A DNA stretch of 64,000 nt from positions 192,001-256,000 of IMG/VR virus record IMGVR_UViG_3300011242_000002; one strand, given 5' to 3'. Under the pieces are notes generated by a model. It was not told the DNA's origin. It made no database searches and saw nothing but the letters and a program-made list of their open reading frames with translations. Positions 1 through 64,000 of this stretch are shown in pieces (positions within the stretch are counted from its first letter, which is position 1; every line of letters starts with the position of its first letter). Source of the DNA: a virus. Taxonomy: Duplodnaviria; Caudoviricetes. The position numbers were made by a program, and so were the translations under genes.

Positions 1-2
1 AC

Positions 3-1760
3 TTCAAGATCGCGACCGATGCGATGGAAGAGTTCGCCAAGGGCTACGAAGATAAAGGCTACAAGAAGACCTGGTACATCCTGCCGCTGCAGGACACCAA
101 CCTGCACTGCGGTTCCCTGATCTATGCGCTGATCATCAGCAACACCACGGTAGCCACCTACACCTACCTGCTGGAAAACACCGGTTCTCAGCTGAAACCA
201 ATGACCGGCAACGATCCGCAGACCAACGAACGTTACGAGCTGCCGCGCATGACCGGTTCTCAGTACGATGACATCTACTGGGCCGCTGTACAGTCCACCG
301 TGCGTCGTGCGCTGCGTCTTAGCGACAGCGTGAACATCCTGGAAGCCGGTGCGGGTGTTATCCATTCCGAAATGGATTGGAAAGACACTACTGCTATTGG
401 CCGCCACCTCAACAACGCCGAAAACGCCGCGATGGCGTATGCTAACCGCCTGTCTGGCTACCAGATTGAACCACCACTGAACCTGGTGACTGAAATCAAC
501 CCGCTGGTCGACCGTCTGTCCGCCGGCTTCAACTTCAACCCACTGCCGCTGTACACCGCGGATGGTCAGCCACAGCGTAACGACGTAGAAATCAAACTCA
601 CCGTAAGCTCTGACGGCGACGTGCAGGTTCAGAACTCCGAACCTTTCACCACCGTTAACGCCTACGTGGAACTGGTTTCTGCCGGTAACCAACCGCAGTA
701 CATCCCAGGTCCGTACGGCCAGATGGTGCAGGCGACCCAGCGCTACTACCCGCAGCTGGCAATCACCAACATCAGCCAGGGGATCTTCGATGCCGAAGGC
801 GCTGAGTTCCAGCTCCTGGGTCTCTACACTGCTACCCTGCTGATGGAGAACAACAACTGGCAGAACGCCTTTGCTCCGCGCATGGTTAACGGTGTCGACA
901 TCAACGACATCGGTGCCCTGAACTACGAGCTGGGCCTGGGTCGTGATCCAGCTGACCCGAACGCACGTCCGAAGAAGATCGACACCAAGTCCCATGACTT
1001 CAACATGCATGCCCTGTCGCAGCTGCTGAACACCGCCTGCTTCCCAAGCATGTCGATGGTACTTGACATCGAAGAAACCGGACACCGTAACTGGGTGAAC
1101 TCGATGTTCCTGCAAGCCGGTGGCCTGCCGAACACCAACTACACCCTGCTGTCGGACGACGGTAAGCTGGCGCACGATGCCATCATCGCCGCCGCCAACA
1201 ACCTGACCAACGGGAACTTCTCCAAGTTCTTCACGGATCCTACGCAGCTGATCACGATCCGTGACGGTTCGCGTATTCAGGGTGGCTACTACGTGAGCGA
1301 AGACGGTAAACGTCTGGATATTCGTAACGTCGATCTGCTGGCGGTACTGAACTTCCTCGGCGAATCCGATCCACGTCGCGTAGACGAGTGGAAGATGATC
1401 TGTTCTTCTACTTCCGGCCTGTCCGGTCCAAAACGCATTGCGCTGCGTCAGCAGTTCCTGCAGACCATCCTGGGTGCCTCTTACCAGCAGAAGTGCTACT
1501 TCGAGCGAGTAATGGTCAACCACGTGTTCCTGGAAGCACTGCGTCAGGCCCTGGCCGCCGGTGGCGTGCAGGTTCGTCCGGAAAACATGTCCAGCCAGTA
1601 CAACTCCATGTCCTACGGCACGCCGCTGGCACAGATGTACGGCTTCAACACCAACGTCGGTTCTTCCCTGGTTCAGGGTGGTTTCACGCAGGTGGACAAC
1701 ATGGGCCGTGCGATCAACTTTGGTAACTACCGTACCCCGTTCGGTCACTACCATAACTAA
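3..1760 (+). CDS. chmA: Chimallin (phage nuclear shell protein, ChmA/PhuN), 5'-truncated
   Basis: The frame is open from the window start, with >578 aa and strongly biased codons. It lies immediately upstream of the nvRNAP beta' N-part, as phiKZ gp54 does to gp55, and has a G/N/F-rich C-terminal tail and a strong downstream terminator. Based on synteny plus recalled similarity. Confidence 0.8.
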   Translation, partial: FKIATDAMEEFAKGYEDKGYKKTWYILPLQDTNLHCGSLIYALIISNTTVATYTYLLENTGSQLKPMTGNDPQTNERYELPRMTGSQYDDIYWAAVQSTVRRALRLSDSVNILEAGAGVIHSEMDWKDTTAIGRHLNNAENAAMAYANRLSGYQIEPPLNLVTEINPLVDRLSAGFNFNPLPLYTADGQPQRNDVEIKLTVSSDGDVQVQNSEPFTTVNAYVELVSAGNQPQYIPGPYGQMVQATQRYYPQLAITNISQGIFDAEGAEFQLLGLYTATLLMENNNWQNAFAPRMVNGVDINDIGALNYELGLGRDPADPNARPKKIDTKSHDFNMHALSQLLNTACFPSMSMVLDIEETGHRNWVNSMFLQAGGLPNTNYTLLSDDGKLAHDAIIAAANNLTNGNFSKFFTDPTQLITIRDGSRIQGGYYVSEDGKRLDIRNVDLLAVLNFLGESDPRRVDEWKMICSSTSGLSGPKRIALRQQFLQTILGASYQQKCYFERVMVNHVFLEALRQALAAGGVQVRPENMSSQYNSMSYGTPLAQMYGFNTNVGSSLVQGGFTQVDNMGRAINFGNYRTPFGHYHN

Positions 1761-1770
1761 GATGATGGTT

Positions 1771-1816
1771 GCATAAGTAACGGAAGAGGAGGGTTCACGC
1801 CCTCCTCTTTTTATGC
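1771..1816 (+). terminator. Intrinsic terminator with GCATAA...TTATGC outer clamp
   Basis: AAGAGGAGGG-TTCACG-CCCTCCTCTT followed by TTTATGC. Confidence 0.85.
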
Positions 1817-1859
1817 CCTACCATTATTTTTTTAACCCGTCGGAAAAAAGGAAAAGGTC

Positions 1860-3332
1860 ATGCAACCCATTGCCAATGGCGGCGTCTGCGCCACCGTCGC
1901 TGACCACGACAAAGCGTTCCTCCAGCTCGAATACTCGCCGGTCATGATCAACGATTTTGACCTCAGTATTGAAGCCGAGCGTGCCAAGCTGAATGCGCAA
2001 ATGCGCGTTAGCTACGACACCGACATGTTCAGCGTCAAGCCGCGCTGCTTCTGTGGGAAACTGGAGGGCGGTGAAAAGGTTGGTCGCGTCTGCGGCGTCT
2101 GTAACCATCCGGTCACGGTGGTCACCGAAGAGGCGATCGAATCTCAGCTGTGGTTCCAAACCCCCTTAGGGGTAGCCGGCTACATCAACCCGCAGATGTG
2201 GACGCTGTTGTTTGAACCCTTCGTGGTCAAGGGCTTCAATCCCCTCGAGTATTTTGCTGACCGTCAGTATACTCCCGCCAAAGCCAGCGGGGATTACAAG
2301 AACAAAGAGATCTACCTGCTCTGTAAGTCGCTCAATATCCCGCGCGGTTTAAACAGCCTGGTGGAAAACTTTGATAAGATCATGGACACGCTGCTCAATT
2401 CCCCGGTGGTGCGCAGCAGTAACATCTCAGCCGAAGCTCTGCGTAACTACAGTGCGCTGTATCAACGTTACCGCTCGGTGATGTTTTGCACCTACCTGCA
2501 GCTACCCTCAAAGTTAGTATTCATCGTGGAATCTAATGCGACGGGGCGTTATGCAGAACCCGGTATGAAACTGGCTCAGGATGCTGCGTTGACCGTCTGC
2601 GATGCCCGCAAGGAGATCCTCGACAACCACGACCTGAAGTTCAACGAGAACATCGCCATCAAGGTGGTGCGTCAGCTGGCGGACTTCTACAAGTCGCACG
2701 ACAAGGATATCTTTGCCGGCAAACCCGGGCTGTTGCGTAAGAACATCGGTGGTTCCCGCATGCCGTTTACCGCCCGTTGTGTAATCACTTCAAAGACCGG
2801 CCATCACGACATGGACGAGGTGGACATCCCGCGCTGTATTGCGATTCCGCTGCTGCGTTTTCACATTGCCAACAAGCTTAAGCGTCGCGGCTTTCGCCCG
2901 GTAGAGATCCTCTCGCGCATCAACGCCTCGATCAAACGCCCGGACCCGGTGATTGAATCGGTGCTGGACGAGCTGGAGCTGGATCAAAAGATCAAAGGCT
3001 CAGTGGTGCGTTTGCTGAAGATCTTCCTGCTGCGTAACCCAACCTTACGCTGGTTGTCCAACCGTCGTTTTTATGCCCGCATCAACCGTAACCCGGAAGA
3101 GATCACCATCAAGATCTCCACGCTCTCCATTATCTCGTCGAACGCCGACTTTGATGGTGATGAGCTGAACCTGCTGATGGTCACCGATCAGATCATGTCA
3201 ACGTATGCCGAAGCCTTTGGTTCGCATAACTGCGTGCTGGACATGAACAACCCGTTGACCGTATCGGGTGACATTGCGCTGCCGGCTACGCTGATCTCCA
3301 CGATCAACCGTTGGGCCTATAGCCACGACTAA
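1860..3332 (+). CDS. Non-virion RNA polymerase beta' subunit, N-terminal part (phiKZ gp55/56.1-like)
   Basis: Zn finger CFCG...CGVC; GKPGLLRKNIGGSR..ARCVIT; LLRNPTL; catalytic NADFDGDE. Confidence 0.93.
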   Translation: MQPIANGGVCATVADHDKAFLQLEYSPVMINDFDLSIEAERAKLNAQMRVSYDTDMFSVKPRCFCGKLEGGEKVGRVCGVCNHPVTVVTEEAIESQLWFQTPLGVAGYINPQMWTLLFEPFVVKGFNPLEYFADRQYTPAKASGDYKNKEIYLLCKSLNIPRGLNSLVENFDKIMDTLLNSPVVRSSNISAEALRNYSALYQRYRSVMFCTYLQLPSKLVFIVESNATGRYAEPGMKLAQDAALTVCDARKEILDNHDLKFNENIAIKVVRQLADFYKSHDKDIFAGKPGLLRKNIGGSRMPFTARCVITSKTGHHDMDEVDIPRCIAIPLLRFHIANKLKRRGFRPVEILSRINASIKRPDPVIESVLDELELDQKIKGSVVRLLKIFLLRNPTLRWLSNRRFYARINRNPEEITIKISTLSIISSNADFDGDELNLLMVTDQIMSTYAEAFGSHNCVLDMNNPLTVSGDIALPATLISTINRWAYSHD

Positions 3333-3338
3333 CCACAC

Positions 3339-3364
3339 AGGCGGGGTAACCCCGCCTTTTATGC
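3339..3364 (+). terminator. Intrinsic terminator
   Basis: AGGCGGGG-TAA-CCCCGCCT-TTTATGC. Confidence 0.85.
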
Positions 3365-3374
3365 GGAGGTAAAC

Positions 3375-4049
3375 ATGACACCGTATGAAGAATTGGGTAA
3401 AACACAGGCTGAGCTACTGGCCCACGGCGAGGCTATTGTTAACTCGCTGTTCTTTAGAAACGAGCCGTACAACCATTACGTGTTCATTGTGGGGGATGAG
3501 CTGGAGTTTGCCGCAATTGCCGAATACGTTAACGCACACCTCAACGGAAAGGACATCATCCGTCATTACCATCGCTATCGTAATAGCGCCGGCTTTACGG
3601 TCAATTGGAAAAGCATGAATAACGTGTACAGCATCGTAGGGATGCACTGCCGCAGTATTCATTATTACCACCAGTCATCGCTGATGGAGTTTATCAGCAC
3701 CACCATTCACGAGCAGCAGCACATGCTCACCCGTATTGAGCGCGATACCGGGGCCGATCACCGTTTTGAAGACGAACCCCGTACCTACAGCACCGCCTGG
3801 AGCTTTGATAAGATCATGGAAATCCTGCGTCGTAACTGGGGGGTTCACCTGGTGTCGATGCCGGCATGGATGATTCCCCGCGCTCGGACGTTGGATGAGG
3901 TCTGCAACCTGATGAACGCCAAGATACCTAATCGTGATATCTACAGCGGGGTGATGCAGCAGTACATGGCGTCACACACGGGTGTGGTGCAGCACGACAA
4001 GGAAGGCTGGCGAGCCGTCACCTATGTTTCCGGAGGTCAAGATGTCTGA
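3375..4049 (+). CDS. Hypothetical protein, likely distant paralogue of the next ORF
   Basis: GGAGG RBS; 224 aa; segments resemble 4042..4656. Confidence 0.7.
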   Translation: MTPYEELGKTQAELLAHGEAIVNSLFFRNEPYNHYVFIVGDELEFAAIAEYVNAHLNGKDIIRHYHRYRNSAGFTVNWKSMNNVYSIVGMHCRSIHYYHQSSLMEFISTTIHEQQHMLTRIERDTGADHRFEDEPRTYSTAWSFDKIMEILRRNWGVHLVSMPAWMIPRARTLDEVCNLMNAKIPNRDIYSGVMQQYMASHTGVVQHDKEGWRAVTYVSGGQDV

Positions 4050-4656
4050 ACCTGCTTTTCTGCGCACCCAGTCTTTTCGCACTGAACCTTTTAAGGACAA
4101 GGTGATAGTGCTCTTTAACCAAGACGAGTTGAAGCAGTTCACGACGTACCTGACTCATATCAAACATCACCAGCATGGTCAGGAAGGGTTGGCGAAGCTT
4201 GATGACAATTACGGTCTGGTTAAGCTGCACAGTCCGGGCACCGCCAATGACCAGGTGCTGTACCTGCCGGTCATTGAGCGCCAACGCATGGGTATGTCAT
4301 GGATGTACATGCAGAGTGTGATTGCCCGTCTTAGCACGCAGATCGCGCTCAGTGCCGTCACGGTGGCGGGCTACAAACCGCTTACCGAATCGGTAATGTT
4401 TATCCATCTCCACGCCCGCATTATGGAACGGATTATGCAAATCGTGGAGGCGAAGTTCGGCGGCAAGCTTTCGATTGTCCCGCAACCGGCAATGGATTTG
4501 AGTGTGGACCTTAACGCACAGCAGTGGCGAACCATTGACCAGTTTACACCACGCACCATCGCTGACCTGGCTCGTGATCATCTCATGCTGGTTGATAACC
4601 ACGTTGTCGAACTCGATGACCACGGTCTGTGGTCTTCTACAAGCTACTTCTATTAA
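4042..4656 (+). CDS. Hypothetical protein
   Basis: ATG 4042 follows GGAGG; overlaps the previous stop. Confidence 0.7.
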   Translation: MSEPAFLRTQSFRTEPFKDKVIVLFNQDELKQFTTYLTHIKHHQHGQEGLAKLDDNYGLVKLHSPGTANDQVLYLPVIERQRMGMSWMYMQSVIARLSTQIALSAVTVAGYKPLTESVMFIHLHARIMERIMQIVEAKFGGKLSIVPQPAMDLSVDLNAQQWRTIDQFTPRTIADLARDHLMLVDNHVVELDDHGLWSSTSYFY

Positions 4657-4662
4657 TCCCAT

Positions 4663-4687
4663 GCCTGGATTCGTCCAGGCTTTTATG
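4663..4687 (+). terminator. Intrinsic terminator
   Basis: GCCTGGA-TTCG-TCCAGGC-TTTTATG. Confidence 0.85.
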
Positions 4688-4719
4688 TCGTTTACTTAAC
4701 CCGTAAGAAGGAAATTATC

Positions 4720-5418
4720 ATGTCAAACTATGCTGCGATTAACCTGCGCTTTAAACTGCGTAACGATGCTCCGGAATTTGTCAAGGAGTTCCTCACCACC
4801 TGGTTCTTCTTAACCGACGCGGAACAGGCGGTAGCTGACCTGGAGCAGGTGGATCAGGTGACGGGTCTGAACGTCCTGAAGTATTATCCGGGAGGGATCG
4901 ATAACCTGACCAGCATGATTGCCCAGTGTTCGGTTTATCATAAAACCTGGTGCTGGCGCGTGGCGGAAGACAAGGGGGATTACACCTTATACGAGTCCAA
5001 GGCCAGCTGCACCCACCGCTCCACCGATGAAGACCTGCTGGTATTGGTGATGACCGGACTGCACCCGTTCCTGGTTATTGAAGACGGTGACATTCTCGCC
5101 CGCATCATCTACGAAGACGCCAGTCGTGAACGTGTGGTGGTGTTTGATAAGGCGCAGGGCGGGTGTGCAATGGCCGATGGGTACCTGCATAAATGGGGCA
5201 ACAATAACGATGGAGACGGTTCACACCCGCGTGAGCAGTCTAAGTACTATACTCAGGTACTAAGTGACAAAGAAGGATCTGATCGTTTCTCTCGTCCGAT
5301 TCCCGAAGACGATGAGTTCTATCCGCCGTGGAACATCACGGACGTGCTGGTGCGTAACACCGCTAACGACGGTAAGTGGGCAGTTGAGCGCAGCGAAAGG
5401 CTCGGGTTAGGCTGGTAA
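4720..5418 (+). CDS. Hypothetical protein
   Basis: AAGGA RBS; 232 aa. Confidence 0.75.
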   Translation: MSNYAAINLRFKLRNDAPEFVKEFLTTWFFLTDAEQAVADLEQVDQVTGLNVLKYYPGGIDNLTSMIAQCSVYHKTWCWRVAEDKGDYTLYESKASCTHRSTDEDLLVLVMTGLHPFLVIEDGDILARIIYEDASRERVVVFDKAQGGCAMADGYLHKWGNNNDGDGSHPREQSKYYTQVLSDKEGSDRFSRPIPEDDEFYPPWNITDVLVRNTANDGKWAVERSERLGLGW

Positions 5419-5436
5419 GCTGTAGATCCGCTCATG

Positions 5437-5456
5437 CCTACATTACCCAGGTGTGA
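5437..5456 (+). promoter_or_regulatory. Putative early (virion RNAP) promoter
   Basis: CCTACATTACCCAGGTGTGA; one of 7 intergenic copies; resembles the phiKZ early TATATTAC consensus. Confidence 0.7.
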
Positions 5457-5526
5457 CCTAGTAAATCCGTACAAAGTCATGTCATGGTATACAGCGTGAT
5501 GACCCACTTCAATTGGAGGTATTTGA

Positions 5527-6156
5527 ATGTTCATACCAGGCGGTTACGACTCCCTCGGTGCTATTATGGGTAACGGCCGACCCCAGGAGAGTACGCTGGC
5601 CTATTTTGATAATCAGTATCAGAACATGCTGGCCGCAGCCCAATCGGTAGGCAACACTGCGCTGCAGCAAATCTACCAGATTGCCAACCAAACCTACACC
5701 CATGTAATGAACACCCGACCGTGGGAAATGGCGGAAGCGCTGATGCGCCAAACCACCCATCTGTTTGACCCGAACGCGATTCGTCAACTGTCTACGCTGG
5801 CCGAGCTGCAAACGGCCAAGCCGGTGATGCAGCGCTGGATCATGGCGATGCCAGAGATCCGCGAAATGTATCACAACAACCAGATTGACGGCTACTCGGC
5901 AACCTATGAAGATGCACAGCCAAGCAAGGTGGGGATCAACCACTACGACTGGCGTCGTGCGATGAACGGGATGCTGGTCCAGGATGAAGAAGCCGAAAGC
6001 TGGTCCGCTACCACCTTCACCGAAGAGCTGGTCGAGAACGATCGCGAACTGGCCCACTACGAGAAGGTCGATATTCTGGTGACCTGGTCGCAGGTGCAGC
6101 ATCAGCTGCAGACCCAGCAGTACGACCCAACGTCGGTGTGGAACAACAAACTGTAA
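5527..6156 (+). CDS. Probable Chimalliviridae core protein (possibly phiKZ gp59-like)
   Basis: GGAGG RBS, core-like codon bias, position between beta'N and the SbcD block; orthology from synteny only. Confidence 0.5.
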   Translation: MFIPGGYDSLGAIMGNGRPQESTLAYFDNQYQNMLAAAQSVGNTALQQIYQIANQTYTHVMNTRPWEMAEALMRQTTHLFDPNAIRQLSTLAELQTAKPVMQRWIMAMPEIREMYHNNQIDGYSATYEDAQPSKVGINHYDWRRAMNGMLVQDEEAESWSATTFTEELVENDRELAHYEKVDILVTWSQVQHQLQTQQYDPTSVWNNKL

Positions 6157-6163
6157 CAAACCG

Positions 6164-6187
6164 GTCTGGGGGCAACCCCAGACTTTT
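6164..6187 (+). terminator. Intrinsic terminator
   Basis: GTCTGGGG-GCAA-CCCCAGAC-TTTT. Confidence 0.85.
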
Positions 6188-6209
6188 ATATCGTTTAGAG
6201 GTAATTGAC

Positions 6210-6404
6210 ATGTTTCCTGGATTCGAACACTTCGACCAGATCTTTGCAGACAAGCAAAAACAAGCAGAGCAGCCGACTCCGCAATATTCACCGGAAAACC
6301 CTTTATACACCTACGGTTCGGGTACCACCGTGGTGAATGGCCAACAGCTGTATACTGCTGGTACCGCCTCTAGCGAAAAACAATACAACCTTTACTCCTA
6401 TTAA
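6210..6404 (+). CDS. Small hypothetical protein (64 aa)
   Basis: GAGGT RBS before ATG 6210. Confidence 0.6.
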   Translation: MFPGFEHFDQIFADKQKQAEQPTPQYSPENPLYTYGSGTTVVNGQQLYTAGTASSEKQYNLYSY

Positions 6405-6415
6405 GGATAACCCGT

Positions 6416-6949
6416 ATGACCTCTAAAAAGCGTAGTGAATTAATTGCTGATGTTGACCTCAGTCCCGTTCCTGTCACCGGCCACCCACGTTTAGCAATGA
6501 TGCCCGGTAAGGACTTTGTGAGTGAATCATTCCATCCGGCTCCTGGCAATCAACCCAAAGTCTTTGAAGAGAGCGAAGCACCTGAAATAAAGGGTGTCGT
6601 GCTTAAAGGTGCGAAGGGCGTGGTAAATGAAATCATCCCTAGTAAACATATCCCAATTGACGCAGAAGGTAACAAGGCTGAACTGTTAATGCATGCTGAA
6701 GAAGCTGATGATGAAACTTACGCACTACCGTATTTGGGTGCTGATTATGAAGGCAACGTGGCCTTTACGCGCCCGCGTCAGCTGAAGCGCAGCAAGAACC
6801 ATCAGCGTCACGGTTACAGCAAGCGTAAAGCCAAACGTCACGCCAGCTGGAACTGCGTGTACAAAGCCAGATTCAAAGAACGAGCTACCCGTCTTATGGG
6901 TTGGATGGAATCCTGCAGCGAGCTTAAGTTTGATAAAAAGGGTGCGTAA
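6416..6949 (+). CDS. Accessory protein with RNAP beta/beta' active-site-like fragments and a basic tail
   Basis: AAGGA RBS; GAKGVV..IIP....PIDAEGNKAELLM and GADYEGN; K/R-rich C-terminal third. Confidence 0.7.
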   Translation: MTSKKRSELIADVDLSPVPVTGHPRLAMMPGKDFVSESFHPAPGNQPKVFEESEAPEIKGVVLKGAKGVVNEIIPSKHIPIDAEGNKAELLMHAEEADDETYALPYLGADYEGNVAFTRPRQLKRSKNHQRHGYSKRKAKRHASWNCVYKARFKERATRLMGWMESCSELKFDKKGA

Positions 6950-7431
6950 TGGGGCTTAACAAGAAAGCACTGAAACACGCGGCGTATAAACGTTGTGGTC
7001 TTGGCGTAAAGCATTTGTTTAAATCAATTACTTCTTTGACCCGCACACCGCAACGTACTACCGAAGACGCCTTTCTGTACGTTAAGGCCGACCTGATCCC
7101 CTTGGTCAAAACCCAGTGGAAATACGGTAAGTTTCCGCAGAGACCTTCTGTGTATCGCTACGAGGTTAGTGAGGCGAGTCTACTCACTAACATGATGCCG
7201 GTGTCTGTCAATCCCGATGTCAAGGAAGTGGATGCAAACACCAACGAGCTGACCATTGAGTTCACTGCTATCAAGTCTGGTTATGACCCAATTAATCAAG
7301 CGCTTGTGGGTGGATTACACCCGGGTAGTTTCACCACTGTTTCACCACAGCGTTCTGCGCTGCACGAAACTCACCTGAGACTCATAGCGGCTCAGATGGA
7401 AAAGGCAGCCCAGAAAGACAATAATAATTAA
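6949..7431 (+). CDS. Accessory protein with basic N-terminus and a DnaB/RecA-fold pre-Walker A-like fragment
   Basis: Coupled to the previous ORF; IKSGYDPINQALVGGLHPGSFTTVS with no following GKT. Confidence 0.65.
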   Translation: MGLNKKALKHAAYKRCGLGVKHLFKSITSLTRTPQRTTEDAFLYVKADLIPLVKTQWKYGKFPQRPSVYRYEVSEASLLTNMMPVSVNPDVKEVDANTNELTIEFTAIKSGYDPINQALVGGLHPGSFTTVSPQRSALHETHLRLIAAQMEKAAQKDNNN

Positions 7432-7441
7432 GGAGATAAGG

Positions 7442-7771
7442 ATGTCGGTTCCATTTAATGCAGAACATTTAAAACGCAAAGGTCGTCTCCGTAATGACCC
7501 GCTGTATCACGGTGATGAGTGTGAATTACTGTACCATCAGATTGCCGCACTGAAGATCCAGTGCAAGCTGTACGCTGATTTGCTGAAAGATGACAAGTCC
7601 AAAGGCAATCGTGATATGTTCAACTGGCTGGTTGACCAGGTCCGCCGTTTCAAACTTCGCTATCAATACGCGTACCTGTTATCAGCACCATCGGACAAGC
7701 GCGGTAACGAGAAGTCTTACAACTGGTATCTTAACCGCCTGGCTAAACAGCTGGGTATTCAGCCGACATAA
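7442..7771 (+). CDS. Hypothetical basic protein
   Basis: AAGGAG RBS; 109 aa. Confidence 0.7.
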   Translation: MSVPFNAEHLKRKGRLRNDPLYHGDECELLYHQIAALKIQCKLYADLLKDDKSKGNRDMFNWLVDQVRRFKLRYQYAYLLSAPSDKRGNEKSYNWYLNRLAKQLGIQPT

Positions 7772-7804
7772 AACAGGTAGGGGGAAACCCCTACCTTTTA
7801 TGCC
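7765..7804 (+). terminator. Intrinsic terminator with CATAAAA...TTTTATG clamp
   Basis: AGGTAGGGG-GAAA-CCCCTACCT-TTTATGCC. Confidence 0.85.
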
Positions 7805-7852
7805 GACCAGCGCTTTTATTTTTGTTTCTTTTGAGTTCCAGATTTTTTCACA

Positions 7853-7870
7853 CCTATATAACCCAGGTGA
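7853..7870 (+). promoter_or_regulatory. Putative early promoter
   Basis: CCTATATAACCCAGGTGA after a T-rich tract. Confidence 0.65.
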
Positions 7871-7921
7871 ATAAGAGCAATAAACATTGTTCACCTAACC
7901 CTTAACCTGTGAGGATTTACC

Positions 7922-8140
7922 ATGTCTGCTATCAGAACTATCGCTCTCGTCGTTTCTACTGGTATGGTTATTGTAGGCGGTGGATTGATTCTCGTTGAAA
8001 AACGCCGCATAAAGAAAAAGATCGAACGGATGAAAACCAGAAGCATCGTCGCACTCCAATCCATCAAGACTGAGTTTCCAGAAAACGAAGACGTTCAAAT
8101 CGCCTGCATTAACGCGATTAAGAAAATCAACGCAGCTTAA
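7922..8140 (+). CDS. Small single-pass membrane protein (72 aa)
   Basis: N-terminal hydrophobic helix followed by KRRIKKK; GAGGA RBS. Confidence 0.75.
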   Translation: MSAIRTIALVVSTGMVIVGGGLILVEKRRIKKKIERMKTRSIVALQSIKTEFPENEDVQIACINAIKKINAA

Positions 8141-8195
8141 TGTTTTACCCTGAATCCCGTAAACGTACATCACCCTTAACCTGTGAGGACTTATC

Positions 8196-8360
8196 ATGTC
8201 TACTAAAACTATCGTTGTTGCCAGCATCACTGTTGCCATCTTAGGTACTCTGGCGTACAAAGTTAACAAGTTTAAAAACGATGTAGTTAAAGCTTTCAAC
8301 GAAATTGACGCTGCGTCTGAAAAGGCTGTTAAAGAAACCGCTGATACGCCTAACGCATAA
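8196..8360 (+). CDS. Small single-pass membrane protein (54 aa; not in the ORF track)
   Basis: MSTKTIVVASITVAILGTLAYKVNKFK...; same leader CCCTTAACCTGTGAGGA as the 7922 gene. Confidence 0.75.
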   Translation: MSTKTIVVASITVAILGTLAYKVNKFKNDVVKAFNEIDAASEKAVKETADTPNA

Positions 8361-8429
8361 TCAAACGCCATACCTTCGTTTCTTGTAATACCCAACTCTA
8401 AACTAAACTCTACCTGTAAGGAATATACC

Positions 8430-8663
8430 ATGACTACTACCACTACTACTGCTACCCAGACTGAAACCATCTCCGTATCTAACGCAATGGGTCGTATGAA
8501 GAAAACCGCCCTGATCGCCACCACCGTAGGCGGTCTGGCAGTCGCTGCCTTCTACGGTTACAAACTGTACAAGAAAGGCAAAGCCATCGTTGAAGTGGTT
8601 GCTGAGCCGGCTGCAGATGAAGCCGCTACCGAGACCACCGAAACCGTTGCTGACGCAGCCTAA
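8430..8663 (+). CDS. Small single-pass membrane protein (77 aa)
   Basis: ALIATTVGGLAVAAFYGY then KLYKKGK; acidic tail; AAGGA RBS. Confidence 0.75.
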   Translation: MTTTTTTATQTETISVSNAMGRMKKTALIATTVGGLAVAAFYGYKLYKKGKAIVEVVAEPAADEAATETTETVADAA

Positions 8664-8723
8664 CCTTTTCGACCTGGCCTCCACGGAGGCCTCTTTATTA
8701 CCTTGACCTGTGAGACGACCACC

Positions 8724-9182
8724 ATGACCACTTTCTTTGACGACTATTTCTGGGCCATCGCTACCACGCTGGTATTCGTGATGTTTGTAATTGGCTCTTT
8801 CTATTACAGCACCACGAACCACCATGCCCATCGCGCCGCTCTGGCGTGGATCGGCAAGGAGATTAATCTGGCGGAATACGATCACCAGGCGAACCTGCGC
8901 ATCATGATGCGTAACCTCGATCGTGAGCTGAACTTCAGCCGTCGTGAGCTGTACGCGCAAAACCTGCGCAACGACGTGAAGCTGGTGAACGACGCCCAAT
9001 CCGATCTGCTGACCAGCCGTCAGCAGCTGGTGTTGCTGGACTCCCTGCTCGCCATCAAAACCCGTTCGCACCATGCGCGCAAGATCACCCAAGTCCGCAC
9101 CGTAAAAGACATCGTTGAAATCGCCGCCAAGCACGTAGACGATAACAACGTCAGCATCGCACCCCGTGCGTTGTTTAGCTGA
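8724..9182 (+). CDS. Membrane-anchored hypothetical protein
   Basis: N-terminal TM segment FWAIATTLVFVMFVIGSFYY; start uncertain (8703 or 8724). Confidence 0.7.
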   Translation: MTTFFDDYFWAIATTLVFVMFVIGSFYYSTTNHHAHRAALAWIGKEINLAEYDHQANLRIMMRNLDRELNFSRRELYAQNLRNDVKLVNDAQSDLLTSRQQLVLLDSLLAIKTRSHHARKITQVRTVKDIVEIAAKHVDDNNVSIAPRALFS

Positions 9183-9210
9183 TCATTGCTTTTGCCTGCA
9201 TGATGCAGGC

Positions 9211-9244
9211 AGACCCGGTTCATCCCCCGGGTCTTTTTTTTTTT
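9211..9244 (+). terminator. Intrinsic terminator
   Basis: AGACCCGG...CCGGGTCT followed by a long T run. Confidence 0.8.
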
Positions 9245-9284
9245 GGTTAAATCTCTATGTAGAACCTGGAGAGAGGAATCGTCG

Positions 9285-9692
9285 ATGTGCGCAAAGAAAG
9301 TGGTGGCCACCATGTCCACCGACGGCTGGGTTGTTGCCGTAAAGCAGCGGGTCGATCGCCTGTTTGGCTATTGGCTGGCTAACCAGAAGTCCCAGTCGTA
9401 CCTGTGTCATGACAGCATTGCGTCGTTTCAGTACGACATTCAGCAGCATACCGATAACCCGGATGCGCTGGCGGCAACCGCTGGGCGTAATCTGGAAACC
9501 TATCTGGCCGGGCACTTTGATGCGGTAACGGTAACCACCAACATCAAGTATCCAGCCGGTAACCCCAACAGCAGCTTCTTCCAGCTGGAGTTTGACGTTA
9601 AGCTGCGCGAAGCCGATATCGGCTACGACGTCGGCAGAATCCTGGTTGAAGTGAAGAACGGTATTTTTAGAACTATTACGGAAGGACAATAA
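9285..9692 (+). CDS. Conserved protein, possibly a T4 gp25-like baseplate/sheath-initiator fold
   Basis: GAGGA RBS; size and alpha/beta pattern; preceded by the late-like ATCTCTATGT motif; fold is inference. Confidence 0.4.
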   Translation: MCAKKVVATMSTDGWVVAVKQRVDRLFGYWLANQKSQSYLCHDSIASFQYDIQQHTDNPDALAATAGRNLETYLAGHFDAVTVTTNIKYPAGNPNSSFFQLEFDVKLREADIGYDVGRILVEVKNGIFRTITEGQ

Positions 9693-9694
9693 GC

Positions 9695-10294
9695 ATGGTC
9701 GATGTTAATCAGATTCACCACGAAACGGGAAGCCGCGCCGAAGAGCGTATTGCCCGGGCGTTTCAGAACTACCCCAACCCGCAGATTCAAGAGCACGTGT
9801 TCACCACCACTTTCCTGCCCATGTTCGTTGGCGGGGGTCCGTTCATGAACGTTGATGCCTGGCGCGCCGTTGCTGGGTCGTTGAATAAAGAGGTGGACGT
9901 GTTCCGCGGGGACGAATACCTGTACACCATCCCACCGGTGCAGCTGGAGACCCGTTCGGTGATCTCCGAACGCGCAGCCGGACAGGGGATGAGCAGCACG
10001 CTCAACGGCGCCTTCATTAACATGGCCGATGATCCGAAAGACCCTAACCTGCTGATGCTGGTCAGCAGTCAGGTGGATCAGGCCGAAGACATGGTGGTTG
10101 ATACCTCGGAAGAGAACCTGGCACGCTGGAAGGCGATCTTTGAGCGTTACGGGATTGACTACCTGGCGGTGCGCGCTGAAGTGGGACGGATCAGGTTTGG
10201 GGTTGATGTAAAAGACAACATTAACGACTCATCTTCTAAGAAGAGTAAAATTGAGGAGATTGAGTTCGATGACAACGGAGACTTTGCGTACTAA
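9695..10294 (+). CDS. Probable Chimalliviridae core hypothetical protein
   Basis: 199 aa, coupled to sbcD; core codon bias. Confidence 0.65.
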   Translation: MVDVNQIHHETGSRAEERIARAFQNYPNPQIQEHVFTTTFLPMFVGGGPFMNVDAWRAVAGSLNKEVDVFRGDEYLYTIPPVQLETRSVISERAAGQGMSSTLNGAFINMADDPKDPNLLMLVSSQVDQAEDMVVDTSEENLARWKAIFERYGIDYLAVRAEVGRIRFGVDVKDNINDSSSKKSKIEEIEFDDNGDFAY

Positions 10295-11414
10295 AACGCC
10301 CAATCGAATTCGAATGATCCAAACCGGCGACGTGCATTTGTGTCATGGCCGCACCCCTACCTGGAACGTGATTCGTAGCCTGAACTACATGTTCTATGAA
10401 AACGAGTCGCTGAAAGACGTCGACATTGTCGTTTTAGCGGGTGACGTTTGGGATTCTTTGACGGCGATGTCGCACGCCGACGCGGAGTTGTCCCGTCAGT
10501 GGATTCGCCGTTTTGTCGAAGACTGTGCGGCTAACGACGTTATTCTGCGGGTCATGGAAGGCACCCCCGATCACGACCGTAAGCAGTCCAGGGAGTTTGT
10601 GCTTCATGAGACCAGCTGCGACATCAAGCACGTGACCGAGCTGTGCGTGGAGTTCATTGAACGTCTGGGGTTATGGTTTTTGTGGGTGCCTGACGAGATT
10701 CGTATCAACCACGAAGAAATCTGGAAGGCCACCTGTGAAGTGATGGCCGCAGCCGGTTTGGAGAAGGTACACTTTGCGATTATGCACGGGGCCTTTGATT
10801 TCCACTTCCCACCGGCGATGAACATCCCCGCACACGACACTTCGCGCTACAGCGGATTGGTGGAGTACGCGGTGTTGGTTAACCACATCCATAAAGCGGC
10901 GCATCGGGAAAAGGTTTGGGGTCCAGGTTCACCGGATCGCCTGGCGCACGGTGAAGAGGGAGAAAAGGGTTATCACCGCATCACCATCAACATCCCGCAA
11001 ACGAAGATGGAGCTGCAGTGGATTCGCAACCCTCACGCCTGGAGCTACCGCGCCATTAACGTGCGCGGCAAGACGCTGGATGAAATCATTCCTCTGGCTC
11101 GAGAGATTGCCACCCCATTACATAGTGGGGCCTGGGTGCGTTTGGACTTCGGTGATCCCACCATTATGTCCGGCGCCCTGGTAACTTTGCGTCAGGAGAT
11201 TCCCCACGTACAGTGGGAGATCAAAAACGAGAAGAAGAAAGGGGTGGTGGCCGATAAGACGGTGTACAAGCAGGAACGTTACACCGGCGTGCAGGTGACA
11301 CGCGATAACGCGCTCGGGGTCATTACCAGCTGGCTTCAGCAAAAGCAGTTGCTGCCTCCGGAGCAGCAGCCGATGCTGGGACGCCTGTTTGACACTGCTA
11401 ATCAGGAGCTGTAA
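10269..11414 (+). CDS. sbcD: SbcD/Mre11-like metallophosphoesterase nuclease
   Basis: GDVHL, AGDVWD, EGTPDHD, MHG and NHIH motifs. Confidence 0.85.
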   Translation: MTTETLRTKTPNRIRMIQTGDVHLCHGRTPTWNVIRSLNYMFYENESLKDVDIVVLAGDVWDSLTAMSHADAELSRQWIRRFVEDCAANDVILRVMEGTPDHDRKQSREFVLHETSCDIKHVTELCVEFIERLGLWFLWVPDEIRINHEEIWKATCEVMAAAGLEKVHFAIMHGAFDFHFPPAMNIPAHDTSRYSGLVEYAVLVNHIHKAAHREKVWGPGSPDRLAHGEEGEKGYHRITINIPQTKMELQWIRNPHAWSYRAINVRGKTLDEIIPLAREIATPLHSGAWVRLDFGDPTIMSGALVTLRQEIPHVQWEIKNEKKKGVVADKTVYKQERYTGVQVTRDNALGVITSWLQQKQLLPPEQQPMLGRLFDTANQEL

Positions 11415-11416
11415 CT

Positions 11417-12220
11417 ATGGACCAACGGACGATCGGGATGTTACCCATCTCGGTGGGGACGTCGCTCGCATTTGAAGCCTTGATTGCCAATCCCAAGCAC
11501 CAGATCGACAACCTGATGATCAACGTTGACACCGTCTTTCGTAATGCCTACCAGGCCTATGAAACCAAGGTGCGCGATCGCCTAACCGTGGATCAGCTGT
11601 ATCAGGATGTGATTCAGGACCTTGGCGGGATTTATGAAATCCTCGGTAAAATCGGACAAAACCGCACACCTAATATGGTAGCGTATTACTGCAGCTACGC
11701 CGGGTTAGCGAAACGTTTTCCGTTAGCCAAGCTGTGGCAGCCTGATACGGAGATCCAGCGGCGCTACGCAGCGTTGCAGGATAAGGTATTGAAGCGCTTA
11801 CTTAGCCAGCTGCGCGGTCACATCCGCCTACAGGACCACACCATCCCCAATGGTATACGCCACACCTATGTGCTGACCCACCACATGATCGACCTGCTGG
11901 TGCCGAAAGGTTACGGTGAGCTGACGCTGTTGGAGTCCCATACCGCGGCGTTAAAGCAGCCTAACCAGTGGAACAGCAAGCTGACCGGTGGTGCGAAAGC
12001 GCTGGAGCGGATTCCGTTTAACGCGCTGACGCTTCAGGTGTTTGGGGATAACTCCACCAACTTTAAGATGAACGCCTTTAAGTATAAGGTGGCGGTGCAC
12101 GAGTTAGCCGAAAAGTATAAATGGACGCCGTCCACCAACGTGGAGCGCGTTAAATTAGGGATTTCCAGCGTAACCGATTTGGATCTACGCGAAAGCCTTT
12201 CACAGATGCTCAACGCATAA
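11417..12220 (+). CDS. Conserved core protein (phiKZ gp66-like position), possible PIN/FEN-like fold
   Basis: Synteny; LMINVDTVFRNAY N-terminal strand-helix; function is inference. Confidence 0.5.
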   Translation: MDQRTIGMLPISVGTSLAFEALIANPKHQIDNLMINVDTVFRNAYQAYETKVRDRLTVDQLYQDVIQDLGGIYEILGKIGQNRTPNMVAYYCSYAGLAKRFPLAKLWQPDTEIQRRYAALQDKVLKRLLSQLRGHIRLQDHTIPNGIRHTYVLTHHMIDLLVPKGYGELTLLESHTAALKQPNQWNSKLTGGAKALERIPFNALTLQVFGDNSTNFKMNAFKYKVAVHELAEKYKWTPSTNVERVKLGISSVTDLDLRESLSQMLNA

Positions 12221-12245
12221 AAGAACCATTAACAGGAGTTTTACA

Positions 12246-12983
12246 ATGTCACGTCCACAGTTCACCCCACGCGAGAAGTCCTACCTTAACGACTGGAACA
12301 TGGGTCTGAAAGGTCCGGTGCAAAACGGTGCCCAGCACCCGTCTGAATTTAAAATGGTGATGGCCGGTAACCACGTGGCAATCCAGGTGGAATCCAAGCT
12401 CAAAGACGCCAAGAACTACGGTCGCTTTGAAGTAAAGGTCCCGCTGATGTCGGCGGTGGGTTTCCTGCGTGCTATCAAAACCATGCTGGATAACCCGTCC
12501 AAAACCAAGATGGCTTACGCCATGAAGGATTACATCTTCTTTGGTCCGGGCAAGAAATCCGATAACCCAATGGAGAAAGGTAAACTGACCATCGGTCGTG
12601 ACGGCGACGGTTGCCTGTATATGGGTCTGTCCGGTAAGGACATCACCCCGATCAAGTTCATCTTTGCGCTGTCCATGTACGACGAGCTGTTTGGTGAAGA
12701 CGGTCAGCGTGCGAGCCAGGCCGAAGAATCCAACTTTGCCGGCTGGGTGTTCTACGACACCTACATGGGGATGTTGCCGGTCATCGCCACTATGTACTAC
12801 AAAGAGCCTGAGCCGAAGAACCCGCAGGGTGGTAACGGCGGCGGCAATAACAGCTACGGCGGCGGTCAGCAGAACCGTGGCGGCGGTAACAGCTATGGTG
12901 GCGGCAATAACGGCGGTAACTACGGTGGCGGTAATTCAGGCGGTGGCTCTACCGGCGGATTCGATTCCGATATCCCGTTCTAA
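12246..12983 (+). CDS. chmC: ChmC-like nucleus-associated nucleic-acid-binding protein
   Basis: 245 aa just upstream of the gp68-like subunit; globular N-domain plus G/N/S/Y-rich disordered tail ending FDSDIPF. Confidence 0.7.
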   Translation: MSRPQFTPREKSYLNDWNMGLKGPVQNGAQHPSEFKMVMAGNHVAIQVESKLKDAKNYGRFEVKVPLMSAVGFLRAIKTMLDNPSKTKMAYAMKDYIFFGPGKKSDNPMEKGKLTIGRDGDGCLYMGLSGKDITPIKFIFALSMYDELFGEDGQRASQAEESNFAGWVFYDTYMGMLPVIATMYYKEPEPKNPQGGNGGGNNSYGGGQQNRGGGNSYGGGNNGGNYGGGNSGGGSTGGFDSDIPF

Positions 12984-13069
12984 GCAGTAAACAACCATAA
13001 ACGCAGTGGCATTTAACAGGAGGGTTGCTTTGGCAGCCTTCCTGTTATTCCGATCAGGAGAATAAAAAC

Positions 13070-13345
13070 ATGTTACCTCAGTTCCAGTGTATTAAGAAAG
13101 TGCGTGCGGGGAAGATCGTGGAGATTGCCCGCCCGGTCGAAACCACTACCGGGGAAGTTGACCTGAAGCTGGTAGTCGGTCAGAATACCCACCATACGGT
13201 GCGGGTAACCATGGGCTACATGAACCAGCACCGCCCGCACGTCGGCGGTTACTTCGTCGAATACGAAGGTGGTTACCAGTCGTTCTCGCCGGGTGACGTC
13301 TTTGAGAAAGGCTATGTTGAACTGCCTGCAGTAGTACCTTTCTAA
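13070..13345 (+). CDS. Small phage protein of the GY.V.Y..GY.SFSP..FE.GY family
   Basis: AGGAG RBS; HRPHVGGYFVEYEGGYQSFSPGDVFEKGY. Confidence 0.75.
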   Translation: MLPQFQCIKKVRAGKIVEIARPVETTTGEVDLKLVVGQNTHHTVRVTMGYMNQHRPHVGGYFVEYEGGYQSFSPGDVFEKGYVELPAVVPF

Positions 13346-13350
13346 ACCAT

Positions 13351-13380
13351 GGCCAGGGGTCACACCCTGGCCCTTATGCC
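13351..13380 (+). terminator. Hairpin terminator
   Basis: GGCCAGGG-GTCACA-CCCTGGCC-CTTATGCC. Confidence 0.65.
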
Positions 13381-13469
13381 CGTTCTGCCTAGGGCCCTGT
13401 GTTTTTCCTGACATATTCCGTACACTCTATAAGTGTCCGTATCAACGCAGTAATCAATGATTTTTAAAG

Positions 13470-13488
13470 CCTACATTACCTATATGTG
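13470..13488 (+). promoter_or_regulatory. Putative early promoter
   Basis: CCTACATTACCTATATGTG upstream of the gp68-like gene. Confidence 0.7.
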
Positions 13489-13512
13489 TAAGCAATCCTA
13501 AGGACCCGTAAG

Positions 13513-15054
13513 ATGAACTTAACCTACACCAGTAAACCTTCGACTGCCGATATCTATTTGGCAAACATTCTGGTTAACCATAATGACGAATCCATTACGT
13601 TTAATCAGGACGCGTTTTTCAAATCGGCGCAAAAGGACCATCAGGGGACGTTCGATGAACTCAACGGTTACATCGCCTCGTACCTGAGCCCGCAGCAGCA
13701 GACACAGCTGTTTAGCGTGTACAAGCGGATTCGCTATGTGTTGGATACGGAACAACCCACACCGAAGGTGTTGTTACCCTTACTGCAGCCGCTGGTGCAG
13801 GAGATGTACAGCCTGGTTAACTTAAATGACGTTAACCGTTACATGTATGAAAACAACCTGACCCGCGTGCCGGTAGCGATCCCGGACGTCCTGCCGCAAA
13901 CCAAGGAGTACTCGCACGCCACCACCTACGTGAAGGCCGACTACGTACGCCTGGTTAACCTGGTGGTATTGCTGCACCTGATGGCGCCGGTGATTGCGGA
14001 CTACGTCAATGCGGTTAGCGAAGTGACCGGGAAGCAGTTTAAGGAATCCGCCGCATTGGCACTGTTCCAGTACGCCAACATCATGCACGCTCCGGAAATG
14101 ATCAAGGTGAAGGACTACATCAAAGCCCACTGCGATAAGAAACCGGTGCCGTTGTCAGCCACCTTAGCCGGGCTGTCGGAAAAGAGCTTCCCGGACTGGA
14201 TGCTGGCCTCGGTCATTGCCCGTCGCCTGTGTATCAACCACGTCCGCCGGGGTGATGACAGCGGACACCTGGTGGCGCAGATCTACATGCACATCCAGTT
14301 CAACATCAAGCTGGACGGCAAGTTTGGTGGTGGGGTCATGGCCAAGTCCGGTCGTCACGTAGCCGGGGAGGACGAGCAGGAAAAACCTGTTATTGAAAGC
14401 TGGAAGACCAAGCAGGAGATTTATGAAACCGACATTCAGATCTGTGAGGACGGCTTTGCCGATGTCTACTTTGCCGCATCATTCTGCGCGCCTGACGTAC
14501 CCAAGGATAAGCTGGATCTCTGTCTACGGGCAATTCCCAACGACTGGAACTTTGAGCTTACACCCCACCAGACCATGCTTATGCAGTGGGTTGGTGCGAA
14601 ATTCATCCCACCTAACGCGGTACCGTATTTCGGGTATGCGGTAGATATGGCGCTGCTGGCGATTACCCAAGCTGCCCTGTGGCATCGAGGTTTCGTTCAG
14701 CTGGCGGCCATTGTGGGCACCTACCGTACCGAGCAGATCAGTGAAGAGCTGCCGGTGCCCCAGCTGGCGCTGACGCAAAACGTCAAAGCCGAGTTGGAAA
14801 AGATGTACAACATTCAGCTTGATAAACGCCAGGGTACCAATGACGGGCTGGTGCAGCGCACCTTAGACCTGTTTACCAATTCGGTCATGATTGGTACCTA
14901 TCGCGTGGTGGGGCCCGACCAGCTGTTAGCTGAGTCCCAGGTCGTGGATTACGATCGCTTCCTGGTGGTCCCTAATAACTTAAACTTCCTGCTGGCTGAC
15001 CTTATTCGTCACGTCGCCCTGGAAGGCCAAATTGCACCAACTAATAACCTGTAA
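13513..15054 (+). CDS. nvRNAP promoter-specificity (sigma-like) subunit, phiKZ gp68-like
   Basis: 513 aa helical protein in the gp68 position, between ChmC and the PicA/beta-C genes. Confidence 0.65.
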   Translation: MNLTYTSKPSTADIYLANILVNHNDESITFNQDAFFKSAQKDHQGTFDELNGYIASYLSPQQQTQLFSVYKRIRYVLDTEQPTPKVLLPLLQPLVQEMYSLVNLNDVNRYMYENNLTRVPVAIPDVLPQTKEYSHATTYVKADYVRLVNLVVLLHLMAPVIADYVNAVSEVTGKQFKESAALALFQYANIMHAPEMIKVKDYIKAHCDKKPVPLSATLAGLSEKSFPDWMLASVIARRLCINHVRRGDDSGHLVAQIYMHIQFNIKLDGKFGGGVMAKSGRHVAGEDEQEKPVIESWKTKQEIYETDIQICEDGFADVYFAASFCAPDVPKDKLDLCLRAIPNDWNFELTPHQTMLMQWVGAKFIPPNAVPYFGYAVDMALLAITQAALWHRGFVQLAAIVGTYRTEQISEELPVPQLALTQNVKAELEKMYNIQLDKRQGTNDGLVQRTLDLFTNSVMIGTYRVVGPDQLLAESQVVDYDRFLVVPNNLNFLLADLIRHVALEGQIAPTNNL

Positions 15055-15066
15055 GGAGAGAGTAAA

Positions 15067-16557
15067 ATGAGTTTCGGTAACATGCAAGGCGCGTTCGTGG
15101 AAAAAGGTATGTTCTGTCGCACCGCAACCTACAATCCACAGTACATCCGCCCTCTCCACGGTAACTTCGGCCAAAACGTGCCCATGCTCATGGAGGTCAC
15201 CGCCGGCGGTGATTTCAGCCGTGAGCGTTTAGCACCGATTGCGGCGACCTCGTTAACCTTAAGCACCCAGATTGAAAAGGAAGCGCCGATCTTAGGCGGT
15301 TGGAATCAGGAACGCTGCCTGTTTGCACTGAAGATCGTGCATCAGCAGAACCACGCCGGTACCATCCGTACCGTGCAATACCTGATGGGTTACACCGATT
15401 ACATGGGTATCGGCGGTAACTTCGGGATGGTCACCAACGGTCCGCTGCCAATTGATCCTAACATGCGCCTGTACTTCAACAGCAGCCTGATGTTCCAGGA
15501 GCTCACCACGGTCAACGGTCACGGTATCCAGGAAACCAACATCGTTCCCCTGGAGTCCAGCCAGCTGTTAACCGGCACCCAGGCCAGCCTGTACGGCCCG
15601 TCCACTTACACCATGCGCCCGGAAGACGTGTACAGCATGATGCACACCCAGGAAATGGTGCTGTCTGCGGATCGCTATAGCAACGCAAACGGTGGGCAGC
15701 GAATGACAGTGCAGGATGGTCGAATGATGTTCCAGGCCGGGCAGCCAATTAAGAAGTCAGCGCGCACCAACCTGATTCCCTCCCACTATCTGTCGAAACT
15801 GCTGACCAACACCAGCAACATCGTCAGCACCTACCAGCAGGAGCAGTCAACCAACCAGGAGATGGCTAACCGTATCTCCAGCTCGCTGACCGAAGGTTAC
15901 ACCAACAACGACCAAACGTTGTCGATGTTCCTGTCCCGTACCGGACTGATGGAAAACGGTTCTATCACCTACGGTGAACTGTGCCAGATCTTCCCGAACA
16001 CCGACAGCACCGTTGCCCGCGTGGGGATGGAATCGCAAAAGGTGCAGGGGGCGTTTGGTACCGACAGCGAATACATGCACGGTGCCAGCTGGGAGCTGAT
16101 CGTCGCACAGATGCTGCAGAACGTCACCACCGCCTTGGCGATGGAAGCATCACTTAGCCGCGTGGTGCTGCGTGGTGATAACTATACCGCCTACGACCCG
16201 CTGACCGGTTTGCCGGCGGGGCATTTCCGTATCGAAGCCCTGGGTGGTGAATCTTTCATTAACGGTAAGGATGTCATTTACGCCTGTGAGCAGATTAAGG
16301 CTCGCCTCATTACCGAGTTCCTGTCCGGCTTTATGGGACACCAGTACGTCGCCCTGGCCTTCACTATCGACATTAACATGTACGGTGAAAGCTCGGTGCA
16401 TATTGCCTACGGCGATTCTAAACAGATGACCCGTTACGTCACTCCGATGTTCAGTGACGCGTTGTTCTCGCCAGTGCTGACCGAAAATCGCGCTACACTG
16501 GCTGGCCTCTCTAAAGAAACCCGTAGCATGACCCACGGTCTGTTTAACGTCTTATAA
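15067..16557 (+). CDS. picA: PicA/Imp1-like nuclear import factor (phiKZ gp69-like)
   Basis: 496 aa directly after the gp68-like gene; TYNPQYIRP, QYLMGYTD and MRPEDV motifs recalled from this family. Confidence 0.65.
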   Translation: MSFGNMQGAFVEKGMFCRTATYNPQYIRPLHGNFGQNVPMLMEVTAGGDFSRERLAPIAATSLTLSTQIEKEAPILGGWNQERCLFALKIVHQQNHAGTIRTVQYLMGYTDYMGIGGNFGMVTNGPLPIDPNMRLYFNSSLMFQELTTVNGHGIQETNIVPLESSQLLTGTQASLYGPSTYTMRPEDVYSMMHTQEMVLSADRYSNANGGQRMTVQDGRMMFQAGQPIKKSARTNLIPSHYLSKLLTNTSNIVSTYQQEQSTNQEMANRISSSLTEGYTNNDQTLSMFLSRTGLMENGSITYGELCQIFPNTDSTVARVGMESQKVQGAFGTDSEYMHGASWELIVAQMLQNVTTALAMEASLSRVVLRGDNYTAYDPLTGLPAGHFRIEALGGESFINGKDVIYACEQIKARLITEFLSGFMGHQYVALAFTIDINMYGESSVHIAYGDSKQMTRYVTPMFSDALFSPVLTENRATLAGLSKETRSMTHGLFNVL

Positions 16558-16567
16558 GGAAAATCTC

Positions 16568-18082
16568 ATGGAACTGCTGCAACACTATAAAAGCTTTATC
16601 GAATCCGACACCCAGAACTTCGTGGACGAACGTGGTCATGTGATGCGTCACGCAGCCGATGGCCCGAAACCCATCATGAAAGACGGGAAGGAGGTGGTGC
16701 TGCCAACGCCGGAGTTCTTGAAGAACCCAGACTGGAACCGCTACATGCCTTTCCACCCAATGTGTGAATCCATCGCCCGTGGGGAATCGGAAATCCTGCA
16801 GCTGGCGCAGTCGCTGGTGCGCGTATCGTTGTGGGACAAGACCATCGATGTGGCCCAGGCGCTGCTGCGCGTGGCCTCGGACCCGAATCTGCAGACCAAG
16901 CTGACGCCGTCACAGCAAAAGCTGTTGCAGCCGATCTCCGATGCCGATGCGGTCACCCAGGAAAACTTCGGTAAGATCATCGCGCGCTCGCGTCATGACT
17001 ACAGCGACGGGATTGATCGTCGTATCATCGCGATCTTCTTAAAGCGTGGTGGTTCACAGGACGGTCAGCACTACTCGCGTATGTTCGTGGTGCGTTTCCC
17101 AATGTACAACGAGCTGTGCAAGGCGGAAGAGGCAAAGGATGCCAAAGAGCGTAAGGTCTTTGACGTGGCACTGCGGGTGAAGGACATTCAGGTGCTGAAG
17201 GCACTGCACGAGGTCATCTTCCCAGGCGATGAAGGTGCGTACACCATTGGGACCAACTCGAACCTGGCACCGTACTACACGGTCCTGCTGAACGGGTATG
17301 CGAACATGGCGCGTCAGCTGAACACCATCATCAAACCGCTCAGCAAAACCATCAAGGACCTGAAGCCGATTGACCTGAGCTGGGATGAAGGGGATTTGAC
17401 GATCTTCCGTAATGCATTGCCGCCGTTACCACACAACGAAGGCAGCGACCCAACGGCAGAACCGGCAGCACCAACCCCACCACAGCCGGTCATGGCCTCA
17501 CCAGCACCGGCACCGACCTACCCTTCTGCTCAACCGCAGCCGCAGCAGATGGCGCCAGCACCGTACGCTCAGCCACACGCTGCACCGACCCAGCCCGCCA
17601 CCCAGGCACCGACCATCGGTACGGCGGATCCGAAACACAGCGCTAACAAGGTTTCCTGGAACGAAGCCACCCGCAATAACCCACAGCAGCAAATGATGCC
17701 GTACGGGCCGCAGGGCATGCCAATGTACCCAGCGCAACCGGGCTACCCAATGCAGCAAGGCTATCCGGCACAACCACCGATGCCGGGCTACCCAATGCAG
17801 CCGCAAATGCCAATGATGCAGCCGCAGATGGGTTTCCAACCGATCATGGCCAACGGTCAGCCACAGCCACCGATGCCACCGGTAAGTCAGCCAGTGCAGC
17901 CGCAGGGTCAGATGCAGTACCTGCCGCAGCCGCAGATGCAGCAGGGCTACGGCATGCCAATGCAACAGCCGATGTATCCAATGCAGCAGATGCCGATGAT
18001 GCAACCGGGTATGCCAATGCAACAGGGTTACCCAATGCAGCCAGGCATGCAGCCAGGGATGCAGTTCAGCTTCGTGCGTTAA
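16568..18082 (+). CDS. Conserved protein (phiKZ gp70-like) with a ~200 aa P/Q/M/G/Y low-complexity C-terminus
   Basis: Synteny; FHPMCESIARGES motif; PMQQG(Y)-type repeats. Confidence 0.65.
   Translation: MELLQHYKSFIESDTQNFVDERGHVMRHAADGPKPIMKDGKEVVLPTPEFLKNPDWNRYMPFHPMCESIARGESEILQLAQSLVRVSLWDKTIDVAQALLRVASDPNLQTKLTPSQQKLLQPISDADAVTQENFGKIIARSRHDYSDGIDRRIIAIFLKRGGSQDGQHYSRMFVVRFPMYNELCKAEEAKDAKERKVFDVALRVKDIQVLKALHEVIFPGDEGAYTIGTNSNLAPYYTVLLNGYANMARQLNTIIKPLSKTIKDLKPIDLSWDEGDLTIFRNALPPLPHNEGSDPTAEPAAPTPPQPVMASPAPAPTYPSAQPQPQQMAPAPYAQPHAAPTQPATQAPTIGTADPKHSANKVSWNEATRNNPQQQMMPYGPQGMPMYPAQPGYPMQQGYPAQPPMPGYPMQPQMPMMQPQMGFQPIMANGQPQPPMPPVSQPVQPQGQMQYLPQPQMQQGYGMPMQQPMYPMQQMPMMQPGMPMQQGYPMQPGMQPGMQFSFVR
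17440..18065 (+). repeat. Coding low-complexity imperfect repeats (YPMQQG / PMMQPG / QPQ)
   Basis: Repeated CCAATGCAG and CAGCCG units. Confidence 0.85.
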
Positions 18083-18092
18083 GACGTAGCGC

Positions 18093-18149
18093 GGCATAAA
18101 GGTCAGAGGCGGTGTGGGGATGTCCCCACACCTGCCCTCTTCATTTTTT
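18093..18149. terminator. Probable bidirectional terminator between convergent genes
   Basis: GGCATAAA...GGTGTGGGGA-TG-TCCCCACACC. Confidence 0.7.
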
Positions 18150-18494
18150 GTTAGTGTAGTGCAGCGTGATCAACCCTTTTAAGACGTTATCTGTCTCATC
18201 AATGAGTAATAATCCATCGTGCAGGTAATCCCACTTCATTGGGTCAATGATGCCGTTCAACCGCATGGTTAGCCAGTGCAGGTGCAGCGGTACCGCGTAT
18301 TCCATTAACACCATCCGGAAATCACCCCGGTCGTTATCCTGATCCAGCAGGCTCGGTGCTTTCTCCGCCATGGTGCGAACAGCCCGCTCCCGAAGGATCG
18401 GTAAATGTTTCTCCAACTTGGAACGAAACTCAGGATCGCTAAACAGTTCGTTTTGAGAAAACCTGATTTTACTTCGTGCAGTGATTGTCATCAC
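18141..18494 (-). CDS. Hypothetical protein inserted in inverse orientation in the nvRNAP block
   Basis: 117 aa filling the gap; AT-richer than its neighbours. Confidence 0.6.
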   Translation of the reverse strand: MMTITARSKIRFSQNELFSDPEFRSKLEKHLPILRERAVRTMAEKAPSLLDQDNDRGDFRMVLMEYAVPLHLHWLTMRLNGIIDPMKWDYLHDGLLLIDETDNVLKGLITLHYTNKK

Positions 18495-18520
18495 AAGGCT
18501 CCATCTTAGAATAGCTTGAG

Positions 18521-18539
18521 TCTATATTATCTAAATGGA
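18521..18539 (+). promoter_or_regulatory. Putative early promoter
   Basis: TCTATATTATCTAAATGGA upstream of nvRNAP beta-C. Confidence 0.55.
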
Positions 18540-18570
18540 GTAACTAACTCGTTTGTAAGGATGAACCAGT

Positions 18571-20682
18571 ATGACAACCCCAGTAATAGAAGCCAGTGAG
18601 CTGTCGGCAGATATTCTCTCGTCAGTTCTCTCGCTTAACCCGACGGTCCACGGTGACTCCTCACCGCGTTCTGCGATGTTCGGTGGCCACGCCGGACAGG
18701 CGGTGACCATTGAGGGTTCCACCCCGCGTATGCTGAAAACCGGTCAAGAATACGAATACGCAAAAGGCACGTTTAAGATCGAAGCACCCTGTGACATGTT
18801 GATCATTGACGTGATCCAGCGCTTTTCGAAAACCTGGGGTGCGGGCGGTATTCGCTCTAACCCCGAAACCTTTGTCCTGTACGAACGCCTCACCGGTAAA
18901 ACCACCAAGCTGCAGCAGGAGTCGCACGTCTTTGACATCATGCGTATTCCGGCCTACCACACCCGTAACCATGCGCTCGGCTTTAAGTACGTGCAGCATA
19001 CGGTTAACCAGGACCGCCTGCGTCCGGGTGAGCTGGTAGAGAAAGGCACGGTGTTTGCCTATTCCCCTAACCTGACCTCCGGTGGTGATTATAAGTACGG
19101 CCGGGAAACCAACGTGGCGTTTTTATCGATCCCTGAGGTCGAGCAGGACGGCATGGTGGTCACCGAGTCCTTCGCCAACGCCATGGCCTGTACCAAGATC
19201 GAAAGCCGCATTGCCCAGTGGGGGGAAAACAAGATCCTGCTGAACCTGTACGGGGATGCAGAAAACTACCGTCCGTTCCCGGAGATCGGTGATAAGATCC
19301 GTGATGACGGGTTATTGTTCGCCGTGCGTACCATTGAGCCTGGCGTGGGTATCGTCAACCTGACACCGAAAGCGCTGATGGAGTTTGACGACACCTTCGA
19401 TCAGGGCAAGTACGGGGAAGCCGGTGCCACCATCATCAACATTGCGGTGAAGTCGGATCGCATGCGCACCGGTCGCTCAGAAGTCCAGTTCTATGACCGT
19501 CAGGCTGACCGCTATGAGCGTGCCGCCCGTTCCTTCTCTACCCGCCTGCGGGATAATTACGAGAAGCTGGCCCGTGCCCATCCTAACACGCTGCTGCTCG
19601 GTGATGAGCTGAACCGCATGGTAACCGATGCCATTTCGGATACCGGTGGTCTGGATCGTCGCATGAACAGCCAGGGTGAAGTGATCAGCATGGACAAAGG
19701 TGCCCAGATCTACAACAAGGTGCCGATCGGCGACTGGCGTGCCGAGATCACCTTCGTGAAGCGACTGGAAGCCGGGGTGCGCTTTAAGATTACTGACACT
19801 CACGGTGGTAAAGGTGTTATTGTCAAGGTGATCAAGGATGAAGATGCACCGATCGATGAACACGGTAACCGCGCTGACGTGATCATGGACAACTGCTCCA
19901 TCACCAAGCGTATGAACCTGGGCAAGCCGGCTGAGCAGTATATCAACGGGGCGTCGGTACACGCCACCAAGATTGCGCGTCAACTGAAAGCGGCCAACGA
20001 CATGGACGGCGCGTGGCAGCACCTGATGTCGTATTACGAGGCAGCGGCCTACGAACAGTGGGAGCTGATGCAAAACCAGCTGTACGCCGTCAAGGCCAAC
20101 CGTGACCACCACGTCAACTGGGTTTGTGATCACGGTATTGAGCTGTACTGCCCAACCGATCGTAAGTACTACGGGGCCGAACAGATTCGTCGCATCATGC
20201 GGGGTCATGACTTCCCCACCACCCGCGTGCGCTACCGTGCACCTAACGGGGAACTGGTGTGGACCAAGGACCCGGTGGTGATTGCGCCGATCTACATTAT
20301 CCTGCTGGAGAAGATGGGGGAATACTGGGCGTCCTGTGCCATTCCGAAACTGACCCACTTTGGTACGCTGTCAACGCTTACCCAGGTGGACAAGTACTCA
20401 CTGCCGTGGCGTAATACCCCGACCCGCTTTACCGGGGAGTCGGAGATTCGCCTGTTCTTGGCTGCCTGCGGTGGCTGGTTCACCAACCGCCTGCTGTCCT
20501 TTGCGAATACACCAACCATGCAGAAAGCTGCCGTGACCAAGATCCTGCAGGCTAAGGATCCGATGCGCTTGCAAAGCATGATTGATGAGAAGGCCAACCC
20601 ATTAGGTCGGGGTCGTCCGCTGCAGATGTACAAGCATATTCAGGCATGTCGTGGTATTCATTTGGAACGCCGTGCAGCGTAA
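18571..20682 (+). CDS. Non-virion RNA polymerase beta subunit, C-terminal part (phiKZ gp71/73-like), uninterrupted
   Basis: DSSPRSAMF, EQDGMVV, KITDTHGGKGVI...ADVIMD...KRMN, YIILLEK, RFTGESE. Confidence 0.93.
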   Translation: MTTPVIEASELSADILSSVLSLNPTVHGDSSPRSAMFGGHAGQAVTIEGSTPRMLKTGQEYEYAKGTFKIEAPCDMLIIDVIQRFSKTWGAGGIRSNPETFVLYERLTGKTTKLQQESHVFDIMRIPAYHTRNHALGFKYVQHTVNQDRLRPGELVEKGTVFAYSPNLTSGGDYKYGRETNVAFLSIPEVEQDGMVVTESFANAMACTKIESRIAQWGENKILLNLYGDAENYRPFPEIGDKIRDDGLLFAVRTIEPGVGIVNLTPKALMEFDDTFDQGKYGEAGATIINIAVKSDRMRTGRSEVQFYDRQADRYERAARSFSTRLRDNYEKLARAHPNTLLLGDELNRMVTDAISDTGGLDRRMNSQGEVISMDKGAQIYNKVPIGDWRAEITFVKRLEAGVRFKITDTHGGKGVIVKVIKDEDAPIDEHGNRADVIMDNCSITKRMNLGKPAEQYINGASVHATKIARQLKAANDMDGAWQHLMSYYEAAAYEQWELMQNQLYAVKANRDHHVNWVCDHGIELYCPTDRKYYGAEQIRRIMRGHDFPTTRVRYRAPNGELVWTKDPVVIAPIYIILLEKMGEYWASCAIPKLTHFGTLSTLTQVDKYSLPWRNTPTRFTGESEIRLFLAACGGWFTNRLLSFANTPTMQKAAVTKILQAKDPMRLQSMIDEKANPLGRGRPLQMYKHIQACRGIHLERRAA

Positions 20683-20685
20683 GGA

Positions 20686-22659
20686 GTGATGATGCAAACC
20701 TATAACTGGCAAGACCTGCTGGCAATGGACGAAACCCAGCTGTGGCAGCTGGATACCGGCAACAACCCGCTGATTAAAGTCAAGGCGCGGGACAAGGAGT
20801 TCGAGATCCTTGCCCGCCTGGCGATCGTCAGCTGGTACTGCTGGCCGCTGCAGCGGCAGTTCCCGGGGATGGCGCTGGACAAGCGCCACTTCGCCACCTC
20901 TATTCGTCTGTCCAACAAAACCCTGCTCGGGATTCTGACCCAGGGGCTGCGTGATTACGTGGACCTGCATCCGGGGGTGATTGATGTGGTCGATATCAAC
21001 AGCCGCATTGCGCGTGCGGTGAACGACCTTAACAACACCTTCGTGATGAAGATCCCGGAGTACGTGACCACCGCCTCGATGCGTCAGTACATTGAGGTGC
21101 TGGATGACCCGGAGATGGTGGCGGTGCGTCAAGCGATGGAGCCGAACCAGAACTCCATTCGCGAATCGTACAAGAACGGCCTGGGGATCATCAAACGCAT
21201 GGACAAGTTCATCGGTAACCAGATTGCCGAGGACATCAAGCAGGGATCGGTGTCGGACGGTCAGACGTCACAGGTGTTTATTGCGCGTGGTTATCTGACC
21301 GACCACAACTCCCGTATCTTCGTGAAACCGGTGATGGCCTGCTACGCCGAAGGGTTGGGGTCGTTCTACGATGCCTTCGTGGAATCCCGCTCGGCCACCA
21401 AAGCGATGCTGTTCCAGAAGAAGCCGCTGGAAGACTCCGAATGGTTTAACCGTAAAATGCAGCTGGTAGCCCAGGCAGTTCAGCGCATCCACATGAACGA
21501 GGACTGTGGTTCTACCGTCACGGTACCGGTGTTGGTTAAAGAGGGTTGGCTCAGTCGTCTGGCCGGTAAGTACTACTACGCCGACGACAACAAGACCCTG
21601 AAGTGCGTGTCGGATAAGGACGATCACCTGATTGGTCGCATTATTCATATGCGATCGCCAATGTACTGTAACCACGTAGACCGCTCCGGCATTTGCGAAG
21701 CCTGTTACGGGAAGTTGGCCATTAGTCTGCCGTACTTTAACGCCCTGGGTGAGATCGGGAAGAACGAAATCATCATCGGGCATATCAGTGCGACAGAGAT
21801 CGGTCAGGATCTGTCACAGAAGATGTTGTCCACCAAACACCTGGATACCTCTTCGACCACAGAACCGTTCGTGCCACGTCGTCAGGATGCGATGTACATC
21901 ATTGAGGGGATGCGGGATAATGCTGTGCGGTTACACCCCCGCCTCAAGAAAGACAAGGTGAAGTTAAAAGTAAACTTTAACAAAACCACCGCATTATCTG
22001 ATATCTACGTGGCTGAAAATCTGGATGAGGTGGCGACCCGTGCGGGTGGCTTTAATGAAATCGTGCTGGAGTTCGAACGCGAAGAAGGCTATAGCGAAGC
22101 AATTCCTATCCCGACGGTGCAAGGTTCACGTCAGGGGCAGTTTACGGTCGACTTCCTGCGCTTCCTGCAAAAGGCCAACTGGACGAATGCCGAGAAAGGC
22201 TTCATCGTAATTGATCTGTCGACCTTTGACTTCGATTGCGACGTGGTTGAGCTGCCGCTGGTACACCAAGACATGACGGTGTACCAAAAGCAGATCGAGG
22301 CGTTTATTCGTTTCAGCAAGGAATCGGCCAAATGGAAGGGCAAGTTCATTACGCCTGAGGATGCGGGATTAGCGCTGAGTGAATTCTACTCGCTGCTGTC
22401 CGAACGCCTGAAGGTTAACATCGTCCATGCCGAGATGATGCTGTATTCGGTCATGACCCTCAATCCGAGCGGTTATGACTATCGTCTCCCACGGGCGTAT
22501 GAAGATCGTCAGTTCTCCTCCTACCACGAATGTATCGAGTTTCGTTCGTTGTCGGTGCAGCTTCTGTATCAGGAGCAGGCTACCGTAATGATGAAACCGA
22601 CTACCTTCCTGGTAGAGCACCGCCAGTCTCATCCAGCCGACAGCATCTTTGTTGACTGA
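20686..22659 (+). CDS. Non-virion RNA polymerase beta' subunit, C-terminal part (phiKZ gp74-like)
   Basis: ESRSATKA, EDCGS, RSPMYC...ICEACYG, SQKMLSTKH. Confidence 0.9.
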   Translation: MMMQTYNWQDLLAMDETQLWQLDTGNNPLIKVKARDKEFEILARLAIVSWYCWPLQRQFPGMALDKRHFATSIRLSNKTLLGILTQGLRDYVDLHPGVIDVVDINSRIARAVNDLNNTFVMKIPEYVTTASMRQYIEVLDDPEMVAVRQAMEPNQNSIRESYKNGLGIIKRMDKFIGNQIAEDIKQGSVSDGQTSQVFIARGYLTDHNSRIFVKPVMACYAEGLGSFYDAFVESRSATKAMLFQKKPLEDSEWFNRKMQLVAQAVQRIHMNEDCGSTVTVPVLVKEGWLSRLAGKYYYADDNKTLKCVSDKDDHLIGRIIHMRSPMYCNHVDRSGICEACYGKLAISLPYFNALGEIGKNEIIIGHISATEIGQDLSQKMLSTKHLDTSSTTEPFVPRRQDAMYIIEGMRDNAVRLHPRLKKDKVKLKVNFNKTTALSDIYVAENLDEVATRAGGFNEIVLEFEREEGYSEAIPIPTVQGSRQGQFTVDFLRFLQKANWTNAEKGFIVIDLSTFDFDCDVVELPLVHQDMTVYQKQIEAFIRFSKESAKWKGKFITPEDAGLALSEFYSLLSERLKVNIVHAEMMLYSVMTLNPSGYDYRLPRAYEDRQFSSYHECIEFRSLSVQLLYQEQATVMMKPTTFLVEHRQSHPADSIFVD

Positions 22660-22670
22660 GAGGTTTAACC

Positions 22671-24224
22671 ATGGGCAGTATCGCAACCATCACGTTAAGC
22701 AGCCACGGTTTTCGGGTGACTGACTTCAACAGTGACTTTGCGGTTCACCTCTCACAGTTTTGTCGCCGTTTCGTGCAGTGTAAGATCGAAGCCAAGGTCC
22801 ACAACGGACGTAAGACCTTGGTGAAGGTACCCGATCGCACCTTTGCCTCGGCGACCAAGAACCGTAAGGAGATACGGCTTCACCTTAACTGTTTTGAGGA
22901 CTTTAAGCACTTCATGCGGAACTGTGGTTATGCCACGGAGCGTTTTAAGATAGTGCAGTTGGAAGTGCCCGCTGGCCGAGACGTACCGTTTGATTTCACC
23001 AACCCCGGCATTGCGCCCCGGGAACACCAGGTGGAGTGGCTGGATTACCAGCTCAACCTGGACCCGGTGAGGGTGAACACAAAGGTCAATACCCTACAAA
23101 CAGGGAAGGGAAAGACCTTTTGTGCCATCTACCAAATGGTGAAGATGGGTAAACGGACGGTTATTACGCTGATGCCCAAATACATCAACACCTGGTTGGT
23201 GGGGTTGGCGGACTTTGTTAAGCTGCAGCCGGAAGACATCATGGTGGTGCAAGGCTCAATTGAGCTTAATGCTGCCATGAAGCTTGCGGATGCTGGAAAG
23301 CTGACTGCCAAGATCATCATCGTGTCGCTCCCCACCTACCAGTACTTTATGGCTGAGTATGAGGACAACGACGGGGTGATGACCCACTACAATTACACCC
23401 CGGATCATTTCTGGGAGGTAATGGAACCCGGTCTGTTGATCGTGGACGAAGGACATGAATCCATCCATGCCCTGTACCGCTTTGATCTGTACTGTAACGT
23501 GCGCAACAAGGTGGTACTCTCGGCAACGCTTGAGGCCGATGATCCGTTCATCAACGAAATGTATGCGGTGGTCTATCCGAAAGCCATCCGCTTCCGCGGA
23601 GGCGAGTACGATAAGTACATCGAGTCGGTTGCCTTGATGTACGGGTTAACCAGCACCAAGAAGATCAAGTACGCCGGTTTCGGCGGCACCTATTCGCACG
23701 TGAAGCTCGAGCAGTCGATTATGAAGAGTAACCATCTTCTCGACAGCTACGTGAAGTTCATTGGCGATACGGCAGACTACTTCTTCTTCAAGGTGGCCCA
23801 GCCCGGTCAGCGTTTGCTGATCTACTGTGCGACGGTTGACATGTGCATCAAGGTGGTCGCCTACATGCGGCATCGCCACAAGGACGGTGGGTTAGTCATC
23901 AACAAGTATACCCAGGAGGATCCGAAGACCACACTGTATGAATCCGATATCACCATCTCCACGCTGATGTCTGCCGGAACCGGGGTCGATATCCCAGGCC
24001 TGCGCACGGTGCTGATGACGGTGGCCATTGGTTCTAAGCAGAAGAACGACCAGGCACTCGGTCGTTTACGTCGTCTGAAGGACTTCCCGGACGTCACGCC
24101 AACCTTCGTGTATTTCGTCTGTGGGAACATCCGTCCGCACATGGAGTACCACCGTAAGAAGTTGGAGAACTTTGCGAACAAGACCCTGAGTCAGCGTTCG
24201 TTTAACAGCGGCTACTCACTTTAA
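22671..24224 (+). CDS. Superfamily 2 helicase (UvsW/Rad25-like; phiKZ gp75-like)
   Basis: LQTGKGKT, VDEGH, SAT, GTGVDIP, QALGRLR. Confidence 0.92.
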   Translation: MGSIATITLSSHGFRVTDFNSDFAVHLSQFCRRFVQCKIEAKVHNGRKTLVKVPDRTFASATKNRKEIRLHLNCFEDFKHFMRNCGYATERFKIVQLEVPAGRDVPFDFTNPGIAPREHQVEWLDYQLNLDPVRVNTKVNTLQTGKGKTFCAIYQMVKMGKRTVITLMPKYINTWLVGLADFVKLQPEDIMVVQGSIELNAAMKLADAGKLTAKIIIVSLPTYQYFMAEYEDNDGVMTHYNYTPDHFWEVMEPGLLIVDEGHESIHALYRFDLYCNVRNKVVLSATLEADDPFINEMYAVVYPKAIRFRGGEYDKYIESVALMYGLTSTKKIKYAGFGGTYSHVKLEQSIMKSNHLLDSYVKFIGDTADYFFFKVAQPGQRLLIYCATVDMCIKVVAYMRHRHKDGGLVINKYTQEDPKTTLYESDITISTLMSAGTGVDIPGLRTVLMTVAIGSKQKNDQALGRLRRLKDFPDVTPTFVYFVCGNIRPHMEYHRKKLENFANKTLSQRSFNSGYSL

Positions 24225-24284
24225 TGTTGTCTGACATGGAAGCTGGACTTCGGTCTGGTTTCCGTGTCTTTCTTTTAAAAGGGA

Positions 24285-24758
24285 ATGATGATGCATGTGA
24301 TTACTGAAGCTTCTTCCGATATGTCGGTAACTGAAGTTGTAGAAGACGAGTATGTGTTGCATATTGACCCTGCGTTATGTAACGCCGAGGACACCGCCCG
24401 TATCGTCGCCGAAAGAGCCGCCAACGGTAAACCAACGGTGGTGGTGCTGGGAAATGTGGGGCGAACTGAGCAGCTGCTGCTGGAAAGGCTGGAGGCAGAG
24501 GAGGGGGTAGAACGCGATTACTTTGGTCAGCCCCGTGCCAAGCGGGTTGGTATCATAGCGGGGCAGATACATGCTATCAGCACAGGGATGGCACTGTCAA
24601 CTGGACCGGGCTACCCAATGAGTTTCTACGCCGAACCCGTCACCTATTTTGATTACCGTCAACATTTGCGCGATGTAGAAGTTGATCGTCAAACCCGTCG
24701 CCCACCCAAGAAAGCCACCTGTAGCGCCCGACGCCGCGGCCGTAAATTTAAGGGGTAG
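24285..24758 (+). CDS. Accessory protein with a GTPase G1-like fragment and basic tail
   Basis: KPTVVVLGNVGRT; ends RRPPKKATCSARRRGRKFKG. Confidence 0.65.
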   Translation: MMMHVITEASSDMSVTEVVEDEYVLHIDPALCNAEDTARIVAERAANGKPTVVVLGNVGRTEQLLLERLEAEEGVERDYFGQPRAKRVGIIAGQIHAISTGMALSTGPGYPMSFYAEPVTYFDYRQHLRDVEVDRQTRRPPKKATCSARRRGRKFKG

Positions 24759-24760
24759 TT

Positions 24761-25096
24761 ATGAACCATGCAGAATCATTAGAAGTGTGCGTGCTGGCTG
24801 TTAACGATCACATGCGCAAAGGTAATGATCGTAAAGCCTCGGGTGTATTGTTGTCTTATATTGAAAAGTGCTTTGCCACCCGTGACCTGGAAGGTGTTGA
24901 AGCCCTCTTAGTGCGTTTTCGGGAAGATGGTTCCATCAACATTACCCCGCGCCATAAGGTCAGTATTCTCCGAGCGTGTCACCGCTATCGTCAGCAGCTC
25001 AAAGAATACAATGCCTGTTTAGCACGCTGGTATGATGATCTTAATGCCGCTGGCCTGGTGCGGTTATTAGCGGGGATCCAATATGATCGAGAATGA
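24761..25096 (+). CDS. Hypothetical protein
   Basis: 111 aa, closely spaced in the operon. Confidence 0.7.
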   Translation: MNHAESLEVCVLAVNDHMRKGNDRKASGVLLSYIEKCFATRDLEGVEALLVRFREDGSINITPRHKVSILRACHRYRQQLKEYNACLARWYDDLNAAGLVRLLAGIQYDRE

Positions 25097-25518
25097 ATTT
25101 TATTGCTGTAAAGGATAATGCCATGACCGACTTCTCTAAAGCCCCGGAGGTGCTTACTCCACCCTCATCGCTTCCTATTATGTTTACCGACGAGCTGTTT
25201 CGCAAGCACCAGATTACCGTGTTAAATGATCGGTTGGGGGTGCTGCAGCCCGGCGTCTTTTACGCGCACTACGGCATTAACCAAGCAGGTTATTTACTGG
25301 TTGAGCTGAACGGTGCACAGGACGAAGCTTATGCCCGCTGGCTGGCCGTAATGGGCGTCCAACAACTGCAGGCGTCGATAACGGAATTCAGCGTCTTTCA
25401 GTGCCTGTCTGCTGATAACGAGGTGGCCGTTGTTCAGCCCAGCCCGCAAAAAAATAATGCGCCAAAGCTGCTGATCTACTACCCAGACGGCGGCTACGAA
25501 ATCAAACACATCCATTAA
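25093..25518 (+). CDS. Hypothetical protein
   Basis: ATGA overlap; alternative start 25123 after AAGGA. Confidence 0.65.
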   Translation: MNFIAVKDNAMTDFSKAPEVLTPPSSLPIMFTDELFRKHQITVLNDRLGVLQPGVFYAHYGINQAGYLLVELNGAQDEAYARWLAVMGVQQLQASITEFSVFQCLSADNEVAVVQPSPQKNNAPKLLIYYPDGGYEIKHIH

Positions 25519-25533
25519 GAAGGATTAACCCGT

Positions 25534-26223
25534 ATGAACACCAATAAAGCAAATGATTCAGTCATGACTTCCCTTAAGCATCTGCAAAACCTTAGCCCAA
25601 CCGGTCCACGTCAAGCCGAAGTGGAAAGCGCACTGCGCAAGATGGCCAACACACCCGGATTAGAACCCCGCAGCGACGCTATGAAGGGGTATTCGTGCGG
25701 ACGCGACTTTTACCACCATAACGCTAGCGCTTCAGCTCGTTGGAACGCTGAGAAAGGCGGTTACGAACTTACCTCTTCATTTAACACCCCCATTGTTCAG
25801 CACCCTAACCGTACGTTTCTGTGGGAAGCCCTGTTTGGTGCACCGCAATGGCACGTATGGAACCGTTTCGTCCGCCCGTTCTACTACCTCGCTCCCGAGT
25901 TTGTGAAGCTGGGCCGCCGTCTGAATACCATAAAGTCGTATTTGGCCTTTGACTGGCTGACTAATGTGGTCGTGCCACGCATTAACCAGTATGACCCGAT
26001 CAACTACATCGAGTACTGTGAAAAGCACCTGGGGCATGACCCAATCGAGAAGCCAAAGTGGAGGGATGTTGTGAACACCTTTGGGATGGATCCGCGTTGG
26101 TGGGCGCCTTGCAGTTTGCCAGATCCTTTCAAGGGTAACCCGTACGCTATCGACGACCGCTGCAGATTACGCCTTGCCCAGATGTTTCCCGTTAAACCTG
26201 TAATGAACAAGAGAATTATCTGA
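25534..26223 (+). CDS. Hypothetical protein
   Basis: AAGGA RBS; 229 aa. Confidence 0.7.
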   Translation: MNTNKANDSVMTSLKHLQNLSPTGPRQAEVESALRKMANTPGLEPRSDAMKGYSCGRDFYHHNASASARWNAEKGGYELTSSFNTPIVQHPNRTFLWEALFGAPQWHVWNRFVRPFYYLAPEFVKLGRRLNTIKSYLAFDWLTNVVVPRINQYDPINYIEYCEKHLGHDPIEKPKWRDVVNTFGMDPRWWAPCSLPDPFKGNPYAIDDRCRLRLAQMFPVKPVMNKRII

Positions 26224-26224
26224 A

Positions 26225-26902
26225 ATGGCCATGAACCATAATTACTACACCCTGGTCCACAGCTACGCCTTGAACAAAGACATGGACCGGGTAGAGGCCG
26301 ACAACATTGCAACAACTTTGGCAGTGCTGATTCCGATGCGTCACGACTACGGTCTGCAGGATGGTCATACCTGGCCTAACAACGACTATGTGGTCGAGAA
26401 CATCAAAAAACTCCACCAGGGGAAACCGTATCAACGCATCATCCCATTTGACCTTGCGATTCCCCTTATTAAAGTCGATTCCATTAACCAGCTGCCAGCA
26501 ACCACCACGTACGGTCAGCGCTACTACGTTCGCAGCGGTAACCTGTTTATGGAAACCCAACTCAACGGCATGACGGAGACGGTAAAGAAAATGCAAAGCC
26601 TTCAGATTACAGAGCCTTTAGACATAGACCCTGAGCAGTTGGCCCGGCTGCGTGAAAAAGCGGCCGAGCAGGGAATGATCATTGAAGTCTGGGACAAGGG
26701 CGCAAACCATCCCGACAACGTCGCAGGGTTGGCAAAGCTGAAAGAGGCGCTGACGGCGGCGGATGATAAGGCTGCGCCAAAAGTCCAGCCTGAGCGTAAA
26801 GAAGAGCGGAACAGCTGGTCAAACCCCACGGGGAAGATTAAATTCCGTGAGCGTCCATCTAACCGTTTAACCCGTATGCGTAATAATAAAAGAAGAGGTT
26901 AA
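26225..26902 (+). CDS. Hypothetical protein with basic C-terminal tail
   Basis: 225 aa; ends RERPSNRLTRMRNNKRRG. Confidence 0.7.
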   Translation: MAMNHNYYTLVHSYALNKDMDRVEADNIATTLAVLIPMRHDYGLQDGHTWPNNDYVVENIKKLHQGKPYQRIIPFDLAIPLIKVDSINQLPATTTYGQRYYVRSGNLFMETQLNGMTETVKKMQSLQITEPLDIDPEQLARLREKAAEQGMIIEVWDKGANHPDNVAGLAKLKEALTAADDKAAPKVQPERKEERNSWSNPTGKIKFRERPSNRLTRMRNNKRRG

Positions 26903-26903
26903 C

Positions 26904-27206
26904 ATGTCTGATCGCAGCGCCTATTTTACACAGCAGCAGCGTCGTTTACAGCTTGAGAGCCTATCAGGTGGGTTTCGTAGCGATGAAATGGTAATGTTCA
27001 GTGCGCCGAATAAGCCTCGTTCACGCATTACCGGGGTCATTGATGAGCCAGCACATATCGGCGGCGTACGGGTTTTGACAATCCCTAACAACAATGACTG
27101 GGGTGTCCGTCGAATCGTACCTCAGAAGAAAGGCCCTAAAGGTCCGATTACGATGCCCGGTATTGGCGAGCGTAAGAAGAAAGGCAAACACCGCGGAAAG
27201 TATTGA
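26904..27206 (+). CDS. Accessory protein with DnaB-like and Walker B-like fragments and a basic tail
   Basis: GAGG RBS; LSGGFRSDEMVMFSA, VIDEPAHI; ends ERKKKGKHRGKY. Confidence 0.65.
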   Translation: MSDRSAYFTQQQRRLQLESLSGGFRSDEMVMFSAPNKPRSRITGVIDEPAHIGGVRVLTIPNNNDWGVRRIVPQKKGPKGPITMPGIGERKKKGKHRGKY

Positions 27207-27219
27207 GGTTAACTATCCA

Positions 27220-27582
27220 ATGAGTAAACATAAACGTTTAAAAGCGGCAAAGCGTAAGCAGCACAACAAGTCGGCTAAGGTCAGAAGTGCGGAATGGAAA
27301 CAGTACTGTCGTACTCGTGACCTTGAACTCGCGGCAATACGTGAGCAGCGTGAACGTGAACGCGCAGAAGCGCCGCCGCCTGCGCCGCCGAAAAACCACA
27401 TCGACCGTGCATTGGATATGTTCCTCGATGACGGTGCGTTGCTACCAGGTTTGTATCATAGCGACGGTACGCTGGATCTACTAAACCTCGTTAAGCGGGC
27501 TGAGAGTCTGGGTGGTCTTGTATTTATTGATACCGAAGACAGTATAAAACAGGAGACCGAACATGGATCAACACCAGCATAA
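27220..27582 (+). CDS. Accessory protein with basic N-terminus and a RecA/Rad51-like VFIDTE fragment
   Basis: GAGGT RBS; MSKHKRLKAAKRK...; GGLVFIDTEDS. Confidence 0.65.
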   Translation: MSKHKRLKAAKRKQHNKSAKVRSAEWKQYCRTRDLELAAIREQRERERAEAPPPAPPKNHIDRALDMFLDDGALLPGLYHSDGTLDLLNLVKRAESLGGLVFIDTEDSIKQETEHGSTPA

Positions 27583-27751
27583 CGTCACGTATGCAGACAC
27601 GATCGAGTATCAGATTGATCAGGCGTCCGATCGCGCACGTTTACCTTTCTTTGTACTGCCGAAGAAAGAGCCGTTCATTCCAGAGATCTTTAAGGTTAAT
27701 GGGGTGGTTGTTCGCGCCGAAGATCAACACATGGGGCCGTTTACGTCATGA
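27563..27751 (+). CDS. Small hypothetical protein (62 aa)
   Basis: AGGAG RBS; ATGA overlap with the next ORF. Confidence 0.6.
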   Translation: MDQHQHNVTYADTIEYQIDQASDRARLPFFVLPKKEPFIPEIFKVNGVVVRAEDQHMGPFTS

Positions 27752-27894
27752 CACCTAAACAAAAGAAAAGACAGCAGTTAAAGCGTCGCTGTCACAACCA
27801 ACCGGGTAAGGGTCAGCGTAATACTGCGTATATGCAGATTTCTACCTGGCGGGCATCTTCTAAGCAAATGGCGTCCTGGACGACGTGGCCATGA
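27748..27894 (+). CDS. Basic 48-aa peptide, paralogue A (not in the ORF track)
   Basis: MTPKQKKRQQLKRRCHNQPGKGQR...; ATGA-coupled at both ends. Confidence 0.7.
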   Translation: MTPKQKKRQQLKRRCHNQPGKGQRNTAYMQISTWRASSKQMASWTTWP

Positions 27895-28037
27895 CCCCTA
27901 AGCAAGAGAAGCGGTTGCGGTTGAAGCGACGTCACCACAATCAGTCCAACAAAGGCCAGCGTGGTATCATGCAGCTCGCCATTGCACGGCCGGCTATCAC
28001 GCAGGGCAAACTCAGGATGACCATTCCGTGGCGGTAA
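27891..28037 (+). CDS. Basic 48-aa peptide, paralogue B (not in the ORF track)
   Basis: MTPKQEKRLRLKRRHHNQSNKGQR... Confidence 0.7.
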   Translation: MTPKQEKRLRLKRRHHNQSNKGQRGIMQLAIARPAITQGKLRMTIPWR

Positions 28038-28276
28038 AGAAAAAACGCAAGGTCGGTCGCGCTGCGCCGGTTAGACGTAAACGCCGGCGCAGCCGTAAGG
28101 TAAAGCCCGCGGGCTACAACGATCACGCGTTGAAGTTTATTCAGCAGCACGATCCGTTTAAAACAGAACCGTACGAACCGCCTCGTAGTGAAGACTACGG
28201 GGTGGTCCCTAACCTATTCCAACTCATCACTGCCGAAGAAATGGCGTTCCAACGTCAATACCGCAAACGGCGTTAA
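28028..28276 (+). CDS. Highly basic small protein
   Basis: GTG start; MAVKKKRKVGRAAPVRRKRRRSRK. Confidence 0.6.
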   Translation: MAVKKKRKVGRAAPVRRKRRRSRKVKPAGYNDHALKFIQQHDPFKTEPYEPPRSEDYGVVPNLFQLITAEEMAFQRQYRKRR

Positions 28277-28284
28277 GGATAATT

Positions 28285-28875
28285 ATGAGTACCTGTCAAG
28301 AAATAGAAAAACTAGGTCTGGAAAATGAGACCGGTTTTAATTATGCGGGTCTGCGTGTAAAGATGCATCACCGTTATGAGGGGGTTAATACTTGGGATGC
28401 CGTCGTGGTGCCGACTGTTGAGCTTTTTTGGAAAGACGTTTTGCTTGGCAGCTACAAATCCCTCCCTGAAGCAGTCAGTCAGTCATTCAATGCCGTGCGC
28501 GTTTGCCGGCCAGGGATTGCTGAGCAAGTGGGGTCAGACCGCCCACAACTGTTAACCGTGCTGTCATCACTGGGTAGTTTACTTGGCCTTGGTATCGGGA
28601 ATTTTTGCGATGTTCCTGAAATAGAAACTCGTCTTTACCCGGAAGACGATCGCACGCGTGCTGCGTTCAAGCACTGGGATGACCGTCCACAGGTGCGGGT
28701 CTTTGCTTCCTTGTCATCGTTTGATCTCAGTAACTTTAAGAACGAAGCCGTCCGCTATCGGATCGTAATGACCGCCCACGGTTCTGAGGTGATACATGAA
28801 GTCACTATGCCGTCGTGGCAGCTGATTGATCTTAATGAAACGTTAATTCAGCTTATGATCAAACACTTTGCATAA
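28285..28875 (+). CDS. Hypothetical protein
   Basis: AAGGA RBS; 196 aa. Confidence 0.7.
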   Translation: MSTCQEIEKLGLENETGFNYAGLRVKMHHRYEGVNTWDAVVVPTVELFWKDVLLGSYKSLPEAVSQSFNAVRVCRPGIAEQVGSDRPQLLTVLSSLGSLLGLGIGNFCDVPEIETRLYPEDDRTRAAFKHWDDRPQVRVFASLSSFDLSNFKNEAVRYRIVMTAHGSEVIHEVTMPSWQLIDLNETLIQLMIKHFA

Positions 28876-28916
28876 AAAGAGAGGGCTGCCAAGGCGGCCT
28901 TCTTTTTTTTTTATGT
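28870..28916 (+). terminator. Intrinsic terminator
   Basis: GCATAAAAAGAGAGGGCTGCC-AA-GGCGGCCTTC followed by a T run and ATG. Confidence 0.75.
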
Positions 28917-28947
28917 TGATCTTATGTCATGGAAATGAGAGGTAGGT

Positions 28948-29601
28948 ATGTTAGAAACACTGTTGGGTAGGGCCGGGGCGACGAACAAACATTATATTGA
29001 TATCAACTTTGAAGATGCGGAGGTTGGGTCAAGATCGATAATCGATCGTGGTACACTCGGGGTAGAGTTTAACCGCACTGTCTCAGGTGGGGTAAATAAT
29101 GATGGCGTCGTTGACGACCCCACCTTTGGTAAATGTTACAAGTTTGATGGCACGTCAGTATTCGTAGGAAACAAACATCCCGGGTTGTGGAATAAGCAGT
29201 ACCGAATGGAATTAAAGTTTGTTAACATCGGCATGAATTCTTCGCAGATTATCTGTGCGGGTGATTACCCTTATGCGGGTGGTCAGGCAGCGGGTTGGGA
29301 GTTGGCGACTAACCAGTACCCGGACACGTACATGCAGATGTTTTTAATCAATGCGAATGTGGTGTACACCCGACTGCTGCTGCCAGGTACCAACCCGGGT
29401 CCTTCCGTGCTGGAGACCATCATTGTTACCCGTATCGGCTCAGTGATCACCATGAGCAATCCCCGCACCGGTCAGAGCGTGGGTGTTAACTTTGATACCC
29501 AAGCCGACTACCTACTGCATGTCGGCGGCGGATATGTGAATAATTACGCAGCAGCGTTCCAGGGCTTATTAAAATCCTACACCGTTGAACTGTTGAGCTA
29601 A
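28948..29601 (+). CDS. Putative virion (tail-associated) beta-sandwich/ConA-like protein, MLExLL family
   Basis: MLETLLG N-terminus; CYKFDGTS; beta-rich; GAGGT RBS; late-like motif upstream. Confidence 0.55.
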   Translation: MLETLLGRAGATNKHYIDINFEDAEVGSRSIIDRGTLGVEFNRTVSGGVNNDGVVDDPTFGKCYKFDGTSVFVGNKHPGLWNKQYRMELKFVNIGMNSSQIICAGDYPYAGGQAAGWELATNQYPDTYMQMFLINANVVYTRLLLPGTNPGPSVLETIIVTRIGSVITMSNPRTGQSVGVNFDTQADYLLHVGGGYVNNYAAAFQGLLKSYTVELLS

Positions 29602-29603
29602 TG

Positions 29604-29630
29604 GCGGGGCTTCGGCCCTGCTGTTATGCC
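29604..29630 (+). terminator. Hairpin terminator
   Basis: GCGGGGC-TTCG-GCCCTGC-TGTTATGCC. Confidence 0.65.
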
Positions 29631-29686
29631 GCTCAAGTATTCCTCGACATCCGGTGTAAATAAATTGCGTTGTAACTAATTTCACC

Positions 29687-29705
29687 CCTACATTACTTAG
29701 GTGAA
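29687..29705 (+). promoter_or_regulatory. Putative early promoter
   Basis: CCTACATTACTTAGGTGAA. Confidence 0.7.
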
Positions 29706-29751
29706 TGCATTCCCGCTCATTTAGAGCATCTACACAACGAGGACACACCCC

Positions 29752-30456
29752 ATGTATCAATCTTCTTTTTTATCCCCAACGCCGGTTCAATCCTTAACGC
29801 CGATGATCGCTGAGCTGATCGACGACGTCAATACCCTGCTTGAGCAGGTGAGCCCGGGCGTGGATTACCGTATTGATCCCGACACCGGCGTGATTTTAGG
29901 CAAACGCCAAAAGCCATCCCTGTCTGGCGAGCCCAGCTATGATCACGCGCCCATTGGCTGGCTGGCCATTAATGATCAGGGCGCGGTCATTGCGGCGGAG
30001 TATTTCAAGAACGAATCTTTCTCCTCTCATATCCACTACGTTCGCTCACTGTACCTGACCAAGCGTCAGGAGCGTATTGATAATCTCAACAGTCCCGACA
30101 CCCCGATCAACCTGTACGAAAAGATCACCGTGGCCTGTGTGTTTGAAGAGCTGATCGTAGAAGCCTTTGTGGCGGAACTCGAGGAGCGCGGCTTCGTGGT
30201 GGAAACCGTTTCGGTACGTAACTGGACGAAGGACAGCTCCCCGCTTGCCAGCATTCATTGTCCGCAGCCGGCCTTGACGATGTTACGCGGCAGCCGTGAT
30301 AAATTCGTTCAGCGTTGGTCAGGGTTGCTGAAAGGCACCGACTTTGCTACCGTGACCCATCAGCCCTGGCAGCAGTATCAGCCAGGTGCGCTTAACTACG
30401 CACCGCAAGACCTTGATCAACAACCGGGCAACGAGCCTAACCACAGCCAAGAATAA
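29752..30456 (+). CDS. Hypothetical early protein
   Basis: GAGGA RBS; 234 aa. Confidence 0.75.
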   Translation: MYQSSFLSPTPVQSLTPMIAELIDDVNTLLEQVSPGVDYRIDPDTGVILGKRQKPSLSGEPSYDHAPIGWLAINDQGAVIAAEYFKNESFSSHIHYVRSLYLTKRQERIDNLNSPDTPINLYEKITVACVFEELIVEAFVAELEERGFVVETVSVRNWTKDSSPLASIHCPQPALTMLRGSRDKFVQRWSGLLKGTDFATVTHQPWQQYQPGALNYAPQDLDQQPGNEPNHSQE

Positions 30457-30469
30457 ATAGGTAACTACC

Positions 30470-30835
30470 ATGGGCGATTACACGCAAGCAATCTACAAAG
30501 CGGTCAGCAGCAAGACGGTGACCAAAGGCAGCACCATGCACATCGATGACTTCGGTGACATTTGGACGCTGATCCCACAGCTTAACCGCTACGGAGAGCA
30601 GAGCGTGTATCGCCAATACACCGGTAACCTGATTATCTCCGATCGTCCACTGTACTGTGATATGCACGGTAACCATCTCTACATTGGAGAGCTGGTGCCG
30701 AGCTATCACTTTAACATCCGCAACCCTGCGGCCTTTATTCAAGGACTGCAGCACCAGGTAGGGTATTACCTGGAAAGCCGCTTAGGCAAAATCAAAGCGC
30801 GGTATTACAAGAAACCCGTTCGTTTTAAAGGATGA
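30470..30835 (+). CDS. Hypothetical protein
   Basis: AGGT RBS; 121 aa. Confidence 0.7.
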   Translation: MGDYTQAIYKAVSSKTVTKGSTMHIDDFGDIWTLIPQLNRYGEQSVYRQYTGNLIISDRPLYCDMHGNHLYIGELVPSYHFNIRNPAAFIQGLQHQVGYYLESRLGKIKARYYKKPVRFKG

Positions 30836-30842
30836 CCTTAAC

Positions 30843-31277
30843 ATGTTGAAACAACTTGCGCTACTGGCCGGCTTAAGCGCCGGCCTTTGTGTTCATGCCG
30901 CAGATACCGTAACCAGCGGTAAAGTCTGGTCGGTGGAGTACAACACCGCCTCCGCGTTCTATTCTGCTGCGAAAGATGAGCAGGAGATTACCATGGAGTG
31001 TCTCCTTGGTGACATGACCTTTGCCCTACACGACGATGAAACCGGTGACGAGTTTAACTCCCGCGACGAGAAGACCTTCATCGTGGTTGACGGTATCGCT
31101 TATAAGGCCCCTACAACGCTTCAGGAGCGCGCCAAGTTCTACAACACTGTCTTGCATGCCTCAGACAGTATCCAGTACCGTACGGCCTCTGGCATCGAAT
31201 CTAAGGTATATCCGGTGAAAGAGCTCCGTCAGTTCTTTCAGACCATCGAGTTTGACCTGTCAGACTGTAAGGAATAA
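30843..31277 (+). CDS. Secreted/periplasmic protein
   Basis: Sec-type signal peptide MLKQLALLAGLSAGLCVHA. Confidence 0.7.
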   Translation: MLKQLALLAGLSAGLCVHAADTVTSGKVWSVEYNTASAFYSAAKDEQEITMECLLGDMTFALHDDETGDEFNSRDEKTFIVVDGIAYKAPTTLQERAKFYNTVLHASDSIQYRTASGIESKVYPVKELRQFFQTIEFDLSDCKE

Positions 31278-31304
31278 ATTAACCTAACCCGTTGGAGTAA
31301 TCAC

Positions 31305-31625
31305 ATGAAAGAAATTCCGCAACAGCTCATTAGCGACAAGTGCCCCGAAGGACTGTGGGTGTATATCAACAAAGATCACTTTGTGTTGGTCAAGGGTGAA
31401 ACTAACGGTCGTCCCAGTGAAGTCGTTTTGGGTGCGGTGTTGGTCAGTGACAAGCCGGTCAAAGCCGGGGTGACCACCAACGTGGTAACCTTCCCCTTTG
31501 AGCGCAACCCTTCTACCTACCTGTACATTACCGGTAACGAGTTCCCGGATGCCCGCTGCTTGCCTATGTGGGACATGATCTTCGATAACTTAAACAAATA
31601 TCTGGCGTTAAAAGGGTATCGTTAA
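31305..31625 (+). CDS. Hypothetical protein
   Basis: GGAG RBS; 106 aa. Confidence 0.7.
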   Translation: MKEIPQQLISDKCPEGLWVYINKDHFVLVKGETNGRPSEVVLGAVLVSDKPVKAGVTTNVVTFPFERNPSTYLYITGNEFPDARCLPMWDMIFDNLNKYLALKGYR

Positions 31626-31638
31626 ATAACAATGATAT

Positions 31639-31671
31639 ACAGCGGGGATTCACCTCGCTGTTTTTTTTTTT
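31639..31671 (+). terminator. Intrinsic terminator
   Basis: ACAGCGGGG-ATTCA-CCTCGCTGT followed by a T run. Confidence 0.8.
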
Positions 31672-31685
31672 GTTGAGGTGGAGTA

Positions 31686-32096
31686 ATGACCAAGGTCTAT
31701 AGCAAGATAGTGGCAATCGCCAGTGACTTTGCCGGTGACTTCTCATTTCCCGCGTTACGAGAATGCCTACCGCCCCATACCCGTATCACGTCACTGTACA
31801 ACTTTGCCACCGCAACCCAGTTTGCTGAAGACGTGAAGTCGGCAATGAAACGCAGCGATGTCATCATCGTTGATACCAGCGAACACACCCTGCGGTTCCT
31901 GAAGCTATTGGAAATCCCCTATCAGCTCATCTATCTTGGACAGTGTGTGACCGACTGCGAGCAGCGACACATTAACCACTGTCGGTTGCAGGCCAACTGT
32001 ATTCACACCGAGCTTAAATCGCCTGACGAGTTTAAGCGTCTGGTATGGGAGTATCGCGCGGACGTTGGTCTCTCTGTGGCTTTACCATCGGCATAA
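31686..32096 (+). CDS. Hypothetical protein
   Basis: GAGGTGGAG RBS; 136 aa. Confidence 0.7.
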   Translation: MTKVYSKIVAIASDFAGDFSFPALRECLPPHTRITSLYNFATATQFAEDVKSAMKRSDVIIVDTSEHTLRFLKLLEIPYQLIYLGQCVTDCEQRHINHCRLQANCIHTELKSPDEFKRLVWEYRADVGLSVALPSA

Positions 32097-32146
32097 AAGC
32101 ACAAGGGCTTCTGCTCCCACAACGGGAGCAGAAGCACCTTTATGCC
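32090..32146. terminator. Bidirectional terminator with GGCATAAA...TTTATGCC clamp
   Basis: GCTTCTGCTCCC-ACAAC-GGGAGCAGAAGC between convergent genes. Confidence 0.85.
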
Positions 32147-32514
32147 GGTTTATTCGGATTAATGGCCTTTAGGGTTTTCTCGAGTTCAGACATCCCTTCC
32201 AGCTTTTTCGCATCGTTCTTGTTGCCGTAGCGAACCGCCCGTTCTTTGATCATCTGCTGCTTAGCGTGGGTGTAGGTCATCCAGACGTCAAGCGTGATTC
32301 CCGTCAGCTCGTAAATCCGGGCTTCCAGGTATTCATCCACGTAGCCGCCAAACCCGCTGACCAGCAGCGGGTCTTCCTGCTCGACTTGGCTAACCAACGA
32401 GAAAGGGGACGGATCGGTGTCGTGATCAATGAACCCGTAGGTGTCATCGTACAGTTCCAATAACCGCAGCTGCGCCACCTCAGGGTCACCTGACATGAAC
32501 TTCGGGTCATTCAA
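32140..32514 (-). CDS. Probable core protein (possible baseplate assembly chaperone)
   Basis: 124 aa downstream of the 549-aa gene; start uncertain; function is inference. Confidence 0.5.
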   Translation of the reverse strand: MNDPKFMSGDPEVAQLRLLELYDDTYGFIDHDTDPSPFSLVSQVEQEDPLLVSGFGGYVDEYLEARIYELTGITLDVWMTYTHAKQQMIKERAVRYGNKNDAKKLEGMSELEKTLKAINPNKPA

Positions 32515-32570
32515 GGCTTCTTCCCAGGCACCGCTGCGATCATGGTACGCGTTACCGAAATCCGGATGGA

Positions 32571-34220
32571 TTAGATGTCGGCGCTCGCGATAGAACTGTT
32601 GAGCGTATTCGCTAAGAGGGTAAAAAAAGCGCGGTTCATGTTGATCGGCGTGTAGTTCGGGAACTTGTCATTCACCGCCGGCTGACGACCTTGACAGGCC
32701 GGGCACTTGTAGCGTGGCAGCGCAATGATACCGATCGTCATGTCGTTCATAAAGGTGTTGATCTCTTTATAGAACGCTTCTTTAAAGGTTTCGTCTTTGC
32801 TGAGCTCGGCCAGCTGGCTGTAGATGTCTTCATCACCTTCGATAAAGCCGTCGACTTCGCCGTTGCTGTCCAGGTAGTCAATACGACGCACCCAGTGCGC
32901 ATAGTTACGCAGCGCAGATAATGCCGCCTGTTTGTTGATGTAGTTCACGCGCTCTTCACGGGTCAACTCATCTTTAAACGACAGAGTCACCGCGTCTTCA
33001 ATCGCATCGAGCCAGGCGGTACCGGCCTGCAGGTTTTGTTCAACCGATGGTGCACCAAACACCACGCGCACGCCAGGTGTAATGTTCACCACGTTATCAC
33101 GGATCGCGGAGAAGTATTCCTGATACGCCAATACCGAGTTCACGTCGTGGTTGCTTTGCTTGCGCATATGACCACGCTGAGCTTCCGTCAGACGGGCGTT
33201 GTCGATAATCATCAGGCGGTTAATGTTGACACGCTGAACTTCCACGTGACCACATTTCGCCGGATCGACCTGACAGGCCTGCGCCAGGTTGTAGCCGGAG
33301 CGGAAACGGGCTGCCATGTAATAACCGACCATCAGCGGGATGTCCTGGATTTTCACCAGTGAGGTCAGTTCTTTCTTGTTGACCTTGCCCATAGAGGTAT
33401 TGACGATCATCCCTGAGAGCAGATCCCACAGATGGCGCAGCACGATCACTTCGGAGTTGGAGAACACCAGACCGGCGGTACGACGACCCAGCACGGACTT
33501 GGCCGCCAGCACGCGGGTGTGGAAGTTGAGCATCTCATCTTCCCCGGCCACCAGGATGGTTGCCCAGATACCGGTGTGCGGCATAGGGAAGGTAATGAAG
33601 TCACCGACCTTCAGCTCCTGGCGCACACGGATCATGGCTTCACGTCCGGTTAGACGCGCACCCTTGCTGTGGTTGCTGTTGTTGATGCCTGGACGATAGC
33701 CACCCTTCACGCGACCGTCGATCAGGATCCCCTGCAACCACTGACTGTTTTCGCGCATGACGGTGTCGGTCAGGCCGTTCTGGTAGCTCATGTGGTTGAT
33801 CGACTGCTGGGTCGCAGCCAGCCACTCCATCGCCGCCGGGGCCCCTTTGAGACGGATCATCTCACGGAACAGTTCGGTTTCTGCTGAATCCCCGCGACCT
33901 TCGTTAATCCCGCCGACCAGATCCGCAATGGTCATCTGATCACCGTGGGTAACGTGCAGCAAATCAACCAGCTCGCTATACGGCTCGATCACTTTGCTGA
34001 TGCGCGGATCTTCAAACAGGTTATCGAGCTGAATATCGTCCTGCACTGGCAGGGTGTCATCAACGTCGACATCCACCTGTGCGTGACCGGGAACATTGCA
34101 TGGCTGCCCCATCATACCTGCAGGGCCCGTGTCGCCCTTTAGCATGGTGTCGGATGAGGTTGGGGTATTTAGGCTGGCGAGATCAACGCTCATCTCGTCT
34201 TCAGGTAATACGTGCTCCAT
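32571..34220 (-). CDS. Conserved core protein (phiKZ gp77-like position), possible baseplate-hub assembly protein with C-terminal CxxC
   Basis: FPMPHTG and YKCPACQG motifs; synteny upstream of the vRNAP gp80-like gene. Confidence 0.5.
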   Translation of the reverse strand: MEHVLPEDEMSVDLASLNTPTSSDTMLKGDTGPAGMMGQPCNVPGHAQVDVDVDDTLPVQDDIQLDNLFEDPRISKVIEPYSELVDLLHVTHGDQMTIADLVGGINEGRGDSAETELFREMIRLKGAPAAMEWLAATQQSINHMSYQNGLTDTVMRENSQWLQGILIDGRVKGGYRPGINNSNHSKGARLTGREAMIRVRQELKVGDFITFPMPHTGIWATILVAGEDEMLNFHTRVLAAKSVLGRRTAGLVFSNSEVIVLRHLWDLLSGMIVNTSMGKVNKKELTSLVKIQDIPLMVGYYMAARFRSGYNLAQACQVDPAKCGHVEVQRVNINRLMIIDNARLTEAQRGHMRKQSNHDVNSVLAYQEYFSAIRDNVVNITPGVRVVFGAPSVEQNLQAGTAWLDAIEDAVTLSFKDELTREERVNYINKQAALSALRNYAHWVRRIDYLDSNGEVDGFIEGDEDIYSQLAELSKDETFKEAFYKEINTFMNDMTIGIIALPRYKCPACQGRQPAVNDKFPNYTPINMNRAFFTLLANTLNSSIASADI

Positions 34221-34678
34221 TATACGGATCCTTGTGGTTGGTTGGTCTGCTGGGCGGCAACGGCCGCTGCGTGTGCCAGTTCGTTAGAGTTGAACAGCGG
34301 CACAAAGTAATCGTTATACAGCTGCAGCATTTCGCTTTGGATCACCACGTACTCTTCGTGGATCGACAGGAAGTTGGCAATGTCAGCTACCGTCATGGCG
34401 GTGCCGGTGCGACCTTCATGCTTCGGATGAATGTCGATCAGCTTTTGCTCTGCGCTTTGTACACAGGTCAGCAACGCATTCAGCCAGCCATCCAGCAGCT
34501 GTGGGTTCGGATGAAAACGAATGATGTTGCTGTTGACCGCCAGCAGGCACTGGTTGCGGTACTGGGTCAACAGATCAATCGTATAGTGTCTCACACCGGT
34601 TTCCAGGTATTCCCAACTGGAGTCTGCCGGCTGTGTTTCCTCTGGACGTGCCAGCGGATAAAGAGGTGTATTGGTCAT
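34220..34678 (-). CDS. Hypothetical protein
   Basis: 152 aa; 1-nt overlap with the next gene. Confidence 0.65.
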   Translation of the reverse strand: MTNTPLYPLARPEETQPADSSWEYLETGVRHYTIDLLTQYRNQCLLAVNSNIIRFHPNPQLLDGWLNALLTCVQSAEQKLIDIHPKHEGRTGTAMTVADIANFLSIHEEYVVIQSEMLQLYNDYFVPLFNSNELAHAAAVAAQQTNQPQGSV

Positions 34679-34774
34679 ATGGTGGACGTCCTTTACTAAA
34701 ACAATAATGAGCGGGTCTTCATATATTGATATACCAAATGTTACAGAATACCATATAAAGAAGCGAGTATTGAC

Positions 34775-35617
34775 ATGAGCGATTTCAGCGAGCTGAATGA
34801 ATATTTAATGCCCTTAGTGGTCGACGTGCGTCGTGATCGCATCATCACCGCCTGTCAGAATCTGGCCAACGCCGGCTTTAACCAGGTACAGCCTGACGTG
34901 GACCGACTGCTGAACATGGCCAACGACGGGGAAGCGCCAGAGGTGCTGGATGACCTGCACAAGCTGCTGTTCAACCACCTGCACGACGCCACCTTAAACC
35001 TCGGCTTTATCTGGAGTCAGGATCTGGATTGGACCGAAGACTTTAACTTGTTAAGCGACGTGCTTAACGCCTTAACGCTTTTGGACAACGTTGAAGACTA
35101 CGGCGAGATTACCCGCGTGCTTAACGATGACCTGCTGAGCAACGAAGAGAAGGTGGTCGACATCTTTGAGCTGACCCTGGCCAAGGATATGCACCGGTTG
35201 CTGGAGCGGGTCGACACCGTTGCCAGCGAAGCCCTGCAGGGGATCGCCAGCGCCATCACCACGCCTTTCGCAGAAGAAGATGAAGTCCCACCGACCAGCG
35301 AGCTGAACTACGTCAAAGAGCGCCTGGTGCGGTATCGTGACCGCCTGTATAAGGGCATGGCATACGAGTACATTGCCTGCGGCGGTGCCTTAGGCGTCAG
35401 CTACGAATCACTGCTGCAGTTGTACAACGATCCGCTGGGCGCGTTAATCGACGTTGACAAAACCGTGCTCACGCAGGAGCTCATTGGCTTTGCCCTGATC
35501 AGCGATGTCATTGATGATCTGTTGCAGGATGAAGTCTGCAAGCAGCTGGACATCTACATCGACGACAAGCTGGCCCTGCAGCCCCTGGGTGCTATCGTAA
35601 CAGGATTCTTCGCATGA
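34775..35617 (+). CDS. Acidic conserved protein (phiKZ gp79-like position)
   Basis: 280 aa, D/E/L-rich; ATGA-coupled to the vRNAP gene. Confidence 0.65.
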   Translation: MSDFSELNEYLMPLVVDVRRDRIITACQNLANAGFNQVQPDVDRLLNMANDGEAPEVLDDLHKLLFNHLHDATLNLGFIWSQDLDWTEDFNLLSDVLNALTLLDNVEDYGEITRVLNDDLLSNEEKVVDIFELTLAKDMHRLLERVDTVASEALQGIASAITTPFAEEDEVPPTSELNYVKERLVRYRDRLYKGMAYEYIACGGALGVSYESLLQLYNDPLGALIDVDKTVLTQELIGFALISDVIDDLLQDEVCKQLDIYIDDKLALQPLGAIVTGFFA

Positions 35618-36924
35618 ACCAGAAAGACTATCTCTTAGCCGCCATTCGTCATCGCGCCTACCGGGAACGTGCCTGGGTATTTAGCGTGCTGTCGATTGCC
35701 AGCCACGACTTTGACTGGACCTTCCCCGACCGGGCGCAAGGTTTAAAGGATTACCAGGTGCTTCGCACGCCTAAGGGCGACGAGCTGATGTTCTGGAACC
35801 CCGAGACCCAGCAGCTCGATACCCTGGAAGGGCTCGATCCCAACTTCCCAGTGTTCCGCCCGGACGATGAGATCGCCCTGACCCCGAGTGACTGGAGCAT
35901 CATTAAAGAACCGACGACTACCACCTTCGGGCGGATCCTGGCGAACCTGTATTACTTTTACGACGTGCTCGGCGACCGTGCCCCGTTCTTTAACAAACCC
36001 TTTAGCCGAGGGATGCTGGAAGATTACTTCAGCAAGTACTTCCGCGACCGGGACCACCCCAAGTACAACGATCCGGACACCATCACCTACGCCGAGTTCA
36101 GCGCCTGCATTAACAACGGCTATGCCATGGCGCCGTTCAGCCGGGTGTGTGTCGCCACCGCCTGTCCGGAAACCATGTACCCGCCGAAGTGGCTGGTCGA
36201 GATGCGCGACAAGCTCTTTGCCGAGCACCGCGATCAGCTGAGTGATCCGTTGGTCATGGGGCGTATCCAGGAAGAGCTCCTCAACGCTTACAAGGCCTTC
36301 TTGGCGACCACCCCGTCGAAGAACTCCTTTATCAAGGCGAAGACCATTAACGACGCCTTTAACAAGATGTTCGTCTCCGGCGGGATCTCCACCAACTTCG
36401 GGGTCTCCACCGTGGTAACCCGTTCGCTGTACGAAGGCTGGGATTTAAAACAGCTGCCGGCCTTAGCCAACTCCTCGATCGAAGCGTCCTTTGGTCGCGG
36501 GGCCTCCACCGCGGACGGCGGGGAGAAGGTGAAGATGCTGATCCGTGCCACGCAGAACATCATGATCACTCAGGATGACTGCGGGACGACGCTTGGGGTA
36601 CCCTGGCGGGTAGACAACCACGTGGTGAAGTCGCAGGTGAACGCCTACGCCATCATCAACGGGGAAACGGTGCTGCTCGATGAAGCGATCCTGAAGGCTA
36701 ACCTTGGCAAGTCGATCCTGATCCGCTCACCTGACTTCTGCCAGAAGACCCACGGGGATTCCTGTCGCTACTGTGCGGGTGCACACAACGCCATGAACGA
36801 CCGCGGCATGTCCTCCGGGGCATCGAAGATTGGTAGTGGTATCATGCTACTCAGCATGAAGGCAATGCACAAGGGGTCTAAGATTGACTTAGTTGAGTTA
36901 GACCTGGATGAAATCTTCTTCTAA
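35614..36924 (+). CDS. Virion RNA polymerase beta' subunit (phiKZ gp80-like)
   Basis: TTFGR, TADGGEKVK..RATQNIMITQDDCGTT, IRSPDFC...CRYCAG, MKAMH. Confidence 0.87.
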   Translation: MNQKDYLLAAIRHRAYRERAWVFSVLSIASHDFDWTFPDRAQGLKDYQVLRTPKGDELMFWNPETQQLDTLEGLDPNFPVFRPDDEIALTPSDWSIIKEPTTTTFGRILANLYYFYDVLGDRAPFFNKPFSRGMLEDYFSKYFRDRDHPKYNDPDTITYAEFSACINNGYAMAPFSRVCVATACPETMYPPKWLVEMRDKLFAEHRDQLSDPLVMGRIQEELLNAYKAFLATTPSKNSFIKAKTINDAFNKMFVSGGISTNFGVSTVVTRSLYEGWDLKQLPALANSSIEASFGRGASTADGGEKVKMLIRATQNIMITQDDCGTTLGVPWRVDNHVVKSQVNAYAIINGETVLLDEAILKANLGKSILIRSPDFCQKTHGDSCRYCAGAHNAMNDRGMSSGASKIGSGIMLLSMKAMHKGSKIDLVELDLDEIFF

Positions 36925-36945
36925 CCGAATGTAAAAGAGTACAAA

Positions 36946-36963
36946 CCTACATTATCCTTGTGA
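36946..36963 (+). promoter_or_regulatory. Putative early promoter
   Basis: CCTACATTATCCTTGTGA. Confidence 0.65.
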
Positions 36964-37004
36964 CGGGCAGTGTGCCGGTCACTTGGATAATACTAGGAGT
37001 GTAT

Positions 37005-37964
37005 ATGAACCATCTGTTGATACTAAAAATTGCCGGTACCGATTTAAAACACATGACTGTCCATGAAGAGAACAGTCTCGCCCCTCATAAGGCGACGGTG
37101 CTTAGCGAGATCAAAGCGGGCGTATTCCCCAACGCTATTTTCCAACAAGCCTATTTGGACAGCGACAGCAAACACATCGACGAAATCATTATCAGCCATC
37201 CCGGTATCAACGATGTGTGGCGCAGTGGTTTCTCACTGATTGAGGAAGCGTTGGGTCAACCTAACCGGGATGCGCGGGAGTTTAGCAATCTCGGTGACTG
37301 GATTGGAAAACCTGCCAGCCTGATGCTGCCCGATGGCAATGCGGTTGTGGTGACGGATGCGTACAAGTATCTTGCTATGGAAGGTCTGTTTAGTGCCCCG
37401 GTCTTTTTCAACTGGTTAGATGCGAACACGGTATTGCAGCAGCCCGGTGCGGTGATGAGCCACCTGACCGCACGTGACGCTTATTATGATCAGGCGTGTC
37501 GTGTCCTTAACGGTAAGCGTGTCTTCTTTGGCTATGTCAAAGCCGGCGACGACAACCCGGTCGGGAACTTTGCCGTCACGGTGGATGGACTGCCTTATCC
37601 ATCGGTGGAGGCGGTAGCGCTGGCCTACAACATCCCAGTGGAGTGGGTGTACGATCGTTTGGACTCAACGGACGAGCAATGGCGGAACTGGACTTATGAA
37701 ACTGACCTGGTTCCTGCGGGTGCCATCACTGCCGTTAACCAGGCCGCAGACGTTACCCCTAACCAGTCTGAGCAATACACCGGGGGTGGTAACCCGAACG
37801 CCAAGCAGGTGAGTATTCGCGGCAAGATCTACCCCTCCATTGTGGATGCAGTGCGGGCCAACGCGGATTGGGATCTTACCCCGTCCATGATCCACCGGCG
37901 CCTGCGTCAGGGTGATGATGCCGAGATCTTCTACTGCGATGCCGAGGGTAACAAAATAGTATAA
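37005..37964 (+). CDS. Degenerate GIY-YIG-like protein with two NUMOD1/IENR1-like HTH repeats
   Basis: AGGAG RBS; GVFPNAIFQQAY; VTVDGLPYPSVEAVA and KQVSIRGKIYPSIVDAVR. Confidence 0.6.
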   Translation: MNHLLILKIAGTDLKHMTVHEENSLAPHKATVLSEIKAGVFPNAIFQQAYLDSDSKHIDEIIISHPGINDVWRSGFSLIEEALGQPNRDAREFSNLGDWIGKPASLMLPDGNAVVVTDAYKYLAMEGLFSAPVFFNWLDANTVLQQPGAVMSHLTARDAYYDQACRVLNGKRVFFGYVKAGDDNPVGNFAVTVDGLPYPSVEAVALAYNIPVEWVYDRLDSTDEQWRNWTYETDLVPAGAITAVNQAADVTPNQSEQYTGGGNPNAKQVSIRGKIYPSIVDAVRANADWDLTPSMIHRRLRQGDDAEIFYCDAEGNKIV

Positions 37965-37969
37965 CTAGC

Positions 37970-37998
37970 AGCAGTCCTTCGGGACTGCTTTATTTTTT
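37970..37998 (+). terminator. Intrinsic terminator
   Basis: AGCAGTCC-TTCG-GGACTGCT-TTATTTTTT. Confidence 0.85.
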
Positions 37999-38014
37999 AT
38001 CTATGGGAGGCGTC

Positions 38015-38659
38015 ATGTTGGAGTCGTTATTAGGGGGGTCACCGTCGAAATGGAGCCCGCCACCGATGGATGCGAACACGCTGTTTCGTCTGGTGGATTT
38101 TACCACCGCGGCCGACATTGTGGATCGCAGCCCTAACGCGATTGCGGTGGCCCGTAACGGCAGTCCAACCGTTGGTGTCGATGAAGTCTACTCGTACATT
38201 TTGTTTAACGGTGGCAAGTACCTGACGTTTGCCTCAAGCCTGCTTAATCGCAGTAACGTGGAACTGACGTGGGTGGTGGGCAGCATTCCGAAATCCAACT
38301 CGTCGTATGCCAGTCCGTTGCTTGACACCCGCCCCACGGGGACCAACGGCAACTACCACATACTCAGCATTAACCAGCAGCTGACGGCGCCGTACCCCAT
38401 TAACTATAACTATCCGTCCAGCAGTACCGTTCGCTTAACGAAAGGGCTCATCGGCAATGATGCGGGTCCGTACGTGATCAAGCTACAGCTGACGGATGCC
38501 AGAGCCAAGATTCTGGTGAACGGTACGGTAGCGCACGAGGTGGATACCGGATCGGCTCTGAACACGGCAAACCTGAAGCTTGGACGCAGCGCGTTCAATA
38601 ACGTGGTGGCTGATATCCAGATGCGGCTGTATTTCTTTGAAATAAAAAGCCTTACTTAA
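38015..38659 (+). CDS. Putative virion beta-sandwich protein, MLExLL family
   Basis: GGAGG RBS; MLESLLGG; paralogue of the next gene (NTLFRL, PLLDTRP..TNG.Y, YFFEIK). Confidence 0.6.
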   Translation: MLESLLGGSPSKWSPPPMDANTLFRLVDFTTAADIVDRSPNAIAVARNGSPTVGVDEVYSYILFNGGKYLTFASSLLNRSNVELTWVVGSIPKSNSSYASPLLDTRPTGTNGNYHILSINQQLTAPYPINYNYPSSSTVRLTKGLIGNDAGPYVIKLQLTDARAKILVNGTVAHEVDTGSALNTANLKLGRSAFNNVVADIQMRLYFFEIKSLT

Positions 38660-38673
38660 ACAGGGGACAGCAT

Positions 38674-39333
38674 ATGTTAGAATCCTTACTATCCAATCCA
38701 AACGGACAGGTGGCGTGGAACGGGATATTGCCGCTGGCCGACAGCAACACGCTGTTTCGTTTAGGCGGATTTAATACCACGGCTGACATTAAAGATACGG
38801 GCGGCAAAAACATCCCCTTTAGCAACTACGGATTAGTGGCCGGGAGCGATAGCTTTGGCACATACATGAACTTCAACGGTTCATCATGGCTTGAGTTTAA
38901 GAACAGCCTGGTCAATGCTGCGGCGGTAGAGATCACGTTCATTATCGGTGGCGTAGTAAAAAACCCTAACCCATACCCACCACCGTTACTGGATACCCGA
39001 CCGACTGAAACCAACGGCTACTACTTTATCTTCCCGATCTGGTCTCACGATAGCTCTATGCTGCTGCAGACTGCCTATCCTGGCGCAGAGACCAAGGTGT
39101 CAACAGAACCGGTAAAGGCGAACCCAGTGGTGATCAAATACGTGATCAACAACCGCACCATCAAAGTCTACTGCGGTGGTAAACTGTTGATCACCTTCAA
39201 CTGGATGGACAACGGGGCCAGCGGGGCGTTTGTAGATCAATACGTTAAGCTGGGACACAGCGCCTTTGCCAGTGTCGGTGTACCCAACTTTCAGGGTAAA
39301 ATGTATTATTTTGATATCAAAAAAATTCCCTAA
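38674..39333 (+). CDS. Putative virion beta-sandwich protein, MLExLL family
   Basis: MLESLLSN; NTLFRL, PLLDTRPTETNGYY, YYFDIK. Confidence 0.6.
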   Translation: MLESLLSNPNGQVAWNGILPLADSNTLFRLGGFNTTADIKDTGGKNIPFSNYGLVAGSDSFGTYMNFNGSSWLEFKNSLVNAAAVEITFIIGGVVKNPNPYPPPLLDTRPTETNGYYFIFPIWSHDSSMLLQTAYPGAETKVSTEPVKANPVVIKYVINNRTIKVYCGGKLLITFNWMDNGASGAFVDQYVKLGHSAFASVGVPNFQGKMYYFDIKKIP

Positions 39334-39349
39334 TACAGCTACTTTCATA

Positions 39350-39368
39350 CCTACATTACTAAGGTGGA
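39350..39368 (+). promoter_or_regulatory. Putative early promoter
   Basis: CCTACATTACTAAGGTGGA. Confidence 0.7.
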
Positions 39369-39424
39369 TGCCAATCGGTGTCTGCTTTAGTAATCCACTT
39401 ATGCCCATCAATAAGGAATCTATC

Positions 39425-39790
39425 ATGACCAACCCACAACCTATCCAAGTCGTATTCGATACCCGCAGCCCAGACTTTGCTAACGGAACGCAGTACTATT
39501 CATTGATTGATCAGGTGAACGCGCAGCTGAAGTCCGGTACGCGGCACAACAAGATCGAGGTCACCCAGTGGGAGCTGTATGAAGGCGGTAAGCTGGTAAA
39601 GGGTGATAGCGATGTTCACGTCCCGATCCATCGCCACTTCTACGTGGACGATAAGAATACTTTTGGCGGCGGGTTTATGCTGTTTGAGTTGTTCGAAGAC
39701 CTGCGTTGCCATTACGAGGTTGATAAGTTTGCCCCGGGTTTGTCGCAAGATTTTGAAATGGTTTACACCATCACCGTTACGCCAGTCTAA
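39425..39790 (+). CDS. Small protein, local paralogue family (K-I/V-E...W..Y.GG)
   Basis: AAGGA RBS before ATG 39425. Confidence 0.65.
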   Translation: MTNPQPIQVVFDTRSPDFANGTQYYSLIDQVNAQLKSGTRHNKIEVTQWELYEGGKLVKGDSDVHVPIHRHFYVDDKNTFGGGFMLFELFEDLRCHYEVDKFAPGLSQDFEMVYTITVTPV

Positions 39791-39817
39791 CGCTATTTAA
39801 CTCATAAGGTAATAAAC

Positions 39818-40237
39818 ATGCACGAAAACCTGATGTTCCATAAACTTACCCTGCTGGATCTTGTCAACCAGAGTGAAAGAGAGTTCCTGCAGTGGCGCGA
39901 GCACAAAGAAGAGCCGTTCCTGCACCGTCTCTATAAAGTGTTGGATGACGCACTTACCCATGCCCATTGTGTCAACGAATTGTTACTGGAAGACCCAACA
40001 GATATGGGCACCACATCAATCTTCCAATCCTTTGCGAAAGCGGCGGACAGTTGTCAAGTGATGGATGCGCGCTTTATGACCACGGGATTGGGTTGGGCAG
40101 GTCAGACCAAGGTATCAGCCACCGCATTCAACACAATCAACCGTACGATCCTTCATCTAACCGAAAAGAGCGCAGAGCTGGAAGACAGCCTCCGGTTCTT
40201 GCGTCAAGCCATCCAGCGCGAAGCAGCAGGTATTTAG
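39818..40237 (+). CDS. Hypothetical helical protein
   Basis: AAGGT RBS; 139 aa. Confidence 0.7.
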   Translation: MHENLMFHKLTLLDLVNQSEREFLQWREHKEEPFLHRLYKVLDDALTHAHCVNELLLEDPTDMGTTSIFQSFAKAADSCQVMDARFMTTGLGWAGQTKVSATAFNTINRTILHLTEKSAELEDSLRFLRQAIQREAAGI

Positions 40238-40319
40238 TTAAGTTCAACATAACGAACCTATCTTACTGATAGTCGACTATGTCCGGCTGTATGACAGCAG
40301 CCTTTGAAAGGAGCGGTAT

Positions 40320-41111
40320 ATGTACGCGTTAGAATTGCTAACAGTATCAGGGACTGACGCTAAGCATCTGAACATCTCCACCGACAGCAATGATTTGCTC
40401 AAATGGCGGAGACTGCTACAGGAAGGGTTGTTCAAGAACAAAGACTTTCAACAGGTGTTTAGCGAATCGGCCAGTCAGAACATCGACTCGCTGAAGTTCC
40501 TCGACGCTGAGGAGAAGACCTTTGAAGATCTACGAGAGGCCCGGCGTCAGGCCTACAAGTACCTTAACACCATCGCCTGTAAGAAGGGTGAGGATCTACG
40601 CCAGATCCTGAACATCGGTGATTGGTTAGACGAGCCCGGGTATATCGGGTTTGAAGACGGCAGCAAGCAGTACACCCAGTCGCTGATTCGCGCCATCGTC
40701 CGCCTCAACGCCTGGACGGATTCCATTACCGTCAACCCGCTTCCCCAAGACCGCTGGCCCCAGGGCACCGGGGAAGGGAAAGAAGATACCAGCCAACCCA
40801 TTCCCTATCGGGATGAACAGCTGGACGTCTGTGCCTGCATCATGATCAAGCACACGGAAGACCCAGGATTTGTGGTGGTCATGACCCGGCGCTTAAATGC
40901 GTTCATGAAAAACCCACCCGCGCTGTATAATGCACTGAAAGCCAAATTACCGCGCTTTGGTCGCATGTACGATCGCTGTCAGGGTCATGACATCTATTAC
41001 CAGGTAATCACCAAGGGCGACGAGGCGGTGTGTCGCAAGAAGTCGCAGGAGATGCTGGCCAAATATGTCGATGACATTCGCTGTCTTAACTTTGAATCGG
41101 GGAACTGGTAA
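40320..41111 (+). CDS. Degenerate tandem GIY-YIG-like protein
   Basis: AAGGAG RBS; GLFKNKDFQQVF, NIGDWL; second eroded domain CACIMIKHTEDPGFVVVMT...CLN. Confidence 0.55.
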   Translation: MYALELLTVSGTDAKHLNISTDSNDLLKWRRLLQEGLFKNKDFQQVFSESASQNIDSLKFLDAEEKTFEDLREARRQAYKYLNTIACKKGEDLRQILNIGDWLDEPGYIGFEDGSKQYTQSLIRAIVRLNAWTDSITVNPLPQDRWPQGTGEGKEDTSQPIPYRDEQLDVCACIMIKHTEDPGFVVVMTRRLNAFMKNPPALYNALKAKLPRFGRMYDRCQGHDIYYQVITKGDEAVCRKKSQEMLAKYVDDIRCLNFESGNW

Positions 41112-41422
41112 TGACCACGTCAACATACAACATCACGCTGCCGAAGTTTGAACAGGAGCACTTCAATTTCTGCAAAGGCATTCAGTCACTGCGCCAGCGT
41201 GGAATTCAGCCAAAGGTAGAGCTGGTTGGGTTTGTCGTCTACGACGGTCAGGCGGTCGCCGGTCAGGATCACACACGGCGCATTGACCTAAGCCATATCC
41301 CTGACCAGTACGGCCTGCTGGATGAACAGGAGGTTATCCTGGCGATCAATGCAGCCTACGGCAGCAGTTTCCCAGATACCTGTCAGGTGGCCAAGTCCTT
41401 AGAGGTCAGCTATGAGCCGTAA
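41111..41422 (+). CDS. Small protein, local paralogue family
   Basis: PKVELVGFVVYDG...LEVSY. Confidence 0.65.
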   Translation: MTTSTYNITLPKFEQEHFNFCKGIQSLRQRGIQPKVELVGFVVYDGQAVAGQDHTRRIDLSHIPDQYGLLDEQEVILAINAAYGSSFPDTCQVAKSLEVSYEP

Positions 41423-41762
41423 GCACCGCATGCGTAACAACGTGCTGCTGGTTAATAACGAGGAATGGAACCAGCGCTTCTTCAAGGCCTGTCAGTTTGC
41501 CAAGGATGGGCGCTTCATGGAACAGAAGGTGGAGATCATCGCCTGGAAAGCCTACCGTCGCGGTGGGCTGATTGACCAGCGTGATGAGACCCGTATTAAC
41601 ATCACCCAGGAAGCCATGTCAGGATTACAGCCCCCGAGCTTCAGTGATTACATCCGCCTTATCAACCAGCACGATCAGGCCGGTATCAATGACGACGGCT
41701 CCGTCACCCTGAGCCTGACCATCGAGATCCGTTACCTGGCGAAAAAGAAGAAGGTTGCGTAG
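41412..41762 (+). CDS. Small protein, local paralogue family
   Basis: QKVEIIAWKAYRRGG...LTIEIRY. Confidence 0.65.
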   Translation: MSRKHRMRNNVLLVNNEEWNQRFFKACQFAKDGRFMEQKVEIIAWKAYRRGGLIDQRDETRINITQEAMSGLQPPSFSDYIRLINQHDQAGINDDGSVTLSLTIEIRYLAKKKKVA

Positions 41763-41789
41763 TCGATCTTATGTGTTTTATCAATTGGA

Positions 41790-42122
41790 GTGACCATGAA
41801 AGAAACCCTCATCATCACGGACGAAGCTTACCGTAGCGACATGGAGAAGCTGTGGCGGCGTGTCCGCACTCTGCGCGACACTACCCAGTACAGTAACCTC
41901 AGCTTTACGGTGCAGCACTGGATGCTGGCCTGCGACGGGCGTAACCTGAAGTCAAGCAATAATCAGGGTGCTAACATCACCGGCTTGTTCCTGAAGCTTG
42001 GCGACGCACCCACCAACGGGGAGCTGATTGCGGCACTGGCACAATCCGGGGTGGATGTTGCCGTGGATCTTCCGGCCCGTCTCACCTTTACCCTTGACAT
42101 TGACTACACCCGTGTCAGTTAA
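41790..42122 (+). CDS. Small protein, local paralogue family
   Basis: FTVQHWMLACDG...FTLDIDY; start may be ATG 41796. Confidence 0.65.
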   Translation: MTMKETLIITDEAYRSDMEKLWRRVRTLRDTTQYSNLSFTVQHWMLACDGRNLKSSNNQGANITGLFLKLGDAPTNGELIAALAQSGVDVAVDLPARLTFTLDIDYTRVS

Positions 42123-42135
42123 ACCAGCATAAGCG

Positions 42136-42185
42136 GCATAAAAGAGCCAGGGTTCCGTCAAGGACCCTGGACTCTTTATTTATGC
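42136..42185 (+). terminator. Terminator with GCATAAA...TTTATGC clamp
   Basis: AGAG-CCAGGGT...ACCCTGG-A-CTCT-TTATTTATGC. Confidence 0.8.
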
Positions 42186-42309
42186 AGAGGATATTCAAAA
42201 CTGATTACTGTTACCAGCCAAGTAACAGGGTACTGCAGTGGCAAGACTTTGCTCATATAATACACAGGCTAGTAGCGATCAATAAGTAGTATTACGATAC
42301 TTAATGTAT

Positions 42310-42353
42310 ATTTAATATAATTAGTGGCGGTATTCTTCTTAATTATATTAAAT
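42310..42353. repeat. Perfect 14-bp all-AT inverted repeat with a 16-nt spacer
   Basis: ATTTAATATAATTA-gtggcggtattcttct-TAATTATATTAAAT. Confidence 0.9.
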
Positions 42354-42458
42354 TTATATTGTCATAAAACCCTGTCTCGTTAGCGTTAGCTCGCTAGAAA
42401 ACAACAATGCTTTCTATACAAATAGCTAAGTATGTAATCTTTTACAAAAGGACAAGTT

Positions 42459-43109
42459 ATGCTGCAAGAATTAGAAAAGTTTATTCAAAACCTCGTGGTA
42501 ACGATTAGCAACCTGGACATCGGTGAGTACCCGCTGCTTACTGTCTACCGTCACCACATGGAGCTTACCCCCCATCCCAGCGATAAGCTGCACGGGTTGT
42601 TCGAGTACATCGACATGAACGATGCTGAGCTCAAAGACCTGTTCATGTGCAGCGGGGCGACCGTGGTTGATCTTAACGGATCCATGATTGGCTTACGCGT
42701 TGGCGACTACCACGGCAAGGGCGAACCCATCTACTGGATCAGCTGCGACACCAACCTGCGGCATCTGGCGATGTCCGATCAGTACGACTCGGTGGAGACC
42801 TTCCTGACCAGCATCGAAGAAGAGGAACGCCCGCTGCAGCGCATTAATCTCGGCAACTGTGGCAAGCTGATTACCTGGCGTTCAGTCCAGAACCACATCG
42901 TTAACAATCCCCGCGATCTGGTGCTGAGCTGCCTTAACCACCCGAACCGCTTCTTTACGCCGTCCCCAACGCTCTATGTGCGCATGAAGGACGCCAAGGA
43001 CAACGAAGTACTGCCCATCTCTGAATACCTCTCAGAGAGCGATCTGCGCAGCGAGGAGCCGATCTGGTTCACCGTTAGTAAAGCTGTACGTACGGCGATA
43101 GTATTATAA
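42459..43109 (+). CDS. Hypothetical protein
   Basis: AAGGA RBS; 216 aa. Confidence 0.75.
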   Translation: MLQELEKFIQNLVVTISNLDIGEYPLLTVYRHHMELTPHPSDKLHGLFEYIDMNDAELKDLFMCSGATVVDLNGSMIGLRVGDYHGKGEPIYWISCDTNLRHLAMSDQYDSVETFLTSIEEEERPLQRINLGNCGKLITWRSVQNHIVNNPRDLVLSCLNHPNRFFTPSPTLYVRMKDAKDNEVLPISEYLSESDLRSEEPIWFTVSKAVRTAIVL

Positions 43110-43116
43110 GGGGGCG

Positions 43117-43647
43117 GTGATGAGTAACGATTTTAACAATCGCGTCCACATTGCCTGCAGCAGCGCCGACGCCGGTCTACACGTGAGTGTTGCCAGCGGT
43201 TCGCCTTTTCACCCTAATCCGTACGCTGATCTGCAGATTCCCGAACCTCTTTATGAAACGCGCATTGCGAAAAAGGATGCCCCCGTGAGCCAGACTCTCC
43301 CTGATGATACCGTGACCACCATGCGGGTAACGGACTATGACCCGAACCAGCCGCTGATTGATGCCGATCGCTACAGTGAAGAGCAGCGTATTACCAATCA
43401 GCTCTCCCTGCAGGCCGACGCCCGTCTGGCGGCCTTCATGCACAACTGCCGTGCCCTGCGCGAAGCACACCCGGATGATATTAATCTGATGCTGCAGGAG
43501 TTTGCCAATAACCTGATTGATCTGTACTTTGACGGACGTTTACCACTACCCACCACCCTGCGCCACAGCACCACCATGAAGCTGGTGCTGAAAGCCGAAT
43601 TGGTTAACCTGATCGCCAGCCACGGTCAGGGCAATCGCACTAAATAA
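43117..43647 (+). CDS. Hypothetical protein
   Basis: 176 aa. Confidence 0.7.
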   Translation: MMSNDFNNRVHIACSSADAGLHVSVASGSPFHPNPYADLQIPEPLYETRIAKKDAPVSQTLPDDTVTTMRVTDYDPNQPLIDADRYSEEQRITNQLSLQADARLAAFMHNCRALREAHPDDINLMLQEFANNLIDLYFDGRLPLPTTLRHSTTMKLVLKAELVNLIASHGQGNRTK

Positions 43648-43671
43648 CTTCATCTAAAAAGGAAACGAACT

Positions 43672-44457
43672 ATGTTCATCAACAAACAGGCGAGGATGCT
43701 GCACATCATTCGCTTTCGTAAAGGGCCGGTGGTGTACATGCAGACCGTCGATGACGCAGCGTTAGCTGTCAGCTACTGCAACGAAGACCTGCGCACCAAG
43801 GCGTTCCGCAACCTGGAGTTTCAAACCGCCTACGAACTGGCCAAGGCGGAGATGGGGCTGCTCGACCCGGACCCGAATGACGTGGTGTTCCACCAGTTCA
43901 TTGTCAACGAGGGGCAGACCGGCTACATGGCCGGGCACTGGTTGATTCGTGACTACCTGGCGCGCCATGAAGGCCTGGACGTGATCGCCAACATCGGTGA
44001 TTGGCTGGATGCTGACGGCTTTATCGACGTTACCCCGGCCGACCAGGACCGTCGCAAGTTTATCCGTGTCACCGACATTGGCAAGTACTATGCCGAACAC
44101 GGTTACTTCGATCAGGGCGTCTACCCGCTGTATATCCTGGCTGACGAGAACAACCAGATCCAGTCAAGTGGATTGATTGAAACCCACCGCGATCAGCAGC
44201 CTAAGCGTGGCGGTTATGACCGGGTGTCCTACGGTCAGGATCGTCGCCTGTTGGACTACCACGACGTGTCCATTGATCTGAGCGAAGAGCAGGAGCAGGT
44301 GATCAGCAACAAACCGATCTCCGCCAACGGCAGACTGTACAGCAACATCAACCAGTTTGCCCACGCCCGTAATGTACCGACCTGGTTTGTGCTGGAGCAA
44401 ATCACCGCCCCGACCGAGCAGCGCTACGTCTACGCCCAGGACTGGCACTTCGTTTAA
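43672..44457 (+). CDS. Degenerate GIY-YIG-like protein with C-terminal NUMOD1-like HTH
   Basis: LHIIRFRKGPVVYM, AFRNLEFQTAY, NIGDWL, KPISANGRLYSNINQFA. Confidence 0.6.
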   Translation: MFINKQARMLHIIRFRKGPVVYMQTVDDAALAVSYCNEDLRTKAFRNLEFQTAYELAKAEMGLLDPDPNDVVFHQFIVNEGQTGYMAGHWLIRDYLARHEGLDVIANIGDWLDADGFIDVTPADQDRRKFIRVTDIGKYYAEHGYFDQGVYPLYILADENNQIQSSGLIETHRDQQPKRGGYDRVSYGQDRRLLDYHDVSIDLSEEQEQVISNKPISANGRLYSNINQFAHARNVPTWFVLEQITAPTEQRYVYAQDWHFV

Positions 44458-44459
44458 GC

Positions 44460-44495
44460 AAGGAGGGGCTTCGGCCCCTCTTCTTTTTTTTTTTT
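44460..44495 (+). terminator. Intrinsic terminator
   Basis: GAGGGGC-TTCG-GCCCCTC followed by a T run. Confidence 0.85.
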
Positions 44496-44544
44496 GACCT
44501 CATCCTATGTGATCACCCCCTTTTGATAACGAAGAGGATTACAT

Positions 44545-45285
44545 ATGGGCAAGCGTAGCAAAACAGCCACCAAGGAGAATTCCGTGGAAGAAGTACAGAA
44601 AGATGAACAGCTGCCGGTTTCTGAAGAAAGCACCGAGCAGCAACCCGAAGACACCAATACCGATGGTGAGTCGTCCGTGGGCGAAGAATCCCCAGCATCT
44701 GGCTCCGAAGATGAGGCCGGTGTGGATGGTAGTGGTGGCGACAGTGTGGATGGCGATACTGACGCTGCTGCACCTGTGGTGGATGAGTCTATCACCACCC
44801 TGAGTCAGCTGGCTGCTGTGGCGCCGGTTGTCCCGACCGTGGCCGAGCTGCGTTCTGATAAAGCCGAAGCCATCATTGGCTACATCCGCGAGTACGTGGA
44901 CCACATGGATCCATCCAAGTACCAGGATGCCAAGTCCGGTGTGCCACACCAGAAACGTCTGTACAGTATGCTGGTTGAGCTGATGAAGCTTGAGTTCCTG
45001 GACTTCAAGCTCGGGATGGACCTGCTGCTGAAGCTGATCTTTGAATACCGCCATGCGGCGTTCAGCGAGCTCTACAGCCGTCGTTTCTTTGAGAACCTGT
45101 ATCCGCAGCTGACCCAGGCGCAGATCCGTGAGTTCGACGACATCCTGTCGATCCTGGTTACCGTCGGTGCATCGGCTAACCGCAGCCGTGCCATGACCCA
45201 GGTAGATCTCGGTGCCGCACTGAAAGGCGTGAAGAACGCCAAGGCGCAGCAGAACATGTCCGCTTACTTCTCTGCCCTGCGTTAA
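44545..45285 (+). CDS. Protein with acidic disordered N-terminus and helical C-domain (probably late)
   Basis: GAGGA RBS; CATCCTATGT late-like motif upstream. Confidence 0.7.
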   Translation: MGKRSKTATKENSVEEVQKDEQLPVSEESTEQQPEDTNTDGESSVGEESPASGSEDEAGVDGSGGDSVDGDTDAAAPVVDESITTLSQLAAVAPVVPTVAELRSDKAEAIIGYIREYVDHMDPSKYQDAKSGVPHQKRLYSMLVELMKLEFLDFKLGMDLLLKLIFEYRHAAFSELYSRRFFENLYPQLTQAQIREFDDILSILVTVGASANRSRAMTQVDLGAALKGVKNAKAQQNMSAYFSALR

Positions 45286-45295
45286 TCCTTAATCA

Positions 45296-45345
45296 GCATA
45301 AAAGTGAGCCTGGTTCCCGCTGGGGAACCAGTGCTCCTTTATGCC
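45296..45345. terminator. Bidirectional terminator with GCATAAA...TTTATGC clamp
   Basis: CTGGTTCCC-GCTG-GGGAACCAG between convergent genes. Confidence 0.85.
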
Positions 45346-45354
45346 GTCTGATGT

Positions 45355-46653
45355 TTATCCTACCAACTCCAACACCGGACGCCACCCACAGGTCATGTCC
45401 GAGGTATTATAATCCATCCCTGCGAAGGTGGTCATGTCATTAGCGCTACCGCGCCACGCCGCGCCGCCATTAAAGTCATTCAGCGCCAACGTACGACTAC
45501 CCTGTGAACTGGCCATTCCCAAATCACCATAGGTAAGCTGATCCCATTTTACGCCATTGGTTACCTGCTGACCGGTAATGGCGGAAGCGTGAACACTGTA
45601 CATTAAACGCTCCCATTCCGATCGATCAGTAGGTGCAGGAACTGAAGCAGGTTCATAGGTTGTGCCGGTGGGGCAACGAACAATATACGTTTTGCCCTTA
45701 ATCGTAATTTGTTTGTTTCCTTTTAACAAATTTAAACCAGCAATGTTATTGCGCGTCACCCCGGCGAGAATGGCTTTTTTCGCAATGTAAATGATTTTGT
45801 CATCCACTGCAAATTTTAACCATCCGGCATCCAAATTGATGCGGGTAAATTGCTCTGGCACACCGGTGACCGTGAGCAGGTCAGTCATGGTAATCAAGTC
45901 ATTTTGTGTTACCTGACCGTAGTAACCTGCTACTCCGCCGTCAGAACGGGTAAAGCTATTGAGTAAGGTCTCGCCACCCGCCGTCAAGTTAACCAATTCC
46001 AGCACTGGCATAAAACCACGATCTCCCTGATTAGGGTCTGTCGACTTGAGCGCGTTAACTAACGATCCCGTATAGGTCACCCATAGCGCTTGGTTAGTAT
46101 CGGTGCTAAAGGTGGTCTGGGTGGGGGTGTATTTATTGATCCTGGCGACAGGTTCTACCAGACTGTCCCAGACCCCGGTAGCCCAACCCGCATTGATGAC
46201 GGATCTCGCAAAGACCTTGGCGTACAGGGCAAAGAACTCGGCGCTGGGACTGACAGTTAGCAACGCCGGGTCAACGGTAGAGCCAGCTGGCATCCGGATC
46301 TTAAACTTGCGCTGCACACCGCTAAAGGTTTTGCTGATGGTGCGGGTGGTAGCGTTGCTGTACACGATGTTCTTGGTGGCAAAGGCGTTCCAGGTGTTGT
46401 CGTTAAACAAGAACTGGCTGGGGAAATAAACCACCTTGTTTTTCCAGTAGAACTTACACCACACCATGTTCGCGTCTGCACGCTGGATCACCGAAAGCGT
46501 AATTGCCGAGATGATCTCTGCCGCCGTAAAGAGCTCACTTTGTGATACGACGCCAAAGTACCCGGCGTCGGTATCACCAAACTTAAGGTTCTTGGGGCCA
46601 GGGCCCGAATCCGGATATTTATCCACCTTACCTGTCATTAACAGTTCTAACAT
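45355..46653 (-). CDS. Putative virion structural protein with two tandem AGYxG..WxKF..GxxPVLELV domains, MLExL family
   Basis: Start MLELLMTG after GAGGA; DSGPGP..GD..AGYFG; internal duplication. Confidence 0.65.
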   Translation of the reverse strand: MLELLMTGKVDKYPDSGPGPKNLKFGDTDAGYFGVVSQSELFTAAEIISAITLSVIQRADANMVWCKFYWKNKVVYFPSQFLFNDNTWNAFATKNIVYSNATTRTISKTFSGVQRKFKIRMPAGSTVDPALLTVSPSAEFFALYAKVFARSVINAGWATGVWDSLVEPVARINKYTPTQTTFSTDTNQALWVTYTGSLVNALKSTDPNQGDRGFMPVLELVNLTAGGETLLNSFTRSDGGVAGYYGQVTQNDLITMTDLLTVTGVPEQFTRINLDAGWLKFAVDDKIIYIAKKAILAGVTRNNIAGLNLLKGNKQITIKGKTYIVRCPTGTTYEPASVPAPTDRSEWERLMYSVHASAITGQQVTNGVKWDQLTYGDLGMASSQGSRTLALNDFNGGAAWRGSANDMTTFAGMDYNTSDMTCGWRPVLELVG

Positions 46654-46692
46654 GTTTTGTTTCCTCGCCAATAAATGCCACCTATATGATCG

Positions 46693-46747
46693 GCATAAAG
46701 TCCTCTGGGTGCTCTTCGGAGCCCCAGAGGTTAAGACCACTTTATGC
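46693..46747 (-). terminator. Terminator with GCATAAAGT...ACTTTATGC clamp, after the DNA polymerase gene
   Basis: CCTCTGGG-T-GCTC-TTCG-GAGC-CCCAGAGG. Confidence 0.8.
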
Positions 46748-48472
46748 GGCGTCTAAGTAGGTAAAGGTGTGGTTGTGTTCTGCAGCGTAAGCCTGGGCCA
46801 GAGTAACGAAGTCCGGTGCCTTGTACACCATACGGGCAATTTCCCCTGCGTTGTTAAAGCCACCCGCGGCCAGGTTGACGGCCACCTGCCGGTACTGGGT
46901 ATCGTCCAGTCCTTCTATGGCAGTCATCTCAATCCAGGTGGTTTGCTTGCCCACGTTCATGATCACGGTGCCCGACGGATACGCCCCCTCTACGTCGATG
47001 TCGTTGGTGCCGGTACGCACGTAAGACGGGAGATTCGGGAGTTCCTTAAACATCGGCTTCCCGTTCACCGCCACAAGCTCGGTGGGGAGCATGACGATCC
47101 AACCGCCCAAGGACTGCAGGTGGTCATCCAGGTCGGTGCGCATTTGGTCAGAGGTGGTACCCCAAATATAGCCGTTGTCCATTACGTCGTAGTGCATGGC
47201 TTCGGCGATGCGGTTAGGCTGAGAAGTAAAGTTGCGGTATTCCGATACCCCACAGAACGCCGGGACCGCTGCGGCTAGGTCATTGGTCTTCTCGTCCATC
47301 ATCTCAACCACGATGCAGTCGAATAAGTTATACACCACGTATTCGTAGCGGTAGTTGGTCTGCATGAACTCGTGCAGGTCCAGGCCGTAGTAGCCTTCAG
47401 ACTCTTTAAACGACAGCTTACCGATCCCGTCCAACACCTTGCTGGCGATGTGGTCAAGCTTGTAGTTCAACTCTTTACCCTTGGCGGTACGCAGGTAGTA
47501 GTAGGCACACATCGAATCGGCCCAGCGGAACGAGGCCGGTGCGTTGACGTACGGCCACTTCTCGTAGTTGGCCAGCGGACGTTTGGTTTCCTTGACCCCG
47601 TCGTTTTTCACCTGGTGGGTCTTACCCTGGAAGTACTTCACGTTCCGGTACTCTTTCGGCACCGACGGATCGCAGTACACATCCGCTGGGTTAATCCCCG
47701 CCATCTCCAGGCAGTTGGTGATCACCTGGTAGTCAAAGTCCAAGCTGTTCCAGCCGGTAACCCAGTCAGGCTTCCACTCGTGGGCTTTGGCAAACAGCTT
47801 CACAAAGCCGTCGGCCGGATGGTCAACCAGCTCGTACTCCATGGCGAGCTTGCGCTGATCAATGATTTCACCGATGTGCTTATGCGCGCATTCGTGCAGC
47901 TTGCGAATAATCGTTGCATCGTCTTCGCCGGGGAAGAAACGACGCACCACAAAGGTGTACGAGCGATCCTTAAACGACAGCGATGCCATCAATGGCTCAC
48001 CCATGTGGTCTTTGTTGATCACATCGGTTTCGATGTCGATCACGCTGACCTTAAACGGTGTCATGCCGATTTCGGGGAACTTGCGGTCGTACATTGCTTT
48101 CACTACTGAGGCCGGACTGATGTCAGCGCCGTACACGTACGGGCTACGGCAGACCTGTTTGAGCGGCAGCGACGTGGCGCCTTTCCCCAGTGAACGGCTG
48201 ATGTGGTTGGCCAGGTTCCAGTACTGGGTGGTGAACTTCTGCAGCTTTTTCACCTCTTCGTAATCTTTCTTATCCTGGTGATCACGGAAGGCTTCACGGG
48301 TGAGGTAGTAATCGTACGGCATGTCTTTGATCATGCGCGTGTTCGGTTCTTGTCGTCCGTCCGGATGGTGAATCACTTCCTTAATAAACACGATGTCGGA
48401 TTTCCCCGACATGCTCGGGCTGTAGACAGCAAATTTACATTCAAACTTAGGCTGAGTGGCGGTGTCGCTCAT
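46742..48472 (-). CDS. Split B-family DNA polymerase, exonuclease/N-terminal part (phiKZ gp82-like)
   Basis: ExoI IDIETD, ExoII TGWNSLDFD, ExoIII YNLFDC, motif A DIDVEGAYPS; no motif C. Confidence 0.85.
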   Translation of the reverse strand: MSDTATQPKFECKFAVYSPSMSGKSDIVFIKEVIHHPDGRQEPNTRMIKDMPYDYYLTREAFRDHQDKKDYEEVKKLQKFTTQYWNLANHISRSLGKGATSLPLKQVCRSPYVYGADISPASVVKAMYDRKFPEIGMTPFKVSVIDIETDVINKDHMGEPLMASLSFKDRSYTFVVRRFFPGEDDATIIRKLHECAHKHIGEIIDQRKLAMEYELVDHPADGFVKLFAKAHEWKPDWVTGWNSLDFDYQVITNCLEMAGINPADVYCDPSVPKEYRNVKYFQGKTHQVKNDGVKETKRPLANYEKWPYVNAPASFRWADSMCAYYYLRTAKGKELNYKLDHIASKVLDGIGKLSFKESEGYYGLDLHEFMQTNYRYEYVVYNLFDCIVVEMMDEKTNDLAAAVPAFCGVSEYRNFTSQPNRIAEAMHYDVMDNGYIWGTTSDQMRTDLDDHLQSLGGWIVMLPTELVAVNGKPMFKELPNLPSYVRTGTNDIDVEGAYPSGTVIMNVGKQTTWIEMTAIEGLDDTQYRQVAVNLAAGGFNNAGEIARMVYKAPDFVTLAQAYAAEHNHTFTYLDAA

Positions 48473-48570
48473 GGAATTTATAATCCTATGTCAACAAGGG
48501 CAAGCGGTATCCCCTTTAAGAAGGCTATAGTATCAACGCGCCCATTTATCTTTTTACAAAGGAGTTCATC

Positions 48571-49827
48571 ATGCTGCTTGGCAGTGGTTTAGAAGTTATT
48601 GCCTTCCAACGCACCCGCCCGATCTTTAAATTACTCACTGCCGAGGTTCAGGCCATCATGGATAAGATGGCAGCGACCAATCAAACCCAGCTGACTGATG
48701 CGCTGCTTAATGACTCCAAGCTGGCACAGATCATGCAGGAGGCCAGCGGGTTTGAGAAGATCACCATGATTGCTGATGCCGCCGCGCCGATTAACGCCTA
48801 TACGCAGGCCATCACCCTGTCAAAGAACCACGTGTTCAACGACAGCATCCGCCAGGCGTACTCCGGTCATGCCGATGCCTATAACCTGTATCGTCGCGTC
48901 AGCGGCGTGTTGACCGGGCAGATCGACCTTGAAACCGGACGCGTCAGCGGTGCCTTTAGCAAGATCCCGATTACCATTGCGCTCGGCAACCAGATGCTGA
49001 ATCCCAAGCACGGCATCACGGCTGAAGAGAACACGGCAATTCTTCTGCACGAGCTGGGGCATGATTTTACCTACTGCTACGCGCTGCACTATAGTTGCAC
49101 CACTAACATGGTGCTGCATGCAGCGGCCAATGCGCTCCTGGCTGCAGGCGAGGTTAAACAAAAGCACGCGATCATGTCCGATGTGGAAAACACCCTGGGT
49201 ATCAAAATCGATAACCAGGCTGAGCTGGTTAACTATGACAAGTATGATGGGTATTACATCACCTTGCTGACCAAGTACTCGGCGAAGATCTACGACGCGG
49301 TCGGAGCCACGGCCTATAACACCAACATGTGTGAACAGCTGGCGGACATGTTTGCGGCCCGTCACGGCGCCGGTGCGGCGATGGTCAGCGGTATCAACCG
49401 CATCAACTTGCTCTATGCGCCTTATCGACCTAACAAGTACGTGGCAATGACGAAGTCGCTGCTGGCGCACATTCTGTTCTTCCCGGTCATGATCCCGATG
49501 TTCCTCACTGCACTGTGCAGTAACGATTGGGTGAGCGCCACCTACGATGTGGACAAGGATCGTTTTATCCGCCTGCGTAATGAATCCATCGCCTCGCTGA
49601 AGGATCCGCGTCTGACTGCCGTTGAGAAGAAACAGATTGTGGCTGAGATTGAGCAGATGAACAAAATCATCGCTGCCACCGACTACGAATGGTCAGTGTC
49701 GCAGAAGCTCGGCCAGATGGTCCGTAGCAGCCAGCGCAGCCAGATTCGCCAGAAGCGTCTGCTGCAGGATCTTGAAGCCTTAACCAATAACCCCCTGTAT
49801 GTTGCTGCGGCAAAATACTCCGTATAA
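48571..49827 (+). CDS. Virion head protein with zincin (HExxH) motif
   Basis: N-terminal GLE site; ILLHELGH and EQLADMFAARHG. Confidence 0.7.
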   Translation: MLLGSGLEVIAFQRTRPIFKLLTAEVQAIMDKMAATNQTQLTDALLNDSKLAQIMQEASGFEKITMIADAAAPINAYTQAITLSKNHVFNDSIRQAYSGHADAYNLYRRVSGVLTGQIDLETGRVSGAFSKIPITIALGNQMLNPKHGITAEENTAILLHELGHDFTYCYALHYSCTTNMVLHAAANALLAAGEVKQKHAIMSDVENTLGIKIDNQAELVNYDKYDGYYITLLTKYSAKIYDAVGATAYNTNMCEQLADMFAARHGAGAAMVSGINRINLLYAPYRPNKYVAMTKSLLAHILFFPVMIPMFLTALCSNDWVSATYDVDKDRFIRLRNESIASLKDPRLTAVEKKQIVAEIEQMNKIIAATDYEWSVSQKLGQMVRSSQRSQIRQKRLLQDLEALTNNPLYVAAAKYSV

Positions 49828-49840
49828 AGGAACAGTGAAA

Positions 49841-50335
49841 ATGGTCTTAATGAATGTTGAAACGCTCAAGGGCAACGTGATTGCCGTGCGCGGGATGTCC
49901 GAGATTGCCTCTACCCTGCGTGAAGATCTGGTGGTCTTTGGCCTGGCGCGCCTGGTGGCCTATGGCACCGCCATTCCGTCTAACCCGGTGGATAACCCGG
50001 TGGCCTTCTTTGCCGAGAACAGCAAGACGGCAAAAGCGGTGATCGCCGAAGTCAATGAAAACACCGTGGTTAACATGGGTAAGGTCCTGGAGCTCGCTGC
50101 CAACATCTACCGTGCCCGTTACGACATGGTGCATGCTCCGATGACCAAAGCCGCTCAGGAGCTGGCCCAGCACGCCCTGATTGCCGCCGGCAGCTATAAC
50201 TTCCCGCAGGCCATTGCCGATATGTTGGCAATCAGCGAAAACTCTGCCGACCTCGGGCGTTCAGTGGGTTATGCACTGAACCTGTTTGCCGTGGCGTCTA
50301 CCCCATCCCTGGACGCTGCTCCGGCCGCCGAATAA
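49841..50335 (+). CDS. Probable virion protein
   Basis: AAGGA RBS; within the head gene operon. Confidence 0.6.
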   Translation: MVLMNVETLKGNVIAVRGMSEIASTLREDLVVFGLARLVAYGTAIPSNPVDNPVAFFAENSKTAKAVIAEVNENTVVNMGKVLELAANIYRARYDMVHAPMTKAAQELAQHALIAAGSYNFPQAIADMLAISENSADLGRSVGYALNLFAVASTPSLDAAPAAE

Positions 50336-50344
50336 GGAGATCCC

Positions 50345-51748
50345 ATGTCCTTAGAAATGATCACCAGCTTTATGGGGCCGAACGGTACGGTGCCGAGCTC
50401 GGCCTTTACGGTTGTGAAGAAACCCAATGACGATGTCGAAATCGTCACCACCACCGAAGACCAAGCGGTTGCTGCCTCTGTTGAACACATCAACGACCTG
50501 ATTCGTCTGCACGGGCGCGTGAGTCGTGAAGGCATGTCGCGTGCTGCCGTGGTGGAGCTGCAGCGCATTGCCCCGTCAGCCGTGCCGGGTGGTTACGGCC
50601 TTGAAGCCTTCACTGAGTTGCCGAGCAACGTGATGCTGCGTGAAGGTACGGAAGGCATTGTCAATACGGTATTGACCGGGCTCTATAAGCTGATCAAGTT
50701 CCTGATTGAAAAGCTGAAGGCCGGCTTTAACTACCTGGTTGACGCCTACCGTTCACTGACCGGCATTGCCCCGTCGGCGTACAAACTTGCCAAGCAGCAG
50801 GTGTTCACCGAAGAGATCACCAAGAACTGGCGGACCCTGATGCAGTCTGATCTCGATGAAGACGTGCTGAAGTATCTGCAGGAAGGCGGTAATGACGAGA
50901 TCAACGCCCAGCTGATCATTGACGGCTTCTTTAATGACGCCAACATGATCTGTGAAAACCTGGCGGTGTTTGAACCGTTGATCATCCAGCTGCAGCGTGC
51001 GGTAGAGGACCTGGTTTCCGAGTCGGCCATCAACCAGGTGACCTACAACCGTCTGTGGGAGGCCTCGCAGGCGAAGACCCCGACGCCGGAAGAGTATCGC
51101 GAGATGGCGCTGCGTATCTCCCGTCTACTGGACACCAACGCGTTCCAGAAGATCACCAAGCTGATGGAGCAGCTGGCTGCTAAAGTCACCAGCTCCAAGC
51201 TGTACAGCGATGACAAGGAGAAGAAGCCGATTGTCGATCGCCTGCGCAGCGGTAAACTGCGGGATATCCTCCAAGGGTTGGAGCAGGCCTGTACCACCCG
51301 GTCACCGATCACCCTGCAGGCCACCGACGTCTTTACCCTGGCCAAGAAGCAGGACTTCAATAAGCTGGTTAATCAGCTGAAGAGCTTTGAGCCGGTTGAC
51401 GGTAACAAGGCCCGTGACTTCAAGAAGCACCTGGATGCGCTGCGGGTGTATGATCGCTACGTGGCAGCGGACATGACCGAGGAGAACGGCTTTGAAGTCA
51501 TCTCCACCAAGTTTCTCTCCCAGCAGGCTGACGTCAAGGCGATCATGGAGGTGGTGCGTAAGATCACTGCTAACTACGCCGAGACGGTATTTAAGATTGC
51601 CGCCTGCCGTGATCGTGTGCGCCTCTTAACCGTACCGAAGATTGTTGCCAGCAGCCCTGTAGAAGTGATGATGGAAAACAACGAAGCCCGTATGGATGAG
51701 CTGCGCAAGAAAGTGCGTGCCTGGATCCAGCGCGCCACCACCGTCTAA
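50345..51748 (+). CDS. Virion head protein with protease-cleavable propeptide
   Basis: SLE, SVE, GLE and GTE sites in the N-terminal ~100 aa. Confidence 0.7.
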   Translation: MSLEMITSFMGPNGTVPSSAFTVVKKPNDDVEIVTTTEDQAVAASVEHINDLIRLHGRVSREGMSRAAVVELQRIAPSAVPGGYGLEAFTELPSNVMLREGTEGIVNTVLTGLYKLIKFLIEKLKAGFNYLVDAYRSLTGIAPSAYKLAKQQVFTEEITKNWRTLMQSDLDEDVLKYLQEGGNDEINAQLIIDGFFNDANMICENLAVFEPLIIQLQRAVEDLVSESAINQVTYNRLWEASQAKTPTPEEYREMALRISRLLDTNAFQKITKLMEQLAAKVTSSKLYSDDKEKKPIVDRLRSGKLRDILQGLEQACTTRSPITLQATDVFTLAKKQDFNKLVNQLKSFEPVDGNKARDFKKHLDALRVYDRYVAADMTEENGFEVISTKFLSQQADVKAIMEVVRKITANYAETVFKIAACRDRVRLLTVPKIVASSPVEVMMENNEARMDELRKKVRAWIQRATTV

Positions 51749-51757
51749 GGAGTCACC

Positions 51758-53020
51758 ATGCAGACCTTAGCAGAAGCCATTCGTGAGACGGTGACCCTTA
51801 CCGACGATCTCATGGCGCTGGCACAACGGGCTGACGGATTGGAATCCCTGACCACCGAACACACGGCGTTCATGAACCAGTACGAGGCCATCAGCCAGAA
51901 GATTGTCTTTATTACCGGGTCGATGGAATCCATTGGTGAGCACGGAATTTCCCAGGAGGTGATGTCAAGCATCCAAACCATGCTGCCGGGCATTGCCGCG
52001 GAGATCCCGTTAAACGGCTATACCCGTGCGCTGTCCAAGCACAACCTCGGTTACGCCATGGAGTCGTTGTCCACCGGCAAGACCGTGCTGTTAGCCGGTG
52101 GACTAGGCGGGATCATCGCCATCATCCTAAAAGCCATCCAGTGGTGCATCACCACCCTGAAGGCCTACTTGAAGTCGCGGCGGGAAATCAACCGCGTGGG
52201 ATTAAGCGCCACTTCAGCGGCAAATAAGGTAGGGTCGGTTAACGATACGCCTGCGGACATCATTGACCGCTTGTGCAAGAGCCGCGAGTTCGTGAACGCG
52301 GCCAACGGCTACAGCTGGTTGATCTCGGTCCGTGACGACGTTGACGCACCCTTTAAGTTTGATGCCGATTCGATGACCCAGTGGTGGCCCGAGCTTTCAA
52401 AGGAGATGGAGTACGAGTTCCGTGCTATCAAGGCCCGTTACCAGGCGCTGTTGGAAGGCCAGACCTTTAAGGCTAATGTGTCAGCAGTAAAGGACTCGGC
52501 GGCGTTCTCCCGCTTCTTTAAGGCACTGCCGCAGGGTGTGAAGCGTGATGGGAAACCGTGTAGTTTGGACGAGGCGATGGCGGACTTTAACCGTAACCCA
52601 ACCATCGCCTTAACCAACCTCAACAGTCGACTGGGGCAGATGTTCCTGCTGCCGCGCATTGATGATAAGGAGGCGCTTGCCCATAACCTCCTTCGCATCG
52701 GGCGCAGTATTGAGACCTACACCATGATTGATCGGGTGGTGTACGACTCCCTGAACAGCATCGAAACCAACCGAGCATTTGACACCCTGTACGCCGACTT
52801 CACCGCCTTCTATAAAACGATTCAGTCCCAGCGTTTTGAAGCGGACCAGACGTTGGTGGATGACTTCGTGACCTTAGTGAACGTCTACGCCGACAAGATG
52901 AACTGCTACTCGCGGTTGATCACGGTGGTGGCGTACCTCGACTCGATGTCGTACAGTGCCGGGGAAGCCCTGGGTAACTTCGTGGGTAAATGGGTGCAGT
53001 TGATGCAGGACCGCGCATAA
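51758..53020 (+). CDS. Virion head protein with protease-cleavable propeptide
   Basis: GLE, SME and AME sites followed by the hydrophobic segment VLLAGGLGGIIAIIL. Confidence 0.7.
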   Translation: MQTLAEAIRETVTLTDDLMALAQRADGLESLTTEHTAFMNQYEAISQKIVFITGSMESIGEHGISQEVMSSIQTMLPGIAAEIPLNGYTRALSKHNLGYAMESLSTGKTVLLAGGLGGIIAIILKAIQWCITTLKAYLKSRREINRVGLSATSAANKVGSVNDTPADIIDRLCKSREFVNAANGYSWLISVRDDVDAPFKFDADSMTQWWPELSKEMEYEFRAIKARYQALLEGQTFKANVSAVKDSAAFSRFFKALPQGVKRDGKPCSLDEAMADFNRNPTIALTNLNSRLGQMFLLPRIDDKEALAHNLLRIGRSIETYTMIDRVVYDSLNSIETNRAFDTLYADFTAFYKTIQSQRFEADQTLVDDFVTLVNVYADKMNCYSRLITVVAYLDSMSYSAGEALGNFVGKWVQLMQDRA

Positions 53021-53069
53021 AGCACAGCGGCCTCCTCTCCCCGTCAAGGGAGAGGAGTGCCACTTATGC
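53015..53069. terminator. Bidirectional terminator with GCATAA...TTATGC clamp
   Basis: CTCCTCTCCC-CGTCAA-GGGAGAGGAG between convergent genes. Confidence 0.85.
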
Positions 53070-53071
53070 CG

Positions 53072-56026
53072 TTATGCCGTTAAGTTGGATTTCGAGTCTT
53101 TGTGCTTCAGGAAGTTGACCGTGATGTCTTCCATCACCGTTAAGCCACCGTTGGTGGTGACGTCCAGACGTTTCTTCACCGCGCAGCGCAGCGTTGGATC
53201 AGAGACCGTTAACACCTTAATGTCCCGGTCAGGACCAAAACCTGCCACGTCAATGTCGACCACCTCAGAGGTACGGAACGCTCGCAGCTCATCGGACAGG
53301 TCACTTGCCGAGAAGGTCTCACGCGATAACAGCTCGGTGATCACTCCCGGAATGGCGCTGGTCAGGTTATCACGCAGCGAGGTGTTCTTATAACCGGTGT
53401 CGGTTAAGTAGACGTCGAGCGAGAAGGCCACAGCGGCAGAAATCTGGCGTGCATCCTTGGCGTTTGCCACCACGTCAATCAGTCCCAGTGTCTGCTTCGG
53501 TCGGAACACCACTTCCGCCTGGTTCAGCAGCTTCGCGTGCACCGCCGTCATGTCATCAACCACCCAGGTTACCAGCTGTTTGATCACCTCGGTGATGTAG
53601 GTGGCGTCGAGCGAGTTGGTGGAGAAGAAGTACGCGCCGTCCAGCCCGACCAGGTCAAACTCGTGCAGCACCACCCGCTGACTGATCGGAATAGGGTTTA
53701 ACTGATCATCCCGCTTGATGTCGCCGACATGGAAGCGAATCTGCGGTTGCCCCTCGGCATCGAGCAGCAGGTCCCCTTTCTTGTGCAGCTTGATCGGGTT
53801 ACCCTGCGCATCAAACACCAGCTGCTGACGGGAATCGCGCTTATAGACGTCGGCCTCATAGCGCCAGTAAACATCCACGTCGTAACGCTTATACGCCACG
53901 TCAGAAGGAATAGGGCGTGAACGGGTGTACAGCTTGTCCAACGCCACGCCAAACTGCAGCTGGTAGACCTGCTCGGTCACCACCACAAACGGCTTGGTCG
54001 TATAGAGATTGCCTAACAGTTCATCACTGCTGGTCAGCACCACGTCGTTCGGCGATTTGTTGCGCGCAATACAGTTCAGTACCGTGAAGGAACCGGACAG
54101 CAAAGAGCGCAATGCCGACGGGGCGTTACCAAACTGACCAAAGGCGGTCAGCACCAGCTCGTGTTTCTCGGTGACGTCCATATTGGAGGTTAAGCGAAAC
54201 TCCCATACACGCTCCCGAGTTGACGTGCGTCCGATGATCTTGCCGTTCAGGTAGGCTGCGGTGCTTTCCCCTTCCGGTGTAAACATCATTTGCATCAAGA
54301 CGTCTTCATCGGCCAGGTTCTTGTAGTAGTCCCCGGAGGCGGTGGTCACCGTAAAGACGTAGCCGTCGCTGTCCTTGCTAAAGGCGTAGTTGGCAATCCC
54401 CGCTTCCACCCCTAAGGAGTTGTTCTCGTTTAAGAACGAACGGTACTCCACCTTTGGGCGATCCATGTCGTAGACGCGGGTAACGAAGGCATCGTTGTTG
54501 GTGTCCAGCACATAGTAGAACGGACTGTACAGGTACAGGCCATTGTTGATGGCCGCTGCCAGGTTCTCGGGGCGCATTCCCTTGAGCTCGGTCATGCGGG
54601 CATCGGTGGCCATCTTGTAGATACCGTCTACCACTTCGAACATGGCTTTTGGCGTGATGGTGATACGGTTGCCGTTGTCCCGCACCGCCGAGTTGGTGAC
54701 CAGCTGTTCAATGGTCATCTGGGTGGTGATGATCCCGGTACCGATCGAGGAGGTCAGACGTTTGTTGCTTTGCTTACCGACACTACGGCTTGCCTGATAG
54801 ATAAGGCTGGTCACCAGGTCCTCGGTTTTCAGGGTGTCGTAACCCATGTCAGCGAGCGTGGCGTCAATCTGCCCCGGGGTGATCGGGATATTGGTTTGGT
54901 TACTGGCATAGATGGTTCGCTCACGCAGCTGTTCCAGCGACAGACCGTTGGTGCCTCCGGCCATGGTGCCGTTGGTCATGATGGTCTTTTCGTTGAATAC
55001 CGTAATCGGTGTGGCAAACTTATCCAGCTGGCGGTTGTCGTAGTTGAAGTCCAACCACTGGGCGGTGACCGTTGAGCCATCGACCGCGGTCGGCTCTAAG
55101 TACAGTGCGCCCTGTGAGGTATAAACATCGACGCGTACCTGGCGACCAATACCCAAACCGTTCGCCACGTAGATCTCCGGCAGGCGTACTTCAACCGTTC
55201 GTTCCAGCACCTTCAGGGTAAAGGTCAAACGAGAGGCGTCAAACACCTGATCGCTGTGGGTGGTATGGGCTTCTTCCCATGCACCATCGGAGCTGGTTCG
55301 CGTCCACACCCGAGCGTAGTAGAACTGCTCGTCGTTCAGGCTAAAGGTATTCTTGTAGCCGGACATGGCGGTAATGACGCTGAAGTACGGGGTCGCCGTA
55401 AACTGACGCATGTTAAACATGATCGACAGGTAGTCGGTGTTGTTGATGCGGTCCACCCGCCAGTTGATCTGGTTGGTCTCGAGGTTCAGCAGTGGGGTTG
55501 GTTGCGACACATCCCACACCACCATGAAGCCACCGTGCTTCATCACGCGGATCTCCAGCGGGTACTCCTGACTGAAGTTGGCCCCGGCAATCCCGTACAT
55601 CGAGTTACGTGGCAGCACCAGTTTCGAGTACACGGCGTTCAAGTCATCGTTGGAACTTGCTGCCACCGGCACCGCACGTTGACGTACCTCATCGGCGTTC
55701 AGCACCATCATGAACGGCAGCCGAGCTGGCGTACAGAAGCGGTTCTTGTAGTCCTCATCCGACATGTGGCGGTACAGGTCTTCCTGGGTGTTGGCCTGCA
55801 CGCGATAGAACTGGGCAATCTCGTCGGACATGGTCTGCATGCTGGCCGCGTTCATTAAGGCCGCCATCTCGAGCGCAAAGACAAACGGGTTGCTGGCGTC
55901 GGGGATGTCGATTTCACCGTTCATTGCCTGGTCAAGCAGATCCAGCGACAGGTCCACCATGCGGGAGGGGTCATAGCGTACGGCCATGATCTGCTCCACG
56001 GTGGAGAGGGTAGATAACTCACTCAT
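53072..56026 (-). CDS. Baseplate wedge protein (T4 gp6-like; phiKZ gp87-like position)
   Basis: 984 aa; DASNPFVFALE, AGGTNGLSLEQLRER...PITP typical of the wedge/J-like core. Confidence 0.7.
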   Translation of the reverse strand: MSELSTLSTVEQIMAVRYDPSRMVDLSLDLLDQAMNGEIDIPDASNPFVFALEMAALMNAASMQTMSDEIAQFYRVQANTQEDLYRHMSDEDYKNRFCTPARLPFMMVLNADEVRQRAVPVAASSNDDLNAVYSKLVLPRNSMYGIAGANFSQEYPLEIRVMKHGGFMVVWDVSQPTPLLNLETNQINWRVDRINNTDYLSIMFNMRQFTATPYFSVITAMSGYKNTFSLNDEQFYYARVWTRTSSDGAWEEAHTTHSDQVFDASRLTFTLKVLERTVEVRLPEIYVANGLGIGRQVRVDVYTSQGALYLEPTAVDGSTVTAQWLDFNYDNRQLDKFATPITVFNEKTIMTNGTMAGGTNGLSLEQLRERTIYASNQTNIPITPGQIDATLADMGYDTLKTEDLVTSLIYQASRSVGKQSNKRLTSSIGTGIITTQMTIEQLVTNSAVRDNGNRITITPKAMFEVVDGIYKMATDARMTELKGMRPENLAAAINNGLYLYSPFYYVLDTNNDAFVTRVYDMDRPKVEYRSFLNENNSLGVEAGIANYAFSKDSDGYVFTVTTASGDYYKNLADEDVLMQMMFTPEGESTAAYLNGKIIGRTSTRERVWEFRLTSNMDVTEKHELVLTAFGQFGNAPSALRSLLSGSFTVLNCIARNKSPNDVVLTSSDELLGNLYTTKPFVVVTEQVYQLQFGVALDKLYTRSRPIPSDVAYKRYDVDVYWRYEADVYKRDSRQQLVFDAQGNPIKLHKKGDLLLDAEGQPQIRFHVGDIKRDDQLNPIPISQRVVLHEFDLVGLDGAYFFSTNSLDATYITEVIKQLVTWVVDDMTAVHAKLLNQAEVVFRPKQTLGLIDVVANAKDARQISAAVAFSLDVYLTDTGYKNTSLRDNLTSAIPGVITELLSRETFSASDLSDELRAFRTSEVVDIDVAGFGPDRDIKVLTVSDPTLRCAVKKRLDVTTNGGLTVMEDITVNFLKHKDSKSNLTA

Positions 56027-56037
56027 GATGATCCTCG

Positions 56038-57060
56038 TTATTTAGCGTTCTTCGGCACCCACCACTCGAACTCGTTGGTGTTGAGATCGATACGCGGATA
56101 GCCCACAAAGTTGTAGTACTGGTATTCGGTTGGCGTCAGCTTGCGATAATAGGTGCTGCGGTGTTCGGACTTCATCTGCGGGTTGAACATCTCCACCGTC
56201 GAGTTAAAGTCCTGAATCAGTGACATGGTGTTGTAGCGAAAACCGACGCAGGACCAACTGCAGTTGATCTGGTTGTTGGCCTTGATCAGCGGCGTGTCCT
56301 TGGTGGACATAAAGTCGAAGGCAGCACCGATCGGGTTGGTGTTGCAGATGGCCGCATACGGCGCACCGATCTTGGTCACGTAGCGACAGGTCTGGTCCAG
56401 CACGATACGATACGGACGCATGGTGTAGTCAATGTAGTTATTGACGATCGCATCCCAGTACGGCACCATCTCACCTAAGTACACCGCCGAGGCATAGGTT
56501 TGCAGCAGATCCAGGATCATGGTGATCGGGTCACCGGAGATATTGCTGAACGATGCCGAAAGCTGATAGGCCTCATGAAACTCTGATTGCCCATCCACCA
56601 TCTGCCAGGTCTCTTTACGCGCACCGGGAGAGGCTGTAAACAGGTCCACCACGATATCCGGGAAGCCGGTTAAGGATTCCAGGGTGTTGCCCAGAATCGG
56701 CACGAAGGCCTGACTGTTGTCAAACAACCGACTGTAGCGCTTTTCCAGCACCGTGCCTTTGGCATCAAACATCGAACGAATCGCCCCCGGGATGGTATCC
56801 GGGTTGTTGGTGGCCAAGGAATAGAGCTTCTCTTTGCGTAACAGGTTATCGTATGATAAGTTAAGGATCGGCCGAGTCCAGAAGGTATATCCCATGACGT
56901 CTCGGTTTGTTGGCAGAAATGCGGCACGGTTACTGAACTTGTTAAAGCCGTAGTAGTTGTGTGCGAGTGAAGACGAGACGCTACCGTGTCCTGCGACCCT
57001 TGCCGCGTCATCAATTTCGTTCATCCATAGGTTCGGGTTAAAGCTGCTTTCGTCGGCCAT
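56038..57060 (-). CDS. Baseplate/tube-initiator-like structural protein (phiKZ gp88-like position)
   Basis: GYTFWTRPILNL and YIDYTMRPYRIVLD motifs; synteny. Confidence 0.6.
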   Translation of the reverse strand: MADESSFNPNLWMNEIDDAARVAGHGSVSSSLAHNYYGFNKFSNRAAFLPTNRDVMGYTFWTRPILNLSYDNLLRKEKLYSLATNNPDTIPGAIRSMFDAKGTVLEKRYSRLFDNSQAFVPILGNTLESLTGFPDIVVDLFTASPGARKETWQMVDGQSEFHEAYQLSASFSNISGDPITMILDLLQTYASAVYLGEMVPYWDAIVNNYIDYTMRPYRIVLDQTCRYVTKIGAPYAAICNTNPIGAAFDFMSTKDTPLIKANNQINCSWSCVGFRYNTMSLIQDFNSTVEMFNPQMKSEHRSTYYRKLTPTEYQYYNFVGYPRIDLNTNEFEWWVPKNAK

Positions 57061-57112
57061 TCCTGAGTTCCTCAAAAATCATGTATATATTAGTCTCTTA
57101 AAGGAGTGACGT

Positions 57113-58315
57113 ATGTTACCAGTTACTGGCGTGATCACGCTGGCCTCGGCAATCGCTTCGTTAGGTGCTTGGCTTAAATCGGCCAAGGACAAGGCGAGCG
57201 CTAGCGGCAACAGTCTCGATAAAACGCTGCAGACCATCACCGCGACCAACAAGGCTGACCTGATCACCTTCACCAAAGTCTGCCGTATGGAACCCCTGGT
57301 GCTGTTGGATGACCGTCTGCGTAATGATCCGGTAACGCCTGATCTGTTGCAGGTGCTGACCAGCATCGTTGCCGGCTACTATCTGCAGACCTTTGCCCTG
57401 CTGGGGCAGATTAGTGGGGTTGACGTCATCGGCACCCTGGACAAGCTGAACCCATCCCGTACCGGGATCGGCCTCAACTCCTTTGCCGGGGAAAGCACCG
57501 ACTACATTAATGCGCATAGGCTGGCCCAGGCTACCCTTCCGTTCTATACTATCGGCCTTGAAGCTATCGACGATAAGGTCGACGGCAGCAACGTGCTGAT
57601 TGCGAACCAGGGCGCAGCGAAGGATGAAAAGGAATCCAAGAGCAACCTTAGCGTGCCGGGTAACGTCGCCGATATCTATCAGGTCACCAACCTGGCGGTC
57701 GGTAAGATGATCAAGGCGGTGTTGACCGCTGACGGTAACTCGATTGAGATCCCGATCACCATTCGCATGAAGCCGATCACCACCGACTCGGCCTCCATTG
57801 CAGCGACCCTGTCCATCGGTTCGACCAAGAACAGCGTAAAAGAACGCTGGCAGCGCTTCCGTGCCGGTGAGCTGACCTTCTCCAACTTTATCCTGATGGA
57901 TGACGTGGTCAAGCAGCACAAGTCGATCCTGATCAAAGACAAGTCCGGCTTTTATGCTGAGGTGGTGCGTCGCGCCAACGGCAACTTGACCAAAGGGATC
58001 GTGACCGGCAACCTGTCGCTTGCCACCAACTCCAACATCATCGTCATTACCTCTCAGACTGCCCAAGCGGTCGCGCGTGAGCTCGGCGGTGAGCTGGACA
58101 ACTACAAGATCCGCGAGTCGGTCTTCACCACCGTGCACTGCAACATGCTGGTCATCGTGAACCAGGACCGCGGCATGGTGACCTTCTACTACCGTGGCGA
58201 AACCACCGGCAACGTGGTCTCGGTCTACGACCTGAAGCTATCCGGTAAAGGTAACGGTCCGGACATCATGTCCATCTTCACTGCCTTTGCTGAAAACAAA
58301 ATTCCACCACTCTAA
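57113..58315 (+). CDS. Virion head/inner-body protein (phiKZ gp89-like position)
   Basis: AAGGAG RBS; AGE and GLE sites; NLAVGKMI motif. Confidence 0.6.
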   Translation: MLPVTGVITLASAIASLGAWLKSAKDKASASGNSLDKTLQTITATNKADLITFTKVCRMEPLVLLDDRLRNDPVTPDLLQVLTSIVAGYYLQTFALLGQISGVDVIGTLDKLNPSRTGIGLNSFAGESTDYINAHRLAQATLPFYTIGLEAIDDKVDGSNVLIANQGAAKDEKESKSNLSVPGNVADIYQVTNLAVGKMIKAVLTADGNSIEIPITIRMKPITTDSASIAATLSIGSTKNSVKERWQRFRAGELTFSNFILMDDVVKQHKSILIKDKSGFYAEVVRRANGNLTKGIVTGNLSLATNSNIIVITSQTAQAVARELGGELDNYKIRESVFTTVHCNMLVIVNQDRGMVTFYYRGETTGNVVSVYDLKLSGKGNGPDIMSIFTAFAENKIPPL

Positions 58316-58328
58316 GGAACCCGGTTGA

Positions 58329-59231
58329 ATGAACATCATTGAATACGCCAAGTCCATCTTTAAGGGTGGGATTGAAAAACGCGATCTGCTGAGCGAAGTC
58401 GACCGCCTGGAAACCGAGCTCAGCAAGTTTACCTTAAGCGGCTACAAGCAGGCCGTGGGGATGGGGCTGAAGGCGGAAGGCAACAACTACTACCTAAAGC
58501 AGCTGACCCGCCTGTACGAGCCGGTACGCAGCGAGAACCGTCTGCGTGCGGTTGAGGTGGTGGAGGCCACCTACCTGAGCCTGAACCAGCTGACGCTGAT
58601 CCTGCCGTGGTTGCGCAAGCAGCTGGAGCGTGAAGCCAAGCAGAACATCGCCACCGAAAACCTGGACTTCAAAACCGCCAACTTCCTGCGCTACATTGAC
58701 TCGGTGGACTTCTACCTGCGTTATGCCCGCTCGATGCTGCTGGTGATCTCCAGCATCAAGGCCTCTGGCGATGAGGCGGGTTACCAGCTGGACAAACAGG
58801 TGCTGATGGCCGAAGCCAAGTTCCTGACCGAAACCGCGGGGTTCTTCACCTACCTGATCGGGCTGTTCTCTCAGCCAGTACAGACTACCGAGAAGCTGTT
58901 TGATGCAGTACCAACGGTGGTGGTGTCGGAAGCGGATGAAGCGGCGGTCAGTGCCGTGCTGGGTGATAAGGTGAACGCCTTCCGTAATGGCTTTGTCCCG
59001 AAAGAGTTCAACATCTTCTACCTGATCGGTAAACGCCGTGCCGAACGTCGCGTGAAGCGCCTGCGTGCTGCGGAAGCCTCTGCCCACGCCATTGAGCTGA
59101 CGCTGAACAAGCTGCAGGAGCTCAAGGCCGGCGGTAGCCAGGATCCGACGCTCGATAAGCAAATTCAGTACTATACCAACGTGCTGAACAAGCTGAACTT
59201 CGAAATCGAAACCATCAACAACGAAGCGTAA
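58329..59231 (+). CDS. Virion head/inner-body protein (phiKZ gp90-like position)
   Basis: 300 aa, helical; C-terminal coiled coil DPTLDKQIQYY. Confidence 0.6.
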   Translation: MNIIEYAKSIFKGGIEKRDLLSEVDRLETELSKFTLSGYKQAVGMGLKAEGNNYYLKQLTRLYEPVRSENRLRAVEVVEATYLSLNQLTLILPWLRKQLEREAKQNIATENLDFKTANFLRYIDSVDFYLRYARSMLLVISSIKASGDEAGYQLDKQVLMAEAKFLTETAGFFTYLIGLFSQPVQTTEKLFDAVPTVVVSEADEAAVSAVLGDKVNAFRNGFVPKEFNIFYLIGKRRAERRVKRLRAAEASAHAIELTLNKLQELKAGGSQDPTLDKQIQYYTNVLNKLNFEIETINNEA

Positions 59232-59240
59232 GGGGTCGGT

Positions 59241-59771
59241 ATGTCTAAAGTAGCTACCGGTGCGGATGCCATCTATGACACCGGCTTTACCTCGTACGCC
59301 AACCGCAGCAACGTGAAGTTTGAAACCGATGCCGATGTGCTAAAGCTGTATCGCGAACAGATCGCCACCCCGGCGGTGTTCGATAACTGGCGCTATAAAG
59401 AGCGAGTGCTGGAAGTGGCGGCACGGCTGCTGTTCCCGCTAGCCCCGTGGGTGATGGCACAGCGTGCCAACAGCATGCACTCCAAGCACGCGCTGCTGTT
59501 CGTGCGTGATCTGGCGAAGGTTGCCCTCGGTGGGGAGCGGGATATGTCGGTGCGTATGCGTGCGACGCTCATGACCGAATCCGCGGTGCTGTCCAATCCG
59601 GTGGAGTTGCGTGGCGATATGGATAAGCTCAACACCTATTTGCCGATCCAGCTGATTGAATCTCTGCGCGCAGAAGATGCCGGTCGTGCGCTGGCTAACC
59701 TGACCGACACCCCGGAGAAGCTCCGCGACCTGGTGCAGTCATTATATGTCATGTTTGGTACGGGTCGCTAA
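59241..59771 (+). CDS. Probable virion protein
   Basis: 176 aa within the head operon. Confidence 0.6.
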   Translation: MSKVATGADAIYDTGFTSYANRSNVKFETDADVLKLYREQIATPAVFDNWRYKERVLEVAARLLFPLAPWVMAQRANSMHSKHALLFVRDLAKVALGGERDMSVRMRATLMTESAVLSNPVELRGDMDKLNTYLPIQLIESLRAEDAGRALANLTDTPEKLRDLVQSLYVMFGTGR

Positions 59772-59802
59772 GACCCGCATCATCTATCTATCATAAGAGG
59801 AA

Positions 59803-61266
59803 ATGGTAATGAGTTCACCTATTCTTGATGCGCTGCTGGGCACCGGCCTGGAAGCTTTCGAAGAGCAAACCCCGGAAGTGGCACCGGTACCGTCTATTGA
59901 CGTTGCCGTCTGTGAAGACGAAGTTGCCGTGGTGGAAGCTGCGACTGGTGCCGTACAGGCAGAAGCTGCAATGCTGGACAGCGTTGAGGCCGTGATTGAA
60001 ACCGACACCCTGGTCGACGCCCAAACCGAGCTGGTGTGCGAGACCGTGGAAGTGGTAGCGTCCATGGAGAGCTTTATCGGTTCCCCAATGTCCAAACAGG
60101 ACGCCCTGGCGTTGCAGATGCGTGTGGTGCAGGCAACCCGCGGTCAGTACGGTAAAGAACGCATTGTAGGTTCCGTGGAATCCTTCGGTACCGATATTAC
60201 CACTGACGACGCCCTGCAGGCGGGTCTGGAAGGGATCGGTGAATTCCTGACCGCAGCGAAGAACAAGCTGTCCGGTCTGGTTGCTGCCCTGCGTGCACGC
60301 GTGAGCGGTTTCTTCAAAGACGCGTTTGTCAACTTTGACAAAGTGGCCAAGCGTTCTGCTGCCGTACAGCGTCTGGCAAAAGGCACCACCGGTGAATCTA
60401 ACTCTTCTGCAATCCAGCTGAGCATCGATACCGCAATGCACCTGGTAAAAGACGGCAAGTTGGCACCTAACCTGGCCAACCTGGTCGCTGACCTGTCCAA
60501 GACTGCCGAAGCGGTGATGCGTGTTAACAACAACGAACTGGCAGAGCACCGTAAGAAGTTCATCGATCTGGTGAACCCGCTGGCCAGCGCGGACATTGAA
60601 ACCGCGTCAGGCATTGCGAAGAAGGTCGGCGAATGGCGTCTGCCAAAACCGGGCTATGCGAAAACCAAGATTCAAACCAGCTCGCGTACCCTCGACACCT
60701 TCCGCAGTGATGTGCTGCCGGGTGATGAAGCCCTGATCGTGGAAGTCCCGATTGATCTGGACAAAGGTACCAGCCTGAGTAAGCAGCTGGAAATTGCCGG
60801 AGACCAGGCCTGGGCGAACGGCGTTGCGCTGAAGGAAGTGGCGAAGAAGCCAAGCAAGCTGGATCTGGCTATCGACACCCTGAAGCCGGCGGAGATCGTC
60901 AAGATCACCGAAACCATCGATGCGATCCTCGGTGACATCAAAACCTACTCCAAGACCTGGGGTGCGTGGGATGAAGCCAACAACGAACTGGATCGCCTGA
61001 TGGGTATCCTGATCAACGTGCGTTGGGAAGGCGACGTAGCGCAGTACGAAGGTACCGCTGAAGATGCTTACGGTGATGCTTACGTGATGACCAGCACCCT
61101 GAACATGCGTCTGGCCGATACCGTTTACTACATCAACAGCGCGTACGGCTTCCTGTCTACCCAGCCGACTATCCTGCTGTCGAAGAAGCTGATCGTGGTG
61201 CTGAACCGTGTGCTGGAAGTGTGCGAACGCTCCCTGGCCACCTATTCCGATAACAACCTGAAATAA
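59803..61266 (+). CDS. Internal head protein, paralogue family (phiKZ gp93 / SPN3US gp53-like)
   Basis: Acidic propeptide with GLE, SME, SVE and GLE sites; highly biased codons. Confidence 0.75.
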   Translation: MVMSSPILDALLGTGLEAFEEQTPEVAPVPSIDVAVCEDEVAVVEAATGAVQAEAAMLDSVEAVIETDTLVDAQTELVCETVEVVASMESFIGSPMSKQDALALQMRVVQATRGQYGKERIVGSVESFGTDITTDDALQAGLEGIGEFLTAAKNKLSGLVAALRARVSGFFKDAFVNFDKVAKRSAAVQRLAKGTTGESNSSAIQLSIDTAMHLVKDGKLAPNLANLVADLSKTAEAVMRVNNNELAEHRKKFIDLVNPLASADIETASGIAKKVGEWRLPKPGYAKTKIQTSSRTLDTFRSDVLPGDEALIVEVPIDLDKGTSLSKQLEIAGDQAWANGVALKEVAKKPSKLDLAIDTLKPAEIVKITETIDAILGDIKTYSKTWGAWDEANNELDRLMGILINVRWEGDVAQYEGTAEDAYGDAYVMTSTLNMRLADTVYYINSAYGFLSTQPTILLSKKLIVVLNRVLEVCERSLATYSDNNLK

Positions 61267-61276
61267 GGATAACGAG

Positions 61277-62593
61277 ATGCGCACGTCATTTCTTGATCAT
61301 GCGCTCTCCACTGGTCTGGAGGGGTTCGCCTCTCCAGATACCAATGCAGAGACTACACCAGATTCCGTTATGTCCAGTGCCCACCGACTGGCGCTGGACG
61401 CCGATGCTGATTTAACCCACGCCCACCAAACCGTCTCCGATCTCACCCGTCTGGGCAATGGCCTGGAAGGGTTGATGATCGAAGTTGCACATTTGGAACA
61501 GAAAGATGACGTCACCAGCGAAGAGCTTGCCGTGCTGCGTGAATCCGCGATGGCGGTACGTCGTCAGTTCCTGAGTGAAGAAGAGCGCCGCGTGTTTGAC
61601 GGTGTGTTGGAAGGCCGCCTGGAAGGCTCTACCGAAGGTTTAGGCGACCTGTTGAAAAACGTCGGCACCAAGCTTGGCTACGCGGTGGGTAACTTATTCG
61701 ACAGCCTGAAGCGCAGCTTTGGCGGTAATAAGGAGATGCTGTCACTCATCGATCGCAAGCTGTCTGACACGTTAGCGCGTCTGGCCAACCTGCCGGATGT
61801 CACTTATGAACGTACCCTGTCAAAAGACGATGCGGTGCTGTTCTCCCTGCAGGGTAAGGTTGACGCTCATGCGGTGCTGGCTGATTTGCCAAAGGCTGTT
61901 CAGGCCTGGTACTTCCAGCCGATGACGGACATCCTGGATCGCATCGAGCTGCTCTCGGCTCACCTGGCCGAAACCCTGAACACCACGAGCGAAGAGCAGT
62001 ACAACGAGGTGGTGGAAGCGAAGGCTGGCCTGTATACCGTTCCACTGCCATCATCCGCGGCACAGGTGGATACCGTTACCGGTAAGTACTACGTATTCGA
62101 CCTGTACGACATTTACCAGTCTTACGGCACCCGTAGCCGTTCGGTCTATGTGGCACGCCCGAACAAGGGTACGCAGTCCGTCAGTACTCAGTATGCGAAC
62201 GCATCGGCCTTAGGCGTGTCAGAAGCCGTCATGACCAGCGAACGCGCCCGCAACGCCCAGCCGGCTAAGGTAACCTTTACCAAAGCTCAGCTGATGGAAG
62301 GTGTGCAGCAGCTGAAGACGGTGATCAAAGATCTGATGGCGTACATGGAGCAGCAGTCGCTGATCGTTCAGAGCTATCGCAACTACGTGCAGTCCACCAA
62401 CAACTACGAAAACTTTAAGAAGAATTCGTTTGTTGACAAACAGGTGCTGGCGCGCGTGGGTGCTCAGGCGGGCGCTATCCTTGCTCTCTTTGACATGGTC
62501 TGCATCTCCTTCTACCCAACAGCCAAAGACGTGGATGCGATGGCGGCGGTACTGAAAGCCTTCGTTTACAGCTCCGATCTGAGTAAGGGTTAA
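61277..62593 (+). CDS. Internal head protein, paralogue family
   Basis: GLEGF, GLEGL and STEGL sites. Confidence 0.7.
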   Translation: MRTSFLDHALSTGLEGFASPDTNAETTPDSVMSSAHRLALDADADLTHAHQTVSDLTRLGNGLEGLMIEVAHLEQKDDVTSEELAVLRESAMAVRRQFLSEEERRVFDGVLEGRLEGSTEGLGDLLKNVGTKLGYAVGNLFDSLKRSFGGNKEMLSLIDRKLSDTLARLANLPDVTYERTLSKDDAVLFSLQGKVDAHAVLADLPKAVQAWYFQPMTDILDRIELLSAHLAETLNTTSEEQYNEVVEAKAGLYTVPLPSSAAQVDTVTGKYYVFDLYDIYQSYGTRSRSVYVARPNKGTQSVSTQYANASALGVSEAVMTSERARNAQPAKVTFTKAQLMEGVQQLKTVIKDLMAYMEQQSLIVQSYRNYVQSTNNYENFKKNSFVDKQVLARVGAQAGAILALFDMVCISFYPTAKDVDAMAAVLKAFVYSSDLSKG

Positions 62594-62595
62594 CT

Positions 62596-63951
62596 ATGTC
62601 CGACATCGCCATGTTGTTAGAAGGCGGCGGGTTGGAAGCGTTTGACGATGCGCAGGCGCCTACGCCTGCGCTCGATCTGACCGTTGACCTAACCCCGCTG
62701 ACCGAAACCAGTGCCGTCGTTGATACAGCACTCGGGGAGATGGAAGCTGAACGTCAGCGTTTGGTAGGACTGCGTGAAGCGTATGACTACGGCCAGTCGA
62801 TGCGTGAGACCTTATCGGAATCCGCCGCAGCCGACCTGCAGCAGCGCGTCATTGTAGTGCTGGGTGAAGAACGTGCTACCACCATCGTGGGCTCCGTGGA
62901 AAGCTACAACGGCCCACTGGCCGGATCGTTGCTGACCTGTGGCCTGGAATCGATCTCCGGTTTCCTGCGCAACGCCATTGCCGAGCTGATCCGTCTGATC
63001 CGCACCGGTATTCGCACGATGATGCAATACTTCAGCTCCGCAAGAGTCGTGCTGGGCAAACAGCTCGAAGCCAACGATCTGCTGCGTAAGGCCCTGGGTA
63101 GCTCTGACGCGCCGTGGCAGAACTGGGCGCTGGAAGCGAAGGATGTCTACCGGGGCGTGACGATCGGCAGTGCTAAGGTTACCGGACCCCAGCTGCGTGC
63201 CCTGTGCACCACTGACGGTTCTAGCCTCACCGTCCCCGAGGACTTCGTCGGTATCTTAAAGAGCACCGCGCACTTTATCCTGAACTCGGCAATTCCTGGA
63301 CTGAGCGGGTTGAATGATCATTACGCAGCCATCCTGCAGCTGGTGCGTAAATCACCTTCAATGTCGGAGCCTAGCCGTTTCCTGCACTTGGCGCAGCTGC
63401 ACATTGACCGCTTTGTACCCGCTAACCGTCTGCTTGCCAGCGGACCGGATAAGCACGGTATGTGTATGTTGTCGACCAATCAGCTCATGGGGGCAAAGGT
63501 CTTTAATATCCGTGCTACGCCGATCGTTATGCATCAGCGTTACGGGCACGATGCTAATGCCTTAGAGGTGGTCAAGCAAATGTCACAAACCACCGCCGGT
63601 GTTAACTCGGTTAACCTGCGGAACGTGCGGACTCAGCTTAGCGTACGAGCACTGTCACAACCAGCAGGTCTTGCCTCACTGGACCAGGTGGACTACATCG
63701 CGAACGTGTTCCTGAAGCTCGACTACGCCGATGACATGAACACCCTGGCCAAAGTCGCCGATCGTTTAGCCCATGAGGTGCTGTTGCAGCTGGATGGCGA
63801 TAGCCGTATGGACTTCTGTGGTCGTGTCACTGAGATCATGTCCGCCTTGACCCGTGTAACAGCAAGCGCTACCCGCGAGCTGATTGCCTACGTCAATGAG
63901 CTGTGCGATGCGGTGCGTGCTTACGTATCGGTCAGCGCCGGCATCCGCTAA
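62596..63951 (+). CDS. Internal head protein, paralogue family
   Basis: GLEAF, IVGSVESY and GLESI match the 59803 propeptide. Confidence 0.7.
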   Translation: MSDIAMLLEGGGLEAFDDAQAPTPALDLTVDLTPLTETSAVVDTALGEMEAERQRLVGLREAYDYGQSMRETLSESAAADLQQRVIVVLGEERATTIVGSVESYNGPLAGSLLTCGLESISGFLRNAIAELIRLIRTGIRTMMQYFSSARVVLGKQLEANDLLRKALGSSDAPWQNWALEAKDVYRGVTIGSAKVTGPQLRALCTTDGSSLTVPEDFVGILKSTAHFILNSAIPGLSGLNDHYAAILQLVRKSPSMSEPSRFLHLAQLHIDRFVPANRLLASGPDKHGMCMLSTNQLMGAKVFNIRATPIVMHQRYGHDANALEVVKQMSQTTAGVNSVNLRNVRTQLSVRALSQPAGLASLDQVDYIANVFLKLDYADDMNTLAKVADRLAHEVLLQLDGDSRMDFCGRVTEIMSALTRVTASATRELIAYVNELCDAVRAYVSVSAGIR

Positions 63952-63962
63952 TTGAGGTTACT

Positions 63963-64000
63963 ATGTCAAGCATTGCAGGTTTTATTAGTGGCTCAGGCCT
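63963..64000 (+). CDS. Next internal head paralogue, 3'-truncated
   Basis: GAGGT RBS; MSSIAGFISGSG(L), probably the start of another GLE propeptide. Confidence 0.5.
   Translation, partial: MSSIAGFISGSG

Follow-up and report, generated by a model that had tools for sequence, protein, structure and literature searches.

The P0002 gene and its genomic environment

The DNA analysed here is a window of 64,000 nucleotides (positions 192,001 to 256,000 of the IMG/VR record IMGVR_UViG_3300011242_000002) from the 273,301-bp genome of a jumbo phage that forms a nucleus; a scan of IMG/VR matched one near-identical contig only. The gene of interest, P0002, encodes a protein of 177 residues and is preceded by AAGGA, 8 nt upstream of its ATG; the features discussed below are collected in Table 1. 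Jumbo-phage RNA polymerases are split enzymes without alpha, omega and sigma subunits. The P0002 gene is within the chimallin/nvRNAP block of this phage, in a unit of ~1.6 kb located between chimallin and beta'N (24..3332) on one side and beta and beta'C (18571..22659) on the other. Two GC-rich hairpins with T runs bound this unit, which consists of a small ORF, the 177-aa ORF, a 160-aa gene and a 109-aa gene and comes directly after a gp59-like gene, a chimallivirus core gene. The gene order, namely the gp59-like 209-aa gene, an ORF of 62-64 aa, the family gene, the 160-aa gene and a gene of 109-111 aa, is constant across loci, and the same synteny was found in nine further ones (L001, L002, L009, L010, L013-L016 and Erwinia phage pEa_SNUABM_48).

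Acidic strings occur in several polymerase subunits of this genome. The nvRNAP beta'C orthologue (window 20686..22659; genome ORF 212683-214656) contains DFDCD and the presumed vRNAP beta'N (genome 125376-127064) contains GGDFDGD; the true catalytic NADFDGD is that of nvRNAP beta'N.

Table 1. Features of the P0002 locus and of the chimallin and nvRNAP genes in the same block (positions in the window)
Feature	Position	Strand	Remarks
Chimallin	24..1760		Same genome block as P0002
nvRNAP beta'N	1860..3332		phiKZ gp55 orthologue; catalytic motif NADFDGD at 3141..3161 (+)
Terminator-like hairpin	6163..6184	+	3' of the gp59-like gene; consensus scan only
ORF P0002	6416..6949	+	177 aa; member of a narrow chimallivirus-clade family
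N-terminal block, residues 7-31	6434..6508	+	HPRLAMMPG-type motif; weak match to the beta N-terminus
Beta-derived hairpin segment, residues 57-94	6584..6697	+	Assigned as homologous to nvRNAP beta 404-441 by sequence comparison
Acidic cassette (HAEEADDETYALP)	6692..6730	+	From family alignments
GADYEGN	6737..6757	+	Degenerate form of the motif conserved among members, [AG]-D-[FYHL]-D-x-[DN]
Basic motif (KRSKNHQRHGYSKRKAKR)	6785..6838	+	Best-conserved family element; nearly invariant columns
Stop/start overlap TAATG	6947..6951	+	P0002 with the downstream 160-aa gene (6949..7431)
Terminator-like hairpin	7775..7796		Consensus scan only
nvRNAP beta	18571..20682		703 aa; phiKZ gp71-73 orthologue (PDB 7ogp_C, E 3e-98)
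Matching nvRNAP beta segment	19780..19893	+	Residues 404-441 of ORF 18571..20682

A hairpin segment resembling nvRNAP beta

An earlier note on this DNA had aligned residues 65-92 of P0002 (6608..6691) without gaps to residues 412-439 of the phage's own nvRNAP beta (19804..19887), with 12 identities over 28 residues. We found the coordinates and the strings of this match to be correct throughout. The same note took the likeness to be conserved at the protein level rather than to be a fresh copy of DNA, and the codons bear this out: six of the 12 identical residues use synonymous codons and six the same codon, and the DNA identity over the match is 47/84 (56%).

Several searches lead to the same segment. 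By BLASTP, P0002 matches nvRNAP beta with a pairwise E-value of 1e-5, and in the whole genome nvRNAP beta is the sole second match of P0002 (hmmsearch E 2e-5). The comparison with RNAP profiles that had been suggested is positive for beta: PHROG 3295 (RNAP beta) matches residues 64-94 with a library-wide E-value of 6e-4, and the profile of the P0002 family aligns with 61 nvRNAP beta sequences with an E-value of 1.2e-8 and a probability of 95.6% (hhalign). Against the PDB, the best match of the family profile is phiKZ beta (E 1.2e-4) and the next one AR9 nvRNAP beta. In addition, the family member P0007 matches residues 1058-1100 of E. coli RpoB (E 3e-4), including the GD..(8)..KGV spacing. Residues 404-441 of nvRNAP beta correspond to about 1063-1100 of E. 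coli beta, in the second half of that subunit's double-psi beta-barrel (DPBB). Based on these comparisons, we consider the hairpin to be truly homologous, at the protein level, to nvRNAP beta over ~35 residues.

The match lengthens by 7 residues upstream, giving 13 identities over 38 residues, and in this longer alignment K59 and K67 are aligned without gaps with K406 and K414. These are the two invariant lysines of nvRNAP beta and correspond to K1065 and K1073 of E. coli. The two invariant lysines of the beta barrel have been described as active-site lysines (PMC7824862, PMC7598289). The K67 position is invariant in a nine-sequence alignment of the family. The pairing of K59 with K406 is based on one identity in nine residues, and in several members an insertion shifts the first lysine out of place; since the EIKGVVLKG stretch from which K59 comes also resembles a stretch of DNA polymerase, the alignment of the first lysine is not secure.

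A constrained family confined to one chimallivirus clade

Relatives of P0002 are few. We found 8 among 5.8 billion proteins and 11 clusters among 1.84 billion representatives, in searches where RNAP subunits stayed below significance, and the family amounts to about 17 distinct sequences of 74-281 aa. Only three of 50,697 phage records carry the gene, those of Salmonella phage SA002 and of Erwinia phages pEa_SNUABM_37 and pEa_SNUABM_48, and the same phages come out as nearest when nvRNAP beta is compared (89-91% identity). The family is confined to one chimallivirus clade, and its gene is absent from Agricanvirus, the next genus. At the syntenic place of one Agricanvirus, Erwinia phage Simmy50, there is a 94-aa basic protein, gp236 (L011:4111-4395), which weakly matches the basic half of the family only (hmmsearch E 0.004, with an 11-sequence set). 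The basic part may thus, as a hint, have existed earlier as a module of its own.

The alignment of the family begins with an N-terminal SPR(L/M).M(M/T)G motif, followed by EIKGV.LKG and by the hairpin, KGVV..VIPD..P.D.EGNKAELL. After the hairpin there is usually P.R..xG, then the acidic motif, often AVIPVYAKPK, and the nearly invariant basic motif. Most members end with a C-terminal block, which is absent from P0002. Members that are only 20-45% identical overall still have the K-G, the stretch P.D.EGNKAE and the Asp positions in common. The earlier note had been ready to give up its proposal should no profile match be significant and orthologues fail to preserve the two RNAP-like motifs; they keep both, KGV..(I)P..P.D.EGNKAE being retained and a full D-x-D-x-D being present in 10 of 16 relatives.

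Selection was estimated from five orthologues. The dN/dS ratio of the whole gene is ~0.19; the hairpin has a ratio of 0.185, the acidic region one of 0.175, the C-terminal block one of 0.10 and the basic motif one of 0.06, all of them approximate values because dS is near saturation (about 1). These ratios indicate that the gene is real and that its RNAP-like part is constrained, though it is not the most constrained part; indeed, P0002 is a real gene under purifying selection. A chance resemblance in a non-functional ORF could be argued from the weakness of GADYEGN when taken alone and from the fact that Pfam finds nothing, but this idea is hardly credible and already contradicted by the significance of the hairpin, the conservation in the family, the synteny and the dN/dS ratios.

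One member has a mixed composition: P0012 (L016:3001-3696) joins an N-terminal region of the P0007/P0016 subgroup to a core and C-terminus of the P0009 subgroup, which points to recombination between family variants.

An acidic motif that may be related to beta'

GADYEGN follows the beta-like stretch by 15 residues. The earlier note had read it as a degenerate form of the beta' motif NADFDGD, with D>E and D>N replacements. The position and both replacements hold, the triad positions of P0002 being D110, E112 and N114, and the motif is conserved in the family: [AG]-D-[FYHL]-D-x-[DN], which resembles NADFDGD, is found in 16 aligned members and is followed by a hydrophobic stretch ending in P. 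Relatives without the full aspartate triad mostly have N at the last position, and most orthologues are more canonical than P0002 (NADFDMD, DGDFDYD, DADYDGN; GDLDGDQ in the most divergent one). By itself GADYEGN would be unconvincing; it is the conserved position in the family that lends it weight. The derivation from beta' is the part of the claim that is less firm, as the link spans 7-13 columns and could be convergence.

When the family profile was aligned with 16 nvRNAP beta'N sequences (hhalign), the best alignment fell exactly at the NADFDGD site. Over 13-14 columns the P-value is 5e-3 with the whole profile and 1e-4 with the block alone, with probabilities of 7-57% (57% for the block). 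The score of this match was reached by none of ~149 valid column shuffles, from which shuffles with scores near 135 and ~6 aligned columns had been excluded as numerical artefacts of hhalign. In Pfam there is no match to the beta' barrel around the acidic motif. The first Asp of the triad comes 10 residues after the proline that ends the strand in the family, and 9 in E. coli beta'. We regard homology of the acidic motif to beta' as possible; it could also have converged on a loop that binds metal, or be a linear motif of acidic and hydrophobic residues.

The earlier note had further concluded that the protein is non-catalytic. The D>E and D>N replacements fit this for P0002 itself, but the statement does not extend to the family, in which the triad is mostly intact. 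One could imagine a free-standing minimal active centre of the RNAP type, in which a beta lysine hairpin and a beta'-type Asp triad, possibly self-pairing, bind Mg and a nucleotide or an RNA 3' end. We hold this to be very unlikely. If it were true, the protein would be either a very small module for nucleotide binding or nucleotidyl transfer, or a decoy built specifically as an active site; it would also be nature's counterpart to the ancestor with a single barrel that has been proposed for the two-barrel polymerases. In its more specific form the idea is that of a small RNAP-type barrel, possibly a homodimer, which would bind Mg and nucleotide via the lysines and the Asp triad and would have nucleotide-binding or even nucleotidyl-transfer activity. 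It draws on the presence of a Lys hairpin and a D-x-D-x-D motif on one chain, on the spacing of 10 residues past the proline against 9 in E. coli beta', and on the triad, which is intact in most members and reads DLDGDQ in the most divergent one. The first half of the beta barrel, which carries the acidic pair, is absent, however; no fold is predicted, indels lie in the putative strands and P0002 itself has D, E and N, so that we consider this form highly improbable.

Basic tail, acidic cassette of variable position and predicted structure

The charge of P0002 is bipolar. Residues 1-116 contain 11 K+R and 20 D+E, and residues 117-177 contain 19 K+R and 4 D+E; the basic tail described in the earlier note is thus present, and it holds the best-conserved motif of the family, N.QR.GYSRRKAKR in its general form. 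This motif begins a helix that AlphaFold2 predicts at low confidence for residues 135-168.

Between the hairpin and the acidic motif P0002 carries an acidic cassette of a type found in other members. It is 12-15 residues long, of the type E-E-A-D-D-E-T-Y-A-L-P, and occupies four different positions relative to the hairpin across members, being placed far upstream of it, just before it, inside it or just after it. We did not find it in any other ORF of the genome. The cassette looks like a movable short linear motif.

Structure prediction, which had been proposed as a check, does not help the idea of a folded active centre. AlphaFold2 gave a pLDDT of 47 for P0002 (9 sequences) and of 45 for the canonical orthologue P0008 (17 sequences), with pTM <0.2 in alignments that are shallow, and apart from the helix of the basic tail there is no fold in either model. 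ESM Atlas gave no usable match. Besides, in several members the presumed strands are interrupted by indels and by the shifting cassette, which argues against a rigid barrel. A flexible protein made of short motifs fits better, and to judge from these models P0002 probably has no stable fold on its own.

Relation to known RNA polymerases and to phage regulators

With nvRNAP beta (phiKZ gp71-73, 7OGP chain C; PHROG 3295; PF00562, RNA_pol_Rpb2_6), P0002 has in common ~35-45 residues in the second half of the DPBB. The two share the lysine hairpin G-x-K-G, the strand P.D..GN.A(D/E) and the same genome block, and possibly also the N-terminal SPR..M.G motif and a C-terminal motif. P0002 is, however, 177 aa long against 703 aa for beta, without the first half of the barrel, the flap/SBHM insert and the clamp-side C-terminus, and its acidic motif of the D-x-D-x-D type and its basic tail are absent from beta. 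Pfam gives no match to P0002 at E<=1, and the best member, P0007, reaches 12.6 bits when the cut-off of PF00562 is 23.4; when the genome is scanned in six frames with PF00562, the true beta alone is detected. As a whole, P0002 stays under the family thresholds of Pfam and of PHROGs. Its match to PHROG 3295 extends over 31 of 698 positions, and 34-43 of the 733 profile columns align with confidence to beta (about 5% covered). No double-psi beta-barrel is seen in the AlphaFold2 models, and the 177-aa protein has no complete barrel with flap insert and C-terminal clamp region. P0002 does not belong to the RNAP beta family.

The same holds for the other large subunit. With beta' (NADFDGD; phiKZ gp55, PF00623) only the motif itself is alike and the rest of the beta' barrel is missing from P0002, in which D110, E112 and N114 stand in place of the D-x-D-x-D aspartate triad; P0002 is not a member of the beta' family. 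YonO, the QDE-1-type RdRPs and the RNAPs of crAss-like phages likewise carry the Lys- and the Asp-bearing elements on one polypeptide, but they have two complete barrels and hundreds of residues, whereas in P0002 there is no predicted fold and not more than part of one barrel. P0002 is no single-chain polymerase of the two-barrel kind and is too short to form an RNA polymerase. T7 Gp2 and T4 AsiA are small phage proteins that act on RNAP and are not derived from RNAP subunits. P0002 is also small and may act on transcription, but it has no sequence similarity to them.

We take P0002 to be a novel derivative of a known enzyme, limited to a small phage clade. We found no such mini-protein, combining a beta hairpin with a beta'-like Asp motif, described in the literature searched.

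Probable descent from a beta gene, and capture of a DNA polymerase fragment

Two further blocks point, more weakly, to the same ancestor. The N-terminal block gave a second BLASTP HSP with residues 9-39 of beta (SSPR.AM.GG; 13/31, E 2.3), at the start of both proteins, and hhalign P-values of 0.02-0.06 (P 0.023 and 0/118 shuffles when the target was limited to the expected part of beta, its first 70 residues). The C-terminal block of the relatives aligned with the Y.G.SG..V...V.IG region of beta with P-values of 0.004-0.04 (P 0.004 and 0/118 shuffles when the target was limited to the C-part of beta). The N-terminal block, the hairpin and the C-terminal block are in the same order in the family and in beta. 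The relation of the N-terminal block to beta is suggestive only; HMMER did not find the N- and C-terminal blocks in the genome, and among the blocks the hairpin alone is significant by standard measures. That only active-site motifs seem to survive is partly an ascertainment effect, since profile methods favour conserved active-site columns.

Based on these alignments, P0002 most likely descends from a copy of nvRNAP beta with large internal deletions. In the simplest history, a duplicated beta gene would have lost residues about 40-404 and much else. What appears to survive is the DPBB lysine hairpin, with strong evidence, and the N-terminal beta motif and, in relatives, the C-terminal beta motif, with weak evidence. 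After the hairpin come the acidic D-x-D-x-[DN], ~10 residues past the proline, and a basic tail that is probably helical. A shortened beta copy is a better description than two free-standing motifs. The family hairpin has ~45-52% identity with many nvRNAP betas, and the beta of this phage is no nearer to it than others, suggesting that the duplication is old and that there is no ongoing gene conversion.

The family took up a second polymerase fragment at least once. In P0014 (L007:390-1193), residues 211-246 form an in-frame piece of 36 aa with 75% identity to the DNA polymerase of the phage (its residues 442-477; PF20286 E 2e-10, BLASTP E 8e-15); this piece lies inside the family C-terminal region and is known from one 1.35-kb metagenomic contig only. 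At the DNA level this insert is also 75% identical to the polymerase gene, with 16 synonymous differences, and we take the capture to be more recent than that of the beta-derived piece. The donor type is a divergent family-B DNA polymerase, whose gene is found at 188221-190311 of the genome (L008:1501-3591), 8 kb upstream of the P0002 ORF. The captured stretch lies ~50 residues after the DTDS motif and contains a K-x-Y motif; from what is known of family-B polymerases, it is presumably the palm region that meets the primer. The family is a concrete example of the origin of a new phage gene, and it shows how phage genes can arise by drastic shortening of the gene of a core enzyme and by in-frame capture of a fragment, here of DNA polymerase.

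A wider scheme, in which the whole family and the downstream gene are a mosaic of many enzyme fragments, was rejected. HMMs built for five blocks (N, EIKG, YAKPK, basic and C) found nothing significant in the genome, the 5-mers in common with DNA polymerase (YAKPK, KGVHL) do not stand out from the roughly 270 matches of 5-mers that occur by chance, and the hints of tail-tube and DnaB-like proteins for the 160-aa protein have E-values of 0.01-0.04 or are absent. A by-eye match of the C-terminal block to DNA polymerase was dropped as it had no statistics behind it, and so was one to H..R..GS..T.QP..GK of beta, for which there are none beyond the weak hhalign alignment to beta.

Possible roles of P0002

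The original observation of the earlier note is confirmed and its interpretation is partly supported. The description of P0002 as a mimic of the RNAP active centre fits the sequence. Our preferred reading is that P0002 is an old shortened beta copy, is not a polymerase and acts as a modulator of transcription, to which as a whole we give a probability of about 50%. Most of this weight lies on the origin and on the statement that it is not a polymerase, and much less on the specific role. In such a role, the basic tail would hold nucleic acid, and the hairpin and the acidic motif would form a flexible, active-centre-like peptide module contacting a partner that ordinarily meets such a surface. 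Candidate partners would be a nucleotide with Mg, the 3' end of an RNA, or one of the RNAP subunits, for instance beta'N; P0002 would then modulate transcription inside the phage nucleus and would do so with no catalysis. With the degenerate acidic motif of P0002 (D, E, N), any binding of metal would probably be impaired. Should the protein act on transcription, it would represent a novel type of regulator, one derived from part of its own target enzyme; should metal and nucleotide be bound by the motifs, this would bear on the minimum size of an RNAP-type active site.

The greater constraint on the basic motif and the C-terminal block than on the RNAP-like part counts against this reading. 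It is what would be expected if the hairpin and the acidic motif were an inert relic of captured or duplicated gene pieces, now only a flexible linker in a protein whose function lies entirely in the basic motif (and in the C-terminal block of the relatives), for example a small nucleic-acid-binding protein unrelated to RNAP. The dN/dS ratios of 0.06 and 0.10 against 0.18, the foreign fragment taken up by P0014, the presence of the acidic cassette at four places, the lack of a predicted fold and the syntenic 94-aa gene of Simmy50, which weakly matches the basic half only, all agree with such a relic. A ratio of 0.18 on the hairpin and the acidic region is nevertheless clear purifying selection, and the K-G, P.D.EGNKAE and Asp positions are kept at 20-45% overall identity; we consider the inert relic as somewhat unlikely.

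A decoy or competitor is a further reading, and in our opinion an improbable one. Here the protein would display an epitope of nvRNAP beta (and, in one relative, of DNA polymerase) and soak up a factor that recognises it, such as a host defence sensor, the weapon of a competing phage, or an assembly or import factor of the phage. That two independent fragments of polymerase catalytic cores are found in one gene family would suit a decoy, as would the restriction of the family to a lineage, its fast evolution and its modular make-up, which are typical of conflict genes. The DNA polymerase piece, however, is known from just one short contig of a metagenome, and neither a domain nor a neighbour related to defence was observed, Pfam and PHROGs giving no match to a defence or counter-defence family. 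Moreover, the copied segments are buried elements of the active site and not surface patches (PMC7598289).

Coupling to the downstream 160-aa gene

Whatever the role of P0002, it is translationally coupled to the downstream 160-aa gene via the TAATG overlap. A relative of 287 kb has P0016 (L009:8001-8735), an in-frame fusion of the family gene with the end of the downstream gene (BLASTP E 1e-8; synteny); the fusion keeps the ~55 last residues of the 160-aa protein, the ~105 first ones being deleted. Given the overlap in the window and this natural fusion, P0002 and the 160-aa product probably act together.

The N-terminus of the 160-aa protein (6949..7026) is itself basic, M-G-L-N-K-K-A-L-K-.-A-A-Y-K-R, and resembles the RRKAKRAYQAR motif of the family. 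From this resemblance, the P0002 gene and the downstream gene may have a tandem relationship.
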